This document shows, one piece after another, positions 1 to 64,000 of a stretch of 64,000 nt of DNA. Source of the DNA: Anolis carolinensis (taxonomy: Eukaryota); the NCBI RefSeq assembly GCF_035594765.1, contig NC_085846.1, positions 99,993,190-100,057,189 on the forward strand. The letters run 5' to 3'. The notes under the pieces are model-generated. The model made no database searches. It was not told where the DNA came from and saw only the letters and a program-made list of their open reading frames with translations. The position numbers and the translations under genes are program-made. Position 1 is the first letter of the stretch. The number at the start of each line of letters is the position of its first letter.

Positions 1-145
1 ATTTACAGGAGAGTAGATTTCAATTGAACATTAGAAGGAATTTCTTCACAATAAAAGTAATTCAGTAATGGAAAGAATTGCCTAGAGAGATGATGGGGCC
101 TCCTTCTCTGGCCATCTTCAAAAAGAGGCAAAATGCTCAGGATCC
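1..145 (+). mobile_element. Old CR1 LINE 3' fragment
   Basis: caggagagtagatttcaattgaacattagaaggaatttcttcaca parallels the CR1 ORF2 3' end of the younger copy at 61700-61850. Confidence 0.6.
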
Positions 146-616
146 TGCATTGACTCCATGATATTCATAGTGTAGCATCAACATTTAGTTTGACCTTAAA
201 AATACTGCTTACTGTGACATGTCAGCCACTACCAGCTAGTTTGCCATCCAACCCAGAAAGCAACTGTATGCTTAGAACAACAGATTTCAACCACCATATC
301 ATAGGCTATCACCCGTAGCCAAGTATGGTTGTTTTCCAAGGGTAGAATCTTGGCGGTGGGTTCATAAGTCACTGTAGAGACCTATTCTGGATCTACATAG
401 ATTTCCAGATAAAAGGCAATCCCAACAAGGGTTTGCTTGATGAACCTTCCTCTTGGCATTCAATCACTATAAGCCTTGCGCCAAAGTCCAGAACATCTGG
501 AGAAGGAAAAGTTGAACTTCATCACAACATAATGATTGTTTTGATTATTATCTTGTGGCTATTTTAATGTTGCTTCAGTTCCTTTCAGCTTCTCTCTTTT
601 TTCCTTTGTTCCAAAG

Positions 617-724
617 GGGACTGTAGGATTTGAAGCTCATATTGACAAGTGCTTGGACCTTGCAGAATACCTGTATAACAAAATAAAGAATAGAGAAGGC
701 TATGAAATGGTATTTGATGGAAAG
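617..724 (+). CDS. GAD2: Glutamate decarboxylase 2 (GAD65), third-last coding exon: [36 protein letters not shown]
   Basis: Pyrimidine tract plus ccaaag| acceptor and AAG|gtacat donor; 108 nt, phase 0/0; peptide matches GAD65 GTTGFEAHVDKCLELAEYLY...[11 protein letters not shown]. Confidence 0.95.
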
Positions 725-1460
725 GTACATCTTTACTCTAACTTTGAATGTTTGTTCTCCGGCCAATGTCTATTGATCCAGACATACTGAGAGGAAACAC
801 CACTAAATGTGGAAAATGTTATTTCCCAGTAAATATGCATAGGGTTATTTTTTTAAAGGGCTTCCATTAGTACACCAGTCTTAACTAGCCTTCGATTTTA
901 TTAATAGGGAAGTCTTCTTCAGAAAACAATTAGATAGATAACAGTTTTGCTTCCGGTTTGTTAACTATTTTTTCTGGCCACTATGCTGGAAGGAATCAGT
1001 ATATGCCATGAATAGGCAGCTGGTCCTTCAGAACTTTTGGCCTACAACCCCATCAGTGCCAGCAGCCAAATCAATTGTGAGGAGTTATGGGAGCTGTAGT
1101 CCCAAAACATCTGGAAGACTGCAATTGCCAAGACGTGATATCACCATTGGCAGAATAATTGTGCTAAATCATTAATGGATTACAAGACTGATGCAAGGAC
1201 CACACCTGGCATGCATGCCAGCAATAGTAAGACCTGTTGTTTTCAATCAGGGCTTTTACATTGCAAGTTTTCAAAGCCATGTTTCCTTCAGCTATTTCTA
1301 ATTGCAGCACTCAGAAATTCTGAACCATAATCCATGACTGAAACTCTCAGGGTCCAAATGGCTATGTTGGCTGACTCTTGTGGGAACTGAAGGCCAAAAC
1401 ACTTGGAGAACTAAAGGTAGAAACCCAGTGCTTCAAGAGAGTGGGAGTCAAGCATATCTA

Positions 1461-1880
1461 CCGTGTTTCCCCGAAAATAAGACAGAGTCTTATATATATT
1501 TTTGCTCCCAAAGATGCTCTAGGTCTTATTTTCAGGGGATGTCTTATTTTTCCATGAAGAAGAATTCACATTTATTGTTGAACAAAAAAATGAACATTTA
1601 TTATATACTGTTAGGTAGTTGTCATCACAAACCAGCATAACCAGACAAACTGTGAATCCTGTCAAGAATTTGTTGTTACTACCATTATTTCCATGTACAA
1701 CTGGTATGTACATTTACCAATCCTGCATGCTCTGGTGTTCTGTTTGGCAGGCGTTGGGCATGCTTCCAAACAAAAACTTTGCTAGGTCTTACTTTCGAGG
1801 GAGGCCTTATATTTAGCAATTCAGCAAAACTTCTACTAGGTCTTATTTTTCGAGGATGTCTTATTTTCGGGGAAACAGGG
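1461..1880. mobile_element. Non-autonomous Tc1/mariner (Tc2-like) DNA transposon
   Basis: TIRs CCGTGTTTCCCCGAAAATAAGAC / GTCTTATTTTCGGGGAAACAGGG flanked by TA on both sides. Confidence 0.8.
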
Positions 1881-2333
1881 TATGAAGAGCCCTTCATTTC
1901 TGGAGAGATCTCAAAATTTGCTGTAAACAACAGCTATGGAAGTGACCATTATATGTATGACTACTAGTTTGGGTAGCACATTGTAAAAAAAATGAGGAGG
2001 CATCTTACCCTCAAAGAAGACAAAGATAACAGAGATCTGCATAAGGAGTCATATGCTAACGTATCTATTAGCATACATCATTGAAAATTTTTTTTCATAA
2101 TTTAAAAGAGAAATAGTATAATGAGGAAGACTTAGACTATGGTACATCTACACTGTGAATTTAATGCAGTTTGGTACCGCTTTAATTGTCATGGCTCAAT
2201 GCTATGGAATCCTGGGAGATGTAGTGTGCTGGGAGTTGTCTCATAAGGAAGGGCAATATAAGGGAAGGGAAAAATCATGAATGTGTCTGTGACTGAACTA
2301 CCCTTAATATATATGCTGTCATTCTTCCATTAG

Positions 2334-2423
2334 CCTCAACACACAAACGTTTGCTTCTGGTATCTGCCTCCTAGTTTACGAAATATGGAGGATAATGAAG
2401 AAAGAATGAATCGACTTTCAAAG
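2334..2423 (+). CDS. GAD2: GAD65 penultimate coding exon: [30 protein letters not shown]
   Basis: ttccattag| acceptor, AAG|gtaaat donor, 90 nt phase 0/0; GAD65-type EDNEERM..LSK. Confidence 0.95.
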
Positions 2424-3529
2424 GTAAATACAAGAAAAAAAGAGAGGACAATGAAATTTCTGGTCATGAAGTAATGAAAATATGTGTTTTTGAGTGACCT
2501 GATTCCAACACTCATCTGATCCCTTATTATTGGATAAAAGACTCCGTTCATTTTTTACAAGGCTGCAGCACAAGCTGCTTCCACACAGCCATTTAATCCA
2601 GAGCAGACTTTGGATTTAAGAGATCCAGTTTTTTCCAGAGTGCCTATGCAGGCACCCTGGGAACTGGCTGAAAGATCAAAGAGAGTCCACACATCCACTG
2701 GTACTCTTAATCCACATTCTGCTCTGACTTGGCTCCGTCAAAGCTCAGAATGTTATTGTATTTTATCTTCCCTTATCTCCTGGCAAGCATCTTTCCAACA
2801 CTTGCTTCACAAGAAAGCAGCAAGACTTTGGGCACCCATGGGAATGCCACACTTCAGGGGATGAGGTGGGGGTGGGAAGGTTTTCTTTACTTTCTGGCTG
2901 GACTGTTCAGATGCTTTTGAATTGTTTACATTTGCCTCTGTATTTGGCATTTGGCATTTGGCTAACTGCCTGTGGCATGGTTAGACACAGGATTGATTCA
3001 GCAAATTTTCTGGCTGGGATCAGTATTTCTGATGAGTTTTCTTATCATGCTGTTTCTGGGTAGATTCACTCTGGAACTCACATGGGGGGGGGGGGAGAGA
3101 ATGTTTTCTGAACACCTCGACTTCTTGCTGACTTCAAGCCAGATTTTACTGCATGTATAAATGGGGCCATAGTTTATGAATGTTGAGGTTGGTTATTGAC
3201 TTCTACATGGTCTTCCAGAGGAATCTTGGTTAGGGGAGAGCTGGGGAAAGTTGTTGTCATTTGCTATCAAGTTGACTTTGACGTATGAATGAGAGATTTC
3301 CAACAGCCCCAGGTATCAGCTTCCCTTTTCGTACTCAAGACTGCAGTTTCTTTGATTGAATCAATTCACTTCTAGAGGGAGGGCAGGAAGCTCAGTATGA
3401 GAGTGGGTTTTATTAGATGTTATGTATGGGGAGTCCCATATGTGGTGCACAGTAGTAATTTCAAACTCTGAATTTGGAATCATAGAACCATAAAGTTGGG
3501 AGGGATCTCAAGGACCATCTTAGTCAACT

Positions 3530-5060
3530 ATTATTTATGTATTATTATTATGTTTATTTATATCCTGCTTTTTCTCTACATACGGAGATTCAAAGCAGCT
3601 TACAACTAAAAACATTTCAATACAACTTAAAATATACAAATAGTAAAATAGTATTAAACAACATTAGTATTATGACAATCCAGGCTAAAACCATAAAAGC
3701 ATATAAAATCACATCACAAAATAACAGCAGCCCTTGATGGTATTAAACACCTTCATATTTAAAAGCCTGCCTGAATTAAAAGGTTTTGGCCTGTCGTCAG
3801 AAGGATAGCAAGGAAGGGGCCATTCTGGCTTCCCTGGGCAGGGAGTTCCAGAGTTGTGGGACAGCCGCCTAGAAGGCCCGCCCTCTCATTCCCACCAACT
3901 GAGCTTGAATGGGCACAGTTGAAACACAAGTTTTAATTGTGCAGAGGCCTTCATGGCCACCTCTGACACCTTGGCCTCCAGGTTCAGTGCTGAGTCCAGG
4001 AGGACCCCCAAATTGAAAACCTGCGCCTTCAAGGGGAGTGTGACCCCAATCCAGCACAGGCTGGATCTCTATTTCCTGATCTGTCTTACGACTGACCAGG
4101 AGTATCTCTGTCTTGGCTTAATTAAGTTTCAATTTGTTTGCTCTTATCCAGTCCATTACTGATGACAGACACTGGTTTAGGATCAGGACAGTTTCCTTGG
4201 CTTTAGGTAGAAAGGAGTAGTAGAGTCAGGTGTTATCTGCATATAGGTGGCATCGAACTCCCAAACCCGAATGGCCTCTCCCAGAGGTTTCATGTATATG
4301 TTGAAATGTATATGGGGGACAAAATAGAACCCTGAGGAACACCTCAAGATAACAGCCACTGGTTTGAACAGGAGTCCCCAGGACCACCTTCTGAATACGG
4401 CCCTCCAAGAAGTACTGGAGACATTGTAAAACAGTGCCTCCCAGTCCCATCCCAGCAGAACGACCCAGAAAGATATCATGGCTAATGGTATTGATGGGTT
4501 CAGGGATGGCTTTTTAATATAGGCCTAACAACTGCCTTCTTTAGGCAAGTTGGAACTTTGCTTTGTTCCAAGAAGGCATTGGCCACCCCCTTCACTCACT
4601 CTGCCAGTCCCCTCTGCCCTGTTTGATCAATCAGGAAGGACAAGGATCTAAAATACACATGGTAGCTCTCACCTCTTCAAGGATCCTATCCACATCCTTA
4701 AGCTGCAAAAATTGAAAGGTATCTATCAACACTGGATAAGCAGGAACTGTATCAATAATCGCATCCAAGTTACAATGAATCTGAGCTACTTTAACTGCAA
4801 AATGCTGTGCCAATTCTTCACGGAGGGCTGCTGAATGGTCAGGGATTTCATCTTGAGGACCAGTATGCAATAGCCCCTTGACCACTCAAAACAGCTTAGC
4901 TAGGTGGTTTTTTGCAGATTCAATGGTGGCAGCAATGAACAATTTCTCTGCTACCCCCATTGCCACGGAGTAGACTTTCAAATACGCTCTAGCCTGTGCT
5001 CGGTCAAATTCACTTCGAGTTCTCCGCCAATGTCACTGTAGACTCTGTCTCACTTGCTTC
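3530..5060 (-). mobile_element. Decayed L2-clade LINE (RT fragments and 3' tail)
   Basis: Frameshifted RT motifs FNIYMKPLGE and GVRCHLYADNT (YADD box) and ATMCILDPCPS in minus ORFs 4183-4885; (TTTA)-like tail at ~3530. Confidence 0.8.
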
Positions 5061-5876
5061 ATCACTGCCAACTCCTTGGAAAACCAAGGGTCTGGTTTGG
5101 CTCTGCTCCGTGAGAGGAGCTATTGTGTCCACCATCCAATCTCCCTTTCAGTGCAAGAGCCACATGCTGGGAGGTGGGCATCCAAACTCTGTTTAAATGC
5201 CTTCAAAGAAAGTCCCCTATCTTCTTGAACTGCATTTACTGTCAAGAAATTCTTCCAATTTTACAATTAAAGTTACACCCATAACCTGGAGAGGGGCCAT
5301 TGGGCAATGTTTTTTTCCTTCCTTCAAAATGTAGTCAGCCAACCTTGATTAATCTGAGGGTGTTCCTGCACATTTGATTGGTGTTCTAGATTTCTACTCC
5401 AAAGTTCTCTTCTAATGGCAGCTCTGGTCACATGTGTAGTTTGATCCTGACATTAAGAACAAGTTTACACTGGCCTGTTAATCCAGATTTAGTCTGGAGT
5501 AGAAATGCTGCAGACTGGCCTTGGAGGTGATCACACATACTGTCCCAAAGCCAGAGCGATGGCAGGTCAGGGTCTATATGGTCCAGCTGGGTTGAGCCTT
5601 AACCATTCATATTACTCTTGCCATTTCCAGATAGCCACAGAGCTCCTTTACTAATGAGTGCAGGGAATAGGGGTTGGTGGAAGTGCCTTGTGTGGACAAA
5701 GTACCAGTGTTCTGCCCTGTAGCCACAGGGTTGCTCCAGAGTTTTAGCCAAATTGTAGAGCATTCCCCAATTTTCCTAACATGGGACTAAACCAGATTAA
5801 CCCAATTTACCCTGTGATACCTACCACAAGAAGCAACCATGCAATGCTCACATGATTTCATACTGTGTTTGTGAAG

Positions 5877-6050
5877 GTGGCCCCAACAATTAAAGCCCGA
5901 ATGATGGAGTGCGGTTCCACTATGGTCAGCTATCAGCCTCTGGGAGACAAGGTCAACTTCTTCCGTATGGTTATCTCCAATCCATCAGCAGCTCACCAAG
6001 ACATCGATTTTCTGATTGAAGAAATAGAGCGCCTTGGGCAAGATTTATAA
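5877..6050 (+). CDS. GAD2: GAD65 terminal coding exon [57 protein letters not shown]
   Basis: gtgaag|GTG acceptor; GAD2-diagnostic residues [18 protein letters not shown] and HQDIDF (GAD1 has KALMME, VGYQPQGDKANF, QSDIDF); TAA 6048-6050. Confidence 0.97.
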
Positions 6051-6689
6051 TCATGTGGTCTATCAGACTCTTCTGAAATGTCTCTAGGTAGACAATTAAG
6101 TTGTCACAAACTGTGGTGAATGTATTTGTAGTTTGTTCCAAAGTGAATCTATTTCTATATTGTGGCGTCAAAGTAGAGTGCAATTTAAAATTGAGAACAT
6201 TGCTCCTCTTTAAAAGTTTTTCCCACACCTTTGAGTTTGCAAATACCTCTTTTCTGATGACGTAACATATAAAAGACTGCATTCATGCAAATTAGAAGTC
6301 AAATACATGCTTGCAGTCTTGCCCTCTCCAAATTTTAATATGGTTAGTTCAAATAATAATTTATGCTAGTGATAGCCATACAAAACAGTGCCAAATCTGC
6401 TCCCAAACCATTGCAAAATAAAATGAGGAGTAGTGTGCAGCAAAACAAAAAAAAATGCTTTAAAACACTGATGTTTTGCCTTTTTTCTTAGTCTATTAGA
6501 ACAGAATTTCTAATTCACATGCAAACATTTCAGGTGTATTTAAATACATATAATTTTACAAAAGAAATATACAAATATAAATATATATATATATATTAAA
6601 AGATCCTATTTTGTAAAATATAGATTTTTTATTTTATATGGGTTATAATGATTGCAGGGGCAAATAATAACAGTAAAAATAATAAGAGA

Positions 6690-6695
6690 AATAAA
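6690..6695 (+). terminator. Candidate proximal polyadenylation signal of GAD2
   Basis: AATAAA at the end of an AT-rich 3'UTR segment, followed by U-rich sequence. Confidence 0.4.
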
Positions 6696-7992
6696 GTATT
6701 TTATTTTCCTTTAAAGAAGGTGCACCAGATATCTAATCATGCTTATTTTGAGACTTGACCCCATATCAGTTCTGAAAAGGAAATGTCTCTCAGATGTATG
6801 TGAGACTATCTTAAACATCTCCAGAGTTTGGTACTGCAAAACCTCAAGTGATTACTGCAGCTCTTAAACAAACAAAGACCAATTATAGCTAAATTGCAAA
6901 CTGCTGCTGTTCCTAAAAAATTTTCCCTCGTGGCCTAGCTAAGCAGACGCACAATCATAAAAGATTGGTTTACCCAAGATTAATCCTAGGGTTGTATGTG
7001 GAGTCTTGTCCAAAAAGGGTTACACTTCAGATTAAATGCAATGACCATCTTTATGGACTGCAGGTGAAAGAAAACTGAAATATCTTATTATGTAATGCAT
7101 TCTAAATTCTAAGCAGCTCAGCTCTCGAAGATAAGCAGTAAGAGATCTTTTTGTTGGGACAACAACTACCCTGAGGGTGGAAAAAGGGAGAGCTGGACTG
7201 GATTCATAAGACCAAAATTCACCAGCAAATCTGCATTAGCAGTCAACCAGAAGTCCTTTCTTGGGTGCTTCCAGATGTGGCTTTGGTCATTTATTTATTT
7301 TATTATTCAAGCTTATATGCCGCCACTCTCCTAGGGCTCGGGGCGGCTTACAAGAGCAGGCTAAAATCTAACAATCATGCAATTGACCTTCCTCATTCAT
7401 AGTGTTTTCTGGGAATACAGAAGTTGTTGTCTTCCATGTATAACCCTTCCATCTTTTCCTACTGCACCTTCTCACAATTGGCTTTCTATAAACACATACA
7501 AAATTTCTTAAGGCAGAATAATTGTGCAATGTATTCATAAGCCTCTGGAAACTCCTTGTTGAAATCCAAGGATCCAGATCTAACTCCAAAGCACAGATAC
7601 ATGATATGGTGCTAGAGTGCTTAGACTAATGTGGTGGCAGTTCACCTATCTTTGGTTGCTGAGACCACCTCTGGGAGACTTGTTGCCCTCCAGAATCTCA
7701 GAGCTTGAGAAGGTTGCTCTTTGGACTGTGACCAATATCCTGTATCAGGGTTGTGTAATGTAAATCTCCTCAAAGTTACAGGTTGATTGTGCTGCCTAAC
7801 CTTTGTGTTGAAGAGTAATGTCACTCAGCTGAATGTACAGTTGGAGGCATAACTGAATGACTAACCAGATGCAAATGTAAAAGAATACCTCTGAGAACTT
7901 CAGCAGGAGCATATTGATATATATCAATTGAGAATGTGAGTCCACATGTGCAACACTGCTTCTGTGATTGTGAATTAAATGTGGGTGTCTTA

Positions 7993-8127
7993 CAGTAGTG
8001 GTTCTCAACCTGGGCCCCCCAGATGTTGGTCTACAACTCCCAGAAATCCCAGACAGTTTACTGGCTGTTAGGATTTCTGGGAGTTGAAGGCCAAAAATAT
8101 CTGGGAACCTCAGGCTGAGAACCACTG
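7993..8127. mobile_element. Palindromic hAT-type MITE, CAGTGGTTCTCAACC family; other copies ~17324-17451, ~38368-38500, ~57126-57261
   Basis: TIR CAGTGGTTCTCAACC...GGTTGAGAACCACTG repeated at four loci. Confidence 0.75.
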
Positions 8128-8966
8128 TCTTACAGGAAATAACAAATTTCCCCCATTTTCACAAGACATGAACAGGATTCTCGCCAACATCCCCCAAAAC
8201 CTTCAAGCCAGTATGACAGCTATAGTCAGTGCATCAGCACCAGTGAGGCTGAATGGGGCTGACAGAAAAGAAGATCTGGAATGCCACAAATTCCCCATTC
8301 CTGGCCTGAGTCACTCTGTGAGCCAACACAGAAAGATGGAGAAAGAGCAACTGCTCTGTGATTTCTTAGAACACACACAGAATATTTCAGCTGACTTTTG
8401 CAGTGAGCTGCTGACATTGTCAGGGATATTTAGGTGCAGTCAACACAGTCCTTCTAAAGTAGGAGTCTTATAGTACCATTTCCTACTACATAGTTATACC
8501 ACCATGATTCCACTTTAACTACCATAGCTCCATTGTATGGAATCCTGATATTTGCAGTTTAGAGAGAGGTCTTCAGAAATTTCAGGCAGAGAGCTCTAAG
8601 GCCTCTGCAAACTACAAACCCCAGAATTCCACAGGACGTAACCATGGCAGATAAAGAGGAATCATAGCATTATAAAAGAGTGTATTATCAGCTACTGAAA
8701 CCCTCTGAAATTCAAAGACAAAGACTCTCTGCATGCATCTGAGAAAACAGACAGAGGGATAAACACAAATTCCAAAGATCTGTCTTTCTACTCCACTGTC
8801 TGATGTCATACAGACTGAAGGTGAATCTACAATGCCTGGTAAATCTGCAGACAAGTCCAGACCAGAAATTGTCGAGACTGGCCCCAGAAATGGCCACATG
8901 CACCTCACCAAATTTGCTGCGTCTGCATTTATCTCCAAATAGTACTGCCAATCTGAGACCATAGAA

Positions 8967-9048
8967 CAGGCATGTGCAAACTTGGGCCCTCCACGTGTTT
9001 GGGAGTTGAAGTCCAAAACACCTGGAGGGCCCAAGTTTGCCCATGCCA
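8967..9048. mobile_element. hAT-type MITE, CAGGCATGGGCAAACT family; other copies ~21781-21914, ~26301-26478, ~42618-42710, 48774-48967
   Basis: Shared TIR CAGGCATGGGCAAACTTGGGCCCTCC and inverted right end. Confidence 0.75.
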
Positions 9049-10718
9049 GCCATAGAGGGACCTGCCTCTATAGGTGTCCAGTGCTGCTAAGGCTTGGCTC
9101 CAGTCCTGACTTAGAAGTAATGTATAGCTGAGGATGCACTCTCCTATTACTGAGAATATTTATATCATTTCCCCTTATCCACTTCTGGAGAATTAGAGAT
9201 TGAGGTCAACAACACCTAAAGGACCACATATATCTCAACTATGACTTAAAGCAGTGGTCCCTGGATGACCAGGCAAGTGTCCAGGAAATAAAGAATTGTG
9301 CATTGATATAATGCCATTTCCTGGTACAATGGGGAAAATGGCCAGTCCTCCACATGAGATCAACTAAGGAAAAACTCACTTAGACTTTAAGGATGCAAGA
9401 CTGGTTACACTCTGGGACAACCTGCTTCAGCATGTCAATCCCCAGTTGCTGATGGACTCAAACTCCCACCATCCCTACCCAGCATGGTCAGGGATTATAT
9501 CAATTAAAGATAAAACTTTTGGAGACCACCAAGCTTCAGAAAACTGGTGGGGGAGATGGAGAGGAATTTGGTCATGCATTGCTTTTATGCCTTGGAGCTC
9601 CCTCCACTTATAAGCCTAGCTCAATTTTGGAGTTTAGCTTTAACTCAAATCAACATGGCCACCTGGGTTTGTAAAGCAATATTATTTTTCACTCTCTCCA
9701 AATACTTGAAGCAAACAAATGTAATGTAACAATTTGATGAAAACTACAAAACTTTGGATACAGGCTCATTGTAACATTGAGAAATAGGAACAAGGAGATT
9801 CTAAATTGTGTCTGTAATTGTGTTGCCTTTTAAATTATATCGATAGTATGTTTTTGTCACCTCAGACTGAGGGCTGTGCACTTTAGATTTAAAGGCTGTA
9901 CAGTGTTGCCAGTCAACATAATTGCTGTATAAGCTTGTATAATATATTACTGAGATGTCCTTATCTGTGTGGTAGCAGTATTGAATCTTGATATTGTAAG
10001 AACTGCATTCATTCTAGTTCTTCTATTATTCACCTGCTGTAGATCACATCTTCTTCTACCCCGATTCCCAAGAACAGTATTCAATTATTTACATTAAAGT
10101 GTACGTTCTGGAAAGCTTAATAGCTCTGCCAATAAGATCTAAAGCAGCTTGTTTCAAGCTGCCCTACTTGCCCGGATCCCAATGGACTACCGAATTTCCT
10201 GTACATTTGGACATTTCCCATTCACTTCAATGGATGGGCAGCTCTGTGGATATTTCTATGGATTGGGACATTTGGGCTTCACTCATTCAACACTGAGGTT
10301 CTCTCATCACTGTTCATGTGATGGTAGTACAACTTTCCTTGATGTAAATGGAAAATTGTGCGCTTGGGGTAAATGTTGCCATTAAATGGCTCATTTGCAA
10401 CTTATCCACCAAATGCTTCTGCTCCCCCGAGGGGGAGGCAGTGCAGAGACTACAGCTATGATGATTTATAGGTATGGGTTACATCTTGCATGTATTTTTT
10501 AAAACAAATAATAAAGCTGATTACAGTGTTGTAGATATTATTTATGTGTATATGTCCAAGATCTTCACCTGGTGTTTCGATGTGGCTAAACACCAGCCGG
10601 ACTTTCTTTTTTCCACGTTAACTGTCTGTTGCATCTAGGGGAAAAAAACTACCTGGCAATCTGTTCTTCTTGTATTTGATTCAAGTATTTTATCTGTGGT
10701 GGTGTCACTCAGAACCCA

Positions 10719-10724
10719 AATAAA
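10719..10724 (+). terminator. Candidate distal polyadenylation signal of GAD2 (long 3'UTR)
   Basis: AATAAA followed by GU-rich ttgtggtttccgtgtctct; preceded by ~1 kb of repeat-free, UGUA-containing, U-rich sequence. Confidence 0.45.
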
Positions 10725-13391
10725 AAAAATGTAAATTGTGGTTTCCGTGTCTCTGCAGGGTCAGTCTCCTCATTTTTGTATTACTTATCTGCAGGACCAG
10801 GAACATCTGTCATGTCATCTTTCCACAAAGGTCATGGGAACTAGGATGTTTTATTCCAGTTGTCACTGATGTCAGCATTGAGATTGATAAGGCTTGCTTT
10901 ATTAAATGTGATAAGCACAGACATAATAGTGTTCTGCAGTTACAGCCTCTCAGTGGTCCTCTGAGCCACATATAAATGTACACCAGCTTATCATTTGCCA
11001 AATTGGATCCAGGCCTTTAAATATCTGAAGCTTGTATCTGTCCTTTTAACATGAATGTAGTTTATTTCATTATGAAATATTTCGTTGAACTGATCAAGTA
11101 TGGTCCCATAGCTGAGCTTGGAAAAGTTATGTTGTATTCTGCCAGCGCATAGTTATGTTATAGTTAATTTCAGCATGCCCTTCTGTTCATTTCCTCAGCT
11201 TTGCCTTTAATCATTTGGACACTGCAAACGTCACGAGCATTGTTGCCCTTTCTGTTTTAAAGGGCTTTTTGGGTCTGCATTGTTTAGCTGTTTTGATCCT
11301 TCAGGTTGTTGTGGGCTGCAAATATAAACATAGAGGGTTTGTAAGCAGCTGTCAGTGGCTGTTACAGCTGGAATTTAAACATTCAAGCCAGTTGGGTAAT
11401 TTTTTAAAAATCCCAGGACCCAAAGTAAGCCTGTTCTAATGCTATTTTCTAAAGCGTGTGCACCCTCAGAATTAGCACTTTTCAGGATAAATGAATAGGA
11501 ATTATTACAGCTGCTTTGAACTAACCAAAGGGAAAAGGAAGGGTTTGAGAAGTATATAAATGGAGGCATTAGATGAGCAGTGGCTCAGAGAATTTGGTTT
11601 GCACTGCTCACCATCTGTTTGCTCTACTTTCTCTCAAAATTCTCCAGCTGCCAAGTACAATAAAGAGAAACGGAGACAAAACTGATATTGGCTACCATGA
11701 GAGACAGAAGGCTAATGAAGCATATGGGAATGCCTGTTGAACCTGCCTTGAATCTGCCTGTGTATAATGAGCATATTTGCACCGAGTTGTCTAGCGGGCC
11801 TGCCATTAATTCTTACTTTGCTGCTTCATTGTAACATGGAGAAGACTTTAGCTACAAAGAATATACCAATGGAACACAGCATCTGATGGATTCTTTCAAG
11901 CTAATAAGTCTTCAAGTACAACCCCAGTGGATGATTTCATGTCTAATGTCTGAGCACCAGGCCATTTTAGTGTGGAGAAGTTCATTACAAGAAGATTAAT
12001 CACAGGGTTGTTCGTTTTTTTCTGACACCAATACAAGACAATGTTCTCTGTTACCAGGCCAATTCAAGAATGGCCAGTACAAAACATATAAAGTATGCCC
12101 TACAACTAACCCAATTTGTCAGGGATAGACTTAATGAATCCTCTCGTCACTCCATTTTTTCAGTTGCTTTTAGAATGTCCTAGTCAGTCTCTTCTCCTTC
12201 ATCTGTCCCCCTTAAACCTTAGCTTACTTCCATGGCTATTTAAAAATAGTTGGCATATGCCTAACTTAGCAGTGAGAAGGGGAGGGACTCATACACTTGC
12301 ATTCCCCAGTAGTCTCAGGCAAAATCAAACTGCTGCAATCTGTACTTTGCATGTTCTTCCTTTTTGATACCATTTGCCATCTTGACCACATTCCACTATG
12401 ACTCAGACACACTGGTCCCACTTTGTGGGATGACAGAGGATTCATCAGGACTGTCCCTGCCAAACTTGGACACTTGGAGGGCATGCTTTCATAACCCTTC
12501 TCACTCCTACACTTTAAGGAATGCTGGAGGACAATAGCCCTGTTAAACTTGTAAGAATATTTTATATTTGTCCTAAAAATATAATAGTCTGGTTTTGTAA
12601 GCGTTTGGATATTTAGAAAGAGAAACCAGTCTGCTAGGAACATGTAGGCACAAATGCAAAATTTAACATATAGCATTCTACGATGGTGCAGCGTTCTGAA
12701 ATGTGAAGACAGAACTCTCTGATGTTTGATTTTTATGTGTGCAAGTCTTCTTGGGAAGCCATCATACAGCTATAGTAGGTTGTCTGCTTCTCACACATGA
12801 AGAAGAAGATGAGGGGGAAGAAGTGGGAAGTGTAGCAATCCACATATAAATCTAAAAAAGACAAGCTGGGGAAACATCAGGAGCTATTGTCATATCCATT
12901 CTACATGGTTCACGTTGCTTGCTATTCGGGGATCGACAAAATTAAAATATTTGGAAAATTGTAAAAAAAAAAAAAGGTTTCTCGAGTGCTAAGAAACTCA
13001 GATAGGAAGAATCATGAATGGAGATAATCTTGATGTCTTTTTCTACACACATTGTATGTGGTTGGTTTGGGCACGAAATATTAGAAACATTATTTTCTGT
13101 GCAGAAAAATGCTGTTTTTCAGTCATGCAAAAAAAAAACCCACACAATTTTTGCACAGAATAAGTTCTGAATTGCAAATAGTCTTCACAAAAATTTCACA
13201 GAAGAATACTGCTAAAAATACTCATTACTTCATGTGAATTGAAAATCAGAAAAATTGCTGTTGCATTGGTATTTTTATTTTCATGGGATCTTCCATGCTC
13301 CTCAATGAAGATTTAATTGAAACATGCAAAGGAAGACAATATGCAAGGACTTCAGTCAAGTAAAGCCTCTTAGCAATGGAGAATTTGAAAT

Positions 13392-13696
13392 AAGGTAAAG
13401 GTTTCCCCTGACATGAAGTCCAGTCATGTCTGACTCTGGGGGTTGGTGCTCATCTCCATTTCTAAGCCGAAGAGCCGCCGTTGTCCATAGACACCTCCAA
13501 GGTCATGTGGCTGGCATGACTGCATGGAGCGCCATTACCTTCCCGCCGGAGCAGTACCTGTTGATCTACTCACATTGGCATGTTTTCGAACTGCTAGGTT
13601 GGCAGGAGCTGGAGCTAACAGCGGGCGCTCATGCCGCTCCCAGGGACCTTTCGGTCTCAAGCTCAGTGCTTTAACGCACTTCGCCACCGGGGCTCC
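13392..13696 (-). mobile_element. Sauria SINE
   Basis: (ACCTTT)n tail and tRNA-like head on the minus strand; TSD gaatttgaaat on both sides. Confidence 0.9.
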
Positions 13697-16525
13697 TGAA
13701 TTTGAAATATTCTTCTCCATTCTTTCTGAGCAATTAAAGACATTTCAGAACACTGACATGAAAAGATTAATAGCAATGCTGCCACTGATATTGTTTTCAC
13801 AATATTTTTGACCTGGAAGTGCAATTTTCTGATTGATTGATTAATTGATTTTTGCAGTGAGTCCAGCAAATAGGATAGCTAAACAGCCTCACAAATTATT
13901 TCTGACAGGCAAACAATAAATCATGGCACTTATGAAAAATGGCAAGTGGCTTCACGTCTCACACTGTCCTTGTTTGGTACCTCAGGCAGAGATGAATTAT
14001 GAAGCATTTCAGGAGCCAGGTACCTTCCATGTTCCAGCTGGTATTTCTCTGACTTCCAAGACTTCCTTACATTTGTTCACTGAACTGTTTACTTTAAGAC
14101 AACAGAGCTGGGCATCTGTGTTACCCTCTAAATTCCAAAACCTCCACCATTTCACTTTCCAATCTTTGCTAAAACTATTGTCCACAAAGGAAGAGGAAAA
14201 TGAGGAGGGAGAAGAAGCTTGGAAAAATATTATTTTCCAGAATCAGCACTTCCAGATACTCTCCAACTGTTCTGAGAGAGAGAAGCTTCATCCACCTTGA
14301 TTCTGACTTTGCACTGGAAAAACATATGAGACCTAGGACTTCATCACATTGACAATTCATCCCTTTTCTGGGATGGTTAGCCATCCCATGTCCTTTTCTG
14401 TACTTTCCTGTGCTTTCTCCTTTCTTGTGTTATTGTCTGGAGTCGCATAGCACCCAGAACATGGTATCTTCTCTCCATTCTAACATGCTGGTAACACGGA
14501 TTCCCAAGGGCAGCTATTGGGTCTCAGAGGGACTCTGTTTTGCCAGCACGCTAAAATAGAAGATGGAGAGAAGGTTATGTGGGATGAAGTCATTAGATGG
14601 ATTCAGACTGGTTTAAAAGACCAGAAACTCCTAGAATTTGTTCCTATGCTTTTTCATTTTATTTTGGAGATCTGTAGATAATTTTTCCCACATATTTCCA
14701 GTTCCTATTATGATCAAACTTTTTCTACCAGTTTCCCAAACTGGTTTATTTTAACCTAGCATAAAATCAGAAAGGACTTGGACAAAATCTGGTATTTTTC
14801 AATCAGTTTGGACACACTCTTAGGACTTATTTGCATGGAAGTTACAAACCAGCATTGAAGAAAGACCATCACCTTTGGCACAATCTTGCACACAATCTGT
14901 TGCCAGTCTACCACTTCTCTACAAAAAACCCATCCCCAGTTATTGATAGGAAAACCCATCAATAGCCTTCTATTTCACTATGGTTCCCATACTTACCTTG
15001 TGTGATACGATCAATCAAGTTCTGTGGTGGCATGATGGCACAAAAGTGATGTCAGGGGCATCATTCTGCCCTCACAGCAATTTAAGATTTAGAGTTTTTG
15101 GAAAATCACTAAACTTTGCTGAAATTACTATGTTGCTTAAAAGAAATAATTAAAAACAATAACAGAGTTATGTCCCTGACCAAACATGCAACCATGGATT
15201 CAGAGATTGCTGTGCAAAGCTTTAAGGTGCAATAGGGACAGTCCCCATACAGGTAAATTGCCGTTATTCCTGAATGTGCAAATGGCGCAGGCTAGGATCA
15301 AATCCTTAATAATGTTGTGTCAATAGCTTTAATAGTTCCTAATTTTCCTTTGGGAAAGTTGGCTCAGAAATTATTATATGTTTCAAAGCCCATGGAAGCG
15401 TCAATACAAAACTGTATATAACCATGTTGGCTGAAAATTCTAGGTGTTGTGATCCAAAAGGTCTGTTTTTTGTTTTTGTTTTAAAAATAGCAACAACAAC
15501 AACAATAGGGACTCCACTGAGGATGGAAAGATACAATTAGCAGCACAATGCCTCCCAATGTCACTTTGGGATACATAAAAAGATTTTGCTGATCTGGCAT
15601 GTCCTGACCATTCTTTACTGTTAATTGTGTTTTGTGACCTCTCAAATTAGGATAGCTGTCTTAAAGACCATTTTAACTTTCAAAGCTGACACATCCATAA
15701 TACTGTTGCTGGTTCCCCTATTAGGAAGCCTGATGCAGCCATTCTAATAAAGCTGCTGTACCAATAAATTTAATGAGAATGAACTAATAGGGTTTTAATG
15801 TTGTCACTCTTGGTCATAAGAGGTAAAAGGGCTGGTTGCCTTTTATACTTCACTACTGTCTAGATTTCAACAGCACTGCTATAAAATCATAGTAATAAGA
15901 TCCTACAACCCTATAGTAGACATTTTAAAATATCACACTCCAAAGATCTGTTTCCCAAAAGTGCTAATTAGTTATTGAGGAGGAAAATAATTGTGCATGG
16001 ATCTATGAGAGAGGCTAGATATATCACTTTGGGGACATGCTAGTCTGGGACTCATTGAAATGCAGTTAATAATTTTAGAAGTGTCAAGTTCTGATCCAAG
16101 GTATTCACAAAACTATGTTTCCCTATATATGCAAATATGGAGGGACTTTAATTCCAGATATTCGTCAATATCCTGCACTGGTTACAAGTCTAATGTCATT
16201 TTCCCCTCTCTCAGCCCACCTTAACAGCCAGCAGACATTTCTACTATTCTTTTGCCAGCAAGTCAGGCTATGATGAGGACTTGCAAGAGGGTCCTGAATC
16301 TCATTGTCTGTTTCAGAGTGCTATGGCAGGGAGCTGGAAATATCATTTTCCTTGTGGCCAATCATTCTGAACAGACCTCTTTTACTCTATGTGGCTGCTG
16401 GCTGTTAGGATGGATTGGGAAAACTAGGTAACCAAATACAGAACAGTTATGGCTCATAGTTCTAGGCTACAAATCTGTAACTGCAGTACCAAATGGCAGA
16501 TATTATGTTTACATTATAAGCACAA

Positions 16526-16857
16526 GGAGCCCCAGTGGTGCAGCGGGTTAAACCGCTGAGCTGCTGAACTTACTGACTGAAAGGTTGGCAGTTCAAATCC
16601 ACGGAGCGGGCTGAGCTCCTACTGTTTAGATCCAGCTTCTGCCAACCTAGCAATTCAAAAACATACACATGTGAGTAGATCAATAGGTACTACTCTGGCA
16701 GAAAGGTAACGGTGCTCCATGCAGTCATGCCAGCCACATGACCTTGGAGGTGTCTAGGGACAACGCCAGCTCTTCAGCTTAGAAATGGAGATGAGCACCT
16801 CCCCCCAGAGTCGGACACAACTAGACTTAATGTCAGGGGAAAACCTTTATCTTTACC
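16526..16857 (+). mobile_element. Sauria SINE
   Basis: ggagccccagtggtgcagcgg head, acctttatctttacc tail, TSD tat(a/c)agcacaag. Confidence 0.9.
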
Positions 16858-19800
16858 TATCAGCACAAGTTGTATGGATAGGATTCCTAATTTTGTGATG
16901 TTAATAAGCTTTTCTGTTCCCCAGCTTTAAACGTTGAAGGAACACAGGGAGCCTCCTTATATTGCCCTATTTAACTGACCAATATTGGACTGACTGGGAG
17001 CAGTTCCCCAGGGCTCAAGGAAGGATTATTTTCTAGGCCTTGGTATTTTCTAGTGGTCCTCCATCAAGCTGCTTGCTGTTATTGTGTGCCTTCAAGTCAT
17101 TTCCGATTTTTGGATAAAGACGAATATATTACAGGGTTTTGTGAGACTAAGAGTGTGTCTTGCCCAAGATCACCCAGCGTGTTTTCATGACCAAATGGGA
17201 ATCTGAACCCTGTTCTCCAAAGTCATAGTCCAATGCTCAAACCACAGCACCACTACTTGTTGGGACACTTTTCATCCCATTTGTTTATAAGGGGAAGCTG
17301 GTAAGAGGCAGTATGAAGTAATGCAGTGGTTCTCAACCTGTGGGTCCCCAGGTGTTTTGGCCTACAACTCCCAGAAATCCCAGCCAGTTTACCAGCTGTT
17401 AGGATTTCTGGGAGTTGAAACATCTGGGGACCCACAGGTTGAGAACCACTGGTGTACTGGATGGAGACTAAGAATCTGAGAGACCAAGGTCTACATTTGC
17501 ATTCATCTGTGGAAGCCCACTGTGGGAACTTAGGCAAGTCATATCTTCTCAACCTTGTCTTTTAATATTGTAAAGTTCTGAAGTTTTATACTCTATGTTT
17601 GTGACCATAACAATAAAATTCATTTATTTATTCATCCTCAGAGGAATTGAATAATAAGCATAATCTGAATAAGTCTTCCTAGCAAACCCTAGGATGGAGT
17701 TATTAGTTATTAATTCCACCTCTTTATTTTTGTGGGGATATTTGGCAGCTGAGATGTTTGTGAAGCTGCTGGAAGTTCTGTGCAGAAGCATGCTTGAGAC
17801 GAATGGTTCAGCACTACTGAATAACATCACTCCTGCACACTTGAAATTATGTTTTGTCTTTCTTCCACCAGTCTAAGTGGTTCACTGCTCAGAGCTGCAG
17901 AGTTGCTCTGAATCCCAATACACAAAATGACCTTGGCTAGAGACACAACTCTAACGGAGGTGGGGAGAGGTATAGTACAAAAGATCCCGGGAAGCACTAA
18001 TGATAAGTAACGTGATATTTGAAGAACTGACCTCAATCTCTGGGTAGTGACCCTTATCGGGCATCGCACAACTACAGAAAGCTCAGGCAAAGAGAGAAGG
18101 AGATTTCAACTTCGATAAAGGTAGTAAATGCAGTCTTCTACCAGAGGAAATAAATTGGTTGCTTGCTATTGATCCAGCAAAAGAGCGCTTCATCAAGTCT
18201 GTTGGGTCACACACAAGCAAAATCTTGGAAATTGGTGTTTTCATCCAAATAAATGTAACCCCACAGAATATATAGGTAGGAGAGGAAATGTTTAACAAAT
18301 GAAGAAGTTTCAGGCCATGCAACTGAAATGATCAATTGTTGTTGTTGCATGCCTTCAGGTCATTTCCGACCTGTGGTTGACACTAAAGCAAACCTATCAC
18401 TGATTTTTCTTGGCAAGATTTGTTCAGAGAGGGTTTGCTTTTGCCTTTCCCTGAAGCTGAAAGAGTGTGACTTGGACAAAGGCACCTAATAAATTTCCAA
18501 AGCCAAGCAGGAATTTCAACCTTGGTCTCCAGAGTCTTAGTCCAATATGCCAACCCCCACACCACACTGATTCTCATGTACCTATTGACAAAAGTTGTAC
18601 ATATTCCAAATATGATTAAGGAAAATAAGAGCTAACCTTACACAGGTGGCTCGATTGTTAGGCAACAGGATTCATTCTAGATCAGATATTACAGTGCTAT
18701 TACAGGCTAACATTGTTGCTACTGATTGCCATCAAGTAAATTTCGACATATGCAGACTCCATGAATGAGAATCCTCTGGTACAATCTGTCATCAACAGTT
18801 CTTCTCAGGTTCTGCAAATTAGAGTCCAGGTCTTCCTATTTTATGCAATCTTCCTCTTTTGTTTCTACCTCCCACTTTGCCAAGTGTGATATTTTTTTCT
18901 CAAAAGTCACATCATGAAATGGTCAAAGTGTGATAGCCTTACTTTGATTATTTAGACTTTTATTTCCCTGTTTTCTAGGCACTGTTTGGGCTTGATTTGC
19001 TCTAGAATACATTTATTGGGCATTTTGGGGGTCCATGATATATATTCCGGGAAGACAATTGACAAATAGTGTATATTGCAGAATAGTGAGGATTTTGCCT
19101 CACATATTTCTTTTTGGGAGAAACCCTATCTTTGTGATTATGTAGTTGCACCCAGACCAATTGATTCTTAATTGAAACTCTGCATTAAGCAGCATAATCA
19201 GAACTGATGTTGATCACCTGTACTAATATTTCAAAAAAATACTAACATGTGTTAAGAAAACATATATTTTCAAATACTTTTCTTGGCATGGCTGTATAAA
19301 GGGTGTAGAATATTTAAGCCAGGAGATTTTCCACATTCAGATCTAAAATCTGAGTGAGACAGAACCACATTTCCAGACTGCTGCTTTTTGGCAATGCATG
19401 TGCATTTCTATGGCTTTGAGGTATCAGCAGATGTTCAACATCTGTAGAAGGCTCAGAGGAATTGTTGGCACCCAATGTGCTGTAGGAATAATATTACATA
19501 TGAAAACAAACTAGGAACTGGTACTTTTCGAAATAGTGCAGTGTTTCTAACTCCATTTCATATCCTTCATTTTCAAAATAGCCAGATTCTTAAACATTGT
19601 CCCTACCTCCAATGTGATAAATCCATATTTTTGTACCATGCAGCCTTGTATTACAACATTCTAATTCACAATCTTTCAAACTAAAAGCAATCAATGGCAA
19701 AATACAAAATAATGTATTGATAGGTTTATAATACAAGTAATAACAGAGAAAGTTCTATTTCCCAAGTAATACCTAGAATCCAGGAAGGTACCTTATACTA

Positions 19801-20289
19801 AAGCCAGCTGTCCATATTGGTAGCAAAATTATGTCTTGGAAGTTCTGTTTTGCTTTCTAAAAATGAAAACACTGAGTTCCAACAAATAGTGACTAACAAT
19901 TGCTTTTAAATAGGGTAACTGGAGCATACATTCTTAGAATTAACACTACCTCCAGGAATCACAAAATTTCATTTTCAGTAACAGATACCTTAATCCTGGT
20001 TCCCTTCACATTACAAAAAAAATGCTAAATGAGCCCTCAGACAGTGTTGGGCAAGGAACCATCTGATGCATTTGAAATAGTTGATTATTGTGCCTTCCTG
20101 AAGGTTATTCCAAAGTTAAGTGCCAAAATATACTTTCGTCTTCTCTCTAGTCTTTTTACCTGTACATGGGAGGGACATATTTTATTGTTGTTAAAAATAA
20201 AATAGGGGGGGAAATGAAGCCTTCATTACTCATCTAAACAAGTCCTAACCCAGAATGGGATCTTGCATGCCTACTTGAAATTGTAGCGC

Positions 20290-20923
20290 AAATATGGCTT
20301 CCAGATTAATAACTGGGGCTAGCTTTAGGGAGAATATCATGCCCTTATTAAAGCATCTCCACTGGCTTCCAAAATTTTTCTGGGCCCAATTCAAAGTGCA
20401 GGTTATTACCTATAAAGCCGTATACACTTCGAGTCCAACCTATCTTCACAACTGCATCTTCTTCTATGAACCGGCACAGGCTTTTCTTTCGGTCCCACCA
20501 CCGTCTGAAATACAATTGGTGGGGACAAGAGAGAGGGCTTTCTAGGTGGTGGCTCCCCAACTCTGGAATGCCCTCCTTAGAGAGATTAGGCTAGCCCCCT
20601 CTCTTCAAACTTTCCAATCCAGTCTAAAAACATGACTTTTTAAATAAGCCTTTGATCTTGTATAGATTTTAAGGGTTAGTATAATGACTTGATGGCTTCA
20701 CTTCGGCACTGAGTTCGTTAATTTAAAACAATCAATTTTATCCACAGTTATGACTGCGTTTTATGAATTTGGTATTTTAATTTTATTATGTGATATTTTA
20801 TGGATGTCTTCTCATGTTTTTATTGTTTGATGTCTATGTACTGTCATTCTTTTTTATGTGTGACACTTTGGAGTGCTTTGTTAGCCACCCTGAGTCCCTT
20901 TGGGGAGATGGTGGTGGGGTACA

Positions 20924-20968
<45 letters not shown>
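20290..20968 (+). mobile_element. L2-clade LINE 3' end with (AAT)n tail
   Basis: ORF ASRLITG...PLLKHLHWLP typical of the L2 ORF2 C-terminus; 3'UTR ends gccaccctgagtccc...ggggtacaaataataat. Confidence 0.75.
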
Positions 20969-21002
<34 letters not shown>

Positions 21003-21323
21003 GTATGACACAACAAACAAGATAGATATGCTGGATTTCGTATCACAAAATCACAAGTTGAACACTTCCCAAGTGTTTAGGACTGTGTGATGTATTTTCG
21101 GATGATGCGCGCAGATCCCAGTAGGGTGGCCTTTTGCAGTTGGCAGATCGTAATTTTGTCAATGTCTATTGTTTCCAAATGCTGGCTGAGATCTTTTGGC
21201 ATGGCACCCAATGTGCCGATCACCACCGGTACCACCTGTACTGGTTTCTGCCAGAGTCTTTGAAGTTCAATCTTGAGGTCCTGATAGCGGCTGAGTATTA
21301 TTATTATTACTATTATTATTATT
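20969..21323 (-). mobile_element. R4/Dong-clade (restriction-like endonuclease) LINE 3' fragment in (TAA)n; shorter copies ~47375-47500 and 63853-64000
   Basis: Minus strand reads LSRYQDLKIELQRLWQKPVQVVPVVIGTLG...LQKATLLGSARIIRKYI, an RLE C-terminus; flanked by TAA repeats on both sides. Confidence 0.75.
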
Positions 21324-23252
21324 TTAGGAAGTGATATTTAACATAACACACAGTTGAACTCCTAGTAAAATCATCTCTAATGAGGCAGAAACACTGGTAA
21401 AATGAGGGAATAATCTAATAGAATCTAATTTCCCATGAAAAATGCAAAAGATTCCTGCAGTGTTCCTGTGTATGTTTACCAAAGCTCCGTGATCTTTTAA
21501 AGGGGGAGGAAAGATGTCTTTTATGTGCATATGGTCACCTTGATGAACACAACATACCCTTATCCTCCTAAGGCAAAGATGAGGAGATTTTATTGTCCAT
21601 CCGCCAATACTAACAGATGGCATGGCTAATTGTTGTTCAAAGGATGTGTATTGTTCTCATTTCTCAAGGGCAATTTTGAGAGCAAATATGAGGTTCTCCC
21701 CAACATCATATTTTTACATTAGTTAAAAAGCTTCCAGATATAAGTGGTTAAACAGAAAATAAAGGCAGGATAGTCTATGGCAGGCATGAGCAAACTTCCG
21801 CCCTCCAGATGTTTTGAATTCAATTCCCAGAAATCCCAGCCAGCTTACCGGCTGTTAGGAATTGTGGGAGTTGAAGTCCAAAACAATTGGAGGGCTGAAG
21901 TTTGCCCATGCCTGGTCTAAGGCATCATTTATTGGGCTAGGAAAACCCCATGTCTGTTTTATCAATATAGCGCTGTTCATTCCTGATCTCAAGATTGATC
22001 CAAGACACTTTCTTTTAAAACAAGAACAAAGGGCAACCTTCGGTCTGTATCACTCAAAGCTAAACAAATTATACCCAAATTTTGTGAACCATGGCTTCTT
22101 TGAGTTTATCCACCTGCAGTGTGGTTTTCCTTTATTCTACCACCTTCCAAGAATCATCATGCTTTCTAATGATTCATATAATCTCATGATATGTGCAAAG
22201 GACGATACGCTCAGTTTCGTCACGATGGTTTCTAGTGACCAGATCTTTTGTAAAGCAAGAGACTCTTAACTGCTCATTCAAAACTCAAAACAACAGATCA
22301 AAATACTAGTTTCTTTTGATGAAAATGGCAAGACTTTCCTCAAACAATTGTGAGGATTGTAATTAAACTGAGAGTAGATAAAGAAGCTGGTGAACCAGAA
22401 TTTCACCAAAATATTCAAAAACATCCATCGACAAACTCTGAGCTTGCAACACTACTTGGTCTATGGAAATGTGAAAATATAATACTGTCCCATTATGTTG
22501 TGGAATGACAAAAAACCCTGCCCAAGTATGGAAATAAAATATAGCAGAGAACACTGGGATTTACCAGAAAATAATCTAGGACAATAAAAGTGGATATTTT
22601 AAAGGAGTATTACGAACTATAACACCAAATGCCACAAGACATTTGCCCCATCTAGAGGAGCCCTACAACTGCTGTTACTGTCATCCTTTTTCTTTGCAAA
22701 ATTGATTCAGAGTGAATTGCCATTGCCTTTCCTGTTGTAGAAAGAATATGATTTGCCCAAATTCACCCAGTAAATTTCCATGGCTGAACAGGGATTCAGA
22801 CCCTGGTCTCCAAAAATCCTAGTCCAGATCTTAAAGCCATCATACTACACAAACTTCCATTTTTAATACAATGGTGTTAATATTGTTGCAGATCTATGCA
22901 CCTACACGTATGTCCAGGCAGCCTTTGGTTTGGGTTTACCTCAGGAAATGGAAAAGCAGATCACTAATATAAAAGAAGATGAGTATCCTGTGTGTAATCA
23001 TTCTAATATGATCAGAACCAGTGAGGAATAATACTGGAGGTTTTATTCAGCAGGTCTGTTGGTCACCATGTTCTCTCAGCCTGCATGCTTCACAGGCTGT
23101 GAGGAAAGCTGACATGAGCTTAACAGGTCTTTTAAAATCCCATGTCTATTTTTCATCTACAGTGAGCCTTCCAGATATGGACTCTGGATCCATGATTTCC
23201 CCTGACTACAGATCATCATACCTCATATTATCAAATAGCATTGATGTGTTTG

Positions 23253-23989
23253 CATAGAATCATAGAATCACAGAGTTGGAAGAGATCTCGTGGGCCATCC
23301 AGTCCAACCCCATTCCTGCCAAGAAGCAGGAAAATCGCATTCAAAGCACCCCAACAGATGGCCATCCAGCCTCTTTTTAAAAGCTTCCAAAGAAGGAGAC
23401 TCCGCCACACTACGGGGCAGAGAGTTCCACTGCTAAATAGCTCTCACAGTTAGGAAATTCTTCCTAATGTTCAGGTGGAATCTCCTTTCCTATAGTTTGA
23501 AGCCATTGTTCCGCGTTCTAGTCTCCAGGGTAGCAGAGAACAAGCTTGTTCCCTCCTTCCTATGACTTCCCTTCACATATTTATACATGGCCCACATCAT
23601 GTATTCTCTTAGCCTTCTCTTCTGCCAGCTAAACATGCCCAGCTCTTTCAGCCGCTCCTCATAGGGCTTGTTCTCCAGACTCTTGATCATTTTAGTCGCC
23701 CTCTTCTGGAAACATTCCAGCTTGTCAACATCTCCCTTAAATTGTGGTGCCCAGAATTGGACACAGTGTTCCAGGTGTGGTTTGACCAAGACAGAATAGA
23801 GGGGTAGCATGACTTCCCTGGATCTAGGCACTATATTCCTATTTATGCAGGCCAAAATCCCATTGGCTTTTTTTAGCCACCATGCCACATTGTTGGCTCA
23901 TGCTTAACTCATTGTCCACAAGGACTCCAATCGAAGATCTTTTTCACACATACTGCAGTCAAGCCAGGCATCCCCCATTCTGTATCTTT
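23253..23989 (-). mobile_element. CR1 LINE, 5'-truncated
   Basis: [14 protein letters not shown]...LPLYSVLVKPHLEHCVQFWAP; (ATTCTATG)n-type tail. Confidence 0.92.
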
Positions 23990-25327
23990 ACAGCTGCCAA
24001 GTTGTACTTACTTAGTATTGATGAAAGTGTTCTCAAAGAAAGTCCTTTTTATGCTAGTTATTATCTATGAATAGTTGATAAAATTTGAAGTAAGAAACAG
24101 AACTTAAAGCTAATTGACCTATGTTTGTTCTTGCAGGGAATGTATGCATATTTTCTCAGAAGGAAGTGTCACTGCAACCAATGAACTTACTCTGTAGCAA
24201 GCCCATTTAAGAACAGCTTTAGTAAATTATTAAAATTAAAATAACCATTGACTGACAGCTATGGTAAATCACTAAAAGGTTTGTTTGCTGGTCTCAGCTG
24301 AGACATGTCTTATGTGCTTTTTTGTGTTTTGGTTTCAGCCTGCAGGCATGGAAAAAATAATTACTTTGTACAAAATATTAAAACATTGGAACCGTAAGAT
24401 AAGCAAAACCCGGCAAATTAAATAAACTAGCAGTCTGAATGAGATGGCCTCCCAAGAAGTCTAATGTTCTTTCAAGCATGAAATAAAGCACATTGCTTCA
24501 AGTACCTTTATCCATTTGGCACAAGATAAATGTCTTTACCGCTCCTGCCTTCTTTCTTAATAAAAACCAACAAGCCCTTTCCTTCACCAAACAAAATATT
24601 TGACAGAGTCTACGGAAAGCTTTGTCCAGTTTTAGTCTTCCAAAATGAACATCAGCTTATTTGTGTGTGATTAAAGCATCTGTAACCCTCTTCTGAAGTC
24701 ACCTGCTTTCAATCTATCAATAGTCCCGGGCATCCTTTGTGCTCCTCTCCGCAAGGGCCATATTCATGCAATTCAGATGCGATTACGGGTTTAACTCATT
24801 CAATAGTTTGCACTTGCTTTGAAGGGATTACATGAAAGCTACTATGCATACATAGCGGTTACTGAGCCAGTCATGAAGCAAGCAGGTGAAAGTAGACTTC
24901 ACAGCAGGAGGAGGGAAGAGAGACTTAGGCTGTTGCACTGCAACTCACATTATCTCCCATGATTTGAGTGTTGATATAAAATAAGAAGAGTCACTTTAGC
25001 TCCAGGAAACCCACCCAAAAAAGATTCCCCCCCCCAATTTTGAAACAAAATCCTTAACATCTAAAAAAAGGGAGAAACAATAACAACAATACATGACTCA
25101 ACATAGTTGCCTGGATTTTTGGATTCTTCTTGAGGATTTATGGACATTTCTGATTATTCTGAAGTACATTATGAAGCTTTTCCTAGAATGGAGATGCATT
25201 TGCTCACATTCTACATACAGAAAGATCTCAGATACTATCCCATAAACACAACATTGCTACTATCAATCCTATTATGACCAAACATTTTTTAAATAAAATA
25301 TCCTAATTTAATAAGATAATTTTATAC

Positions 25328-25983
25328 ACTTATATACTCGAGTATAAGCCAACCCGAATATAAGCCGAGGCACCTAATTTTACCACAAAAACTGGGAAAA
25401 CATTGACTCCAGTATAAGCAGAGAGTAGTAAATTTCAGAAATAAAAATAGATACCAATAAAATTACATTAATTGAGGCATCAGTAGGTTGAATGTTTTTG
25501 AATGTTTACATAAAGCTCAAATTTAAGATAAGACTGTCCAACTCTGATCAAATCATTATTTTTATCTTCTTCAATGTAAATGTGCTTATGTATCCTTTTA
25601 ATAATAATAGAGTAAAATAATACATGTAATTATTATTATTATTGTTATTATTATTACAGGAAAATAATACATGTAATAATAAATAGAGTAAAATAATATA
25701 TGCAATAATAATAAGATCAGAGTGAAATAATAAATGTATTAGTAATAATAATAAAATAGAGTAAAATAAATGTAATAGTAGCAACAATAATAGAGAAAAT
25801 TAATAATTGTAATAATACCAATAATAATAGAGAAAAATAATGAATGTACCATATATTCTCGAGTATAAGCTGACCCAAATATAACCCCCCTTGGCTTATA
25901 CTCACCCGAGTATAAGCCAAGGGGGGCTTTTTCAGTCTAAAAAAAAGGGCTGAAAAACTAGGCTTATACTCGAGTATATACAG
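25328..25983. mobile_element. Non-autonomous Tc2-like DNA transposon with AT-rich interior
   Basis: TIR TATATACTCGAGTATAAGCC / GGCTTATACTCGAGTATATACAG followed by TA. Confidence 0.75.
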
Positions 25984-26937
25984 TACATAAATTCACTTGC
26001 TTTACTCATATCAAATTCTCTCAATGCATTTTTAAAAGCAACATCAAGAGCTCGAATTGTATATTGCTATAATTGCAATGGTATTTGTAGATTAAAAAAC
26101 AACATAAATTAATGCACTTTACAAAAGTGGGGAGAAATGCCAGCATAAACCACAACCTTATTCACAATTTGTATTATTTTTAAAACAGAGTAATAAACTA
26201 TGGCCCACAAAACCCTTTTTGACTTACAACTCTGTTCAGCTTCGGCCAGCATTTCCAATAAAGCAGGACTCTGGGAGATGTGGTTCAGAAACATCTAGAT
26301 CAGGCATGGGCAAACTTGGGCCCTCCCAGTGTTTTGGACTTCAACTCCCACCATTCCTAACAGCCTCAGGCCCTTTCCTTTTCCCCCTCAGCCGCTGAGG
26401 CTGAGGGCCTGAGGCTATTAGGAATGGTGGGAGTTGAAGTCCAAAACACCTGGAGGGCCCAAGTTTGCCCATGCTTGATTTAGAGGGTTCCCAATTTCAA
26501 CCCTGCTTTATATTAAAATACTTACAGCACACATGTCGATACACACCGATGTTAACTTCCCACTGAGTTCAACAGGGCCCTTTCCCAGGCAAAGGAGTAT
26601 AGGGTTGCAGTTGAAGACAATCAAGATAATCTGTGCACATTGCATAAAATGCATAACATTTATTAAAAGCAATAAAAGATATTTTGATACATTCTTTATA
26701 ACGTCAGATATTTAGAGTGCACACTCAACATTAATGTTTTGACTTTTAACAAAAAACAACAAATTTCATTGATTCACTTAAGCTGCTTTTAAAGAAGGAT
26801 TTTTCTGGAATTTTGAAGAGGCTCAGAAGTTGGAGATTAAAAATGTTTATAGTCCTTTAAATCCCATTAGGAAGGCATCTTTTCTCATTAGATGTAATAA
26901 TGCATATACGTATAAACACATAGTATTTTGAAGGTCA

Positions 26938-27250
26938 GGAGCTCTCGATGGCATAGCAGGTTAAACCACTGAGTTGCTGAACTTGCTGAACGGTCAGCGG
27001 TTTGAATCCGGGGAGTGGAGTGAGCTTCTGCTGTTAGCTCCAGTTTCTGCCAACCTAGCAATTCAAAAACATGCAAATGTGAGTAGATCAATAGGTACTG
27101 CTCCAGTGGGAAGGTAACAGCGCTCCATGCAGTCATGCCAGCCACATGACCTTTGAGGCTTCTACGGACAATGCCAGCTCTTCGGCTTAGAAATGAAGAT
27201 GAGTCGGACACAACTAGACTTAATGTCAGGTAGAAGCCTTTACCTTTTAC
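26938..27250 (+). mobile_element. Sauria SINE
   Basis: Same family sequence; TSD tttgaaggtca. Confidence 0.9.
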
Positions 27251-27967
27251 TTTGAAGGTCACTACAAATATGAAGTTGAGATAACATTCTGAACAGAATG
27301 ATCCACTTAAGAACTTCAAAGTCTCTTTGACATTTTCAATAGTTGTTTTACCCCTGAAGCCAATGGAATCTTAAAAGGAAGTTGACTTGGACAGGATAGT
27401 GCTATGTTTTTCTTTTGGAATCACATATAAAGAAAGCGGAGTCACATATAAAGAAAGCACGGTCTAATGGCTTGAGTGATGGACATCAGGAGACGAAGGT
27501 TCAAATTACTGCTTGGTCGTGGATCTTGAGCAAATCACACCCTTTCAACCTTAGAGAAAAGCAAAGACAAATCCTCTCTATACAAATTTTGCGATAGGTT
27601 TGTCTTAGGGTCACCATAAGTCAGAAATAACTTAAAGGCACACGACAATAAGAAAACCCTAGAAAACAGGTGGTCGGAAGGCTCATAGACACATACCTGA
27701 GAACAACTACTTTCACTGCTAGACTTTTGCTTTTCTTGGGTTGAACTTGAAGGTCATTGCTACTCAATCTCTAGGCTTATTCTATTACGAGCCTAAAATG
27801 TTTATTTTTTTCTTAAATCATTTTTATTTTTAAAAGCTGATAATTTATTTTGCTTTGTTTTAAATCCTTTGCCAGGAGCAGGACTTTTTGGTGATCATCT
27901 AAAATAAAACTCTGTTCTAGCTTTGAAACCTGCACAGTCAGCTTCCAGCAACATAGGTCCTCTAGAT

Positions 27968-28302
27968 AAGGTAAAAGGTAAAGGTTTTCCCTTGACGTTA
28001 AGTCTAGTCATGTTCGACTCTGAGGGTTGGTGCTCATCTCCATTTCTAAGCCGAAGAGCTGGCATTGTCCATAGACACCTCCAAGGCCATGTGGTCAGCA
28101 TGACTGCATGGAGCGCTGTTACCTTCCCACCGGAGCAGTACCTTTTGATCTACTCACATTTGCATGTTTTCGAACTGCTAGGTTGGGAGAAGCTGGGGCG
28201 AACAGCGGGAGCTTACTCTGCTCCCCGGATTCGAACCACCAACCTTTCAGTCAGCAAGTTCAGCAGCTCAGTGGTTTAATCCACTGTGCCACTGAGGGCT
28301 CC
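27968..28302 (-). mobile_element. Sauria SINE
   Basis: Same family sequence; TSD ata(g/a)gtcctc(t/c)agata. Confidence 0.9.
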
Positions 28303-28544
28303 ATAAGTCCTCCAGATACAATGGACTAAACTTCCATCACAACCCACCAATCTTTCTAATAAATAAAATCATTCTGAAATTCAAAGTATTACACTGCCTG
28401 TGGTAGTTAGTTAAGAACTAGAAGGAAATAAAGTAAAATGATTCCTGTATCCATGGTTTCATTTATACATGTCTAACAAAATATATCCTCTCTAGATATA
28501 GTCTGTCCTCCAGCACATCTTATTCTTATTCTTATTGTAGTAGA

Positions 28545-28770
28545 AGTAGTTTAGTTTTATTTCATATCAAAAACATTACATAAATTAGTATAAAACTGAT
28601 AAATAGAAGGAGCACAAGCGGCTAAATATCTTTTGACCAAAAACAGGCAACAACGAATGCATTGTCTGTGGCCTCAAATAATTCTTCCTCTGTACATAGG
28701 GCAGGACATTGCGGACAAGCATATTGATGCGGAGTTGTCTGTTCTGCTCCACAGTCGCACAAGGTGGAGG
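28545..28770 (-). mobile_element. Vingi-like LINE 3' fragment
   Basis: Minus strand encodes LCDCGAEQTTPHQYACPQCP, a CCHC-type C-terminal motif, followed by a short tail. Confidence 0.55.
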
Positions 28771-29279
28771 ATTGTTTTAGGTAGTACCATGTTGCCAAGT
28801 TGTCTTTTGATCAGCCCACTCCACTTCTGAGTCTATTCAGGGGCTTCCAAGTTTCCCATCCTTGGTTTGACCCTGGAGGAAGACCCTTATGGGGGGCCAT
28901 CCAATTGGGATTTCCTGGTATAGCTGCCCATACTCTTGCTGTTGCTGGGGGAACATTAAGAGGAGTGGTGGTTCTCATGAAGCTTTTCCTTTATTTGAGT
29001 CTACTGGGAGGAGGCTAGCAGCCATGTAGTGGATGGCTTTCACAGTATTTGCAGATTCATGGCTCCATACAAAGTCCAAGAATATATTCCCTATATGGAG
29101 TCTACTTCCATTTTAATCAACCATATAATACTCTTCTTGTTGTGCCTTCTCTATTCTCTCCCATCCAAATATAGCTGGAGAAAAGAAAACGACCAACACA
29201 GTCTTACTGGATGTTCCTCCTCATAGTTCCATAATCCTAACATTCATCTGGTTACATTTTAGTTTCATCCTGGGATTTG

Positions 29280-30799
29280 CTAGGATGAAATCCATAAGAC
29301 AGATAGGCTGGTTCCAGGTCCATGAGCAATATGGTTGATTCTTCCACGCACACAATCAAGAGAAATAGATATCATTGTACCATTGTGAACTTCAAAAGAA
29401 AAGTGAAAGCTAACACTGGTCCAGATGCTTCCTTCTGGCATTTGACCTCCAACTTGCTGGGCAATTGCATGAGGTTGCACATGATCACCAGTGAACTGGT
29501 TTAGAGTTACTTGGAGCATGTTACAGGAGTGGATCAGCTTTAAAGTCAATGCAACACTGGCTACTCCACTTTCAGTGAACAAAACATATTTCTGAGCATG
29601 CTGTCCAGTAGATATCAGATAGACCTGCTTCTCAATGGGTGAGACCTGCATAAAATCCAGTAACTTGTTCCTGACAGCTCCTGTGGGCAGCCCCTTAATG
29701 GAAACTGAGGCTGAAAGAGCAGCAGACACCGCAGATGGGATCCAGATGAGGCTAAGCATGCTAATTCCAGAACCATCTCCAAAATAACGAACATTGCATT
29801 GTGCTGGTGAAAGGATCTCAAAACTAATAAGATCCCCAGCTCCAACTCTGGTGGCCCCGGAGGCAGATATTGATGTGTCTCTGTAATTGACACCAGACTT
29901 ATAAACGGTCATCAATTCTGAATTGGTGCCATTTCTGTTGAGATAAGAAACCAGTGAAAAACCTTCACGGACACAGGTCTGACCCATGGAGTATAAGGCT
30001 TGGTGAAACACAAACTTTACAACACCAGTTTCAGTAAACTTGATGGCTTTCCCATCATGGGACAACGTTAGCATGTAAGGATCAGAAACAGAACCTAATT
30101 TAAAGGTGGGTCGATAGCTGTTTTGGTAATGCATCGCCGTAGTAGTCTGTGCAGTCATGGCCACGGCTCCTGTATCATGTGATAACCAAAACAAACTGAA
30201 GGGTGTGTTGAGGTCATAAATGTTTAAATCTTTGCTTTGGTTGCAGAATTGATTAGGGCTCTTCAAAAACACTGAGAGAGTTTGGCTCGGCTCTACCTCT
30301 GCAGCACCACTCAAGCTGACGCCCTGGAAAATTTTACCTTCTGGCTGTTCGATACGAACCCCACTCAGCTCATAGCCTTCCTCACTGTTGTTGACTTTGA
30401 GAGAAAGTTGGAGGAAATTCCTGCAGCTGTGTTTCACAGCAAAATTGAAGTCAGCCCACATTAAGCCATGTTGCTTGAATATTAAGCTGTTGCTTGCCAC
30501 TGTTCCAATGTTGCATTCCTGTTTTGCCTTGATGGGCAAATTGAAACCGGGATAGACTTGAGATGTGCCAAATTTTGTCAAGGGGAAAACAAGGTTTGCA
30601 GCCCATGACTCAGACAACTTGCTTTCACTGGCTGTTGAACAAACGGTATCACTTACAGTGGAGCAAGGGAAAGCGACCACCCCAGTATCACATATAAGAC
30701 ATGCTTGACACTCCTGTAGCTCTTTGTTAAAGAAGTACTCCTCACCACACAGTCCCAAAGCAGCTTCTTTTTCTGCAATCCCAAGACACCGGAATCCTC
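29280..30799 (-). CDS. Uncharacterised secreted protein, last coding exon (1520 nt): end of cbEGF, TNFR Cys-rich repeat 2, three tandem C1q/TNF-like domains, stop
   Basis: tctttccttcctgtcaacag| acceptor, phase 1, continuing in frame into the 492-aa ORF; TAG at 29282-29280. Confidence 0.93.
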
Positions 30800-31760
30800 C
30801 TGTTGACAGGAAGGAAAGACAATGTCAGCCACAACCCTGTGTTTAATTATTTCACGAGAATCATGATATTCTGTATTTCTACAGGTCTGTTGGGTAGGCC
30901 ATCCCATTGGGCACAGTTAAGCATATTTCTTATTTATAATTCCTGAATAGGCTCATCTGCAAAGGAGTATTTTACTAGATCATGGTGGGGAAGAGGCTCA
31001 GACCTCCTCTACTCATAGTCAAGGGATGGCTCAAGGCCCCTACTTATGGTGTCTCCAATTGTTTGGGTTTTCATTGATCAATTCATTCCACATCTCTGTG
31101 TGAGTACAAACAATACGTTGGAAGCAAAACCAGCCTATTGTCTTTGTTCTTGGGATGACTCATGCATGTGTCAAAAAGATACATTTTTTCCTTTCTATCA
31201 CATAGACAGAACACCTCTCCTGATGGTACCTTTCATCTACAGTTTTTATAAGCACTTGTATTAAAAATAACACTAAGAACCATTTCAACATTTTTCATTC
31301 AGACTAACCAAAAACACATTGTCTATAGTGCCCTTCGGATATGTGCAGCCTAAATCTTGATGTTAAAGGAGACCCACTAAAACAGTGGGATATGCCTAAA
31401 AGTATTGACTCACCACTCAGCAGCTGACAGAATGTGTCTAGTCCAGTTGAGCATAACCAACAGAATGCCAGCTTACATCTACAGCTCCAATCATCCCCAG
31501 TATTTAGGGGATGATTTTAATTATAGAATAACTTATCTAGAGGGCACAGCATTGGAGAAGGCCAATCTATGTGTTTTTAATAGTAAACTATATTGGCTCC
31601 AATTGAGGCATCTTGACAAATTAATAATGACTAATATAAAGACACATCTATATAATATAACCAAGGTATAACCACATCTCTCTGTATGCCACCATGCTTT
31701 AAAATGCATAATGCGTAAACCTGCCCATTTTCATTAATTCTTAGCAAAATAGCAATTTAC

Positions 31761-31827
31761 CTGGAGTGTTCAGGCATTTTATCTTTTCCCCACAGATGCT
31801 TGGTGATTCAACGCACTCATCTCTGTC
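31761..31827 (-). CDS. Same gene, 67-nt coding exon: calcium-binding EGF-like DRDECVESPSICGEKIKCLNTP(G)
   Basis: ctatttttag| acceptor and CAG|gtaaat donor; phases 0/1 bridge the flanking exons exactly; D-x-D-E-C and C-x-N-x4-F-x-C motifs; too short for the ORF track. Confidence 0.92.
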
Positions 31828-32714
31828 CTAAAAATAGTAAGAGTCAAGTTCAAACCCAAATCACTCGTTTCTGGGAACATTCTTATCTCCACAATCAGAA
31901 AAGGTGGACACCAATTATACACACTTCAAAACCAGAGGTTACAGCACAGCTTGGAAGAGTTACTTTTTTGACTACAGCCATAAACACTGAACTTGTTTGT
32001 TGAAGGATATTTCTGAGATCCAAACTATAATTATAAACATGTAATTGCTAACTCTTACATTTGTATCAGATATAAATTAAATCACTGTTGTCATGTGCTA
32101 ATCTCTTGCGTTTAACAAAGTTCAAATGAATTAATGTCTTTTCCAATTTATTACTGTGATCACAACTTTCCCTTCAGAGATCAAGTTCTGTATACTCTGA
32201 ACTTCCAAATCATGTAATAGATTTTTTGTCCCCTTCAGGTTTTCTCCTTACTATATTTCCTGTTCTACATAACAAAATTGTCAATTTATTCTATTTCATC
32301 TCTTTTCAGCAAACAACAGTCAGCCCTCAATATTTATGAGTTTTACTTTTGCAGATTTGATTATTCATGAATGTAATTACATTGTTCTCCCTGGGAATCT
32401 CTAGGTACTCCAGTGTGACTCTATGGTTAACCTTCATTGGAAGTTCACCATACAGTCATGTTGGAGAATTAGAGATGCCGAAAGAGAATACCTCTGTAGG
32501 AATTTCTCAGTTCTCCACAGCAATTCTATGGTCAAATTTGAACAGAAGTTAACTACACAGTTATGTGGGAGGACTTAAAATAACAATTCCACCTGTTCAC
32601 TTTCAAGGAGGTTCTATGTCTCTAACCTCGGTGAATGTGAAGGGCTGACTGCAGTGGTAAATCCTCAAAAGCGTTAACCATAAAAAAAAAAATCCGGGAG
32701 GGCCATAGTTGAAC

Positions 32715-33046
32715 AGAACCCCCGATGGCGCAATAGATTAAACTGCTGAGCTGCTGAACTTGCTGACCAAAAGGTTGGCAGTTCGAATCCAGGAAGCAGG
32801 GTGAGATCCCGTTGTTAGCCCCAGCTTCTGCCAACCTAGCAGTTCAAAAACATGCAAATGTGAGTAGATCAATAGGTACTGCTCCAGCGGGAAGGTAATG
32901 GCGCTCCATGAAGTCATGGCAGCCACATGACCTTGGAGGTGTCTATGGACAATGCCAGCTCTTCAGTTTAGAAATGGAGATGAGCACCAACCCCCAGAGT
33001 TGGACACGACTAAACATAATGTCAGGGAAAAACCTTTACCTTTTAC
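32715..33046 (+). mobile_element. Sauria SINE
   Basis: Family sequence with acctttacctttt tail. Confidence 0.9.
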
Positions 33047-33110
33047 TATCACAGTTGACCTCTTCTGTTTTAAAAGATTCACACTCTTTCTGCCATAAAA
33101 GGCTTAAAAG

Positions 33111-33189
33111 TTTAATATAAAGAGCATTACGTTACAAAAAGGATGATCTCTGCCCATCCTTTTTGTAACGTAATGCTCTTTATATTAAA
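33111..33189. repeat. Perfect 35-bp inverted repeat with 9-nt loop
   Basis: tttaatataaagagcattacgttacaaaaaggatg (33111-33145) is the exact reverse complement of 33155-33189. Confidence 0.95.
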
Positions 33190-33427
33190 TTTATATTATA
33201 TTTTCAGGGATCTCCTTTCTTCGCAAACAAAATTCAGTAGTGGAGAGGATGAGAGGGAAAAGCATCTAGATCTAGGTCTCAATCATAATAAGCACAAATT
33301 GAATAAATAATAACATAACTAAACCCATTATGACACATTACTTAAAGACAGATACAGTCTTGATCTTCAACTACTGTGATGGTGACTCTGTTTACTGTTG
33401 AAGTTTAAAGAATTGACAATACTTTAC

Positions 33428-33966
33428 CTGACATATCCGATCAGCATTTGAAGAACACTCAGACAGCTGGAAAAAACCAGCAGGACATAAGGTGCATTTT
33501 TCACATTGCGAGGGTGTATTTTGGAAATTGCAAAATTCATCACTTTCACAAAGGCCACAGTCCATTAAAGGTTCTCCAATATCAATCACTTTTGCATCAA
33601 CTTCTATTTTATGCACAGAGTAGGATTTCTGGAGATGATTCCTGGCTTGGTTCTGGAGGCCTTGGAGATTGGCTTCAAAATAATGCTGAATATCCTCTTG
33701 CAGACCCTGAAATGACATTTGTTTCACTGTGTCAAAAAGCATGCCATACTGGACCTTGATCAGGTCCATTTGCTCATACATTTTCCTTTGTTGTTCAATA
33801 ATTTCCAGCTGCTGAGTGGCCAATACATTCTGTTGCTCCATTAGTTTTTGCTGTAAATCCATCATTAACGTCTGCTGGCTCTTCAAAGCTTCAACAAATT
33901 TCTCTTGCCCTTTGGTAAGCTGGAGCTGAAGCACAAGTGCATCTTCTGATGGGACTTCGTTTTCTC
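33428..33966 (-). CDS. Same gene, 539-nt coding exon: Gln-rich coiled coil and TNFR Cys-rich repeat 1
   Basis: tttgtattttag| acceptor (phase 1), CAG|gtaaag donor (phase 0); ends CEKCTLCPAGFFQLSECSSNADRICQ. Confidence 0.93.
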
Positions 33967-35613
33967 CTAAAATACAAACAACAACTAGGCATTTAATTTC
34001 TTTTCTTACAACTGCCACCATTCTTCTTTAGAAACTATGAATCTGTGTCTCTCCCATCTGTGTGCCATCCTGATGTGTCGTACTATACATCTGATAGCCC
34101 CTACATCAGCTGAGAAATGATGGGCATGGTAGTTGGTACATTTGGGTGGTACCATGTTGGGAAAGGCCGTTTTAGATAACCACTATGTGATCATTCAGCT
34201 CTGTACAGCCAAAGGGCAGAAATGAATGAAGTCAGATACCCGTCAGGAAAAAGGCATTCAACTTCCATGAAGCTAGGCAAACAAACAATATTCTTGCACA
34301 GATTGATAACACTAAAGTCTTCATCTGGCACACTTTGCCTAATGAAGGTGATTAGCATAATCCAGAGCTTGCAAACGCTCATCACTGAGAGTATTTCTGG
34401 GTGGTTAGTAAGATACATGCCTGTTGCTATCAACTGCCAGCCCCTATATTGGGCTTCGCTCATTGGCACTCCAATCTGACAGCCAGATCAGCAAAACATT
34501 CCTGTCAAATGTCCATCAAATGTCCAAAGTAGCATCATTCAGGTTGGGCTAGACTAGGGGTCCTCAAACTAAGGCCTGCGGACTAGATGCAGCCCTTCAA
34601 AGTAATTTACCTATCCCCTGCCATAAACCTAAGACTTAGGGTCACGCAAAGTCTGAAACTACTTGAAAGCAAGCAACAACAATTTTAATTAAATTGACTA
34701 TCTCATCAGCCAAAAGCAGGCTTAAACTTTCCATTGAAATATTAATGTTTATATTAGTTAAAATTGTTCTTCATTTTAAATATTTTATTGTTCTTTCATG
34801 TTTTTGCACTACAAATAGATATGTGAAGCATCCATGATCAATTATTATGAAGAGTCCCTTTCCAGCAATTAGCATAGCTAGAACTTTGAGGAACTTGGTC
34901 CCAGGAGTGAAATCAGACAGTGTTTGCAGGAACCACCCAAAAGTGTTTCACTCCTCTTCCCTGTTTGTCAAACAAAGGGCAAAGTTGGGTTCCTTGCCAA
35001 AAAGTCATCCAGACTCATCAGTTGGGAACCCATTATAGATTTGCCAGGGTGATAACAGGAGAGGGAATTTCAGATTTTGCTTGTTACCTGGTTTGTAACA
35101 ATCAATGTTGCTGACATTCCCTCTCTGTATAACCATTAAAAGTCCAGAATCCATCTATGGATTTGAATCCATCCAGCCTTGAAGCTAATCATGTAAGTGG
35201 GCATAACTTGCTCTTCCAGAGCATCTCCCTATCCTGAAATAATACATCAATCAAACTCAATGAAACTTTATATCCTCCCCCATCTCCCCATGAGGACTAA
35301 GGGCAACTAATTCCTACCTATAGCTTGTATCTTATTTTTTAAGAATTTGAATACCACAAGCCTGTCTCAAGGACTTATTGCTTCTGTATGTGAATATGTT
35401 CTAATGTACTTTCTTGTTATAAAGCTAGCATTACATCTACCTATTCTACAACCACTGGAAGAACCAGAGCAAATGACTTGACCACAGATAGTTACTTGAC
35501 AACAGTTTTCAGCAATCCCCAGCCAGCATTGTGACATAATCCAAAAATAATCACTTCTCCAAGTTGTGAAGAACATAGAATGCTTCTATAATCTTTCAGA
35601 GACTGCCACCTAC

Positions 35614-36238
35614 CTGGTTTAACATCACACGTAAGCTGAACGCCTAGAGCGCCACCTCCTAAATCCGACGCTGTGTAAGCAAGGTCTTCCCCAATGAACT
35701 GGGCAGCTATCTCAGCTGCTCTGACCAGTGTGGGTTCAGGACATCCTTCTCCCTGGTTCGGTGAGCATGGCATAGCCTGACCAGCTAGTCTGGGCTTCTG
35801 GCGAATGCGCAGGGCCAGCCTACACTCAAAGCCTTTGCAATTCTGGGCAGTGCCATTCGGAGCCCTTGGGGTGCAGTCTCCTCCTCCTGGGCAATTCTCC
35901 CTTGTGTTCTTCATGGCCAGAGATGCATGTTCAACACCTCTCCCCACAAGAGGATATTGCTCCTGCTGTTGTTGGACAGATAGGTATAGCTTGCTGTGGG
36001 GTTGTCCTCGCACAAAGGTGCCCATGTGGGCAAAAGTACGGGAGGAGCGATTTGCCCTGCCTGAGCAATGGGATCCTTGGCACAGCTGTCTGCCAGGTGG
36101 TTGCTCATCCTGGCTGCTCCTGCTACATGGGGGGCTTCTACAGAGTTCGGTGCTAACGTCTCTTCCCTCTCCAGTCAGAAACCAAAAGCACACAACAAGC
36201 CAGCAACAGCAAGTCCAGCTGGGCTGTCCCAACAGCAT
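35614..36238 (-). CDS. Same gene, first coding exon: signal peptide MLLGQPSWTCCCWLVVCFWFLTGEG and Cys-pair repeats
   Basis: tctcttacag| acceptor 12 nt upstream of the ATG; CAG|gtaggt donor phase 1; exons 625+539+67+1520 = 2751 nt = 916 aa plus stop. Confidence 0.88.
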
Positions 36239-36312
36239 CTCTGGTCACATCTGTAAGAGATTTATTTAGAATTTATTTACTTACATGTGTAGATACCACC
36301 CAGTCAAATGTT

Positions 36313-36637
36313 TAAAAGGTAAAGGTAAAGATTTTCCCCTGATATTAAGTCTAGTTGTGTCCGATTCTAGGGGTTGGTGCTCATCTCCATTTCTAAGCCG
36401 AAGAGTTGGCGTTGTCTGTAGACACCTCCAAGGCCATGTGGCCGGCATGACAGCATGGAGCACCATTACCTTCCCAGTAGAACAGTACCTATTGATCTAC
36501 TCACATTTGCAGGTTTTCAAACTGATAGGTTGGCAGAAGCTGGGAGCTCACCCTGCTCCCCAGATTTGAACTGCCGACCTTTTGGTCAGCAAATTCAGCA
36601 ACTCAGCGGTTTAACCCGCTGTGCCACCAGGGACTTC
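36313..36637 (-). mobile_element. Sauria SINE
   Basis: Family sequence; TSD agtcaaatgttta. Confidence 0.9.
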
Positions 36638-36699
36638 ATAGTCAAATGTTTACTTACGGAAATTTTATAAATTTTATAGAGTTTTCTAAGGCACTTTTT

Positions 36700-36838
36700 C
36701 TAAGGTGGTTTTTCCAGACCTTTTGTCTGAAAACAAACACACAGCACCTGCTATTTGTTGATAGTCTCCCATATAAATACTATCCTGGGCTAACCTGCTT
36801 AGTTTCCAAGATCAAACAGGATCTGGTGCCTTCAGGGG
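36700..36838 (-). mobile_element. 5S rRNA-derived SINE fragment (5S-Sauria-like); a fuller copy at ~42865-43085
   Basis: acagcacctg...gtctccca...tacta...cctgcttagtttccaagatca resembles the reverse complement of 5S rRNA but is degenerate. Confidence 0.6.
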
Positions 36839-38255
36839 TAGAGTATACATTTCACAAATGAAAACTTTGACACGTATGACAAAGCAATATGAGAATATGG
36901 TCAAGACAGAAGAAGTGATTAACAAGGAAGAACGCCCAATCGAAGAGAGACTGCTGCACTTTGCTTTTGTCTGAGTCTACAGGGATGGACAAGCTTGTGC
37001 CCCTTCCTTACTCTTCCTACTTCAGAATTTTGAGTTCAGTTTGTAGCAACTGAAGAAGTTGAAGACAAAAATGGAAATAGAAGGAGGAAAGAGAAAATGG
37101 GAACATTTAAAAGCAGCTGAAAAAGTGGGATGGCAGGGGATTAATCAGGACAATTGAAGGGAGTGCATTTATACTCCAATCTACAACTGGAAAGGCCCTT
37201 GGGGTGATGATGTTTATACAGTGAGACATCCACATTTGCTGGTGTTAAGGCACAGGTCATCCTTAAAAATGAAGACTATAAATAATAAAATTGTATTGTT
37301 TTAAATCTGAAAGACCTCTATAGAAATATCTAGGTTCTCTGAAATGATTCATGCCAGAAACTGACCATAGAACTGTATTGGAGGAACTAGAGATTCTCAG
37401 CGAGGTGTTCTCTCTGTGAATCTTGAGGTCCAACAACATAACCATATAATCAATTTCTAGAAAAAGTTGCCCATAGAGTAGCACTGGGAAAGCTAGATAT
37501 TCCTAAAGAGAACATTTTAATCAAAATAGTAATCCAATCCACAAAAGTCAAATCTTTAAATATGGAGTGCTGACTCTTATCAGTAAAAAAAAACAACAAC
37601 ATATGGACAACTATGACAGGGCTCATTTTCTGTCCCAACAGCCTTATAGAAGCAGTCCTCGTCATCACATTTCCAGAGGAGCGTATGACCTGGAAGTGAC
37701 TGGAAACATACCGATAATTCCCTTGTATACTTCCTAGAATTTTGAGGCATTTTGGTCTACTTAAGAGGTTTTTTTTTTTGGTTTTTTTTTTAGTGATGGG
37801 GAGGTGTCCTCCCAAAACACCACATTTTCAGCTGACTGGAAATCTAATTCATGTTTATATTTCCTAGAGCCTGAACTCATTTTCAACCTGTTTGGGATGT
37901 TTTTGGGAACTGGAATTTTTAAAGGTGTCAGAAGTGGTGATTAGCTCTTTGGGGACAGTTTTCTGCTCTGATTTTTTGTGTAATAGGGGGTTGAAGGTGC
38001 CTTGAGTGTTGGGGAAGGCTTAAGCAGGGTCACATAAAAGGTTAGGGACCATATGCAGTCCACGGGCCATAGTTCTCTCACAGCTGAAATAAAAACAAGG
38101 CAAGATCATATCCACCATCAGGCATGACATTAAAAAAACACAGAGAAGAAGGAGATTGGGAAAGGAAAAAGAGAGAGAGATTGTATCTCAGCAGAACAGA
38201 AACAGACAGCCCAGAAAACTCACAGCAACCCAGACAGATTATTTTCCACTCTTAC

Positions 38256-38296
38256 TTATATGTGTCCTTGGAACTCTGTGAATCCAGCCTCTGGGT
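38256..38296 (-). other. Candidate 41-nt 5'UTR micro-exon of the uncharacterised gene
   Basis: Strong tract cttgtttgtctttttctttttctgaaatag| and TAA|gtaaga donor on the minus strand. Confidence 0.45.
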
Positions 38297-38629
38297 CTAT
38301 TTCAGAAAAAGAAAAAGACAAACAAGTGGGCCAAACATTTTGCAACATGTTGAGTATCCCTTATCTCAGTGGTTCTCAACCTGTGGGTCCCCAGATGTTT
38401 TGGCCTCCAATTCCCAGAAATCCTAACAGCTGGTAAATTGGCTGAGATTTCTGGGAGTTGTGGGACAAAACACCTAGGGGCCCATAGGTTAAGAACCACT
38501 TCCTTATCTGAAATGCTTGGAACCAGAAAGTTTTAAATTTTGGATTTTTTCAGTTTATGGAATACCTGCCTTTGCATATATTTATGTAATGAGATATCTT
38601 CGAGATGGGTCCAAAGTCTAAACATTAAA

Positions 38630-39172
38630 TCTCTCCTGACGTTTTTCCCACATCTATGGCAGGCATCCTCAGAAGTTGTGAGGTTTTTGGAAATTAGGCA
38701 AGTGAGGTTTATATCTGTGGAATGTTCTGCCTGAGAGTGTGAATGTTGCAATTGGCCAGCCTGAATAGTATTGAATAGCCTTGCAGCTTCAAAGCCTGGC
38801 TGCTAAAGAACAACACTCAGAAGACAGGGGAATTCCAGACAAGAAACAATCAGGGCCAGCTAATCACCTCCCAACAAAGGATTCCCCCAGACAGGAAGCA
38901 ATCAGGCTTTGAAGCTGAAAGGCCATTCAATGCTAATTAAGGTGGCCAATTGCAACATTCACACTTGCCTCAAGCAGACAAGAGCTCTTTCTCCCACCCT
39001 GGACTGTCCACAGATATATAAACCCCACTTGCCTAGTTTCCAACAGACCTCTGAGGATGCCTGCCATAGACATGGGTGAAACATCAGGAGAGAATGCTTC
39101 TGGAGTATGGCCATGCAGCCCGGAAAACTCACAGCAACCCAGTGATTCCGGCCATGAAAGCCTTTGACAACA
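38630..39172. mobile_element. Penelope-like element fragments in inverted arrangement
   Basis: Same sequence as 43112-43400, present in both orientations. Confidence 0.75.
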
Positions 39173-39339
39173 CAGTATACATTGCTGTACATTTATTTCT
39201 CTGGTTCCCGCAATCAATTCTAGGCAGACTAGGAACCGCAGATGAATAAATCAATGGTAGAGAATTAGAAGGATTAATATTTGTCTGAAAAGTGCCTAAC
39301 TTGATAAACCTATTTCTATTTGAAGAGTCCAAAGTTTTG

Positions 39340-51415: not shown

Positions 51416-53618
51416 AGGTCCCTTCCTCACAACTGTATAAAATCCCACATTATCTGCTTTGAACTGGGTTATATGGCAGTGTGGACTCAGATAACCCAGT
51501 TCAAAGCAGATATTGTTGATTATCTGAATTGATATTTATGGTTGTATGGAAGGGCCTGACCTTTTTTTTTTAACATGGTAGTCTGAAAAGATTTTGTATT
51601 CTCACTTCTCTTCCAGTAGTTTTACTAGCTCTGCAGAACTTCCTGCCCCAGAAATTTGCAAAAGCTCGTGTGAGCTGTGGCAAAACCCTCTTGCAACACA
51701 GAAGAACCACAAAGTTGTCTTCAAGACCAACTGAATTTGAAAAAGGGTTATAAAAAGAATCATGTATAGTATCTGATTATAAAGGAGAATAAAAATGGGC
51801 AGCCCCTTTCCTTAAGGGTGTGAAAGAGGTTTCCTTTGTTATGTAGCACCATATTTATTGAATTTAACAGAACAGACATTTTAGTTACCATCATCTCACA
51901 TACTCCTTCCACAAGCCACTGTGTGACTTTTCACATGCTTTTCTTTAGCAAAGTGTCCTGTGATTATGAGCAGCATGTAGGTAGTGAGTGAATCATGCAT
52001 TCATTTTCTTTGGAAAAGTACAACATGAAGATAAAGGAAAATAGCTAGTGGTCATGCAAAAAGAACTAGTATCCCGAAACAAAACTTGAAATTCATATCT
52101 GGACAGTCAATTCAGATGGTTAATTCAGATGTCACAAAATTATCTTGTACTAGTTTTCCATGTTCTTTGCATTTTTCATTATTTTTCTTGACGAAGAGCT
52201 GTGGAGAATGTGGGAGCTTGTACAGCTTTAAATTATTCTTGAATAGGGTTAGTAAAGTAATTGCTCAAATAGGGATTGTAAAGCACATGGATCCAGCATG
52301 GTATAGTGGTTTGAATGTTTGACTACCATGTTAATGTCCATGGTTCAATGCTATGAAATCATGGGAGTTGCAGTTTGGTGAGGCACCAATTCCCATGATT
52401 CTGTAGCATTTAGTCATGGATGTTAAAGTGGTGTCAAACCGCATCCGTTCTAAAGTGTAGATGCACCCAGTATTTTCCCATGTATCTTATTTGAACTACA
52501 CTACATTGGGCTTGTTGCTTGTTATTCATATTATAGTGAAAGCATTTCTGGTGGTTGCAAGGTAATTTCCTCAAGTGAGGTCCTGATACATTTTGAAACT
52601 GAAGCCTTATTTGAAGGCATCACGTTTTAGTATGGGCCAAGGAATACTGTGTCTATTGTTTTTTATTTTGATATTTCCTAGAAACTAGGCATATTTTGTC
52701 CTTATTTTTTATGCTTGCCATTGTTTTTTTTTAAGATCCACCTTTTCCTAACTAATTGTCACACCCACACTGTAAAATCCTAATAATCTTCTACAGGAAC
52801 TCCAGAGTTACATTTGTAAGAAAAAGAGTCCACTTCTTACTGCTTCTTTTTCTATAAAGGGGTGAGCATTATGTGGCCCCACTATATTGCTTGATTGTCT
52901 AGTTAGTATGTATCATAATAAGGGCTGTTCATAATAGGAATTGCGATTCAAAGATATATGGGGGGCCACATTCTCAACCGCTGTTCTCTGGTCATAGTTT
53001 CTGCACCTTTTAGAAATTTAAAAACAGGAATGTTAGGGTGCTTCTGGACTGTAGAATTAATGCAATTTGAATCCACTTTAATTTCAATGGCTCAGTGCTA
53101 TGAAATAATGAAGTTACAGCTTTACAAGGTCTTTAAGCTTTTTCTACCAAAAAGTACTGGCGCCTTACCAAACTATAATTTCAAGAATTCTATAGCATTA
53201 AAGTGGTATCAAACTGTATTAATTCTACAGTGAAAATTCATCCTTATTTTTCTTGACACTGAAATGCCATGATGAAGATCATAGCACCTCCTGATTTTAA
53301 CTTACTGTATAGTTGTACCAAAAGCACCGAGTCTCTGTGCATAAACAGTACATAAACAATAAAGTACATAATGTATGCCGTTTATACCTTAAAGATATGC
53401 TCCTTGGCTGAATGGCTACTGGTATTTCTGGGATATTTTCAGAACGTTATCAATTTTGTCTGTTCAGCTACTCTAGGTCACCATCAAATAAGTCACTATT
53501 GCTCATAACTGGTCCTGTATATGGAAAAACATAATATGAGCAACTAGACATCTAGATATTTTTCCAATTTTGGGGTGATTCTAAATAGATAGAATTACCC
53601 CAGAATCTGGAGGACTTA

Positions 53619-53768
53619 GGCCCCTTCCACACAGCTGAATAAAATCCCACAATATCTGCTTTGAACTGGGCTATATGGCAGTGTGGACTCAGATAACCCA
53701 ATTTAAAGCAGATCCTGAGAGCTATTCTGTCTTGATATTCTGGGTTATATGGCTGTGTGGAAAGACCC
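53619..53768. mobile_element. PIF/Harbinger-like MITE with GGCCCCTTCCACACAGC TIR; other copies ~48630-48747, 49557-50597, ~51417-51558, ~53947-54090
   Basis: Shared TIR and internal tatctgctttgaactggg palindromes; T-N-A flanks. Confidence 0.6.
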
Positions 53769-55236
53769 AGAGATTTTTAAAGAAGGAACTTCTCTAGAAA
53801 TTTGCAGGGAACTTCCGATGGAGGTCATTCCATTTCTATAGGGTTCACTATTATCCATGGTTTCTTGTTTCCACAGTAAGTTCAGGAACATATCCATTAT
53901 GGATATGGGGATCACATGTTATGTGCCCCTTTTCCATACTTCCAAAAGGCCCCTCCATACCCAGAATATATCCCAGAATATCAAGGCAGAAAATCCCATA
54001 ATATCTGCTTTGATTTGTGTCCACACTGCCATACATTCCAGTTCAAAGCAGATAATGTGGGATTTTATTTAGCTGTGTGGGAGAGGCCAAAGTGACCCCA
54101 CAACACATGTAATACAAAACAACAGTTGCATCAATCATCATTACAATAAGCATTTGAATACTAGTTCATTTCAGAACATAACAGAGCAGTCCAAATAAAC
54201 AATTCATTTCTGTTATATTAACATCATAAAATGTAAATGCATCATGAAATAGTCAACTGGTAGAATGTATAGACTGTCAAAATCTATGAGAGAGTCAGAT
54301 ATGATAGAACCTTTTGATGCAGTCTCATATCAACTAGAGTAGAGTCTCACTTATCCAACATAAACGGGCCGGCAGAACGTTGGATAAGTGAATATGTTGG
54401 ATAATAAGGAGGGATCAAGGAAAAGCCTATTAAACATCAAATTAGTTAATGATTTAACAAATTAAGCACCAAAACATCATGTTATACAACAAATTAGACA
54501 GAAAAAGTAGTTCAATACACAGTAATGCTATGCTGTAATTACTGTATTTACGAATTTAGCACCAAAATATCATGATGTATTGAAAACATTGACTACAAAA
54601 ATGCATTGGATAATCCAGAACGTTGGATAAGCTAATGTTGGATAAGTGAGACTCTATTGTAATAGCAGAACCAGTAGTTAGTTCATCAAAAAGGCCACGT
54701 GTAGGAAATAGCAATGAGATGGATAGTAAAATAAGCAAATAAATAGAATGTAATTTGGATTTAGGAATGATGAGATCATATACTGTATATATCTTCACAT
54801 TATTTCTTCTATAGCTCTATACTCAATTGAGAGGGCACAAAATACATCTGGCAGCACTTGGAGACAGGGGCTCTTTGTCCCAGAACATGCAAGAATTATT
54901 ATAGGTTATAATTAGACACTGTAATTTTTTTTAAAGAAAGACTGAGTGCATTCAGATAGCTTATCCTTAGCCTACAATTTCTCCCTAATAGGTAACATGT
55001 ATCAAAGGGGTTGTTCATTTGGACATACCCTGTATTTAGATATGTTTTTACCTGCCCAAGCTATACATGGGTGTGCTCTGACAAGGAAAAAAGTGTCATG
55101 TAAACTGCCAAACATTTAGTTCTACCATGACTCTGTCTATACTTCAAGTGCATCTACAGTGTAGAATTCATGCAGGTTGACATCACTTTAACTGCCATGG
55201 ATTAATGCTATGAAGTTTTACAAGATCTGTAGAAAT

Positions 55237-55580
55237 AAAAGGTAAAGGTAAATGTCTCCCCTGACGTTAAGTCCAGTCGTGACCGACTCTGGGGGTTGGT
55301 GCTCATCTCCATTTCTAAGCCGAAGAGCCAGCATTGTCCGTAGACACCTCCAAGGTCATGTGGGGTCATGTGGCCAGCATGACTGCATGGAGCGCCATTA
55401 CCTTCCCGCCGGTGCGGTACCTATTGATCTACTCACATTTTCATGTTTCCAAACTGCTAGGTTAGCAGGAGCTGGGGCTAACAGCGGGCGCTCATTCCAC
55501 TCCTGGGATTTGGACCTGGGACCTTTTGGTCCGCAAGTTCAGCAGCTCAGCACTTTAACACACTGTGCCACCAGGGGCCC
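55237..55580 (-). mobile_element. Sauria SINE inserted into a palindromic MITE (~55149-55688)
   Basis: TSD tagaaata; host TIR gtgcatctacagtgtagaatt / aattctacattgttgatgcacc. Confidence 0.88.
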
Positions 55581-57018
55581 AATAGAAATAGTCTCTGCCA
55601 AATAGTCCTGGTGCCTACATTCAAAGATCCCATAGCACTTAGTTAAAGTGGTGTCAGACTGCATTAATTCTACATTGTTGATGCACCCTCAGTCATACAC
55701 CATTGCACCATCCACTCAAAGTAGTTCTCTAGGCTCTTAGGCAGAATTTTTCCCCATCACTTATTTACCTGATCACCTATTTACCAGTTCCTTTTTAACT
55801 TGAGATGTCAGTGTTTTAGTTTGAGACATCCTGCTTGCAAAATATGTATGGTATCCTGATTTCTGTGGCAACTTTAAAACATGTTAGGGTTGTGGAAGTC
55901 TCTGCAAGGTGTCTGCCATGTTCTTGTTCATATAGTGTGCCATTTTAGCCAAATACATGCCGAAGGAGAAAAAGTGGCCAAAACGATTGTATTAAATGGC
56001 CCAGTGTTGTTATATGAGTAAATTAAGACCGCCTGTATAATAGATTCAGGTACTTCTGTTTATAGTGAAACTAAGATTCAGCAGTGGTTATTAGTTGCCA
56101 GTGAATGTCCCTAGTCAACAGATTTCCATCCTGAGAATGCACCACTGCAGTTTACTTCTGTTCTCCCATCAGACATAAGAGGCACCTACAAAGCCTGCAT
56201 TACAAGATAGATGCATTATCAAGTCATAGTGGAAAAGAAATGGTCATTTGCAAGGTTTGTTTATTTATTTACTTTGTTTAATATCCCACCCTCCTTCCCT
56301 CATTGAGGGACTCAGAGCAGCTAACACTTGTCAACAATTTGGTGCCATTCAAACTTAGGACAATACAAAATCAAATTATATGTAACACAAACAATACAAT
56401 TTCTAACAACTCATATAAAACAACAGTACATAATAGCACATTATTAAAACCAGCTATATTAAAAACCAGCTATATGAAGGAAGGCTCTCACTGGAGCACT
56501 GTTGAGAACAGTTAGCTAACCCTTGATCCAGAAAGCTTCGTGAGGGGTGTGGAAGGATCCTCTTTAGCAATTGGAGGAAAAGCTGTAACCTTTTAATAGT
56601 TAAACCACCGTTACATGAACTTTTGCATTAGAGAAAAGATAAACATCTTGAAATAAAATTGTGGTGTCTTTGCTTCACACGCTAAGGGTGAGATGGTGGA
56701 TAGAAGATTTATCTGAAAAGATAGCTTTGTATCTTGAGGAGGTAACTGTTTATTGTCTATCAGCCTGAATTTATAAACAGACACAAAAATCAATCAGAGT
56801 TGGAGTAGAAAATATTATAGAATTAACAGTAGCTCTTTAGATAGCTGTACAAATTAAGAGGAAATAATGCTTTAACTCTTTGCTTATTTGCACACTGATA
56901 GATGGCAAAGGACTACTACAACAGTTTATGAGCTTGTGGGAAGTCAGGAATGAGGGCAATAGATCCATATTAATCCTCTTCCTGCCTGTGTGCATTCAGC
57001 TTGTATGGTTCTGGGCTA

Positions 57019-57571
57019 CAGGCAGTCCCCAATTTATAAACAAGATAGGTTCTATAGGTTTGTTCTTAAGTTTAATTTGTATGTAAATCAGAACAGTACA
57101 TTTTAAGTGTGATTCCAGATATATCAGTGGTTCTCAACCTTTGGGCCGCCAGGTTTTTTGGAGTCTTCAGCTTCCACAGTTCCTAACAGCTGGTAAGATG
57201 ACTGGGATTTCTTGGAGTTGAAATCCAAAACACCTGGAGGCCCAGAGGTTGGAAACCACTGAGATAGATAGATATAAAAGCTTTGGATAGCATAGGGTCA
57301 CCACCCCTGTGGGGTTTGTTTTGCTGTTTGTGCCCTGTTCAGAAGATTTCACCTCACTTTCTGTCCCTATGATCATTAGAATTTGAAGATTTTCGCTTGT
57401 TGTGGAAACAAGGATTGGCAATAAAGCTTCAGTGGAGACACCTTTTTTCCATGATAACACTTTCAGGAGTAAATTTCCCTTCAAAAGGGTAGATTTCTTT
57501 CACTTCCTGTTGTCTCACCCCCGTTCTTGACTATGAGTCAAGTTGGATGTTTGTAATTTGGGGACTGCCTG
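57019..57571. mobile_element. Tigger-like element with nested hAT MITE
   Basis: TA-CAGGCAGTCCCCAA...TTGGGGACTGCCTG-TA. Confidence 0.7.
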
Positions 57572-60500
57572 TACTATGGGTAAATTGCACAAAGTGGTCC
57601 CTGGCCAAAATGGTCCCTGGTCAAAAAAAGATTGGGAACCACTGGGCTAAAGCAAACTGATCAGATCTTCCTCATTAATAACATTTGCCATCTTGACCAC
57701 ACTTTGATGTTCATGGCCACACATCTTCCAGTGTTTAACGTTGACATGTTGAAGGACATGATGTGCCTGTCAGAAAGAAGTACATGTGGTGATTTTAATC
57801 CAGTGTCCAGAACACTCTTAACATCCAGCCCCCGATATCAACTCTGACAGGGAGCGCCTGTCCGAGTTTCAGGCAGAGCTTTTTTCAAACTTTCCCTTGA
57901 ATTACTTGCTCTTACATTTGAATACCAAACAGACTCAAACCTGCTTATTTTCCAAATTAAAGACTAAAAGGAGACTGGACACCATATGCTATGTGATGAT
58001 CAAAATCTTTTTTCTTTAAAAAGCCCAGTGCATTTTAGTCTCATCATAGGGGCTTTCTTCAGAAATTTCTGAAGTTGCAATATGCAGACTATACAAGAAA
58101 ATATGTATGTATTAAAAGAAAGGAGGCATTTTAAGAAGGCCACTTTGTGATAAGGTTGAAACAGGTTGGACTTTTTTTTTTAAAAATAGAACGCGTAGCC
58201 CTTTTGTTTTTTTACTGTAACTATGTGCTTTCCAGTTCTTTGTTTTGTTACTTTCCAAATTAGAAAACACTGGGTATGTTCAGGGTAGCAACTGGACCCA
58301 TCTAGATTACAAGCTGTGAGTCTGTCAGTAAATGCATAATAGACCAGTGGGATTGTGTTGATTGTGTAGTTCAGTGTTGTGAAGAAGATTTTCATTAATT
58401 CTAATGGAGCCAAAGCCTGTTATGTCAGGCAAGGGTACTGAGAGCTCATACAGTTATACTCATGCTGGGTAATAATAGCATTGTTTTCGCACTTCCTGCT
58501 ATCTCCCACAGTCTAAATACTCAGGATCTTGACTCCTTGTTTGTTCTTGGTGGATACTTTTGGATCTAGGGTTAGCTGCATGGCATATCTCTCCAACCTC
58601 ATAGCATGGGCACTAATGGAAAAATACCTTCTGTTCCCCTGCTTCCTACCATGTGATGCAGTGCCAAATTACTGTTGATCTGCCATCTTGCCTTCTACCA
58701 AGCTGACAACCGTGTTCCCATCTTACTACTACTTGGTGCAAGAAATCTGTCTCTGTGTTTCCATCCTACTGCTTTACAGCTCCAACGCTGCACATTTCTC
58801 CCAACTCTTATTGTGGACTATGGCCCCCACAATGTGAGCCTTGTAGAACAATACCAAGTTCAATTTCAAAATGCTGTTACATGGCATTAATAAACAACAC
58901 CAAACTAAGTAAGGAAATTGCCATGTTAACAAATTCACCAATTAGAAATATGCATCTGAGCTCATGTTGCCGTTTAGCATGAAGAATAATCTTTGGATAG
59001 CTATAAATCCATCCTGCCTGAAGGGAAATTTTTATTTGATTTCATACTAATCAGTTTTGGATGTCAGGAATTACAGTTGCTGATAGCCCATCTGTTTGCT
59101 GGTAAGATTCGGAATTTCTGGGGCTTTTTATAGAATGGATGCAGTGAATGCTAAAACAAAGGAAAGAAGACTTATCTCACGTATTTCTCTTACCACTTAC
59201 TAAATTATAACATTAGCATTTGAGAAGAGTCCTTCTGAGTTCTAAACCAATGAGGTATGATAGGGAAGACTTTACTGTCAGTTTTTTGGTGTATAGAATA
59301 GCACTGGACTAACAGTTAAGCTAAAATGCTCGTCTGTTTCCTCTTGTGTTTAAAGTATGATGAATTTTCCCCAGTAATGTGTTATTGGGGTGAAAGAATT
59401 CTAAAATGCTCATTGTGTATTCCTCATGAGAAACAATCTGATTGTTTATACTATACTGTTATATAGTTACAAACATCCCACTTCCAAAAAACTCACAGTG
59501 AAGAACAGGGGTGAGACAATAGGAAGCGAGAAGGAGAATTCACCCCGGAAAGAGTTATCATGGGGGAAAGATATATATAGCGCTGGAGTTACACTTGTAC
59601 CTGTTCTGACTTACATAAACATTCAATTTAAGAACAAAGCTACAAATCCTATCTTGTTCATAACTTGGGAATAACTGTATAATGATTCTATAACTGTGTT
59701 TAGCTCAATTTGGATAGAAGGGACATTTGTGCAATATGAGATGGAGATCAGACTATTTCCTATAGTGCAAAATATGTGATATTATATTGAAAAAAATTAA
59801 AGAAATTAATGCCAAGCTTAGGTGACAGTATATATGGCAGATTTAGAGTGTTTCACAATGTAATACAATTACATTGTGTTACTTCTGCATTAACACAATG
59901 GGTCATTGAATTGAGTATCATCAGTTATTGGCACCCTTCAGTAGCTTGAAATGTGAGGCAGGAACAATTTTGCTCATACAGGAATTCAGGATTTACTTAA
60001 ACAAAAGGATTTGAACTCATCCATGGTGCTGATAAGCAGAAGGCAATGGCCTGCGAGCATTTACTAAATCGCACCATTTGGTTTGCTGTGCAAGGTGTTT
60101 ACTGGAAGGCTGAGAGGGAGTTGGCAAAAGGATCCCAGCTATTTCCCAATCAGTGTCCTAGACAAAGTGCTATGCATTTTTCTGGTAATTTGGAAGTATT
60201 CGTGGATTCTGGCGGAAAGCTTCACCACAGCTGGCAATGGAAAAATGCCACTTCATCTGCAGTCATGCATTCGTTTTTGTTGCTCAAGTGAAACCAGCCT
60301 CTTCGAATAGAGCTGCCCAATTGATATTAATCTCATCATTATCTCATAAATATGAACCAGTCTAAATGACATCTTACTAAGCTATATGCCTAAAGGGGCC
60401 TTCTTGCTCATTTCTTTCTCTAGCAATTACCATATCTGCTCAGATCACTGATCTCTTCTGTGTGTCAGTAACATACTGCATTGCCATTGTTCATTTAGCA

Positions 60501-60949
60501 TTCGGAGCCTTGTGGGGTGTGCTGGAATATTGCAGACATTTCTCAATTGTATGGATATCAGCCATGAACTCATGACTGGAGCTATTGCTTTCCAGAAGAG
60601 AATGGACCATTTTTCTATCTATTAATTCTGAGCTTGGTTAATTTTTCTCCATGATCGACAATGGGTTAAAATACTGAGAGCTAGGGAGAAAAATAATTGG
60701 AATTCACTGTGGCAGAATGTGGAATAAACAGTCACTTTTCATCGTTTGTGATGTATTTCTTGCCACATGAACTTAAGGATCCAGTTCTAATTTAGTTTAT
60801 TTGAAGTTCAAAGGCACTTACTTCCAAAATGGATTTTGGCTTATGTTTATTTTTCAGGGTCTTTGCAATTTAAATTTTTTTTAAACCAACTTGACCACAC
60901 TTTTTAAATGCCTGGATAACTAATGATGAATATTAATAGTGTGTATATG

Positions 60950-62085
60950 TGTGTGTCTTAGGCGATCCCTTGTTGTCCGAGTACGATTGTCTTCCAGGTG
61001 TAGTGTCCTGGCGGTGGATATGTAGGTGACTGTAGAGCCCTATTCTTGAACTGCATGTTCTTCCACAGTGAGGACATCGGTTTTCTCTTGGCTCATTTTG
61101 CCCTTTCGCTCTCCATTCGTGCCTCTTCAAATTCCACAGCATTGCTGGTCACAGCTGCAAGATACTTCACTTCAAATGCAAGATACTTCACTTCGGCAGA
61201 AAAAATGGAAATCAAAGATACAGAATGGGGGACGCCTGGCTTGACAGCAGTGTGTGCGAAAAAGACCTTGGAGTCCTCGTGGACAACAAGTTAAACATGA
61301 GCCAACAATGTGATGCGGCAGCTAAAAAAGCCAATGGGATTCTGGCCTGCATCAATAGGGGAATAGCGTCTAGATCCAGGGAAGTCATGCTACCCCTCTA
61401 TTCTGCCTTGGTCAGACCACACCTGGAATACTGTGTCCAATTTTAGGCACCGCAGTTGAAGGGAGATGTTGACAAGCTGGAAAGCGTCCAGAGGAGGGAG
61501 ACTAAAATGACTAAGGGTCTGGAGAACAAGCCCTATGAGGAGCGGCTTAAAGAGCTGGGCATGTTTAGCCTGCAGAAGAGAAGGCTGCGAGGAGACATTA
61601 TAGCCATGTACAAATATGTGAGGGGAAGTCATAGAGAGGAGGGAGCAAGCTTGTTTTCTAGCCCTGCAGACTAGGACGCGGAACAATGGCTTCAAACTAC
61701 AGGAAAGGAGATTCCACCTGAACATCAGGAAGAACTTCCTCACTGTGAGGGCTGTTCGACAGTGGAACTCTCTCCCCCGGGCTGTGGTGGAGGCTCCTTC
61801 CTTGGAGGCTTTTAAGCAGAGGCTGGATGGCCATCTGTCGGGGGTGCTTTGAATGCGATTTCCTGCTTCTTAGCGGGGGGTTGGACTAGATGGCCCATGA
61901 GGTCGCTTCCAACTCTACTATTCTATGATTCTACAGCTAACCTCCAGCTAGAGCGCTTAAGGGCCAGGGCTTCCCAGTTGTTGGTGTCTATGCCACAGTT
62001 TTCAAGGTTAGCATTAAGCCCATCTTTAAATCTCTTTTCCTGTCCACCAACATTACATTTCCCGTTCATGAGTTGGTAGTATAGT
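60950..62085 (-). mobile_element. RTE-clade LINE 3' end, split by a CR1 insertion
   Basis: [21 protein letters not shown] on the left; NVGGQEKRFKDGL...WEALAL resumes to the right of the CR1. Confidence 0.8.
61158..61933 (+). mobile_element. CR1 LINE, 5'-truncated, young
   Basis: [32 protein letters not shown]...HLEYCVQF; ttctatgattct tail; acagct on both flanks. Confidence 0.93.
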
Positions 62086-62224
62086 CACTTCTTTGAGAGA
62101 TGGTTATTGGGCATTTGGACAACGTGGCCAGTACAGCGAAGTTGACGGCACAGGAGCATTGCTTCAATGCTGTATATATACAATTCAATGCGGTATATAT
62201 ATATAATTCAATGTATGTATATAG

Positions 62225-62231
<7 letters not shown>

Positions 62232-62272
<41 letters not shown>
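62232..62272. repeat. (TG)n microsatellite
   Basis: Direct observation. Confidence 0.95.
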
Positions 62273-62277
<5 letters not shown>

Positions 62278-63850
62278 GAGTATATGTATACTATATATCG
62301 CATGTATAGTATATATGCTGTCAGTTTCTACATACACACACACATAAATATGTCTGATAGGGATTGAGCTAGTCAGTAACACAATGGTGCTTTTAGATCT
62401 GATCTCATGACATTGAACATTGATCACTTGTTAGGCAATTTTCACCAGACAGAATGAGAAGAAAAAATCTGGAGTGAGTTTAACCATTTTTCTGCTATCC
62501 TATTTCCATCTTTCCCTGGAATGATTCATTTCCACATGGAAGAAATATCAGAATTATGACTTGTGTCTTCCCCTTCTTAATCATGTGGTTGGTATATACT
62601 TTCTTTATAATGTTTTAGTTACTAGCTTGAACCTTTGCTATCTGTCTTTCTTGCTGGAAGCTAATTTCTGCTCATCTGTTACCATTTCTAGTAAACTGCT
62701 TATTAGTTTGGTTGTATTTCTCACATCACATAGCATCGTTGCATTTGTCAGCTTTTCTTCATTTGCATGTTTTGGTTCAGAAATTTTCAGACAGCTTCAG
62801 GATTAAAACATAACCTCTTGAAGTTCAAATCATTCCATTCTACTAGTAACAAAACATCCTGGATATTAACTGTGGACAGGAATAGTTGAAAAAATGATGG
62901 ACTGCTGTTCTGATAAGCAGCCTTGCTTAAGTTGAACAGACCTGGCAATAGTTAATTGCCTAACTTGAAGGTTATCTTCATATGCCACCTCATATGGCAT
63001 CATAACATACTAAATTCATCAATGACCAATTCTTGTGGTCAAGATAATAAATCATGGCCAATAAGGTCAGTGGTCATATCTTCCCAAGTATCTGGTACTT
63101 TACCATCAGTCTTGTGTCCTCCATTCTGTTTGAGGAAATCCTGTTAAAGTTGCAGTCCTGATCACGATGGCAGTCAGATTATTATAAAGTTTCAATCCTT
63201 TGTAGATTTGTAGTAGAGGTTCTCAAGATAGTGTTTTTCTATATGGCAGGTGTTCTCTAATGAGCTAAACCTTTCCAAAGAATGGCCAAGTTCTGGAAGA
63301 ATAAATAAGAGCTTTGAATTTTCTTTAAACCTCACCTGACTTGAAGTCTAACTTAGACTATGATATTATTTCTTCAGAAAATGAAAAGGTCATCCTAGGT
63401 GATCAATGGACCACTTCAGATAAAGTTTTCCAAAGGTTTTTAAAAATGAAATAGTTCATTACTATGGGTTGGTATTTAGGGTAGACTCAAGTTACCGTAT
63501 TCATCATTTAAATCCCATCAATTTCAGTGAGTCTACTCTAAATGTGACTTCACCTGGTACCAATGCAGTAAGGCGAAAGAAAAAGTTAGTTTTAAATACA
63601 ATATAGCAGCGGTTCCCAAATTGTGGTCTGTGGAGCTTTTAGGGCTCCGTGAAGCAAATTGAGGGGCTCCACGCTTCCCTTCTCCTCCCTCCTCTTCCCC
63701 TCCTCCAAGCATGCTTGGCCACAAGCCCCCACCACTGAAGCCCCCGCTGCCGAAAGTGCCTCCTTACCATGCAATCCCATTTCCTTTAGCCCCCACGCCA
63801 CCCAGTTTCTTTTCTCTTCACTCCCATGCTGCCTAGACCTCTTTCCCTTT

Positions 63851-63906
<56 letters not shown>

Positions 63907-64000
63907 GACACAAAGACAGAGTATGGCACAGCAAATTAAGTGTATATACTGGATTTCATATCAAAAAATCACAAGTCAGACACTTCCCATGTGTTTAGGA

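What the first reader, a model, noticed from the sequence alone, without database searches (positions are those of the whole stretch)
29280..36238. Unnamed 916-aa secreted mosaic protein: coiled coil / TNFR / cbEGF / TNFR / 3x C1q-TNF-like
Seen: four minus-strand exons with canonical GT-AG sites and matching phases (1,0,1) join without stops into 916 aa. One of them is a 67-nt EGF exon that the ORF track misses. The protein has a hydrophobic N-terminus, no internal transmembrane stretch and several N-x-S/T sequons (NRS, NGT, NNS, NQS). Established: the Cys patterns match TNFR/NGFR repeats and calcium-binding EGF. Inference: it is a secreted oligomeric ligand, decoy or matrix protein. I know no named vertebrate family with this architecture; EMILIN/multimerin have a coiled coil plus one gC1q, and OPG/DcR3 have TNFR repeats but no TNF-like head.
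Basis: partly seen in the sequence, partly recalled or inferred. Interest (0 to 1): 0.9.

Follow-up and report, generated by a model that had tools for sequence, protein, structure and literature searches.

The report
Natural single-chain TNF/C1q trimer protein
This real, expressed lizard gene, found across chordates but apparently lost in placental mammals, encodes a seemingly unstudied, probably secreted protein whose tail is predicted to fold by itself into a complete three-part TNF/C1q head, carried on a stalk of TNF-receptor-type repeats.

Summary
The gene model is right. All three junctions appear in RNA-like runs from three studies and not in a DNA run. Each exon matches Anolis carolinensis RefSeq XP_008110602.2 at 100%. 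Selection is strongly purifying (rough dN/dS 0.05-0.22).

The gene is not unnamed: chicken and zebrafish records call it NELL3/nell3. That is a misnomer. It lacks LamG and VWC domains and resembles NELL2 only in a short calcium-binding EGF stretch. I found no paper on it.

The three C-terminal domains are mutually homologous and invisible to Pfam. AlphaFold models superpose as one body on engineered single-chain APRIL-BAFF-BAFF, C1q, Cbln1 and adiponectin trimers (Z 32-39, rmsd about 3 A over about 390 residues). This predicts a natural single-chain TNF/C1q pseudo-trimer.

Orthologues occur in sharks, fish, amphibians, sauropsids, monotremes, marsupials and lamprey, with distant relatives in a tunicate and several in amphioxus. 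No placental sequence was found. Synteny with GAD2 is conserved in stickleback.

Best reading: a secreted, coiled-coil-oligomerised, multivalent C1q/TNF-fold ligand or matrix adaptor. Partner, tissue and function are untested.

The parts
38256..38296 (-). Upstream non-coding exon; donor GTAAG next to 38256. The 5' border 38296 is inferred from a polypyrimidine-AG, and more 5' sequence exists.
   Evidence: Loose ends of RNA contigs at 36250 map to 38256-38285
35614..36250 (-). First coding exon (ATG at 36238; aa 1-208)
36164..36238 (-). Probable signal peptide, aa 1-25; Cys/Trp-rich and only moderately hydrophobic here, Leu-rich in frog, fish and amphioxus relatives
   Evidence: hydropathy; helix 8-21 in the A. 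sagrei model; SignalP not run
35741..36142 (-). Low-confidence (probably disordered) N-terminal region with five Cys pairs, mostly C-x-G-x-x-C (aa 33-166), kept across jawed vertebrates
   Evidence: pLDDT <50
33428..33966 (-). Coding exon 2 (aa 209-388): end of the conserved LTCD motif, coiled coil, TNFR repeat 1
33623..33904 (-). Coiled coil, aa 230-323; over aa 236-291 the a positions are 100% hydrophobic and d positions 73% Gln in 31 vertebrate rows
33428..33559 (-). TNFR cysteine-rich repeat 1, aa 345-388, eight Cys
   Evidence: Pfam TNFR_c6 E 3.2e-07, above cut-off
31761..31827 (-). 67-nt exon 3: first three Cys of the truncated calcium-binding EGF (D389, D391, E392, N408)
29280..30799 (-). 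Coding exon 4 (aa 411-916 and stop)
30639..30749 (-). TNFR cysteine-rich repeat 2, aa 428-464, six invariant Cys
   Evidence: Pfam E 1.7e-05, below cut-off on its own
30174..30623 (-). TNF/C1q-fold domain 1, aa 470-619 (invariant C536, C596)
29736..30173 (-). TNF/C1q-fold domain 2, aa 620-765 (invariant C686, C745); best conserved of the three
29283..29735 (-). TNF/C1q-fold domain 3, aa 766-916 (invariant C836, C893)
28990..28995 (-). AATAAA polyadenylation signal, about 28 nt before the inferred common 3' end of two RNA contigs
   Evidence: contig lengths (end inferred assuming colinearity)

Best explanation
A secreted, glycosylated, multivalent C1q/TNF-fold ligand or extracellular-matrix adaptor of chordates. 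SHOWN: spliced expression, purifying selection, domain order, internal triplication. PREDICTED: the three C-terminal jelly-roll domains, joined by linkers of only a few residues, close on each other into one asymmetric TNF/C1q-type trimer with three different grooves, so one chain does the job of a C1q-like heterotrimer. INFERRED: the hydrophobic-a/Gln-d coiled coil and the lone conserved Cys204 before it bundle several chains (most likely three), and the N-terminal Cys pairs may cross-link further. The TNFR-cbEGF-TNFR segment is a disulfide- and calcium-stiffened stalk that spaces the heads from the bundle. The result would be a bouquet of heads that clusters a conserved cell-surface or matrix partner, working like cerebellin/C1QL, EDA or EMILIN/multimerin rather than like a fast-evolving immune cytokine.
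For: Junctions. dN/dS 0.05-0.22, and 70-80% identity to birds, turtles, frog and platypus over exon 4. Rigid-body match of all three domains to single-chain trimers 4zch (Z 38.3, rmsd 3.0, 399 aa), 5hzf (34.0), 5kca (33.0) and 4dou (32.4), against at most 16.4 for single protomers; repeated in a second model. Domain-domain HHalign probability 91-97%, reversed controls under 1%. Heptad pattern and Cys parity. Residues 199-226 are 89% identical among jawed vertebrates yet low-confidence in a monomer model, as expected of an oligomer interface. No predicted membrane helix after the N-terminus.
Against: No binding, localisation or tissue data; the RNA runs carry no tissue label. The pseudo-trimer is a model, and AlphaFold may have seen the engineered single-chain structures in training. 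No multimer prediction was possible, so the oligomer state rests on sequence pattern. The Anolis signal peptide is atypical and was not scored by SignalP. The amphioxus expansion, including a kringle-bearing copy, is more typical of recognition proteins.
Confidence: 0.55

Rival explanations
1. Innate pattern-recognition lectin or opsonin, like bivalve secreted proteins with three tandem C1q domains: the heads bind microbial glycans.
For: Three-domain C1q proteins of bivalves bind peptidoglycan and LPS (PMC5519582; PMC6835236). Amphioxus has at least six divergent relatives.
Against: One cluster per amniote lineage in the searches and low dN/dS across the head. No Pfam C1q match in any of 37 members. 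No sequence link to bivalve proteins in an exhaustive search.
Confidence: 0.15
2. Self-recognising module: the TNFR repeats dock in the grooves of the TNF-like head, in the same chain (masked ligand) or in a neighbouring chain (head-to-stalk polymer).
For: Receptor-type and ligand-type modules stay together from amphioxus to marsupials. TNFR repeats are the canonical binders of this fold (established knowledge).
Against: Repeat 2 ends about six residues before the base of the head. In known TNF-TNFR complexes the receptor runs from ligand base to tip in N-to-C direction (own knowledge), so canonical docking in cis is geometrically unlikely. The hinge 467-469 has pLDDT <50 and full-length pTM is 0.55, so no docked state was predicted. 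Docking in trans was not tested.
Confidence: 0.13
3. Soluble decoy receptor like OPG or DcR3: the TNFR repeats capture a TNF-family ligand and the rest serves for oligomerisation and anchoring.
For: Two TNFR repeats and no membrane anchor; weak sequence similarity to DR5, DR6, p75 and DcR3 ectodomains.
Against: Only two repeats, separated by an EGF, whereas OPG and DcR3 have four contiguous ones (own knowledge). Nearly half the protein is a conserved head this reading does not explain. Single-repeat binders such as BCMA and Fn14 mean it is not excluded.
Confidence: 0.1
4. A true NELL paralogue acting on Robo3 or ROS1 through its EGF, as the database symbol implies.
For: Symbol NELL3; NELL2 is the best PDB sequence hit of the stalk (E 2.9e-08); both have a coiled coil.
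Against: The match is confined to the cbEGF and the residues just before it, and ADGRE5 scores nearly the same. No LamG or VWC, and one truncated EGF instead of six.
Confidence: 0.03

Closest known systems
Engineered single-chain TNF/C1q trimers (APRIL-BAFF-BAFF 4zch, C1q 5hzf, Cbln1 5kca, adiponectin 4dou)
   Same: Three jelly-roll protomers in one chain packed as a trimer; Z 32-39, rmsd about 3 A
   Different: Those are laboratory constructs; this one is natural, 9-14% identical to them, and has three diverged domains
Bivalve smultiC1q proteins, e.g. HcC1qDC6
   Same: Secreted; usually three tandem C1q domains, sometimes with a coiled coil (PMC6835236, PMC5519582)
   Different: They are recognised by sequence as C1q domains and expanded in tandem arrays; no TNFR/EGF stalk is described in the passages read; no sequence homology detected
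CTRP4 (C1QTNF4)
   Same: Secreted vertebrate protein with tandem C1q domains and no collagen (PMC9952994)
   Different: Two domains, oligomerising between chains through the second; no coiled-coil/TNFR/EGF stalk
EMILIN/multimerin
   Same: Signal peptide, Cys-rich N-terminus, coiled coil, C-terminal gC1q (own knowledge)
   Different: One gC1q per chain trimerising between chains; EMI domain; no TNFR repeats
OPG and DcR3
   Same: Secreted proteins with TNFR repeats
   Different: Four contiguous repeats and no TNF/C1q head (own knowledge)
NELL1/NELL2
   Same: Secreted, coiled coil, cbEGF; shares the database symbol
   Different: NELL2 has LamG, six EGF and five VWC domains (PMC7083938); here no LamG, no VWC and one truncated EGF

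Membership tests
NELL family | LamG domain | tested here: not met
   No Pfam hit in 37 members; models show none
NELL family | Five VWC domains | tested here: not met
   Cys inventory
NELL family | Six EGF domains | tested here: not met
   One four-Cys EGF
NELL family | Coiled coil | tested here: met
C1q/TNF structural superfamily | TNF/C1q jelly-roll fold | tested here: met
   Single-domain Z 13-16 to APRIL, EDA, CD40L, BAFF, C1QL1; predicted models only
C1q/TNF structural superfamily | Three protomers packed as a trimer | tested here: met
   Within one chain, in two models; not shown experimentally
C1q-domain proteins (C1qDC, CTRP, smultiC1q) | Sequence match to Pfam C1q | tested here: not met
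   0 of 37 at E 0.1
CTRP / C1q-like type I | Collagen stalk | tested here: not met
   No collagen hit; none in the sequence
TNF superfamily ligands | Pfam TNF domain; one THD per chain with a type II membrane anchor | tested here: not met
   No Pfam TNF hit; three domains per chain
TNF superfamily ligands | Binds a TNFR-family receptor | not testable with these tools
   Needs binding assays
C1q branch versus TNF branch | Closer structural similarity to one branch | tested here: inconclusive
   Best single protomers APRIL 16.4, EDA 16.2, CD40L 16.1 versus C1QL1 14.8, at 8-17% identity
Decoy TNF receptors (OPG, DcR3) | Four contiguous TNFR repeats | tested here: not met
   Two repeats split by an EGF
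Decoy TNF receptors (OPG, DcR3) | Binds TNF-family ligands | not testable with these tools
   Needs binding assays
EMILIN/multimerin | EMI domain and a single gC1q | tested here: not met
   No EMI or C1q Pfam hit
Calcium-binding EGF | D-x-D/N-E before Cys1 and C3-x-N-x4-F/Y-x-C4 | tested here: met
   D389, E392, N408 invariant, D391 nearly so
Calcium-binding EGF | Six cysteines | tested here: not met
   Four only
nell3 / si:ch211-37e10.2 orthologue group | Full-length homology, same exon structure, synteny | tested here: met
   (four exons at the same positions from zebrafish to dunnart); GAD2 downstream in stickleback and in the window; tree

The most novel reading that the evidence does not exclude
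A chordate-wide, unstudied signalling family in which a natural single-chain heterotrimeric TNF/C1q head and TNF-receptor-type repeats in the same polypeptide act on each other or on a still-orphan conserved receptor, and whose loss is a shared event of placental mammals.
Probability: 0.3. Interest if true: 0.88.

Novelty: new variant of a known kind. Interest (0 to 1): 0.7.

Why it matters
Single-chain TNF and C1q trimers have been engineered as tools and drug formats. This appears to be a natural vertebrate version, missed because Pfam sees nothing in the 450-residue head and the gene is filed under a misleading NELL symbol. It adds a deeply diverged branch to the C1q/TNF superfamily, puts ligand-type and receptor-type TNF modules in one chain, is under strong constraint from shark to opossum, and is a candidate placental-specific gene loss. 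All of this is directly testable in zebrafish, Xenopus, chicken or opossum.

Tried and rejected
Artefact or chance splice model: rejected. Processed copy: rejected, the DNA run holds the introns. Wrong first exon (my early doubt): rejected, it is spliced in RNA and homologous in birds, turtle, snakes and fish; 682-aa database models that start in exon 2 look truncated. Loss in all therians (my early guess): rejected, seven marsupial species have the gene. NELL membership: rejected. Membrane anchor at 756-774: rejected on the models. Pfam and PDB sequence searches of the head gave nothing. The ESM Atlas feature search gave only scores under 0.8 and nothing for the coil region. A search from the amphioxus head found only itself. 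Literature searches for nell3, the clone names, LOC ids, the GAD2/APBB1IP loss and a natural single-chain trimer found nothing relevant; the library lacks most subscription journals and supplements are not searched. APBB1IP exons are not in the window. The careful tree did not finish; the quick tree was used. Platypus exon 1 was not found within 10 kb upstream.
Full report
OBSERVATION. The four exons have canonical borders, phases 1,0,1, and give 916 aa without a stop; the window has no N. Contigs of three RNA-like runs from three studies skip exactly the three introns and show no depth over unique intron sequence, while a DNA run covers all bins and shows none of these joints (991 letters laid). 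The runs are labelled RNA by guess only, but their splice pattern identifies them. Two contigs continue past 36250 into a non-coding exon whose donor is next to 38256. Both are inferred to end near 28962, about 28 nt after an AATAAA.

HOW THE SEARCHES WERE DONE. The window's model was searched exon by exon by reference; the joined model was not sent to any search tool. It was joined only inside one local script to check the frame. Full-length analyses used proteins that the tools returned (P0314, P0230).

IDENTITY. Each exon is 100% identical to Anolis carolinensis XP_008110602.2, LOC103279099, 'uncharacterized protein'. Exon 4 is 70-80% identical to bird, turtle, alligator, snake, frog and platypus proteins, and 50-60% to teleost nell3 (si:ch211-37e10.2) and si:ch211-252f13.5. 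The chicken record is called NELL3. The same four coding exons, split at the same residues, occur in zebrafish, stickleback, manakin and dunnart. In stickleback the gene lies between an RA-PH gene and a 585-aa pyridoxal decarboxylase, which I read as APBB1IP and GAD2. The last two exons of the GAD2-like gene lie in this window in the same convergent arrangement. Nei-Gojobori dN/dS against an agamid, cobra, manakin and platypus is 0.05-0.22 where computable; dS is near saturation, so the values are rough.

RANGE. An exhaustive search of 1.84 billion representatives returned 29 hits. The named distant ones are lamprey, Styela and six amphioxus clusters at 26-45% identity, all with TNFR and EGF modules before the head, one with an added kringle. 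A search from the platypus protein lists monotremes, marsupials, all sauropsid groups, amphibians, basal ray-finned fish and sharks, but no placental mammal among the best 120, which reach down to 58% identity. A placental orthologue would be expected well inside that range, so loss in placentals is likely but is an argument from absence. Several short unnamed fragments are closest to marsupial or platypus sequences at 47-71% identity, as pseudogene remnants would be. Their origin is not recorded and could be human, so I did not fetch or pursue their contigs, and they are not counted as evidence. In the quick tree the two teleost groups form one clade (SH-aLRT 100), consistent with a teleost duplication.

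THE HEAD. Pfam finds only TNFR_c6 and EGF_CA in all 37 aligned members, never C1q or TNF. AlphaFold of exon 4 gives three all-beta units (mean pLDDT 82.8, pTM 0.82). The top structural matches are all engineered single-chain trimers: APRIL-BAFF-BAFF (Z 38.3, rmsd 3.0, 399 residues), C1q (34.0), Cbln1 (33.0) and adiponectin (32.4). Single protomers follow at Z 16 and below. A second model, of the A. sagrei orthologue with a different alignment, gives the same result. The three domains are homologous to each other (HHalign 91-97%; reversed controls under 1%). Each keeps one invariant Cys pair at equivalent places, and the linkers are only a few residues long. This indicates an old internal triplication that folds as an intramolecular trimer. 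Whether the ancestor was nearer TNF or C1q is unresolved.

THE STALK AND N-TERMINUS. Repeat 1 has eight Cys and repeat 2 has six. Between them the EGF keeps the calcium consensus but only four Cys. Its similarity to NELL2 covers the cbEGF and the residues just before it and is nearly matched by ADGRE5; this probably explains the symbol (inference). NELL2 has LamG, six EGF and five VWC domains (PMC7083938); this protein has no LamG, no VWC and one truncated EGF. Residues 230-323 form one long helix with a clean heptad over 236-291: a positions 100% hydrophobic, d positions 73% Gln. Gln-layered coils are often trimeric (own knowledge). A lone, nearly invariant Cys204 precedes the coil in a 28-residue segment that is 89% identical among jawed vertebrates but unstructured in the monomer model.

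MECHANISM. Shown: expression, splicing, constraint, domain order. Predicted: pseudo-trimeric head. Inferred: secretion, bundling of about three chains by the coil and Cys204, a calcium-stiffened stalk, and clustering of a conserved partner by several asymmetric heads (0.55). Rivals are a pattern-recognition lectin (0.15), stalk-to-head self-docking (0.13), decoy receptor (0.10) and true NELL (0.03). No experiment on function was found.

NOVELTY. The locus is annotated and named. Three tandem C1q domains in one secreted chain are known from bivalves (PMC6835236, PMC5519582) and two from CTRP4 (PMC9952994), so the principle is not categorically new. I found no description of this architecture, of the head's fold, or of the gene's apparent placental loss in the searchable library. 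Two notes of this scan on the same stretch proposed the pseudo-trimer and the receptor-plus-ligand combination; they are not independent support, and I tested the first directly. Verdict: real gene, new variant of the C1q/TNF kind, interest 0.70.

Noticed in passing
window 2334-2423 and about 5874-6050 (+): Last two coding exons of a glutamate decarboxylase (GAD2-like), convergent with the gene; 58-84% identical to the stickleback neighbour of nell3.
   Followed up: partly
window 33637: All four laid runs read A instead of G, giving His319 to Tyr at a position that is His in most orthologues: an allele or a reference difference. Two further differences (36032, 36125) are silent.
   Followed up: no
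window 36250-36245 (-): The first coding exon begins with a start-stop ATG-TGA, 12 nt before the main ATG.
   Followed up: no
window 24292-24847: Non-coding stretch downstream of the gene conserved in an agamid (69% over 582 nt) and partly in manakin (69% over 168 nt); possible regulatory element.
   Followed up: no
P0001, P0002, P0003, P0007, P0009, P0018 (bird and turtle isoform models): Isoforms about 70 aa shorter whose match to exon 2 breaks down in its second half, suggesting a splice form lacking TNFR repeat 1. Not seen in the three anole RNA runs.
   Followed up: no
P0128, P0131-P0134, P0136 (amphioxus); L005: At least six divergent relatives; one has a kringle before the coil. In L005 a 720-aa and a 745-aa product share the first exon and use different large terminal exons, and the part after aa 71 has no introns.
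   Followed up: partly
ESM Atlas sponge cluster (248 aa): Matches two tandem head domains by shape (TM 0.84 over 241 residues of that cluster); tandem TNF/C1q domains may be older than chordates. Homology not tested.
   Followed up: no
L001 26307-28967 (-): The zebrafish paralogue si:ch211-252f13.5 has a 316-aa annexin downstream rather than GAD2 within 10 kb.
   Followed up: no
window 32700-33050, 36310-36640 and other places: High-copy SINE-like repeats account for the depth spikes in the read tables and for several spurious ORFs.
   Followed up: no

What the first reader, a model, noticed from the sequence alone, without database searches (positions are those of the whole stretch)
29283..30611. 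Internal triplication of a C1q/TNF-like domain: candidate single-chain pseudo-trimer
Seen, using the 492-aa ORF numbering: three ~150-aa units (about 50-193, 197-341, 345-492) with aligned motifs. These are LIFKQHGLMWADFNF / IKFTETGVVKFVFHQ / VLFTESGVASVALTL; Cys at 112/262/412 and 172/321/469; KHSCRNFLQLSL vs IHSCNMLQVTL; SGAAEVEPSQTLSVFL / SGATRVGAGDLISFEI / FSFEVHNGTMISISL; and ends FSLFWLS / LSLIWIP / LSVLWIS. Established: gC1q/TNF jelly rolls carry F-x3-G-x-Y-x-F, L-x2-GD-x-V and a terminal FSGFL strand, have adjacent termini and work as trimers. Inference: three domains with ~3-4-aa linkers, all in one exon, could fold as an intramolecular asymmetric trimer. That would be a natural version of engineered single-chain TNF, with three different binding grooves. 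C1QTNF4 has only two tandem domains.
Basis: partly seen in the sequence, partly recalled or inferred. Interest (0 to 1): 0.85.

Follow-up and report, generated by a model that had tools for sequence, protein, structure and literature searches.

The report
Natural single-chain TNF/C1q trimer in chordates
An unstudied secreted protein found from amphioxus to lizards, birds and platypus, with no relative found in marsupials or placental mammals, is predicted to fold three different TNF/C1q-type domains of one chain into the three-part head that TNF and C1q build from three separate chains.

The parts
35614..36238 (-). Coding exon 1 (625 nt, phase 1): signal-peptide-like N-terminus, Cys-rich low-complexity region, conserved lone Cys motif at its end
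   Evidence: tblastn with full-length homologues and GT donor; spliced contigs; an upstream untranslated exon joins at 36250
36164..36238 (-). Probable signal peptide (about 25 aa)
   Evidence: Hydrophobic N-terminus here and in full-length homologues; no signal-peptide predictor was run (inference)
35627..35629 (-). Cys of the L-x-C-D motif just ahead of the coiled coil; candidate interchain disulfide
   Evidence: Motif present in vertebrates, lamprey, Styela and amphioxus; disulfide role inferred
33428..33966 (-). Coding exon 2 (539 nt): coiled coil and first TNFR-type Cys module
33620..33925 (-). Coiled coil (about 100 aa); heptads with Leu/Ile/Met at one core position and five successive Gln at the other
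   Evidence: Heptad count; 57-residue helix in the amphioxus model; near-invariant Gln
33431..33550 (-). TNFR/NGFR cysteine-rich module 1 (PF00020)
   Evidence: Pfam E 3.8e-7, above the gathering score
31761..31827 (-). Coding exon 3 (67 nt): most of a calcium-binding EGF domain, which ends in the first residues of exon 4
   Evidence: 91% identical to birds and platypus; PF07645 in full-length homologues; spliced contigs
29280..30799 (-). Coding exon 4 (1520 nt with stop): end of EGF, TNFR module 2, three TNF/C1q-fold domains
30639..30749 (-). TNFR/NGFR cysteine-rich module 2 (residues 17-53)
   Evidence: Pfam E 1.7e-5, slightly below the gathering score; weak p75NTR match; six Cys conserved in 58-59 of 59
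30183..30617 (-). Jelly-roll domain D1 (61-205); Cys125/Cys185; N-glycan sequons N136 (DE loop) and N186; net acidic
30165..30182 (-). Linker 1 (206-211); the most conserved segment of the head, no indels
   Evidence: 59 of 59 same length; 0.99 conservation in vertebrates, 0.91 in all chordates
29736..30164 (-). Jelly-roll domain D2 (212-354); Cys275/Cys334; sequon N289 (DE loop); most conserved domain
29727..29735 (-). Linker 2 (355-357), no indels
   Evidence: 59 of 59 same length
29283..29726 (-). Jelly-roll domain D3 (358-505); Cys425/Cys482; sequon N472; net basic, with near-invariant R484 and R486
28962..29279 (-). 3' UTR; poly(A) hexamer at 28995-28990, transcript end near 28962
   Evidence: Hexamer; contig lengths from three studies put the end at 28962 if colinear

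Best explanation
The gene encodes a secreted glycoprotein of an undescribed chordate family of the C1q/TNF fold. Its head is a natural single-chain pseudo-trimer: D1, D2 and D3 each form a jelly roll with one CD-to-GH-loop disulfide and pack around a pseudo-three-fold axis with their ends at the base, joined by short fixed linkers (predicted; about 0.88). Coding all three protomers in one chain fixes the A-B-C composition and handedness and lets the faces specialise (D1 acidic, D2 neutral, D3 basic), as the A, B and C chains of C1q do. The Gln-layered coiled coil, probably locked by the lone Cys ahead of it, gathers several chains, most likely three. A TNFR-Cys/EGF-Ca/TNFR-Cys stalk holds each head out, giving a C1q-like bouquet of asymmetric heads (inferred; about 0.65). 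The heads most likely bind a conserved host partner, a cell-surface protein or a matrix or glycan component, through the apical CD/EF/GH loops, and cross-link it by avidity (inferred; about 0.5). Shown: gene structure, expression, repeat, conservation, distribution. Predicted: fold and packing. Inferred: oligomer, binding surface, type of partner.
Against: No experimental data. AlphaFold2 has seen TNF/C1q trimers, including the single-chain entries, and a monomer prediction cannot show domain-swapped assemblies. No sequence-level hit to C1q or TNF. No tissue, ligand or phenotype data were found. The coiled-coil order (trimer) was not computed.
Confidence: 0.75

Rival explanations
1. Same single-chain head, but it acts as a TNF-type cytokine: a TNF-receptor-family protein binds in one or more of the three side grooves. 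Its own TNFR-type modules may dock in a groove as a built-in cap.
Against: N-glycan sequons in the DE loops of D1 and D2, where TNF ligands contact receptors (known biology), are conserved in 40/43 and 43/43 vertebrates, and the D3 DE loop is the most variable segment. No type II membrane anchor. The TNFR modules are single and separated by an EGF, unlike a receptor ectodomain, and their direction and short linker fit canonical docking poorly (inference).
Confidence: 0.13
2. Same head, but it is a soluble pattern-recognition lectin or opsonin like the bivalve three-C1q proteins, binding microbial glycans.
For: Bivalve proteins with three C1q domains bind bacteria (PMC5519582, PMC10672478). Coiled-coil plus C1q layouts are typical of them (PMC6835236). 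Amphioxus has at least six divergent paralogues, one with a kringle.
Against: Single copy in tetrapods, only the genome-duplication pair in teleosts, with a species-like tree and 70-80% identity between lizard, birds and platypus. Recognition proteins under pathogen pressure usually expand and diverge. No mollusc protein among the named hits.
Confidence: 0.12
3. The three domains fold separately or trimerise between chains (domain-swapped or network-forming), and the intramolecular trimer is a prediction bias.
For: AlphaFold2 was run on single chains and knows TNF trimers. In CTRP4 one domain is reported to be monomeric and the other to oligomerise (PMC9952994), so tandem domains need not pack together. 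The coiled coil brings three chains close, which could allow swapping.
Against: pTM 0.83, the same result for a ~30%-identical relative, invariant linker length and sequence, and conserved inner sheets in all three domains.
Confidence: 0.1

Closest known systems
Fish 'nell3' (si:ch211-37e10.2) and si:ch211-252f13.5; bird, reptile, amphibian and monotreme 'uncharacterized / TNFR-Cys domain-containing' proteins
   Same: These are the orthologues: 50-80% identity over the whole last exon, same exon layout in zebrafish, species-like tree.
   Different: Databases annotate only the TNFR-Cys and EGF modules; the three TNF/C1q domains carry no annotation. No paper in the searched library mentions the gene names.
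Engineered single-chain trimers: APRIL-BAFF-BAFF (4ZCH), single-chain C1q head (5HKJ/5HZF), adiponectin (4DOU), Cbln1 fusion (5KCA)
   Different: Those are laboratory constructs; this is a natural gene. Identity is 8-13%, and the three protomers have diverged to 16-28% identity with one another.
Complement C1q (A/B/C heterotrimeric heads in a bouquet)
   Same: Asymmetric three-faced head and, by inference, multivalent display.
   Different: C1q uses three genes and a collagen stalk. Here one chain makes the head, and the stalk is a coiled coil plus TNFR-Cys/EGF-Ca modules. The C1q signature residues are not kept.
Bivalve smultiC1q proteins (HcC1qDC6, CfC1qDC-2, oyster smultiC1q)
   Same: Secreted, three tandem C1q domains, similarly short spacing (24-159, 167-302, 305-443 in HcC1qDC6, PMC5519582); some have a coiled coil (PMC6835236).
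   Different: They are recognisable C1q domains and belong to expanded immune families; no mollusc protein was among the named profile hits, so the triplication is probably independent. The HcC1qDC6 paper does not contain the word 'trimer'. No TNFR-Cys/EGF stalk is described for them.
TNF-superfamily ligands EDA, APRIL, BAFF, CD40L
   Different: No Pfam TNF hit, no type II anchor, different disulfide position, glycosylated DE loops, three unlike protomers in one chain.
CTRP4 / C1QTNF4
   Same: Vertebrate secreted protein with tandem C1q-fold domains and no collagen.
   Different: Two domains, true C1q sequences; it oligomerises between chains through its second domain (PMC9952994).
NELL1/NELL2
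   Same: Secreted, coiled coil, a calcium-binding EGF domain.
   Different: No laminin-G/TSPN or vWC domain and only one EGF; the name 'nell3' is misleading.

Membership tests
C1q/TNF superfamily (fold level) | Ten-strand jelly-roll sandwich of about 135-150 aa with both ends at the base | tested here: met
C1q/TNF superfamily (fold level) | Three protomers around a three-fold axis | tested here: met
C1q domain family (PF00386) | Match to the family profile | tested here: not met
   No hit for the exon or for any of 41 single units from lizard to amphioxus; no PDB sequence hit with unit profiles
C1q domain family (PF00386) | G-x-Y in strand C and Gly in the last strand (F-S-G-F) | tested here: not met
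   Gly of strand C invariant in all three units; Tyr replaced by aliphatic residues; last-strand Gly replaced by Leu/Ile
C1q domain family (PF00386) | Calcium site at the apex | not testable with these tools
   D1 has conserved E150, Q151 and Q158 at the EF loop, spaced like the adiponectin calcium ligands as recalled from memory; a lead only
TNF ligand family (PF00229) | Match to the family profile | tested here: not met
TNF ligand family (PF00229) | Type II membrane anchor ahead of the TNF domain | tested here: inconclusive
   N-termini look like cleavable signal peptides and no other hydrophobic helix is seen, but no predictor was run
TNF ligand family (PF00229) | Binds a TNF-receptor-family protein in the inter-protomer groove | not testable with these tools
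   Conserved DE-loop sequons argue against it for D1 and D2
TNF receptor superfamily | Contiguous cysteine-rich domains, usually followed by a membrane helix | tested here: not met
   Two single PF00020 modules separated by an EGF domain and followed directly by the jelly-roll head
NELL family | Laminin-G/TSPN domain, vWC domains and several EGF repeats | tested here: not met
   Pfam on full-length homologues finds only two TNFR_c6 and one EGF_CA
Bivalve smultiC1q | Signal peptide and three tandem C1q-fold domains | tested here: met
   Layout matches at fold level
Bivalve smultiC1q | Sequence homology to mollusc C1q domains | tested here: not met
   Profile search of 1.84 billion representatives gave 31 hits; those identified are chordate. 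The profile was vertebrate-only and most short fragments were not identified.

The most novel reading that the evidence does not exclude
The protein is a self-contained ligand-and-receptor-module device: a natural single-chain heterotrimeric TNF-fold cytokine whose own TNFR-type module caps one groove until calcium, cleavage or partner binding frees it. It would signal in a chordate-wide pathway that therian mammals lost.
Probability: 0.1. Interest if true: 0.93.

Novelty: new variant of a known kind. Interest (0 to 1): 0.72.

Why it matters
Among solved structures searched here, single-chain TNF/C1q trimers exist only as engineered constructs. This family looks like a natural version that chordates have kept since the amphioxus-vertebrate split, with 3-6-residue linkers and three specialised faces. 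It offers a template for designing asymmetric TNF/C1q scaffolds. It adds a branch that Pfam misses to vertebrate C1q/TNF inventories and corrects a misleading name (nell3). It joins TNF-fold and TNFR-type modules in one secreted chain. It is strongly conserved in fish, amphibians, reptiles, birds and monotremes, with no therian copy found, so zebrafish, Xenopus or chick knockouts could reveal an extracellular function that live-bearing mammals dropped.

Tried and rejected
Pfam and PDB sequence searches with the exon, the family profile and a pooled single-unit profile found no C1q or TNF hit; the fold shows only by structure and language-model features. A search for a stand-alone single-domain ancestor (81-259 aa candidates only) returned one family fragment, which is a weak test. 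Literature searches for nell3, both si:ch211 names and six LOC ids were empty. Supplements of five zebrafish single-cell papers and one gene-loss paper were also empty, so the tissue is unknown; the sequencing runs carry no tissue labels. Earlier scan findings: none. Rejected: (a) chance ORF or repeat, given splicing and conservation; (b) NELL membership; (c) single exon as evidence of a recent triplication, since the units split before the chordate radiation and an amphioxus copy has introns in the head; (d) three stacked homotrimers, on geometry. The spliced model was not searched as a joined protein: all searches went exon by exon, by reference, and whole-chain architecture comes from tool-supplied homologues. 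One early local script strung the exons together with mis-set boundaries as a frame check; its product was never used or sent to a search tool.

Full report
Setting. The window is lizard-like DNA by its repeats and by the position of the protein in the tree, beside agama and cobra. It has no N. The last exons of a glutamate decarboxylase gene of GAD2 type lie on the plus strand at about 600-6030. The finding lies about 23 kb downstream, tail to tail, on the minus strand.

Gene structure. The 492-aa ORF is most of the last coding exon of a four-exon gene: 36238-35614, 33966-33428, 31827-31761 and 30799-29280. All introns are GT-AG, the phases are compatible, and the total is 916 aa. Contigs from four studies skip exactly the three predicted introns, show an untranslated exon joining at 36250, and imply a 3' end near 28962, just past a poly(A) hexamer. 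The runs are only guessed to be RNA, but precise intron removal with no intron coverage in three of them shows transcripts. The joined model was not used in any search.

Homologues. The exon is 77-80% identical to birds, turtles and crocodilians, 70% to platypus, about 72% to frogs and 50-64% to fish, where the genes are called nell3 (si:ch211-37e10.2) and si:ch211-252f13.5. A profile search of 1.84 billion representatives reached lamprey, the tunicate Styela and at least six amphioxus paralogues, and nothing identified outside chordates. The tree follows species; the two fish genes are co-orthologues of the single tetrapod gene. With platypus as query, no marsupial or placental protein appears among the named hits, and the next best hits are birds at 79%; echidna has it. 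Loss in therians is therefore likely but was not tested on genomes. No paper in the library names the gene.

The repeat. On 59 sequences HHalign gives 95-97% for all three pairs of units, against under 2% for shuffled columns. Each unit has an invariant Gly at the start of strand C, one Cys in the CD loop and one after strand G. D1, D2 and D3 each form one group across chordates, so the triplication and the specialisation of the three units predate the amphioxus-vertebrate split. The canonical C1q/TNF Tyr of G-x-Y and the Gly of the last strand are both replaced in all units. This may be a compensated repacking of the core (inference), and it would explain why Pfam and PDB sequence searches see nothing.

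Evidence for packing that does not rest on prediction. The segments spanning both linkers have the same length in 59 of 59 sequences, while DE and GH loops vary widely. These segments include flanking strands, which are length-constrained anyway. Linker 1 is the most conserved stretch of the head (0.99 in vertebrates), and the inner-sheet strands A, H, C and F are more conserved than D, E and G (0.77 vs 0.66). With both ends of each domain at the base and linkers of 3-6 residues, three separate homotrimers from three chains cannot be stacked (inference). Domain-swapped forms are not excluded. The engineered 4ZCH chain uses five-residue linkers (PMC4712316).

The rest of the chain. Full-length homologues have a hydrophobic N-terminus, a variable region (Cys-rich in vertebrates, with a kringle in one amphioxus paralogue), a conserved L-x-C-D motif, a coiled coil, then TNFR-Cys, EGF-Ca and TNFR-Cys modules before the head. 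The coiled coil has aliphatic residues at one core position and five successive Gln at the other, a pattern that by general knowledge suits trimers or higher orders. So each chain makes its own head and the coil gathers heads: probably three heads and nine jelly rolls, an arrangement that works like the C1q bouquet.

Likely binding face. By TNF topology the CD, EF and GH loops form the apex. The CD and EF loops and the D2 and D3 GH loops are the most conserved loops in vertebrates (0.75-0.89; the D1 GH loop is 0.65), with near-invariant charged residues such as R148, R484 and R486. The DE loops, which contact receptors in TNF ligands, carry N-glycan sequons in D1 (40/43) and D2 (43/43) and are hypervariable in D3. 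Net charge differs by domain: D1 -3.0, D2 +0.7, D3 +4.6. I therefore favour apical, C1q-like binding of a conserved host partner over TNF-like groove binding. Single-copy status and slow evolution in tetrapods argue against a pathogen-driven lectin, though the amphioxus expansion leaves that open.

Comparison with what is known. Three tandem C1q domains occur in bivalves: HcC1qDC6 has domains at 24-159, 167-302 and 305-443 (PMC5519582), and oysters have 21 multi-C1q genes, mostly with three domains, some with a coiled coil (PMC6835236). So the layout is not categorically new, although the HcC1qDC6 paper never mentions a trimer and no mollusc sequence was among the identified hits. CTRP4 has two domains and oligomerises between chains (PMC9952994). 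What appears new is a chordate-wide, Pfam-invisible family with a fixed A-B-C head of TNF/C1q fold, joined to TNFR-type modules, misnamed as a NELL, and apparently lost in therians.

Verdict. Observation confirmed; interpretation supported at the level of prediction. Single-chain pseudo-trimer about 0.88; oligomeric bouquet about 0.65; apical binding of a host partner about 0.5. Novelty: new variant of a known kind. Interest 0.72.

Noticed in passing
L001:10001-22625 (Branchiostoma floridae, LOC118405630): Two paralogous bodies share one first exon. One (P0128) is a single 649-codon exon lying inside the first intron of the other (P0133), which has ten further exons. This looks like a retrocopy captured by alternative splicing; the two bodies are about 36% identical.
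   Followed up: partly
L001:19342-22458: In the intron-rich amphioxus paralogue one intron falls in the D1-D2 linker, and two phase-0 introns fall within about two codons of the same place (end of strand E) in D1 and D3. These may be relics of the ancestral repeat unit.
   Followed up: partly
window 600-6030 (+): Last exons of a glutamate decarboxylase gene of GAD2 type (Pfam PF00282 at 596-727; further exons near 2334 and 5889-6030), convergent with the gene studied.
   Followed up: partly
window 41963-42214 (-): An 84-codon open stretch with coding-like composition that matches nothing examined; possibly an exon of another gene or a repeat-derived frame.
   Followed up: no
window 39130-39800 and 48860-49520: Two GC-rich patches upstream of the gene; the nearer may hold the untranslated first exon that joins at 36250.
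   Followed up: no
P0010, P0012, P0014, P0020 and many bird entries (682-685 aa): Many database models of the orthologue start at a Met inside the coiled coil and lack exon 1 with the signal peptide; probably truncated annotations.
   Followed up: partly
window 30321-30350 (-), D1 residues 150-158: E150, Q151 and Q158 are invariant in the 45 vertebrate sequences of alignment A1 and spaced like the calcium ligands of adiponectin as recalled from memory; D2 has a conserved Lys at the first position.
   Followed up: no
P0131 (Branchiostoma): One amphioxus paralogue has a kringle domain between the lone Cys and the coiled coil (Pfam E 9e-23).
   Followed up: no
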